From: the human T2T-CHM13v2.0 reference genome, Homo sapiens
DNA: 64,000 nt
Assembly: GCF_009914755.1 (NCBI RefSeq)
Contig: NC_060935.1
Strand: one strand, 5' to 3'
Shown here piece after piece: positions 1 through 64,000 of this stretch (within the stretch, counting starts at the first letter, position 1; each line of letters begins with the position of its first letter). A program made the position numbers and the translations under genes. The notes below the pieces were generated by a model. That model did no database searches and was not told the DNA's origin. It saw nothing but the letters and a program-made list of their open reading frames with translations.

Positions 1-99
1 CATTACTTCTGAATTCCTCAGATAAAGAGTTTTGCCTCTGCCTGGGCTGCTAGATGGCCACCAGGTGACCTTTGCTCTCCTCAGGGGCTGCTGTGGGTC

Positions 100-480
100 C
101 AGAGCTGGAAGGAGAATGGGCCGCATCCTTTCCTCCTTCCCTCCCCGCAGCAGCAGGGGCTCTGGCTGCGGGGGCGGGCTGAGCTCCGTCCGGGGTGATG
201 CGAAGGGGGTCATGCCGAGGGGGTGACTCCCAGCTTGCACTGCGTCCCACAGTCGCGCCTCGCCTCGCCTCCCGGAGCCCGAGTCTTCCAAGGGCGCTGG
301 CAGCTGCGTCAGCTCCCGCTGCCCGCCCCAAGCGTCCAGAGCTAGGAGGGAGTTACGGGGCGAGGCCCAGGGCTTTTCAGGGCCGGGGGTCGTGCGGCCA
401 GGCGCGGGTGGACTAGGCCAGCGGCCACTGAGGGGCAGAGAGGTCTGGGGTTCTAAGTTTAGCCCACTCCGCGAATGTGG
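100..480. promoter_or_regulatory. Small orphan CpG-rich island
   Basis: High GC/CpG with GGGGGCGGG; no associated exon seen. Confidence 0.5.
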
Positions 481-1621
481 ATTGCTTTGTTTGGATGTGA
501 TTCCCTTTCCAGGTGACTGTAGGTTACCCCCACACTGCCCTGGCATGGAAGAGATTTAGGCTGTCCTAGGCCTTCACCCTTCCCTAAGACGAGAATCCAG
601 AGGAGGAGCCATTTAACAGCTCCCTGGCTTCTCTCACTTACAGGGAGCTCACTACTACTACTAAAAACATTTTGAAGTTAACACCCCCTTATGCCTGGCT
701 CATTCGTGCATTCAACAGATGTTTACTGAGCACAGACTGTGTGTTGGAGACTGGCCACTGGTTTACATAACGAGCTGTGATAAAACAAAGTCCCAAGCCT
801 CTTGGTTGATGTTCTCAGGCTTTTTTGAGGTGTGAATCACTTCTCCCTGGAAGCCCTCCTAGCTATGCCACCCTGGCTTAAGACTGACTTTTGTGCTCTA
901 GTGGCCCCTCAGGGATTCCCCACATCAGCACTGACTAAATGTCCACTTCCATGAGCTAGAGGAAGGTGGCGCCTCTTATTTGGCCTGGAGCAGGGAGCTA
1001 GGGCTCCTGCAGCCTCCAGATCCCTTACTGGGCGTCAGCTCAAGGGTGGGAAGGCCGGGGGCCTGCACCCCCTGGGAAAGATGTGGGCATTTGTTTCAAG
1101 GCAGGTGGTGGTGGCTGAAGTCTGGAGGCAGGGAGAACGGCTGCGTATTTCAAACTTGTAAGCAAAGGACAGGGGACCTATTACTGGGAAATTTCCCACA
1201 TGTGCCAGGGGGAAGGAACAACCCTCTCCCTGTGGAAGGTGGGGGGAGCGAGCTCACCTCCCAGAGAGACAACTCTGTCACTCTGGCGCCTCTGCCCGCC
1301 CTTGTTCTTCCCTCCATCTGAAATCTTCCCCTCTTCTCAAAGCTGGTGTATTCTCATCCTTTAACTCTCCACTCAAATGTCACTTTCCTTGTCAACCCTT
1401 GTCAAAATTGGTCCCCTCCTCTGTTCCCTTTATTCCATCACCTATATTTTCTCAGAACATGTACAGTGCTCATTCACTAGGATTGTTACCCGAATCCTCT
1501 GCTAGAATGTAAGCTCCAGGAAGGTGGAATTCTTGCCTTTTTCCTGCCTTATTTTTACTAGCTGTACCTTGCATAAAGGGTGTTTGTTGAGTGAATGAAG
1601 TTCTGTCCTAGATCAAGTTAG

Positions 1622-2490
<869 letters not shown>

Positions 2491-2524
2491 TCACAAGGTC
2501 AGGAGATTGAGACTATCCTGGCTA

Positions 2525-2833
<309 letters not shown>

Positions 2834-3248
2834 TCAGTTATTGCTTTGAGCTTCTGTGAGCCAAAGAGAAAGGAAGAGGAACAAAGGTAGTTGCATGATT
2901 CTTCTTGCCTCTAGGGAAAAAGCATCCCAGTTCCTCAGAGAAAGGAAATTTTTTGCTGGCAGTTAATATCTAAGGAGTTTCTCATACAGGTCTCCATATA
3001 GGGATGTGGTGGCTGATGAGAACAGACTGCAGCTTTCCTAACTAAGGGCATTGTTCACCGAGCATCCAAATCAGCAGCATCAGCAGAGAGTGGGATGCCA
3101 AGGAATGACTCAGCAAGGGCAGCTCTGCAAGGCTACAGAAGAGCTTTGTGGGGGCTCTGGCCAGACCCAGGGGCGATGGCTAAAACCAAAGAGGAATGGA
3201 TGTACTGAATTCCCATCAGAGAAGTGTGGCTCCCGGCTTTCTGGTTTA

Positions 3249-3741
<493 letters not shown>

Positions 3742-4442
3742 TCACCCTGGAAGGCTGAGGCTGCAGTGAGCCATGATTGTGCTACTACCCTCCAGCCTGA
3801 GTGACAGACCAAGACCCTGTCTCAAAAAAAAAAAGAAAGGGGAACCCAGGTTGGATCAAGCCTCTAGATCTAATCACTTGTTTATAGGAAATGCAGAGGG
3901 AACAGAAGACTATGTCATACCACACCACAGGGATATGATGGGCAAAATCCAGAATGTGGAAAATTCCAAAGGCAAACCACCCAGATTCTTCAGCAAATAA
4001 ATTTCAGGGGGAAAAAAGGTGGGGAGAGGAAACCTATAGAGTATGCTAGAATCTTAAGAGACATGGAAATCCAAGGAAATGTGCAGATTCCACTTAGGTC
4101 CTGATTGAACAAACCAACTCTCAAAAAATATTGAGGCAAACTGTGTATTTGAAGATTAATACTAAAAAAAAGTTTTCTGTTTGTTTTGTTTTGTTTTCAG
4201 GCAGTCCTTGAACCAGAATAGGTTCAGAGAGGCTCCCCGGTTAATTTTTTTAGGTGTGAAAATGCTAATAGGATTTTGATTATATAAAAATTGTTTTGCA
4301 AATTGAAAAAATAATAAAAATAGGCCGGCCGCAGTGGCTGACGCCTGTAATCCCGGCACTTTGGGAGGCCAAGGCGGGTGGATCACGAGGTCAGGAGATC
4401 GAGACCATCCTGGCTAACACGTTGAAACCCCAGTCTCTACTA

Positions 4443-4715
<273 letters not shown>

Positions 4716-4769
4716 TTACTGCCTGGCCTGAGAGCTTACATATCATTTTCAAGATAGCAGTACATCGTG

Positions 4770-5463
<694 letters not shown>

Positions 5464-5527
5464 AGGGATTGGGAGTTTAGATGGAAGGGAAGTGGCAGGA
5501 GTTAGTAACTGTTGGAGCTGGGTATGA

Positions 5528-6039
<512 letters not shown>

Positions 6040-6314
6040 TAGGCCTGGCTGATTTTTGCATTTTTAGTAGAGATGGGGTTTCACCATGTTGACCAGGTTA
6101 GCTCGAACTTCTGACCTCGTGATTCGACTGCCTCATCCTCCCAAAGTGCTGGGATTACAGATGTGAGCCACCACGCCTGGCCTTTACTTTTTTATGTTTG
6201 AAATTTTCCATAACAAAACATCTTTAAGTATTGGAAATACTGACAAACGGTGAGCCAACTTTTCCCAAATACAAAATTATAACAAAATTACCCTGCACTG
6301 TCACCACCGTTTCA

Positions 6315-7156
<842 letters not shown>

Positions 7157-7354
7157 GGCTTAATCTCTGAATAAAGGACCCTCTTAAAATGGGATGTAGT
7201 TAGTTTTCTGGAAAAGTCACAGCCGACGCTCCCAGGGACTGTTTCTGGTTCACGGGCCCTAGGTTCAAACAACCCTTCCCAAACCTTGTTTGTTTCAAAG
7301 GTTGAGATCAAAGCTAGTGGGTAGCCAGTGAGGCTGTGCTTGTTCACTCTGTGA

Positions 7355-7826
<472 letters not shown>

Positions 7827-8529
7827 TGACTTGCTGGAGGTAACAGGGTGCCACTTAAATGGCACAGCCTAGGGTAGAACCCAGGGCTGCTGGTGCCTCG
7901 TCCAGGGTTTGCTCCACTCAACGTTTTACCTGCTATGAACTGACCCATGTTGTTTTCGTCATTCTAGTCAGTACCTAGAAAGACAGCTGTGTGGACTAGC
8001 TGCTGGACCACCAGGCTTTAAGTCTTGACATCGCTATTTACTGGCTGTGCAACCTTGAGCAAGTTTACTTAACTTCTCTGGGCCTCCATTTCCTCATCTG
8101 TAAAATGGGTAGGTGCTGTAATCATGACAGTTATCTTCCGTGAAAATTCAGTGAATGCATGTGCCGCAGTGCCTGCCATGTAGAAAGGACTCAGTGCAGC
8201 ATAGCTGCATTTTCACCTCCTATATGGATGGTAAGTTCCACAGATTTATTACGGAAAGCAGGCTGGCCTTTAACTTAGGGTCATGGAATGTCAGAGCTGG
8301 AAGGGGCCTCTTGAGTTAACTAGAGAGGCGTCCTTTTACAGGAGAAAATGAGTCCCTGGGGGCCTGCGTGACCTGCTGAAGGTCCCAGGGGCTTTTGGTG
8401 ACAGAACAGGAATCAAACTCCAAAGGGGTCCTCTGTCCTGGGGCTCTGGGCTTGTTGAACAAGTCAGCTGCCCCATCCTCCAATTTATAGAGCCATTAGC
8501 CCAAGGGAGTGTCAGTGTTGGTCAAGTAA

Positions 8530-9320
8530 AGACACGTGGAAGTGCACGGAGCTCTACAGTTTACTAACAGCATTTGCAAAGTTGGAGCCTTACTCCAGCC
8601 TAGAAGGTGGTGAGTGCTGGAATGAATATTCCATTTCACAGAAAGAAACCAAGGCCCCCAGGGATGAGTTGGTAACCAAAGCCATGGGTAGAGGCACAGA
8701 AATTCCTTGACTACTCTGGAAAATGAGGGAGTTCACCTTCAAGAGAAGAAAGTTAGGTCAGTATAAAATGGCTGACAGCCTCTTCTGCCTTCAGAAAAGT
8801 ACTTCAACTGCAAAGTCAACTACTAACTTCCAAGGAGGTCAGGAAGGAAAGCAGTTGCTATGGCAACATCTTTGGCAGCTATTTTCATCCTTCTCTGGTT
8901 CAGAACAGCTTCCAGCAGGTTCCTGTGGGAGGGATGGGGGAGAAAGGGAAAGGCTAGCTCCAGCCCAGCAACTGTCCTCAGCCAATCTCCCACCAGATTT
9001 CGGTGGCAAGAGGAAGGTGGCAGCCAATGAAGAGGCTCGGAGCTTGCATCATCCTCCTGACCAGGGTGGAATAACCAGGAGGCAGGCGCACGTGACCGTT
9101 TCCATGGTGACCTCCCTTAGCAACCCTGACTGGTCCTGTTTATGAACGCTGGAAAATTCCAACCAGCCTCTGTCCTGATTTTTTTACCTACTCTGCCTCC
9201 GCCTGCTCCAATGCAGGGGTGAAGTCACTGCCAACGTTTAACCCTTTCCCCACGTGGGCCTGGCTCCAGTCAGATCGAGGGTCTGGGAGGGCTGCAGGGA
9301 TCTCTCAGTCGCCAATGGTT
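8530..9320. promoter_or_regulatory. Motif-dense candidate enhancer/promoter (RFX, E-box, CCAAT, YY1)
   Basis: GTTGCTATGGCAAC 8854-8867, GTTTCCATGGTGAC 9098-9111, CACGTG at 8533, 9089 and 9251, four CCAAT, TATAAAATGGC 8762. Confidence 0.55.
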
Positions 9321-12300
9321 GCAGACAATCCAGTAAGCCACAGCTGTTACTTGCTGCACTGAACCCTGCCTGCGCTGAGTACCGAAAGCAGGAGGGAAGG
9401 TAGCCACATCTCTTGAGCCAGGCGCTGTCCTAAGCTCCTGACATCCCCACAGGCCTGAGAAAGGGGCACCACAAACAGGAACCAGGCTGAGACTGAGCCT
9501 GTGGACCCTGGTAGCAAGGGCGCCCTCTCTCTAAGAAGCCCTCTGTCATGCTACCGATGTTGCAGAACACCTGGGGCGGAGTAGGGAGTGCCAAAGCGCA
9601 GGGGATGAGTGCACAGCAGGGAGACTTCTATGGTCTGCAGGTGAGCTGAAGGCAGGCCCCTGAGGAGGTGGACATTTAGGCTGAATGGAGGACAGGGAGG
9701 TAGCAGGACCTGCTGTCTCCAGGACCCCTAAGTTTCTAGGCCAGAGCTGACGGCTGGTGGGTGCAGTCAGCCAGGCTCCAGGGAAGGCTGCTCCAGGCAG
9801 GGCTGAGTCTTCACGGTTCAGCTTTTAGAACTGGCCAGGTTGGAATTCTGGCTGGGGGCAGACAGGGAGGGCAAACCACAAACACTTCTGCCTGATCTGG
9901 CTGGGGAATCCACAGAGACCACCAGCTGGGACTGGGGTGAGCCTCTCAGAGCCCCTAGCACCAGCCCAAGGCTGCATGGGCTGACTGTGTGGGCAGATGC
10001 TGCCTAAGTCATGTGCAGAGCCGTCCTGAGCTGAGGCAGAACTATAAGACATGAACTCTGTTTTCAAGACAGGTGACAATGACAAACAGCAATAAAAGCC
10101 ACACACCATAGCTCAGGATAACAAGGGCTGAGATGCGTTTGGACAATGAGAAGAAAATAAAAATAAAAAAAACAGCTGATTCACCAAATGAAGGGCACAG
10201 TCCCAGGCGTGCTGGTGACGTCACTGGGCAGGGAAGGCTGCAGGAATCTGCAGCATGGACTGACTGTTCAGGTTCAAGGGGTCTTGACCTGGCTCCTGAA
10301 GTTGGGGGGCTCCCACTGCCAGGAGAGTGGCCACGACTGTGGGGAGCAGTGGAGGGAGGTCAGTGCAAGTAGGGAAAGTAGGGATCTTGCTGCCACAAAC
10401 AGTGGGGGTGGGGGTGGGGGGGGCAGGAACAGAGGAGGCTGGACTGCATGAGGTTTATGGCCTTGGCTCAGGGTGGGGCAGTAGGTGATAAAGAGCCCAG
10501 AGAGAGGAAAAGTGACCCTTTGTGACCTGGGCCCTGGTCTCTGTTGACATCTTGGGCCTCAGCTGCAGTCTTTGCTTGAGCAGAAGAGTCATGGAAATTT
10601 CCACCCAGATTCCTTTCCCAGCACTCAGTCCCCAGCTCCACATTCTTCTAGGCCCTGCTGGGCTGAGTTCCGCTTGTGGGGGCTGCAGGCTTGAAGAGGC
10701 CGAGGACAGCCTCCAGGTCACGGGGACAGCCACAGAAGGCCGGTGGAGTGGACGCATCAGAATTTCAGGCATGTGGGGCATTGAGCTGCCATGAAATACC
10801 AGAGCCATCCCCCGTGCCTGACAGGTCCCAGACGCCCCAGGGTCCCTGCTCCTGGGAGGGCAAAGAGGAGGAGTAACAGCCTCCTCCGTCACAGCAGTAC
10901 TCGAGTCACATCAGCTCATCACCAATGTGCCTCCCCCAGAGTAAGGGCAGCAGGGGCGGAAGAAGCCCAGGGGCACCTAAATATTGTGGGTTCAGCACTT
11001 CTGCTCTCCAGAAATGATCCAGGTCCACTGTTTTCTCAGGGGGAGTATTTTATATGTCTATCTCTAGAAGCTTCCAAGGGGAAAAAGTGACTTCAAGGGG
11101 AAAGAGGAGCTGGGAAGACCTTGGCAGCTCCTTCCCCTTGCCCGGCCTTCCTTTCCCTGCTCTGGGCTCCAGGCTCCACCCCACCTCCTGTTAGGCCTTC
11201 CTGAACAGCAGCAGCAGCTGGGAATGCAAAATGACATCCCTATGTTGTCCCTGCCCTTTGTCCAGGGTGAGAGGGACCCTTCCTCGGTGGAGTTGACACA
11301 GACCTGCCTCTCTCTCATGTCTGTACTGGGAGTGAGCCTGAGGCCTCCCTGCCAACGGGACTGGAAACTCTGGAATCCCCTTTGTCCCCTTTGATCCTCA
11401 GAGGAGCGAGGGAGCCCTGTTAACAAACACATAGTCATCCGAGAAAATGTAGGCTGCCTTGGGACAGAGACTACTGATGGGGTGGTGATAAGTGGCGACT
11501 TTGGATACAGTGGCCAGAGGGGTCCTGTGCAAGGAGTGCCCTGTGGTCAGGGTGACGAGGAGTCTGCCTTCTGAAGAGCTGTAGAGGAGCATTCCCAGAA
11601 GACGAGCCAAAGACAGCAAAGACCAGGAATCTGGAAGGGCCGGGGCACTAAGAGACAGGAGGGAGGGGGCCCTCATTGCAGGCACAGGCAGCTTCAGGCC
11701 ACTCTTTCACAGCTTTTCCTTTCTCTTGTCCCATGGCCACCCCCCCACTCCCAATCCAGGCCCCATGACCTCTGGCCTGGGCTATGGCACTGGGCCTCAG
11801 TGCCCTCCCCTCTGCTGCCTCTCCCAGCTCTGCCATCCTGCCCAGAGCAGCCAGACAATGCCTCCGGAAGCCAGGGCCTCTCCCAGCTCAGAAGCCATCC
11901 TTCTGCCCTAAGAGCCATGTCCATGGCCCTCTCCAGGTGTCCACGCCAGCCCAGACCTCACTGCAGTCTTCTCTTGCTTTCCTGCCAACAGCCACACCCA
12001 GCACCCACCTGGCCAGTCATTTCCTCCTCCCCGCACAAGCATTACCAATTTGGGGTGTGCAGGTGCAGGGCCTCTGTTTACCTATTCTGTCTGGGATATT
12101 CCCCACCCCCTGCCCCTCATAAAAGTCTATTAAATCCTACACATCCTTTTTGTTGTTGTTGTTGAGATGGAGGCTCACTGTCGCCCAGGCTGGAGGGCAG
12201 TGGCGCAATCTCGGCTCATGGCAACCTCCGCCTCCCGGGTTCAAGCGATTCTCCTGCCTGCCTCAGCCTCCCGAGTAGCTGGGATTACAGGCGCCTACCA

Positions 12301-13095
12301 CCATGCCCGGCTAATTTTTGTATTTTAGTAGAGACGAGGTTTCACCATGTTGGTCAGGCTGGTCTCGAATTCCTGACCTCAAATGACCTGCCCACCTCGG
12401 CCTCCCAAAGTGCTGGGGTTACAGGCGTGAGCCACCACGCCCAGCCTGGCTTCTGGAATTTTCTAGCCAGAACACAGTCTCTCCTGGGCCCTGTTCCTGT
12501 TGTATCACTTCCTGTACTAATCTGTTCCCCTCATGGCTAGACCGAATGCAGCCTGACCCCTTGGATAAGCTTCCAGGAGAAAGCCCACAGGATGGGCAGC
12601 CAGGGCGTGAGTGTCCCTACAGCTAACTCAGGGAGATGTCCGGGCCCCAGAGGCCATCTGCCTGCATCTCTAAAAAGTGCTGTGGGAATGTAACTTTTCT
12701 GAGTCTTAGATTCTTCAATTGTAGCATGAGGGGCTACTTAGAATTATGGATTTTCAGGATTGGAAGAAAAATCTCAAGTTTTCTTGACCAGCTTCTTCGC
12801 AATGCAGGGATACTGCGGAACCCTAGGAAGGTCACCCAGCTTCCAGAGGATACCTGTGGGAATGGGAACTTGCTACCTAGAGGTTTATTCCACTCAAACA
12901 CTGGGTGGCTCTGATCCACTATTACCAGTTCAGGAGAAGGCCCTGTCATTCTGCGGGCTTCTGTTTTAATCCGGCATTGTTGAGAAACACACCCCGACAA
13001 AGTGCCTGAAACCTTGTGGCCGCTACCCCCTTGTCCCAGGAGATGTGTGTCTGTGGGATGTGGGCCACACTTGCATTGAGGAAGAATGAATATAC

Positions 13096-13122
13096 GTGTG
13101 TGTGTGTGTGTGTGTGTGTGTG
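13096..13122. repeat. (GT)n microsatellite
   Basis: Direct reading. Confidence 0.9.
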
Positions 13123-13595
13123 AGCATGCTCATGGAGGATGTTTAATCAGCTTCATGCTGGGTGTGCCAGGCCAATACAAACATCTGCCAGGGACCTGAA
13201 GCATGACTGAAAAGATCAGGGACACAAGAACGCGGCTGCGACTCCCTGAGAGCTTCATTGTTCCTTCAGGCCACTTGGGAAGGTTCACTCAGCAGGCGTC
13301 TCCCGCGGTGACTCATCATGGGGCAAGGACAGCAAGGGCTGAGCCGGGCTCACTACCCTGCACTGGGCAGGGGGCGGGTAGGAGGTAGAGGGGTGAATGC
13401 TCCATCAGAGCTGCATGGAAACCACAGGTGGCCTCTGGGTTTTCTCCCCTGTCTCTGTGGATGGCAGTTGGTTCAGAAGTTCTGAACAGACCTCCAGAGC
13501 AAAGCAGTTCCCAGTTTCCCACGCAGTACAGCTAGCTCAGTCCCATTCCACTCCATCCTGATGGGCATTCGAATTTACGTCAAGTCTAAATCCGT

Positions 13596-13644
13596 TCTGT
13601 TCCTGTGGAATGATCTGTTCCTGTGGAATGATCTGTTCCTGTGG
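13596..13644. repeat. 18-bp tandem repeat TCTGTTCCTGTGGAATGA x2.7
   Basis: Units at 13596, 13614 and 13632 (partial). Confidence 0.9.
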
Positions 13645-13664
13645 GAGCTTTTCAGTATTCTGGT

Positions 13665-13691
13665 TGTGTGTGTGTGTGTGTGTGTGTGTGT
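13665..13691. repeat. (TG)n microsatellite
   Basis: Direct reading. Confidence 0.9.
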
Positions 13692-14869
13692 TATAAATTC
13701 CAAAAAAGATACTATTCCAATGTATTCATTGAGTCATTACTCAGTAGACACACATGGAGCTTCTACTGTGTGCCAGGCTCTAGTGATCTGGCAAATGACA
13801 GCTCTTTGCCTCAGTTTCCTCATCCGTCTAAGGGGAAAGCAACACCACCTCCCCCACAGGGCTGTTGTGAGGCACAGCACTCAATACACGTTACAGAAAA
13901 TAAAGATGCACATGGAGTGGATAGACGGTTCTACAGACGCAGCCCCCAGGAAGGCATGGGGGACAGCCCAGTTGTGCCCCTCGATGTCAATCTGTCCTCC
14001 TACAGCCCACAGTGCTACAGCTGGGCTGCCACAGCCAGGCCTTTCGGGAGGATCCACCAATAGGCTTCAGGGCCCAGGGCCAAGTACATTACGCAGCAAA
14101 TAGACCAAGGAAGGAACTAGGAGCCTGGAACTCTCAGGCAGGGGGTGGGGAATTGCTTTCTTAAGACACTTTCTCCTAAGAAAGAACAACAACAACAAAA
14201 AAGACACTTTCTCCTTTATTCCCCTCCCCGAAAGAGGATTCTATCTAACAAGGAATGCTTGCTAGAAGTAGAGGTGGGTACATTTAGAAGATGTTTTCTT
14301 GTCTCAGGAAGAGAGAATCTGTTTCCCCTACCCTCCTGCCCTGGTGATTCAGGGCTGTGATGGAAGAGGCCCCAGCTGCCTCTTCCGCATATCATTTTGG
14401 GAAGGTCAATGACACAGCCACTTCTAGTTTCTGTAACTCATTCTTGCTGGAATTGCCCTCAGCTCTCTGTGAAGTGACGGGCCTGTCTGCTGGGTTTCAA
14501 GGGATAATTTTACATGTTCTACAGGGTAAATTATTAGCTGTCCAAAACCCCCTAGAAAACAATGCTCTGTCTTCCATATCATAGAGCTCTGAGCTGCATC
14601 ATCTCTGTAGGTTTTTTCCTGCTGTGGGGGCGGTCACAGTAGGTGAGGGAGCCTAAGTTTGTGCAGCAGCTACGGAAGGTCACATTGTTCCAGAAATCGG
14701 CTCTGGGAAGGTGGGCAGCCAGGGGATGGGATTGGGAACTGCAAATTCCTAAAATCTTTAGAAAACAAGAAAGTTTGGGCTGGGTGTGGTGGTTCATGCC
14801 TGTAATCCCAGCACTTTTGGAGGCAGAGACAGGCGGATCACTTAAGGTCAGGAGTTTCAGACCAGCCTA

Positions 14870-15058
<189 letters not shown>

Positions 15059-15449
15059 TCAAGGAAAAAAAAAAAAACAAAAACCAAGAAAGTTGTTTTC
15101 TTGGGACTGTCTTTGCCCTTCATTTCTGACCTGCATTTCTAGAGAGCTCTAGAAATGCAGAATTAAAGAAAAAATTACAGGATTAGATAAAATCAAAGGA
15201 GGCCTGGGAGGAATCCAGGTGCCATGAAGACTCAGCCACTGCGGCCTCTGGGCTCCAGGGCCGTAGATGAAGGATCTCTCAGAAGCTTGTCTCTTGACTA
15301 AGCCTGACTGGACTTGCCAATCAGGGAAGGGGTGGAGTGGATTCTGGCATTCTCTGGAGGTTTCCGGCCTGGCCTGAGTCAGGAGGATTAAGGTAGGGCC
15401 TTGCTGACTGTATGCTTGGAGGCTGGATGCAAAATTTTTGCCCTTTTAG

Positions 15450-15779
<330 letters not shown>

Positions 15780-16619
15780 TGAGCCACCACGCCCGGCTCC
15801 AGCCTAAAGTCTTTCATGTCCTCTCCCCAACCCTTTGTTTACTGTATTTTATAGAATCAGCATCATGGCTTCTTGCATGGAATCCTCTCATTTTACATAT
15901 CTCAGTTGCTACTGGGAAGTTATTTGGGTTGGTGCCTGAGGTCACAGGGCTGTTTGTCAGTGGAGTAATTGCCAGAAACCAGAACCAAGGGCATTCTATT
16001 TTTAGCCTGGGCTTTTTTGAGGGGAGCATGAGATGACTGGCTAAAACAAATTTGCCCTCTTATATTTGTGTCCTTAGGCCCAAATGAAGTCTAGGTTTGA
16101 GACTAAAGTGAAAGGGAACAAACATGATATTAAAGGACTAGTGGAGGGGGCAGCTTCCATCAGACATTATGAAATTAAAAGGAGCACAGACGCAGTCCAG
16201 AGAAAAGGTGCTTGAAAAAATTCAGTGTTATGTTAAAAAGATCCTTAGTTCCAAGAGTGCTGAGAAGGCCACATAATCAAATATATTATTAATCTCCTCA
16301 CTAAAGTACATGGCAATTTTAGGCTGTCTTTTTTTATTATTTCATTTTTTAGAGTTTTTTTTTTTTTTTTTTTTTTTAAAGACGTTGTCTTGCTCTGTCG
16401 CCCAGGCTGGAGTGCAGTGACACGATCTCGGCTCACCACAACCGCTGCCTCCCGGGTTCAAGTGATTCTTGTGCCTTAGCCTCCTGAGTAGCTGGGATTA
16501 CAGGCGCACGCCACCACACCTGGCTGATTTTTGCATTTTTAGTAGAGACGGGGTGTTACCAAGTTGGACAGGCTGGTCTGGAACTCCTGACCTCATGTGA
16601 TCCAACCGCCTTGGCCCCT

Positions 16620-17226
<607 letters not shown>

Positions 17227-17332
17227 CAACATTCTGGCGGCTGGGCACAGTGGCTCAAGCCTGTAATCCCAGCACTTTGGGAGGCCGAGGCGGGCGGATC
17301 ACGAGGTCAGGAGATCCAGACCATCCTGGTTA

Positions 17333-17602
<270 letters not shown>

Positions 17603-18789
17603 TTAGGGCTCTTAACGTTCATCTCACTCGCTCTAGAGTGAAGGAGAGAGCAGAGAGTACAGAGCAGGTCCTAGGTCCTCCCCCAGATATAGAAAAACCG
17701 CAGTTGGAGAGACTGACAGAAGTGCTGCAGAGGAAGGGAGGCAGCAGGACGTGGAAAATCTGGGATTCAAGAACAGCTTCTGCTATTAATTAGCTGTGTG
17801 TCATTTCAGGCAAATCACAAAATCTCCAGGCCCCCAAATCCCCATTTGCGAAACGAGGTGACCTGCCTCAGTTTTCCTTCATCCAGCGATAAAATTCTAC
17901 TAAAAAATTTCCAACCCCAGAGCAAGCATCAGGACTGTGCCTGAAGGGATCCGGCTGCATCTCAGTAATATTCCACTCTTACAGGCTTAAAAATAAAAAA
18001 GAAAAGAAAAGAAAACAAGAACAGTTTCACCAGCGTCAATTGAGAACAGCTGCTTCAACAGGCCCTGCTTTATGTGGGCAGGTGGGGACAGGGAGTTGGC
18101 CCAGAAAACAGGACCCTCATTTCCTGGAGCCCCCAGGGCAGCTCCCCAACACCGTACACAACCTGCATCATTTACAGGAGCCAAAGGAGTTTTAGAAATC
18201 AACTTCATAGAGTTGCTGTATCATTGTGTTAGTTTTGCCATCCTAACCTATACAGCGTCACTAATCTCTCCCCTCGGAGTTGACTGCCTAAAAACAAGCC
18301 ATGGATACAGGTTCTAAAGACCCGGGGGTGAGGGAGCGGAGAGGGTGGGTGTCACCACCCCGTCCAGCTCCAAGCTTTGTGTGCCCTGGAACTCTCCATT
18401 TTAGGTCATTGCTTCAGTTTCTTTTCTAAAAAATTAGGCTGCTGCAAGGTCAGCCTGAGACCACTTCTGCCCCGAGAATTCTAGACTAGTAAGACCTGGT
18501 GACATACAAACGACGAAGATATTTTACAATAATGCCATGGCCCTTGATAGCTACACGAGGTTTGTGTTCTGATTTTAAATTAATGGATGACGTCGAGACT
18601 ATATGGAGGAAATGACAAAGGACAGGAGAGAGGTGGGAAAGGAAGACCTAGACTGAAAATGGAAGTTGGGCAGCAGCTCCACGAAAGAAAGACCAGCCCC
18701 CAAGTGCAGTGACAGCGCAGAGTAGCGACCGAGAAGTTCCCAGGCCAGCTGCCACCCCGCCCCCATGCCATTCCCCAGAACAGGCACAG

Positions 18790-19950
18790 GCGTTAGGGCG
18801 GGGCGCGCGTGCGCAGTCACGCGCTGCGCCAACCGCCACAGCTCCGGGAAGGCGGCCAGGACCGGCTAGAGCCGGTTAGAACCAGTGGCGCCCGCCCACG
18901 AGCCAGCGCCTCACAAAGGGAGGGCGGCTCACGGCCCTCGCGTATCCCTGCGCGGCGCTCGCGAGCCGCCCCTCCCCCGGCGTTTGTCCCTGACGCAGCC
19001 CCACCGGTTGCGCAGTCCCTCCCCGCCCCCGCTCTCCCCTCCGCAGCCTGCAGCCCGAGACTTCTGTAAAGGACTGGGGCCCCGCAACTGGCCTCTCCTG
19101 CCCTCTTAAGCGCAGCGCCATTTTAGCAACGCAGAAGCCCGGCGCCGGGAAGCCTCAGCTCGCCTGAAGGCAGGTCCCCTCTGACGCCTCCGGGAGCCCA
19201 GGTTTCCCAGAGTCCTTGGGACGCAGCGACGAGTTGTGCTGCTATCTTAGCTGTCCTTATAGGCTGGCCATTCCAGGTGGTGGTATTTAGATAAAACCAC
19301 TCAAACTCTGCAGTTTGGTCTTGGGGTTTGGAGGAAAGCTTTTATTTTTCTTCCTGCTCCGGTTCAGAAGGTCTGAAGCTCATACCTAACCAGGCATAAC
19401 ACAGAATCTGCAAAACAAAAACCCCTAAAAAAGCAGACCCAGAGCAGTGTAAACACTTCTGGGTGTGTCCCTGACTGGCTGCCCAAGGTCTCTGTGTCTT
19501 CGGAGACAAAGCCATTCGCTTAGTTGGTCTACTTTAAAAGGCCACTTGAACTCGCTTTCCATGGCGATTTGCCTTGTGAGCACTTTCAGGAGAGCCTGGA
19601 AGCTGAAAAACGGTAGAAAAATTTCCGTGCGGGCCGTGGGGGGCTGGCGGCAACTGGGGGGCCGCAGATCAGAGTGGGCCACTGGCAGCCAACGGCCCCC
19701 GGGGCTCAGGCGGGGAGCAGCTCTGTGGTGTGGGATTGAGGCGTTTTCCAAGAGTGGGTTTTCACGTTTCTAAGATTTCCCAAGCAGACAGCCCGTGCTG
19801 CTCCGATTTCTCGAACAAAAAAGCAAAACGTGTGGCTGTCTTGGGAGCAAGTCGCAGGACTGCAAGCAGTTGGGGGAGAAAGTCCGCCATTTTGCCACTT
19901 CTCAACCGTCCCTGCAAGGCTGGGGCTCAGTTGCGTAATGGAAAGTAAAG
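18790..19950 (+). promoter_or_regulatory. CpG-rich upstream promoter/5' region of MALAT1
   Basis: High CpG density; GC boxes, NRF1-like GCGCGCGTGCGCA (~18803-18815), YY1 motifs CGCCATTTT at 19116 and 19885, C/EBP-type TTGCGTAAT at 19931. Confidence 0.75.
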
Positions 19951-20318
19951 CCCTGAACTATCACACTTTAATCTTCCTTCAAAAGGTGGTAAACTATACC
20001 TACTGTCCCTCAAGAGAACACAAGAAGTGCTTTAAGAGGTATTTTAAAAGTTCCGGGGGTTTTGTGAGGTGTTTGATGACCCGTTTAAAATATGATTTCC
20101 ATGTTTCTTTTGTCTAAAGTTTGCAGCTCAAATCTTTCCACACGCTAGTAATTTAAGTATTTCTGCATGTGTAGTTTGCATTCAAGTTCCATAAGCTGTT
20201 AAGAAAAATCTAGAAAAGTAAAACTAGAACCTATTTTTAACCGAAGAACTACTTTTTGCCTCCCTCACAAAGGCGGCGGAAGGTGATCGAATTCCGGTGA
20301 TGCGAGTTGTTCTCCGTC

Positions 20319-20355
20319 TATAAATACGCCTCGCCCGAGCTGTGCGGTAGGCATT
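20319..20355 (+). promoter_or_regulatory. TATA box and likely major MALAT1 transcription start
   Basis: TATAAAT at 20319-20325 with AGGCATTGAGGCAG starting 30 bp downstream (20349), at the end of a CpG-rich block. Confidence 0.8.
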
Positions 20356-21620
20356 GAGGCAGCCAGCGCAGGGGCTTCTGCTGAGGGGGCAGGCGGAGCT
20401 TGAGGAAACCGCAGATAAGTTTTTTTCTCTTTGAAAGATAGAGATTAATACAACTACTTAAAAAATATAGTCAATAGGTTACTAAGATATTGCTTAGCGT
20501 TAAGTTTTTAACGTAATTTTAATAGCTTAAGATTTTAAGAGAAAATATGAAGACTTAGAAGAGTAGCATGAGGAAGGAAAAGATAAAAGGTTTCTAAAAC
20601 ATGACGGAGGTTGAGATGAAGCTTCTTCATGGAGTAAAAAATGTATTTAAAAGAAAATTGAGAGAAAGGACTACAGAGCCCCGAATTAATACCAATAGAA
20701 GGGCAATGCTTTTAGATTAAAATGAAGGTGACTTAAACAGCTTAAAGTTTAGTTTAAAAGTTGTAGGTGATTAAAATAATTTGAAGGCGATCTTTTAAAA
20801 AGAGATTAAACCGAAGGTGATTAAAAGACCTTGAAATCCATGACGCAGGGAGAATTGCGTCATTTAAAGCCTAGTTAACGCATTTACTAAACGCAGACGA
20901 AAATGGAAAGATTAATTGGGAGTGGTAGGATGAAACAATTTGGAGAAGATAGAAGTTTGAAGTGGAAAACTGGAAGACAGAAGTACGGGAAGGCGAAGAA
21001 AAGAATAGAGAAGATAGGGAAATTAGAAGATAAAAACATACTTTTAGAAGAAAAAAGATAAATTTAAACCTGAAAAGTAGGAAGCAGAAGAAAAAAGACA
21101 AGCTAGGAAACAAAAAGCTAAGGGCAAAATGTACAAACTTAGAAGAAAATTGGAAGATAGAAACAAGATAGAAAATGAAAATATTGTCAAGAGTTTCAGA
21201 TAGAAAATGAAAAACAAGCTAAGACAAGTATTGGAGAAGTATAGAAGATAGAAAAATATAAAGCCAAAAATTGGATAAAATAGCACTGAAAAAATGAGGA
21301 AATTATTGGTAACCAATTTATTTTAAAAGCCCATCAATTTAATTTCTGGTGGTGCAGAAGTTAGAAGGTAAAGCTTGAGAAGATGAGGGTGTTTACGTAG
21401 ACCAGAACCAATTTAGAAGAATACTTGAAGCTAGAAGGGGAAGTTGGTTAAAAATCACATCAAAAAGCTACTAAAAGGACTGGTGTAATTTAAAAAAAAC
21501 TAAGGCAGAAGGCTTTTGGAAGAGTTAGAAGAATTTGGAAGGCCTTAAATATAGTAGCTTAGTTTGAAAAATGTGAAGGACTTTCGTAACGGAAGTAATT
21601 CAAGATCAAGAGTAATTACC

Positions 21621-21651
21621 AACTTAATGTTTTTGCATTGGACTTTGAGTT
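21621..21651 (+). other. MALAT1 m6A-switch hairpin (hnRNPC site)
   Basis: AACTTAATGTTTTTGCATTGGACTTTGAGTT; GGACT at 21640-21644 faces a U5 tract; A21642 is position 2577 counting from 19066, matching the described site. Confidence 0.8.
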
Positions 21652-24600
21652 AAGATTATTTTTTAAATCCTGAGGACTAGCATTAATTGACAGCTGACCC
21701 AGGTGCTACACAGAAGTGGATTCAGTGAATCTAGGAAGACAGCAGCAGACAGGATTCCAGGAACCAGTGTTTGATGAAGCTAGGACTGAGGAGCAAGCGA
21801 GCAAGCAGCAGTTCGTGGTGAAGATAGGAAAAGAGTCCAGGAGCCAGTGCGATTTGGTGAAGGAAGCTAGGAAGAAGGAAGGAGCGCTAACGATTTGGTG
21901 GTGAAGCTAGGAAAAAGGATTCCAGGAAGGAGCGAGTGCAATTTGGTGATGAAGGTAGCAGGCGGCTTGGCTTGGCAACCACACGGAGGAGGCGAGCAGG
22001 CGTTGTGCGTAGAGGATCCTAGACCAGCATGCCAGTGTGCCAAGGCCACAGGGAAAGCGAGTGGTTGGTAAAAATCCGTGAGGTCGGCAATATGTTGTTT
22101 TTCTGGAACTTACTTATGGTAACCTTTTATTTATTTTCTAATATAATGGGGGAGTTTCGTACTGAGGTGTAAAGGGATTTATATGGGGACGTAGGCCGAT
22201 TTCCGGGTGTTGTAGGTTTCTCTTTTTCAGGCTTATACTCATGAATCTTGTCTGAAGCTTTTGAGGGCAGACTGCCAAGTCCTGGAGAAATAGTAGATGG
22301 CAAGTTTGTGGGTTTTTTTTTTTTACACGAATTTGAGGAAAACCAAATGAATTTGATAGCCAAATTGAGACAATTTCAGCAAATCTGTAAGCAGTTTGTA
22401 TGTTTAGTTGGGGTAATGAAGTATTTCAGTTTTGTGAATAGATGACCTGTTTTTACTTCCTCACCCTGAATTCGTTTTGTAAATGTAGAGTTTGGATGTG
22501 TAACTGAGGCGGGGGGGAGTTTTCAGTATTTTTTTTTGTGGGGGTGGGGGCAAAATATGTTTTCAGTTCTTTTTCCCTTAGGTCTGTCTAGAATCCTAAA
22601 GGCAAATGACTCAAGGTGTAACAGAAAACAAGAAAATCCAATATCAGGATAATCAGACCACCACAGGTTTACAGTTTATAGAAACTAGAGCAGTTCTCAC
22701 GTTGAGGTCTGTGGAAGAGATGTCCATTGGAGAAATGGCTGGTAGTTACTCTTTTTTCCCCCCACCCCCTTAATCAGACTTTAAAAGTGCTTAACCCCTT
22801 AAACTTGTTATTTTTTACTTGAAGCATTTTGGGATGGTCTTAACAGGGAAGAGAGAGGGTGGGGGAGAAAATGTTTTTTTCTAAGATTTTCCACAGATGC
22901 TATAGTACTATTGACAAACTGGGTTAGAGAAGGAGTGTACCGCTGTGCTGTTGGCACGAACACCTTCAGGGACTGGAGCTGCTTTTATCCTTGGAAGAGT
23001 ATTCCCAGTTGAAGCTGAAAAGTACAGCACAGTGCAGCTTTGGTTCATATTCAGTCATCTCAGGAGAACTTCAGAAGAGCTTGAGTAGGCCAAATGTTGA
23101 AGTTAAGTTTTCCAATAATGTGACTTCTTAAAAGTTTTATTAAAGGGGAGGGGCAAATATTGGCAATTAGTTGGCAGTGGCCTGTTACGGTTGGGATTGG
23201 TGGGGTGGGTTTAGGTAATTGTTTAGTTTATGATTGCAGATAAACTCATGCCAGAGAACTTAAAGTCTTAGAATGGAAAAAGTAAAGAAATATCAACTTC
23301 CAAGTTGGCAAGTAACTCCCAATGATTTAGTTTTTTTCCCCCCAGTTTGAATTGGGAAGCTGGGGGAAGTTAAATATGAGCCACTGGGTGTACCAGTGCA
23401 TTAATTTGGGCAAGGAAAGTGTCATAATTTGATACTGTATCTGTTTTCCTTCAAAGTATAGAGCTTTTGGGGAAGGAAAGTATTGAACTGGGGGTTGGTC
23501 TGGCCTACTGGGCTGACATTAACTACAATTATGGGAAATGCAAAAGTTGTTTGGATATGGTAGTGTGTGGTTCTCTTTTGGAATTTTTTTCAGGTGATTT
23601 AATAATAATTTAAAACTACTATAGAAACTGCAGAGCAAAGGAAGTGGCTTAATGATCCTGAAGGGATTTCTTCTGATGGTAGCTTTTGTATTATCAAGTA
23701 AGATTCTATTTTCAGTTGTGTGTAAGCAAGTTTTTTTTTAGTGTAGGAGAAATACTTTTCCATTGTTTAACTGCAAAACAAGATGTTAAGGTATGCTTCA
23801 AAAATTTTGTAAATTGTTTATTTTAAACTTATCTGTTTGTAAATTGTAACTGATTAAGAATTGTGATAGTTCAGCTTGAATGTCTCTTAGAGGGTGGGCT
23901 TTTGTTGATGAGGGAGGGGAAACTTTTTTTTTTTCTATAGACTTTTTTCAGATAACATCTTCTGAGTCATAACCAGCCTGGCAGTATGATGGCCTAGATG
24001 CAGAGAAAACAGCTCCTTGGTGAATTGATAAGTAAAGGCAGAAAAGATTATATGTCATACCTCCATTGGGGAATAAGCATAACCCTGAGATTCTTACTAC
24101 TGATGAGAACATTATCTGCATATGCCAAAAAATTTTAAGCAAATGAAAGCTACCAATTTAAAGTTACGGAATCTACCATTTTAAAGTTAATTGCTTGTCA
24201 AGCTATAACCACAAAAATAATGAATTGATGAGAAATACAATGAAGAGGCAATGTCCATCTCAAAATACTGCTTTTACAAAAGCAGAATAAAAGCGAAAAG
24301 AAATGAAAATGTTACACTACATTAATCCTGGAATAAAAGAAGCCGAAATAAATGAGAGATGAGTTGGGATCAAGTGGATTGAGGAGGCTGTGCTGTGTGC
24401 CAATGTTTCGTTTGCCTCAGACAGGTATCTCTTCGTTATCAGAAGAGTTGCTTCATTTCATCTGGGAGCAGAAAACAGCAGGCAGCTGTTAACAGATAAG
24501 TTTAACTTGCATCTGCAGTATTGCATGTTAGGGATAAGTGCTTATTTTTAAGAGCTGTGGAGTTCTTAAATATCAACCATGGCACTTTCTCCTGACCCCT

Positions 24601-27327
24601 TCCCTAGGGGATTTCAGGATTGAGAAATTTTTCCATCGAGCCTTTTTAAAATTGTAGGACTTGTTCCTGTGGGCTTCAGTGATGGGATAGTACACTTCAC
24701 TCAGAGGCATTTGCATCTTTAAATAATTTCTTAAAAGCCTCTAAAGTGATCAGTGCCTTGATGCCAACTAAGGAAATTTGTTTAGCATTGAATCTCTGAA
24801 GGCTCTATGAAAGGAATAGCATGATGTGCTGTTAGAATCAGATGTTACTGCTAAAATTTACATGTTGTGATGTAAATTGTGTAGAAAACCATTAAATCAT
24901 TCAAAATAATAAACTATTTTTATTAGAGAATGTATACTTTTAGAAAGCTGTCTCCTTATTTAAATAAAATAGTGTTTGTCTGTAGTTCAGTGTTGGGGCA
25001 ATCTTGGGGGGGATTCTTCTCTAATCTTTCAGAAACTTTGTCTGCGAACACTCTTTAATGGACCAGATCAGGATTTGAGCGGAAGAACGAATGTAACTTT
25101 AAGGCAGGAAAGACAAATTTTATTCTTCATAAAGTGATGAGCATATAATAATTCCAGGCACATGGCAATAGAGGCCCTCTAAATAAGGAATAAATAACCT
25201 CTTAGACAGGTGGGAGATTATGATCAGAGTAAAAGGTAATTACACATTTTATTTCCAGAAAGTCAGGGGTCTATAAATTGACAGTGATTAGAGTAATACT
25301 TTTTCACATTTCCAAAGTTTGCATGTTAACTTTAAATGCTTACAATCTTAGAGTGGTAGGCAATGTTTTACACTATTGACCTTATATAGGGAAGGGAGGG
25401 GGTGCCTGTGGGGTTTTAAAGAATTTTCCTTTGCAGAGGCATTTCATCCTTCATGAAGCCATTCAGGATTTTGAATTGCATATGAGTGCTTGGCTCTTCC
25501 TTCTGTTCTAGTGAGTGTATGAGACCTTGCAGTGAGTTTATCAGCATACTCAAAATTTTTTTCCTGGAATTTGGAGGGATGGGAGGAGGGGGTGGGGCTT
25601 ACTTGTTGTAGCTTTTTTTTTTTTTACAGACTTCACAGAGAATGCAGTTGTCTTGACTTCAGGTTTGTCTGTTCTGTTGGCAAGTAAATGCAGTACTGTT
25701 CTGATCCCGCTGCTATTAGAATGCATTGTGAAACGACTGGAGTATGATTAAAAGTTGTGTTCCCCAATGCTTGGAGTAGTGATTGTTGAAGGAAAAAATC
25801 CAGCTGAGTGATAAAGGCTGAGTGTTGAGGAAATTTCTGCAGTTTTAAGCAGTCGTATTTGTGATTGAAGCTGAGTACATTTTGCTGGTGTATTTTTAGG
25901 TAAAATGCTTTTTGTTCATTTCTGGTGGTGGGAGGGGACTGAAGCCTTTAGTCTTTTCCAGATGCAACCTTAAAATCAGTGACAAGAAACATTCCAAACA
26001 AGCAACAGTCTTCAAGAAATTAAACTGGCAAGTGGAAATGTTTAAACAGTTCAGTGATCTTTAGTGCATTGTTTATGTGTGGGTTTCTCTCTCCCCTCCC
26101 TTGGTCTTAATTCTTACATGCAGGAACACTCAGCAGACACACGTATGCGAAGGGCCAGAGAAGCCAGACCCAGTAAGAAAAAATAGCCTATTTACTTTAA
26201 ATAAACCAAACATTCCATTTTAAATGTGGGGATTGGGAACCACTAGTTCTTTCAGATGGTATTCTTCAGACTATAGAAGGAGCTTCCAGTTGAATTCACC
26301 AGTGGACAAAATGAGGAAAACAGGTGAACAAGCTTTTTCTGTATTTACATACAAAGTCAGATCAGTTATGGGACAATAGTATTGAATAGATTTCAGCTTT
26401 ATGCTGGAGTAACTGGCATGTGAGCAAACTGTGTTGGCGTGGGGGTGGAGGGGTGAGGTGGGCGCTAAGCCTTTTTTTAAGATTTTTCAGGTACCCCTCA
26501 CTAAAGGCACCGAAGGCTTAAAGTAGGACAACCATGGAGCCTTCCTGTGGCAGGAGAGACAACAAAGCGCTATTATCCTAAGGTCAAGAGAAGTGTCAGC
26601 CTCACCTGATTTTTATTAGTAATGAGGACTTGCCTCAACTCCCTCTTTCTGGAGTGAAGCATCCGAAGGAATGCTTGAAGTACCCCTGGGCTTCTCTTAA
26701 CATTTAAGCAAGCTGTTTTTATAGCAGCTCTTAATAATAAAGCCCAAATCTCAAGCGGTGCTTGAAGGGGAGGGAAAGGGGGAAAGCGGGCAACCACTTT
26801 TCCCTAGCTTTTCCAGAAGCCTGTTAAAAGCAAGGTCTCCCCACAAGCAACTTCTCTGCCACATCGCCACCCCGTGCCTTTTGATCTAGCACAGACCCTT
26901 CACCCCTCACCTCGATGCAGCCAGTAGCTTGGATCCTTGTGGGCATGATCCATAATCGGTTTCAAGGTAACGATGGTGTCGAGGTCTTTGGTGGGTTGAA
27001 CTATGTTAGAAAAGGCCATTAATTTGCCTGCAAATTGTTAACAGAAGGGTATTAAAACCACAGCTAAGTAGCTCTATTATAATACTTATCCAGTGACTAA
27101 AACCAACTTAAACCAGTAAGTGGAGAAATAACATGTTCAAGAACTGTAATGCTGGGTGGGAACATGTAACTTGTAGACTGGAGAAGATAGGCATTTGAGT
27201 GGCTGAGAGGGCTTTTGGGTGGGAATGCAAAAATTCTCTGCTAAGACTTTTTCAGGTGAACATAACAGACTTGGCCAAGCTAGCATCTTAGCGGAAGCTG
27301 ATCTCCAATGCTCTTCAGTAGGGTCAT

Positions 27328-27420
27328 GAAGGTTTTTCTTTTCCTGAGAAAACAACACGTATTGTTTTCTCAGGTTTTGCTTTTTGGCCTTTTTCTAGCT
27401 TAAAAAAAAAAAAAGCAAAA
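27328..27420 (+). other. MALAT1 3' triple-helix stability element (ENE + genomically encoded A-rich tract)
   Basis: U-rich motif 1 TTTTTCTTTT (27333-27342), hairpin CCTGAGAAAACAA...TTGTTTTCTCAGG, U-rich motif 2 TTTTGCTTTTT (27375-27385), A-tract AAAAAAAAAAAAAGCAAAA (27402-27420). Confidence 0.97.
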
Positions 27421-27478
27421 GATGCTGGTGGTTGGCACTCCTGGTTTCCAGGACGGGGTTCAAATCCCTGCGGCGTCT
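27421..27478 (+). ncRNA. MASCRNA: mascRNA, tRNA-like small RNA (58 nt genomic, CCA added post-transcriptionally)
   Basis: Acceptor stem GATGCTG/CGGCGTC plus discriminator T, short D-arm GTG/CAC, stem TCCTGG-TTT-CCAGGA, T-arm CGGGG-TTCAAAT-CCCTG; directly abuts the A-tract. Confidence 0.96.
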
Positions 27479-27750
27479 TTGCTTTGACTACTAATCTGTC
27501 TTCAGGACTCTTTCTGTATTTCTCCTTTTCTCTGCAGGTGCTAGTTCTTGGAGTTTTGGGGAGGTGGGAGGTAACAGCACAATATCTTTGAACTATATAC
27601 ATCCTTGATGTATAATTTGTCAGGAGCTTGACTTGATTGTATATTCATATTTACACGAGAACCTAATATAACTGCCTTGTCTTTTTCAGGTAATAGCCTG
27701 CAGCTGGTGTTTTGAGAAGCCCTACTGCTGAAAACTTAACAATTTTGTGT

Positions 27751-27820
27751 AATAAAAATGGAGAAGCTCTAAATTGTTGTGGTTCTTTTGTGAATAAAAA
27801 AATCTTGATTGGGGAAAAAA
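27751..27820 (+). terminator. Canonical poly(A) signals downstream of mascRNA (minor polyadenylated MALAT1 end)
   Basis: AATAAA at 27751-27756 and 27793-27798 followed by GT-rich sequence. Confidence 0.7.
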
Positions 27821-28145
27821 GATGGGTGTTCTGTGGGCTTGTTCTGTTAAATCTGTGGTCTATAAACACAGCACCCATAATTACAGCATAATCTTCAAGT
27901 AGGGTACGGACTTTGGGGGATTGGTGCGAGGGTAGTGGGTGAGTGGCCTACTAAAAAGCCCAGTAACCCCCACAGGAAAATAGGGAACTTCTTTTTAAGT
28001 AGCCTCCTTTCCACTATTTAGTAATTGGCTGTGAGCTGGGCTGGGGGAGAAATGGGGCGGGGTGTGTGTGTCATTGGAAAGCTCTCTTTTTTGTTTTTTT
28101 GAGACAGTCTCACTTTGTCCCCCAGGCTGGAGTGTAGTGGCATGA

Positions 28146-28262
<117 letters not shown>

Positions 28263-28968
28263 TAGAGACGTGGTTTTACCATATTGGCCAGGCTGGTCTC
28301 AAACTCCTGACCTCGTGTGATCCACCCGCCTGGGCCTCTGAAAGTGCTGGGATTACAGGTGTGAGCCACCAAGCCTGGCCGATCCTTTTAAGTTTTTAAA
28401 CCAGTTAAGCTCTTTGGTTCCCCCTCAGAGTCCCAAGGTCCTGGGTCACTCAGGATCACATTTTCCTTTAATCAGTTGTCACTGGTCCCCTTTTGTCCCT
28501 TTGAACGTGCTGTGGGATTAGTAGCAGCATCTGGCTGTTGGAAGGACTGGCTGGGATCTCAGGTGAAATACCCTCCCTGGCCCTCCTTACCCTTAAGATC
28601 TCCCTGAAAAGTCAGACCTTGCTTATTGGAGTTTGAGATGCATTCTAGTAAACCCAGACCTACCAGAGAGAGGGACCCACGTCTGAAGAATCTTCCAGCC
28701 TGGGGAACCTGTGACTGGCCACACCCTTAGCCTAATGGAGGGGCCTCAGAAGCAGAACTACCTTTTTTTTTTTTTTTAATGGTATTACATTTTGCAAATG
28801 GAGAGGTAGACTCTGATTGGGCCCCTTTTGACAACGCAGCAGAGCTGAGGTTTGAATCCTAGTCAGTCAACACTTCAACCCCTATGTTGCTGTTTCTTCA
28901 ATGTCTAGAATGTTCTGATAGATGAAGCAATGGCCCGGCAGGTCAGCAGCACACCAACCCCCAACCTA

Positions 28969-29584
<616 letters not shown>

Positions 29585-29587
29585 TCA

Positions 29588-29983
<396 letters not shown>

Positions 29984-30000
29984 TCATTTCCACCCTCTGA

Positions 30001-30333
<333 letters not shown>

Positions 30334-30434
30334 TGAGCCACCGCGCCCGGCCGACTGCTCTTAATAATATAAACAAGCCCTAGGCATTCCCCATATGTAC
30401 TCCTCCAGTTGTACACAGGGACCTCAGTTTTTTC

Positions 30435-30478
<44 letters not shown>

Positions 30479-31239
30479 GAGACGGAGTCTCGCTCTGTCG
30501 CCCAGGCTGGAGTGCAGTGGGGCAATCTCGGCTCACTGCAACCTCCACCTCCCAGTTCAAGCGATTCTCCTCCCTCTGCCTTCCGAGTAGCTGAGACTAC
30601 AGGCACACGCCACAACGCCCAGCTAATTTTTGTATTTTTAGTAGAGATAGAGTTTCGCCATGTTTGCCAGGCCAGTCTGGAACTCCCGACCTCAAGCGAT
30701 CTGCCTGCCTTGGCCTCCCAAAGTGCTAAAATTACAGGTGTGAGCCACCGATCCCGGCCCACAGTTTTGGATTTCATCATCCTGATAATCCTGAGTTCAA
30801 GGGGCAGCTCCACCATTCCCCAACCCCTCCAAAACCTACCCTCTCAAGCCCCTCAGACCGAGGATCAGGGGCTGGTTGGTATGGACCTGTGTGAGATTTG
30901 GTTTGTTTTTGTTTTTGATACAGGGTCTCATTTTGTAGCTCAGGTTGGAATGCAGAGGCACAATCTAGGCTCGGCTCACTGCAACCTCTGCCTCTCAGGC
31001 TCAAGTGATCCTCCCATCTCAGCCCCGGGGTAGCTGGGATTATAGGAACACCTGCCACCACACCTGGCTAATTTTTTTTTTTTTTTGAGAAGCAGTCTTG
31101 CTCTGTCACCCAGGCTGGAGTGCAATGGTGCAATCTCGGCTCACTGCCTGCCACCTCCACCTCCTGGGTTCAAGCAATTCTTCTGCCTCAGCCTCTGGAG
31201 TAGCTGAGGCTACAGTTGTGCGCCACCACACCTGGCTAA

Positions 31240-32166
<927 letters not shown>

Positions 32167-32285
32167 TGACAAGCAAGAGTAGCCACAGTAGACCCACCTG
32201 GAAGCAACTAGAAATGACTTGGCTCTTGCTGCCATCTAGTGAACAAATTGGGCATTGCATGCGTTAGCTTTGGAATACATCGTAA

Positions 32286-32619
<334 letters not shown>

Positions 32620-32861
32620 TGAGTAATACTCCCTTGTGTGGATATACCATGAAATTATTTTTAAAAATATTGGCTGAGGGCTGGGCGCGGTGGCTCATGC
32701 CTGTAATCCCAGCACTTTGGGAGGCCGAGGAGGGTGGATCACCTGAGGTTAGGAGTTCGAGACCAGCCTAGTCAATATGGAGAAACCTCCTCGTCTCTAC
32801 CAAAAATACAAAAATGTTACAAACCTCACATTCGACACATGTATCCCAGGACTTAAAGTTA

Positions 32862-33014
<153 letters not shown>

Positions 33015-33910
33015 TCAAAAAAAAAAAAAAAAAAAAAAATTAAGGCCAGTCTCAGTGGCTCACGCCTGTAACCCCAGCACTTTGGGAGGCCAAAATGGAC
33101 AGAACACTTGAAGTCAGGGGTTTGAGACCAGCCTGGCCAATGTGGTAAAACCTTGTTTCTACTAAAAATACAAAAAAATTAGCTGGGCGTAGTGGCACAC
33201 ATCTGTAATCCCAGCTATTCGGGAGGCTGAGACATGAGAATCACTTGAACCCAGGAGGTAGAGATCACGTCACTGCACTCCAGCCTGGGTACCAGAGTGA
33301 GACTCTGTTTAAAAAAAAATAAAAATTAAGAGTGGCTGGGCATGGTGGCTCACGCCGGTAATCCAAGTACTTTGGAAGGCTGCAGAGGGTGGATCTCTTG
33401 AGGCCAAGAGTTTGAGACCAACATGGCCAACACAGCAAGACCAAAAATATACAAAAATTAGCCAGGCGTGGTGGCTGGCTCCTGTAATCCCAGCTATTTG
33501 GGAGGCTGAGGCATTGCTTGAACCCAGGAGGTGGAGGCTACATTAGGCCGAGATCGCACCACTGCACTCCAGCCTGGACAACAGAGCAAGACTCTGTCTC
33601 AAAAAACAACAACAACAAAAAAGAGATTGTGTCTTGCTTTGTTATCCAGGCTGGTCTTGAACTCCTGGACTCAAGGGATCCTCCCACCTCAGCCTCCCAA
33701 AGTGGGATTACAGGTGTGACCCACTGCACCCAGCACTGGTGTTTTTTGTTTTGTTTTGGGACATGGTCTCACTTTGTCGCTGTTGCTCAGGCCGCAGTTC
33801 AGTGGCAGGATCTCAGCTTACTGCAGCCTCTGCCTCCTGAGCTCAAGCCAGCCTCCCACCTGAGCCTCCCAAGTAGCTGGAACCATACAGGTGCATACCA
33901 CCATGCCTAG

Positions 33911-34030
<120 letters not shown>

Positions 34031-34073
34031 TGATTAGCTAGGATTACAGGCATGCACCACCATGCTAGGCTAA

Positions 34074-34746
<673 letters not shown>

Positions 34747-34756
34747 TGAGTTGTAA

Positions 34757-35218
<462 letters not shown>

Positions 35219-35234
35219 TAGAAGTTTTAAATCT

Positions 35235-36224
<990 letters not shown>

Positions 36225-36317
36225 AAGGTTTTAAATCTTGAACAAACTACTGATACACCCGTAATACATAAGAATTTCAAAAGATGTTGAGATTAAAGAA
36301 ACCAGTTTTTAAAAACT

Positions 36318-36792
<475 letters not shown>

Positions 36793-37027
36793 TTACAGGT
36801 GTGAGCCACTGCACATGGCCAAGAGCATTTTTTTTTTTTTATAGAGACAAGGTCTTGCTATGTTGCCCAGGCTGGCCTCAAACTCCTGGGCTCAAGCAAT
36901 CCTCCTTCCTCAGCTTCCCAAAGTGCTGGGATTACAGGCATGAGCCACCGTGCCTGGTCTCTGAGAGCATTTCTTGTGAAGTGCACTGGAAAAGCACAGA
37001 AGCAATGCTTTTTAACAAATTAATTAA

Positions 37028-37219
<192 letters not shown>

Positions 37220-37533
37220 TGAGATGAGGGTCCTACTCTATGGCCGAGGCTGGTCTTGAACTCCTGAGCTCAAGCGATCCTCCCACCTCAGCCTTCCAAA
37301 GTGCCAGGATTACAGGTGTGAGCCATCTTGCCAGGCTAGAAGCAATGCTTTCTGCCTGAATAATTCAGGGAAGGCTAGACAGAGCAGGGGACATTTGGAG
37401 TGAGATTCAAAGAATACGAATTTGCTGGATAGAAAAGACCAGGGCAGCCTTCCTCCAGAGAGAACAGCTTGAAAGTGAGAAATGTGGGGCACTGCAACCC
37501 AGAGTGGCTGGAAGGGAGGCTGAGAGAGGAGTT

Positions 37534-38846
37534 GGAGAAGGGGAGAGAGGAGAGGAGAGAGGAGGGGAGGGGAGGGGAGGAGGGGAGGGGACGGGAGGAG
37601 GGGAGGGGAGGGGAGAAGAGGAGGGGAGGGGAGGGGAGGGGAGGAGGGGAGGGGAGGGGAGGAGGGGAGGGGAGGGGAGGGGAGGAGAGGGAGGAGGGGA
37701 GGGGAGAGGAGGGGGGAGGGGAGAGGAGGGGAGGGGAGGGGAGGAGGGGAGGGGAGGGGAGGAGGGGAGGGGAGGGGAGGAGGGGAGGGGAGGGGAGGAG
37801 GGGAGGGGAGGGGAGGAGGGGGAGGGGAGGAGGGGGAGGAGGGGAGGGGAGAGGAGGGGGGGAGGGGAGGAGGGGAGGGGAGGGGAGGGGAGGGGAGGAG
37901 GGGGAGGAGGGGAGGGGGGAGGGGAGGAGGGGAGGGGGGAGGGGAGGAGGGGAGGGGGGAGGGGAGGAGGGGAGGGGGGAGGGGAGGAGGGGAGGGGGGA
38001 GGGGAGGGGAGGAGGGGGAGGAGGGGAGGAGGGGAGGGGAGGGGAGGGGAGGGGAGGGGAGGAGGGGAGGGGAGGAGGGGGAGGAAGGGAGGGGAGGGGA
38101 GGAGGGGAGGGGAGGGGAGGAGGGGGAGGAGGGGAGGGGAGGGGAGGGGAGGAGGGGGAGGAGGGGAGGGGAGGAGGGGGAGGAGAGGAGGGGAGGAGGG
38201 GAGGGGAGGAGGGGAGGAGGGGAGGGGAGGAGGGGAGGGGAGGGGAGGGGAGGAGGGGAGGGGAGGAGGGGAGGGGAGGGGAGGGGGGAGGGGAGGGGAG
38301 GGGGGAGGGGAGGGGAGGGGGGAGGGGAGGGGAGGGGGAGGGGAGGGGAGGAGGGGAGGAGAGGAGGGGAGGTGAGGAGGGGAGGAGGGGAGGGGAGGAG
38401 GGGAGGGGAGGGGAGGGGAGGAGGAGCGACAGAGAGAGAGAGAGAGGCAGAGAGAGGAGAGAGAGAAAGGAGACAGAGAAACAGAGAGAGGAAAGACAGA
38501 GAGGAGAGAGAGTAGAGAGAGACAGAGAGGAGAGAGACATAGGAGAGAGATAAAAGAGAGAGAGAGGAGAAAGAGAGACAGAGAGGAGAGAGACCAAGGA
38601 GAGAGACAGGAGAGAGACAGAGAGAGAGCAGAGAGAAAGGAGAGAGAGAGATGGAGAGAGAGAGGAGTGAGAGTAGAGAGACAGAGGAGAGAGACAGAGA
38701 GAAAGGAGAGAGAGACAGAGAGTAGAGAGACAGAGGAGAGAGACAGAGAGAGAGGAGAGAGAGACAGAAAGGAGAGAGAGAGAGGAGACAGAAAGGAGAG
38801 AGAGAGACAGAGAGAGGAGAGAGACAGAAAGGAAAGAGAGAGAGAC

Positions 38847-38880
<34 letters not shown>

Positions 38881-38882
38881 AG
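37534..38882 (+). repeat. Polypurine simple repeat: (GGAGG/GGGGA)n then (GA/GACA)n
   Basis: 37534-38426 has only two pyrimidines by eye (37592, 38373), followed by ~450 bp of GA-rich repeat. Confidence 0.95.
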
Positions 38883-39166
38883 CTGGGGTAGGTTGGAGGG
38901 TAGTTAGGCCCTAGGACAGCAGATGAGTTAGGGGCTTGCCCCTGGGGAACAGATGGTGAGACTGATGATTCTGGCTGCAAGGTGGGGGATGATCACACTC
39001 AGTTCTAGCCACGTGCAGTTTGAGGAGGCTGGGCTGCGCGGGGGTCTGGGCCACGATGGGGGTGTAACTGATTTCTGAGTGGGAAATTCTGAGAGTCTTT
39101 GTTTGAAATATCTTTATTTTGCTCTCAGTTTTCATGACAGCTTAGCTGGGAATGGCATTTAGGTAG

Positions 39167-39388
<222 letters not shown>

Positions 39389-39834
39389 TAGTAGAGACGA
39401 GGTTTCGCCGTGTTGGCCAGGCTGGTCTCAAACTCCTGACCTCATGTGATCTGCCTGCCTCAGCCTCCCAAAGTGCTGGGATTACAGGTGTGAGCCACCT
39501 CACCCGGCCAGTTTTGTTTTGTTTTGAGACAGGATCTGGAATGGCTTGCTCTGTTGCCCAGGCTGGAATGCAGTACCGTAATCATAGCTCACTGCAGCCT
39601 GAACTACTGGACTCGAGCAATACACCTGCCTCGGCCTCCCAAGGAAATGGGACTTTAGGCATGCACCACCACAACTAGCTGATTTTTAATTTTTTTTTTT
39701 TTTTTTTTTTTTTTAGAGATAGGATCTCACTGTATTGCCCAGGCTGGTCCTGAACTCCTGGGCTCAAGCCATTCTCCTGCCTTGGCCCTCCAAAGTGCCA
39801 GGGTTATAGGCATAAGCCGCTGCACCTGGCCTGA

Positions 39835-42295
<2,461 letters not shown>

Positions 42296-42500
42296 TAGGA
42301 CATGGACATCTTTGAGGGGCTAGTATTCTGCCGACCACAATAGGCCAGAACCCTGAACAGTTTACTTTTTAGGCATCATATTTGCTAAAAACAAAACAAA
42401 CAAAAAAACCAAACCAAACAAAGAAGTAAAAATCAAAACAAACAAAAAACACAGAGCCATTTTTTGGAAAGACAATAATAGGAAGTCAAAATAATGTTAA

Positions 42501-42800
<300 letters not shown>

Positions 42801-43139
42801 TGAGCCACCAAGCCCGGCAGCTTGAAGTTATTCTTACATGCTTTGGCAGATGTTAAAACGTTTGTTTTTTTTAAAATTCTCAACATTTAGATCTAGGACA
42901 GAGCACAATTTAAATACTTTCTAAAATTAAATTTGGCTGTTACATAAGATTCAGCATTGTTTACAGCAGCTTTTCTGTTTCATGCGTTATAATATAAGAT
43001 AAAGTAGAAAGAACACCAAAGGTTTTCCTATGATAAGTCATCAACAAAATAAGTGTGGGCCATTAGCAAGTAGCTCTTGATATCTTACAGTGGGCTGAAC
43101 AACAAATACTTTCTCTTGAAGAATTTGGATCCCTGTTAG

Positions 43140-43581
<442 letters not shown>

Positions 43582-43628
43582 TGATCCGCCCGCCTCGGCC
43601 TCCCAAAGTGCTGGGATTACAGGCGTGA

Positions 43629-44961
<1,333 letters not shown>

Positions 44962-44965
44962 CATA

Positions 44966-45942
44966 TGTGGGGGAAAGGAAGCGAGATCAGACTGTTACTG
45001 TGTCTATGCAGAAAAAAAGAAGACATAAGAAACTCCGTTTTGATCTGTACTAAGAAAAATTCTTCTGCTTTGAGATGCTGTTAATCTGTAACTTTAGTTC
45101 CAACCCTGTGCTCACAGAAACATGCGCTGTATTGAATCAAGGTTTAAGGGATTTAGGGCTGTGCAGGATGTGCCTTGTTAACTATATGTTTGCAAGCAGT
45201 ATGCTTGGTAAAAGTCATCGCCATTCTCCATTCTCTATTAACCAGGGACATGATGCACTGTGCAAAGCCACAGGGACCTCTGCCCGAGAAAGCCTGGGTA
45301 TTGTCTCCCCGACTGAGACAGCCTGATATGGCCTTGTGGGAAGGGAAAGACCTTACCATCCCCCAGCCCGACACCCGTAAAGGGTCTGTGCTGAGAATTA
45401 GTAAAAGAGGAAGATCTCTTTGCGGTTGAGATAAGAGGAAGGCCTCTGTTTCCCGTATGTCCCTGGGAATGGAATGTCTTGGTGTAAAGCCCACCAGTCA
45501 TTCTATTCTGAGATAGGAGAAAACTGCCCTATGGCTGGAGGTGAGATATGCTAGCGGTGATACTGCTCTGTTACTCTTTGCTACACTGAGATGTTTGGGT
45601 AAAGAGAAACATAAATCCAGCCTACGTGCACATCCGGGCACAGTACCTTCCCTTGAACTTATTTATGATGCAGATTCCTTTACTCACATGTTTTCCTGCT
45701 GACCTTCTTCCCACCATCACCCTGTTCTGCCGCAGTCCCCTTGCAGAGATAGTGAAAATAGTAATCAGTAAATACTGAGGGAACTGAGAGACCAGCGCCG
45801 GTGCAGGTCCTCGTATACTGAGTGTGCCGGTCCCCTGGGCCCACTGTTCTTTCTCTATACTTTGTGTCTTATTTCTTTTCTCAGTCTCTTGTCTCCACCT
45901 GACGAGAAATACCCACAGGTGTGGAGGGGCAGGCCCCCTTCA
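44966..45942 (+). mobile_element. Solo LTR, LTR5A/B-like (HERV-K HML-2 group)
   Basis: TGTGGGGGAAAGG...AGATCAGACTGTTACTGTGTCTATG...GTGGAGGGGCAGGCCCCCTTCA; flanked by AACATA/AACATG inside a split Alu. Confidence 0.85.
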
Positions 45943-47024
45943 AACATGTTGGTCAGGCTGACCTGGAACTCCTGACCTCAGGTGATCCTCCAGCCTCGGC
46001 CTCCCAAAGTGCTGAGATTACAAGCGTGAACCACTGTGCCTGGCCCTCACCCCAGTTTATAGATGGGGGACCTAACGCACCCAAAGGGAACTGTGTGAGT
46101 TCTCACATCCAATGAGGGGCTGAACCGTGATTGAAACCCAGCACCGTCTCACTGTGGCATCTCTGCCCTTGAGTTATCTCCCAAAGGCATCCCAACCAGA
46201 CTTTTCATAACCAGTCCCAGAATCTCACCAGTGCTCCATAGCTGTGGTTGAGGCACTGTCCCCAAGCCTGGGTCCTGAGACCCTACCAGCAGAAGAACCA
46301 CTGCCTGTCCAGCCCCTCCTACACAGCTCAGGGGCTGGATCCCCACCAGTGTGATGTGCTGATTGAGCTAACACCACTCCATGGCTGTCTACACAGGCAC
46401 TGAGAGATGCAATCCGTTGGCTTGAGAGCCGGGCAGCTGAGCCCAGGAGAGCAGGGTCCCCTCCCAGCCCTTTGGCCTCTTCCAGACCTGCCCAGTTGCT
46501 CCTTCTCCCTCCCTCCTTTCCTGGGGTCACTTCTTCTTCCCTCCTCAGTCTCTCCTTCCTCCATTCCCTGGGTGCCCGCCCCTGCCCCGGGGTTCTGGAC
46601 CTCCTTGGAACCTTGGATTCACTCTCTGCCTCTCACCCACGCTCTTTCTCTGGGGCGTCTCCTCGTGCTTCTCTCATGGTCACTTCACCAGGACCGACTC
46701 CTCCCCGGAGCCTGGAGGCACCCACTTGCTGGTGGGAGAGAGTGTCTGGCGTGGGGCCAGTCTCCCTCTCTGGGTCTCTGCCTCACTCCTCACTGCACCC
46801 TCTCATGCCTGTCAGTCTTTCTACCTCTCCCCCTTTTTGCCTCGGTTTCCCCATCCCTCTGTCCCTTCTTAAGCTCTCATCCTTACAGTACGCTAGAAGG
46901 CAGGCTCTATTATCCTTTAGGATTTAGGCCTCTTTAGATAAAAGGGCTCACAGGCTTGGAGGGTTTTAAGTGACTTACCCGGCGGCGGAGTACTGATCTT
47001 AGTACCGCCCGCCGCCCCGGACTG

Positions 47025-47136
47025 CCCCGCCCCTCCCTAGCCCCCCCATCCCCGCCCCTCCCTAGCCCCCCCATCCCCGCCCCTCCCTAGCCCCCCCATC
47101 CCCGCCCCTCCCTAGCCCCCCCATCCCCGCCCCTCT
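47025..47136. repeat. 25-bp minisatellite (CCCCGCCCCTCCCTAGCCCCCCCAT) x4 + partial
   Basis: Perfect units at 47025, 47050, 47075 and 47100. Confidence 0.92.
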
Positions 47137-47355
47137 CCCGCCCCTCCCTTGTCCCCGCCCCTTCCCGCCCCAACTCAGGTTCTGCCCCACCCCGCCCCAA
47201 TTCACGTCCTGCTCCGCCCCGACGTAGGCCCCGCCCTGGCCCCCGGGCCCCGCCCCCGTCTGACGCAGGCCCCGCCCCCTCTCCGCCCCGCCCCGGCTCG
47301 GGCGGCCGGAGGACCCGGAGCTAAGGCGCCCGAACCCGCGGCGGCGGTGGGGACG

Positions 47356-60766
<13,411 letters not shown>

Positions 60767-60816
60767 ACCGTGGCGGTGGCCCTTCCCGGCTGCGGAGAGC
60801 CCGCCCCACAGATGTA

Positions 60817-60822
60817 TTTATT
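60817..60822 (-). terminator. Probable LTBP3 poly(A) signal inside the SCYL1 3' UTR
   Basis: TTTATT on + (AATAAA on -); the only canonical hexamer I found downstream of the LTBP3 stop; variant GATAAA at 61036-61041. Confidence 0.65.
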
Positions 60823-60886
60823 GTACAAACCATGTGAGCCCGGCCGGCCCAGCCAGGCCATCTCACGTGTACATAATCAGAGCCAC

Positions 60887-60892
60887 AATAAA
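60887..60892 (+). terminator. SCYL1 poly(A) signal
   Basis: AATAAA 120 nt after the stop, preceded by TGTA elements. Confidence 0.85.
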
Positions 60893-61279
60893 TTCTATTT
60901 CACACCCCTTGTGCCGGGCTCAGTCTAGCCCCTGGGAGGCGGCTGGGGTCTGGCGCCGCCCTGCGCAGCCCGCGCCCACGTCAGACGTGAACATCAATTT
61001 GCTTCGAAAGCCAAGGGTAAAGAGGCACGATCTGATTTATCAGTTTCTAGGAAACACCCTCTGGGAGGAAGGCAGGCAGCGCCCGCCGGAGACCTTACAA
61101 CCGCCCGCTAACCGGGGAGGGGGGCCGGTAGGGGCGCCTCGGGTCTCAAGGCGCCGGGAGGGTCTGCGGGCCCTGAAGGTCCCTGGGTCCGAGCCACAAG
61201 TCGGGGCAGAAGTGAGGCCGAGCTCGCGGAAATCCCTCAGTGATCACCGAGGTCTGGGCCGAGGGCGGCGTCGGCGGCG

Positions 61280-63998
<2,719 letters not shown>

Positions 63999-64000
63999 TG

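What the first reader, a model, noticed from the sequence alone, without database searches (positions are those of the whole stretch)
27328..27478. Poly(A)-independent 3'-end system: triple helix + tRNA mimic (MALAT1 ENE/mascRNA)
The sequence shows two U-rich tracts flanking a hairpin, a genomic A13-GC-A4 tract and, with zero spacer, a 58-nt cloverleaf with a canonical T-loop (GGTTCAAATCC) but reduced D and anticodon arms. Established knowledge: RNase P cuts at 27420/27421, RNase Z at 27478, CCA is added, and the U-A.U triple helix (with a C-G.C interruption) caps the long RNA. One Pol II transcript thus gives a nuclear lncRNA and a cytoplasmic tRNA-like RNA. This is the most remarkable system in the window, but it is already described, not new.
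Basis: partly seen in the sequence, partly recalled or inferred. Interest (0 to 1): 0.8.

Follow-up and report, generated by a model that had tools for sequence, protein, structure and literature searches.

The report
MALAT1 triple-helix and mascRNA 3' end
This is the well-known end of the human MALAT1 RNA, where a tRNA-shaped piece is cut off and the remaining A-rich tail folds into a protective triple helix instead of receiving a poly(A) tail; it is real, and it is already fully described.

Summary
- U5CU4 at 27333-27342.
- A 13-bp hairpin at 27343-27374.
- U4GCU5 at 27375-27385.
- A13GCA4 at 27402-27420.
- With no spacer, a 58-nt cloverleaf at 27421-27478.

The cloverleaf scores 80 bits on Rfam mascRNA-menRNA, against a cut-off of 42.5. 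The three strands fit base for base the published register of 5 U.A-U, one C.G-C, a C-G doublet and 4 U.A-U.

The human genome holds only two such modules. One is this; the other sits at the NEAT1 3' end, 60.6 kb upstream. That copy shows compensatory changes in the hairpin and in the anticodon-like stem.

The 3' trailer, 27479-27485, pairs with the A tract before cleavage and leaves A27420 bulged. This was shown experimentally by Torabi et al. 2021.

The processing steps (RNase P, RNase Z, CCA addition) rest on the literature, not on tests made here.

Interest as a discovery is low.

The parts
27328..27332 (+). 5' strand of the stem that closes the U-rich internal loop of the ENE from below (GAAGG). 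Its register is not resolved here.
   Evidence: By direct reading it is complementary to CCUUU at 27388-27392. The nearest-neighbour fold of the ENE alone instead pairs 27328-27333 with 27379-27384 and 27321-27326 with 27385-27390. This is inferred, not settled.
27333..27342 (+). U-rich motif 1 (UUUUUCUUUU), the Hoogsteen (third) strand of the triple helix.
   Evidence: Register map. U27333-37 lie over A27410-14, C27338 over G27415, and U27339-42 over A27417-20. This equals the published 5 U.A-U + C.G-C + 4 U.A-U (PMC4836648).
27343..27374 (+). Upper ENE hairpin: 13 perfect base pairs and a 6-nt loop (27356-27361).
   Evidence: I1. Against the NEAT1 copy, 5 of 13 pairs are changed on both sides and still pair.
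27375..27385 (+). U-rich motif 2 (UUUUGCUUUUU), the Watson-Crick strand of the triple helix.
   Evidence: 11 of 11 complementary to 27410-27420 (I2). 10 of these 11 pairs are identical in NEAT1.
27386..27401 (+). Linker between the ENE and the A-rich tract. It includes the 3' strand of the lower stem.
   Evidence: It is poorly conserved against NEAT1 (alignments).
27402..27420 (+). Genomically encoded A-rich tract, A13-GC-A4. Its last 11 nt are the purine strand of the triple helix, and A27420 is the mature MALAT1 3' end.
   Evidence: The three-strand pattern ends on 27420 and the Rfam model starts on 27421. The role is taken from the literature.
27421..27478 (+). mascRNA, a 58-nt tRNA-like cloverleaf (57 nt in the Rfam match plus the discriminator U27478).
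   Evidence: RF01684 at 80 bits. The MFE fold is the cloverleaf. It is identical to the published cassette and annotated as MASCRNA by RefSeq. ARAGORN calls no tRNA.
27479..27485 (+). Conserved 7-nt 3' trailer (UUGCUUU). Together with U27478 it pairs with A27412-A27419 in the precursor, which extends the acceptor stem and bulges A27420.
   Evidence: 8 of 8 pairs; I4; present in the MFE folds. Mutational evidence is in PMC8457004.
27751..27820 (+). Downstream canonical poly(A) signals (AATAAA at 27751 and 27793) and the annotated MALAT1 end at 27820. This is the 3' end of transcripts that escape RNase P.
   Evidence: The paper states that RNase P cleaves about 0.4 kb upstream of the classical poly(A) site, and 27820 minus 27420 is 400.

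Best explanation
This is the 3'-end maturation module of the human lncRNA MALAT1.

The Pol II primary transcript runs through the region. The 58-nt segment at 27421-27478 folds into a tRNA-like cloverleaf. [quoted passage not shown]

RNase P cuts between 27420 and 27421. RNase Z then cuts after 27478, and CCA is added to give the 61-nt cytoplasmic mascRNA.

The freed A tract has lost its trailer partner. It pairs with U-rich motif 2 (Watson-Crick) and is covered by U-rich motif 1 (Hoogsteen). The result is a blunt-ended bipartite triple helix of 5 U.A-U, one C.G-C, a C-G doublet and 4 U.A-U. The GC dinucleotide fixes its register. The helix shields the 3' end from exonucleases and so replaces a poly(A) tail.

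Shown here: every sequence part, the registers, the folds, the rarity of the module in the genome, and covariation with the paralogue.

Taken from the literature: the enzymes, the order of cuts, CCA addition, localisation and stabilisation.
For: - The Rfam mascRNA-menRNA match scores 80 bits against a cut-off of 42.5.
- The cloverleaf is the MFE fold and holds 61% of the ensemble.
- The triplex register fits with 11 of 11 Watson-Crick pairs and 10 Hoogsteen-compatible pyrimidines. This equals the solved structure as described in PMC4836648.
- The leader-trailer helix has 8 of 8 pairs with A27420 bulged. It appears in the MFE of the 88-nt, 170-nt and 220-nt precursors. After removal of mascRNA the A tract pairs with U-rich motif 2 instead. 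Both results match the cleavage-triggered refolding proposed in PMC8457004.
- Genome-wide there are 2 RF01684 matches and 2 three-strand pattern matches. Both lie at MALAT1 and at the annotated 3' end of NEAT1.
- Paralogue covariation: 5 hairpin pairs are changed on both sides. All 21 cloverleaf pairs are kept in both copies, and 3 anticodon-like-stem pairs are changed on both sides (my reading of the alignments).
- The sequence is identical to the published mascRNA and trailer.
- Literature on the mechanism: and the abstracts.
Against: - Nothing found here contradicts the explanation.
- No expression, 3'-end or small-RNA data can be examined with these tools.
- The four primary papers (Wilusz 2008, Brown 2012, Wilusz 2012, Brown 2014) are not held. 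The enzymology is therefore cited second-hand.
- Nearest-neighbour folding cannot model triple helices.
- The lower-stem register of the ENE is not settled.
- With only two sequences the covariation test is weak: 18 of 500 shuffles reach the observed values.
- The reversed-pattern control contains a CpG and is therefore a lenient null. One search gives a fairer one.
- The RefSeq MALAT1 model ends at 27820, not at 27420.
Confidence: 0.97

Rival explanations
1. The cloverleaf is an independent Pol III tRNA-like gene or tRNA pseudogene that happens to lie inside MALAT1. The small RNA would then be transcribed on its own rather than cut out of the long transcript.
For: A B-box-like GGTTCAAATCC lies at 27457, 10 of 11 against the consensus as I recall it. 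The T arm is tRNA-like.
Against: - No A-box-like site is found within 1 mismatch. The only sites with 2 mismatches are misplaced, at 27433 and 27442.
- The first T4 run lies 48 nt beyond the 3' end.
- ARAGORN finds no tRNA.
- No tRNA-clan match exceeds 10 bits.
- The anticodon loop has only 3 nt.
- The leader and trailer are complementary, and the literature reports the trailer as conserved, unlike those of tRNA genes.
- The literature reports excision from the MALAT1 transcript.
Confidence: 0.01
2. The functional 3' end is the annotated poly(A) site at 27820. The ENE would then clamp a post-transcriptional poly(A) tail, as in KSHV PAN RNA, and the genomic A tract would be incidental.
For: There are two AATAAA signals, at 27751 and 27793, and the RefSeq end is at 27820 (hub annotation).
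Against: - The GC dinucleotide of the A tract matches the GC in U-rich motif 2 and the C in motif 1 exactly. A homopolymeric tail cannot provide that.
- The same A(n)GCA4 is kept in NEAT1 directly before menRNA.
- The literature describes the poly(A) form as the product of failed RNase P processing.
Confidence: 0.02
3. A chance juxtaposition of low-complexity T-rich and A-rich DNA with a tRNA-derived repeat fragment, with no joint function.
For: The Watson-Crick half alone (U4GCU4 ... A4GCA4) occurs at 35 places in the genome, so such hairpins do arise by chance.
Against: - Only 2 of those 35 places have the third strand at the right distance, and both abut an RF01684 match.
- 0 of 100 shuffles of the window contain the pattern.
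- The 14 other places fetched, out of 33, show no exact Hoogsteen motif and no Rfam match.
- The paralogue shows compensatory changes.
Confidence: 0.003

Closest known systems
NEAT1 / MEN-beta 3' end (ENE + A-rich tract + menRNA), chr11, 60.6 kb upstream of this module
   Same: The order of parts and the register are the same. It has U3CU4, a hairpin, U4GCU4 and A5GCA4, with a 10-bp Watson-Crick duplex, followed directly by an RF01684 cloverleaf at 67.2 bits. The trailer is again partly complementary to the A tract.
   Different: - The Hoogsteen and Watson-Crick U runs are shorter.
- The hairpin is GC-rich, with an A.C mismatch.
- The A tract has 5 A's where MALAT1 has 13.
- The cloverleaf starts with GG and has G-U pairs in its acceptor stem. 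menRNA is reported to be CCACCA-tagged and unstable.
- The leader-trailer helix has only 5 bp and is separated from the acceptor stem by an internal loop.
KSHV PAN RNA ENE (expression and nuclear retention element)
   Same: A stem-loop with a U-rich internal loop that clamps an A-rich 3' segment into a U.A-U triple helix and protects the RNA from decay (introduction of PMC4836648).
   Different: PAN uses a post-transcriptional poly(A) tail and a single, shorter stack; the paper gives 3-5 consecutive triples as typical. MALAT1 uses a genome-encoded tract, 10 triples in two stacks, a GC register lock, and RNase P for end formation. No PAN sequence was compared here.
Canonical pre-tRNA
   Same: A 7-bp acceptor stem, a T arm with a GGTTCAAATCC-type loop and a discriminator base. 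According to the literature it is processed by RNase P, RNase Z and the CCA-adding enzyme.
   Different: - The D stem has 3 bp.
- No bases lie between the acceptor and D stems.
- The anticodon-like stem has 6 bp and only a 3-nt loop.
- There is no variable loop.
- tRNA finders do not call it.
- The leader and trailer are functionally required, and the literature reports the trailer as conserved.

Membership tests
Rfam RF01684 mascRNA-menRNA | Covariance-model score at or above the curated gathering score (42.5 bits) over the full model. | tested here: met
   80 bits, model positions 1-56 of 56, E 3.1e-15.
Rfam RF01684 mascRNA-menRNA | Lies directly 3' of the A-rich tract of a long non-coding RNA, with no spacer. 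| tested here: met
   The pattern ends at 27420 and the model starts at 27421. NEAT1 has the same arrangement.
Rfam RF01684 mascRNA-menRNA | Excised by RNase P and RNase Z, CCA added, exported to the cytoplasm. | not testable with these tools
   Literature only: PMC8457004 introduction and PMC4824109 passages. The primary paper is not held.
MALAT1/MEN-beta type ENE+A triple helix | Two U-rich motifs that form an internal loop around a hairpin. | tested here: met
   U5CU4 and U4GCU5 flank a 13-bp hairpin. The register of the lower closing stem is not settled.
MALAT1/MEN-beta type ENE+A triple helix | A genome-encoded A-rich tract in cis whose GC dinucleotide sets the register: a C.G-C triple and a C-G doublet between two U.A-U stacks, with a blunt 3' end. 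| tested here: met
   The base-by-base map gives 5+1+4 triples, one doublet and a blunt end at A27420 paired with U27375. It matches the description of the solved structure.
MALAT1/MEN-beta type ENE+A triple helix | The triple helix actually forms and stabilises the RNA. | not testable with these tools
   The crystal structure and reporter assays are known only as cited in held papers and in the abstract of a 2026 preprint. Brown 2012 and Brown 2014 are not held.
Canonical tRNA | A 7-nt anticodon loop on a 5-bp stem and a standard D arm, recognised by tRNA finders. | tested here: not met
   The loop has 3 nt on a 6-bp stem and the D stem has 3 bp. ARAGORN finds 0 genes. No tRNA-clan match exceeds 10 bits.

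The most novel reading that the evidence does not exclude
[quoted passage not shown] It might act as an upstream 'anti-acceptor' that competes with cloverleaf formation and tunes how much transcript is cut by RNase P and how much reads through to the poly(A) site.

Against this reading:
- About 0.7 such 8-mer pairs are expected by chance in a 311-nt stretch (my estimate).
- The pairing is absent from the MFE and centroid folds of the 220-nt precursor.
- NEAT1 has no counterpart.
Probability: 0.03. Interest if true: 0.3.

Novelty: already known. Interest (0 to 1): 0.08.

Why it matters
The module is the standard example of poly(A)-independent stabilisation of a Pol II transcript. It is also a drug target in cancer and a tool for tail-less synthetic mRNAs (abstracts listed).

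For the scan its value is as a positive control. A tool-less reader recovered a complex RNA system correctly, to the nucleotide. The tools add three things:
- The point that no Rfam family covers the ENE+A half.
- The result that this complete human assembly holds no third copy within the limits of the searches made here.

Nothing new about the biology follows.

Tried and rejected
1. Search for a third human module.
- RF01684 over the whole genome gave 2 matches, with 68 of about 738,512 first-look candidates scored.
- The strict three-strand pattern gave 2 matches.
- The relaxed two-strand pattern gave 35 places.
- Of the 33 places other than MALAT1 and NEAT1, only 14 were fetched as loci. 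None has an exact Hoogsteen motif upstream, and none has an Rfam match.
- One-mismatch motifs occur at L005, L006, L010, L013, L014, L015, L018 and L019. None is followed by a tRNA-like element.
- L014 has a short hairpin after a U4 run. Its U-rich strand lies 17 nt from the hairpin and nothing would form a 3' end there, so I judged it chance.
- The remaining 19 places were seen only as matched strings.

2. A covariance model of ENE+A built from the two paralogues (R1) could not be run over the genome. In the window it finds only the source locus and weak hits of 21 bits or less.

3. Rfam at E up to 10 over 27000-27900 recognises nothing for the ENE. The best match is a Streptococcus sRNA model at E 0.39, which I take as chance.

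4. The upstream octamer complementary to the cleavage site is judged chance.

5. The four primary papers could not be read.

7. No vertebrate orthologues could be fetched from the collections on offer. Conservation beyond the human paralogue therefore rests on PMC10869381 (passages) and PMC8457004. Their supplements were not opened.

Full report
**Observation**

- UUUUUCUUUU (27333-27342) and UUUUGCUUUUU (27375-27385) flank a perfect 13-bp hairpin at 27343-27374 with a 6-nt loop.
- After a 16-nt linker comes A13-GC-A4 (27402-27420).
- G27421 then starts a 58-nt cloverleaf.

A pattern-free search for inverted repeats in 27250-27560 returned four pairs. Three of them are the functional helices:
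- the hairpin (I1);
- U-rich motif 2 with the last 11 nt of the A tract, 100% complementary (I2);
- 27412-27419 with 27478-27485, 100% complementary (I4).

**The tRNA-like part**

cmscan of the whole window against Rfam 15 places RF01684 (mascRNA-menRNA) at 27421-27477. It covers the full model and scores 80 bits against a gathering score of 42.5, with E 3.1e-15. U27478 is the discriminator.

The MFE fold is the same cloverleaf and holds 61% of the ensemble. Its z-score is -2.15, and 6 of 200 shuffles fold as well. The opposite strand does not fold better than its shuffles, z -0.40.

It is not a tRNA.
- ARAGORN finds none in 26500-28500.
- At E up to 10 the only tRNA-clan match is 10 bits, over the T arm.
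- The arms are a 3-bp D stem with a 5-nt loop and a 6-bp anticodon-like stem with a 3-nt loop. There is no variable loop and no bases lie between the acceptor and D stems.

The 58 nt equal the published human mascRNA cassette, which is followed by CCA (passage of PMC9777231). The next 11 nt equal the published wild-type trailer (PMC8457004).

**The triple-helix part**

A base-by-base map gives the following.
- A27420-A27417 pair with U27375-U27378.
- C27416 pairs with G27379, and G27415 with C27380.
- A27414-A27410 pair with U27381-U27385.
- The parallel third strand puts U27333-37 over A27410-14, C27338 over G27415, nothing over C27416, and U27339-42 over A27417-20.

That is five U.A-U, one C.G-C, a C-G doublet and four U.A-U, blunt at the 3' end. 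It is exactly how PMC4836648 describes the solved MALAT1 structure: 10 major-groove triples in two stacks separated by a C-G pair.

ViennaRNA cannot model triplexes. It does predict the hairpin and the duplex between U-rich motif 2 and the A tract for the cleaved product, with z -3.88 and 0 of 200 shuffles folding as well.

The register of the stem that closes the U-rich loop from below is not settled. The fold of the ENE alone slides it into U-rich motif 2. Simple complementarity suggests 27328-27332 with 27388-27392.

No Rfam family recognises this half. The Rfam 'MALAT1' model matches 24218-24312 instead.

U27478 and the trailer (27479-27485) pair with A27412-A27419 at 8 of 8 positions, which leaves A27420 as a single bulge at the cleavage site.

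This extended acceptor stem is in the MFE of the 88-nt, 170-nt and 220-nt precursors, with z -4.25, -5.06 and -4.44. In the precursor the A tract is therefore predicted to be held by the trailer. Only after the cut does it pair with U-rich motif 2.

Torabi, DeGregorio and Steitz showed by compensatory mutations that this helix and the bulged A are needed for efficient RNase P processing. They proposed that it prevents premature triplex formation and explains why RNase P acts before RNase Z (PMC8457004: introduction and parts 1 and 2 of 3 of the results read).

**Rarity and relatives**

- RF01684 matches the 3.1-Gb genome twice: here, and at chr11:65438834-65438891 at 67.2 bits. That site is the base after the annotated NEAT1 end (68 first-look candidates scored).
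- The three-strand pattern also occurs exactly twice, forward only, and each match ends on the base before the cloverleaf.
- The built-in control of that search contains a CpG and is lenient. In 100 dinucleotide-preserving shuffles of the window the pattern never occurs.
- The Watson-Crick half alone occurs at 35 places. Of the 33 others, 14 were fetched, and they show neither an exact third strand nor any Rfam match.

Comparison with the NEAT1 copy:
- The triplex strands and the GC lock are kept, with 10 of 11 duplex pairs identical.
- 5 of 13 hairpin pairs are changed on both sides and still pair. Overall 93.6% of cells are paired, against 40-61% when partners are slid. With only two sequences, 18 of 500 shuffles do as well.
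- In the cloverleaf all 21 pairs are standard in both copies, and three pairs of the anticodon-like stem are changed on both sides (my reading).

According to PMC10869381 (passages), the module is present in all jawed vertebrates and NEAT1 may derive from a duplication. I could not test this, because no vertebrate genomes are on offer.

**Mechanism and rivals**

The best explanation is the published one, given at 0.97.

- A free-standing Pol III gene is unlikely. There is a B-box-like site, but no A box within one mismatch and no T4 run within 47 nt of the 3' end. The consensus motifs are recalled.
- A PAN-like clamp on a poly(A) tail added at 27820 is unlikely because the GC register needs the templated tract. 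The AATAAA signals at 27751 and 27793 and the RefSeq end at 27820 fit the read-through form that appears when RNase P fails.
- Chance is excluded by the counts above.

**Status of the literature**

- Read in part: PMC8457004, PMC4836648, PMC9777231, PMC4824109 and PMC10869381.
- Abstracts only: PMC13408128 and the preprint 10.64898/2026.05.20.726613.
- Search listing only: the other papers.
- Not held: Wilusz 2008, Brown 2012, Wilusz 2012 and Brown 2014.
- The search for MALAT1, triple helix, mascRNA and RNase P found 74 papers that hold all four terms. That alone shows how well described the system is.

**Verdict**

Interest as a finding is 0.08. The only unexplained item is an 8-nt upstream complement of the cleavage site, and it is most likely chance.

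Noticed in passing
window 27282-27289 (+) with 27419-27426: [quoted passage not shown] It is not used in the 220-nt MFE fold and has no counterpart in NEAT1. It is probably chance.
   Followed up: partly
window 24218-24312 (+): Rfam RF01871 'MALAT1' conserved region, 112 bits, an unstructured model. It is a separate conserved block 3.1 kb upstream of the ENE.
   Followed up: no
window 49660-49776 (+): A match to Metazoa_SRP at 71 bits, just over the cut-off of 70, with 191 model positions skipped. It lies in the SCYL1 intron between exons 49164-49319 and 52832-52990. It looks like an Alu-type SRP-derived repeat, not an SRP RNA gene.
   Followed up: no
window 27751-27820 (+): Two AATAAA signals, at 27751 and 27793, precede the RefSeq MALAT1 end at 27820. 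The 'selected' RefSeq model therefore describes the read-through, polyadenylated form and runs 400 nt past the mature end at 27420. It contains mascRNA.
   Followed up: partly
L002 1488-1571 (chr11:65438821-65438904, NEAT1 3' end): In NEAT1 the trailer pairs with the A tract over only 5 bp (1493-1497 with 1561-1565). An AAA/GC internal loop separates this helix from the acceptor stem, and a further GGAA/UUCC helix follows. The fold is not better than its shuffles (z -1.23). This is a weaker version of the MALAT1 leader-trailer helix.
   Followed up: partly
window 42316-42408 (+): A weak match of the home-made ENE+A model R1, 17.2 bits, E 0.14. It was not inspected and is probably chance.
   Followed up: no
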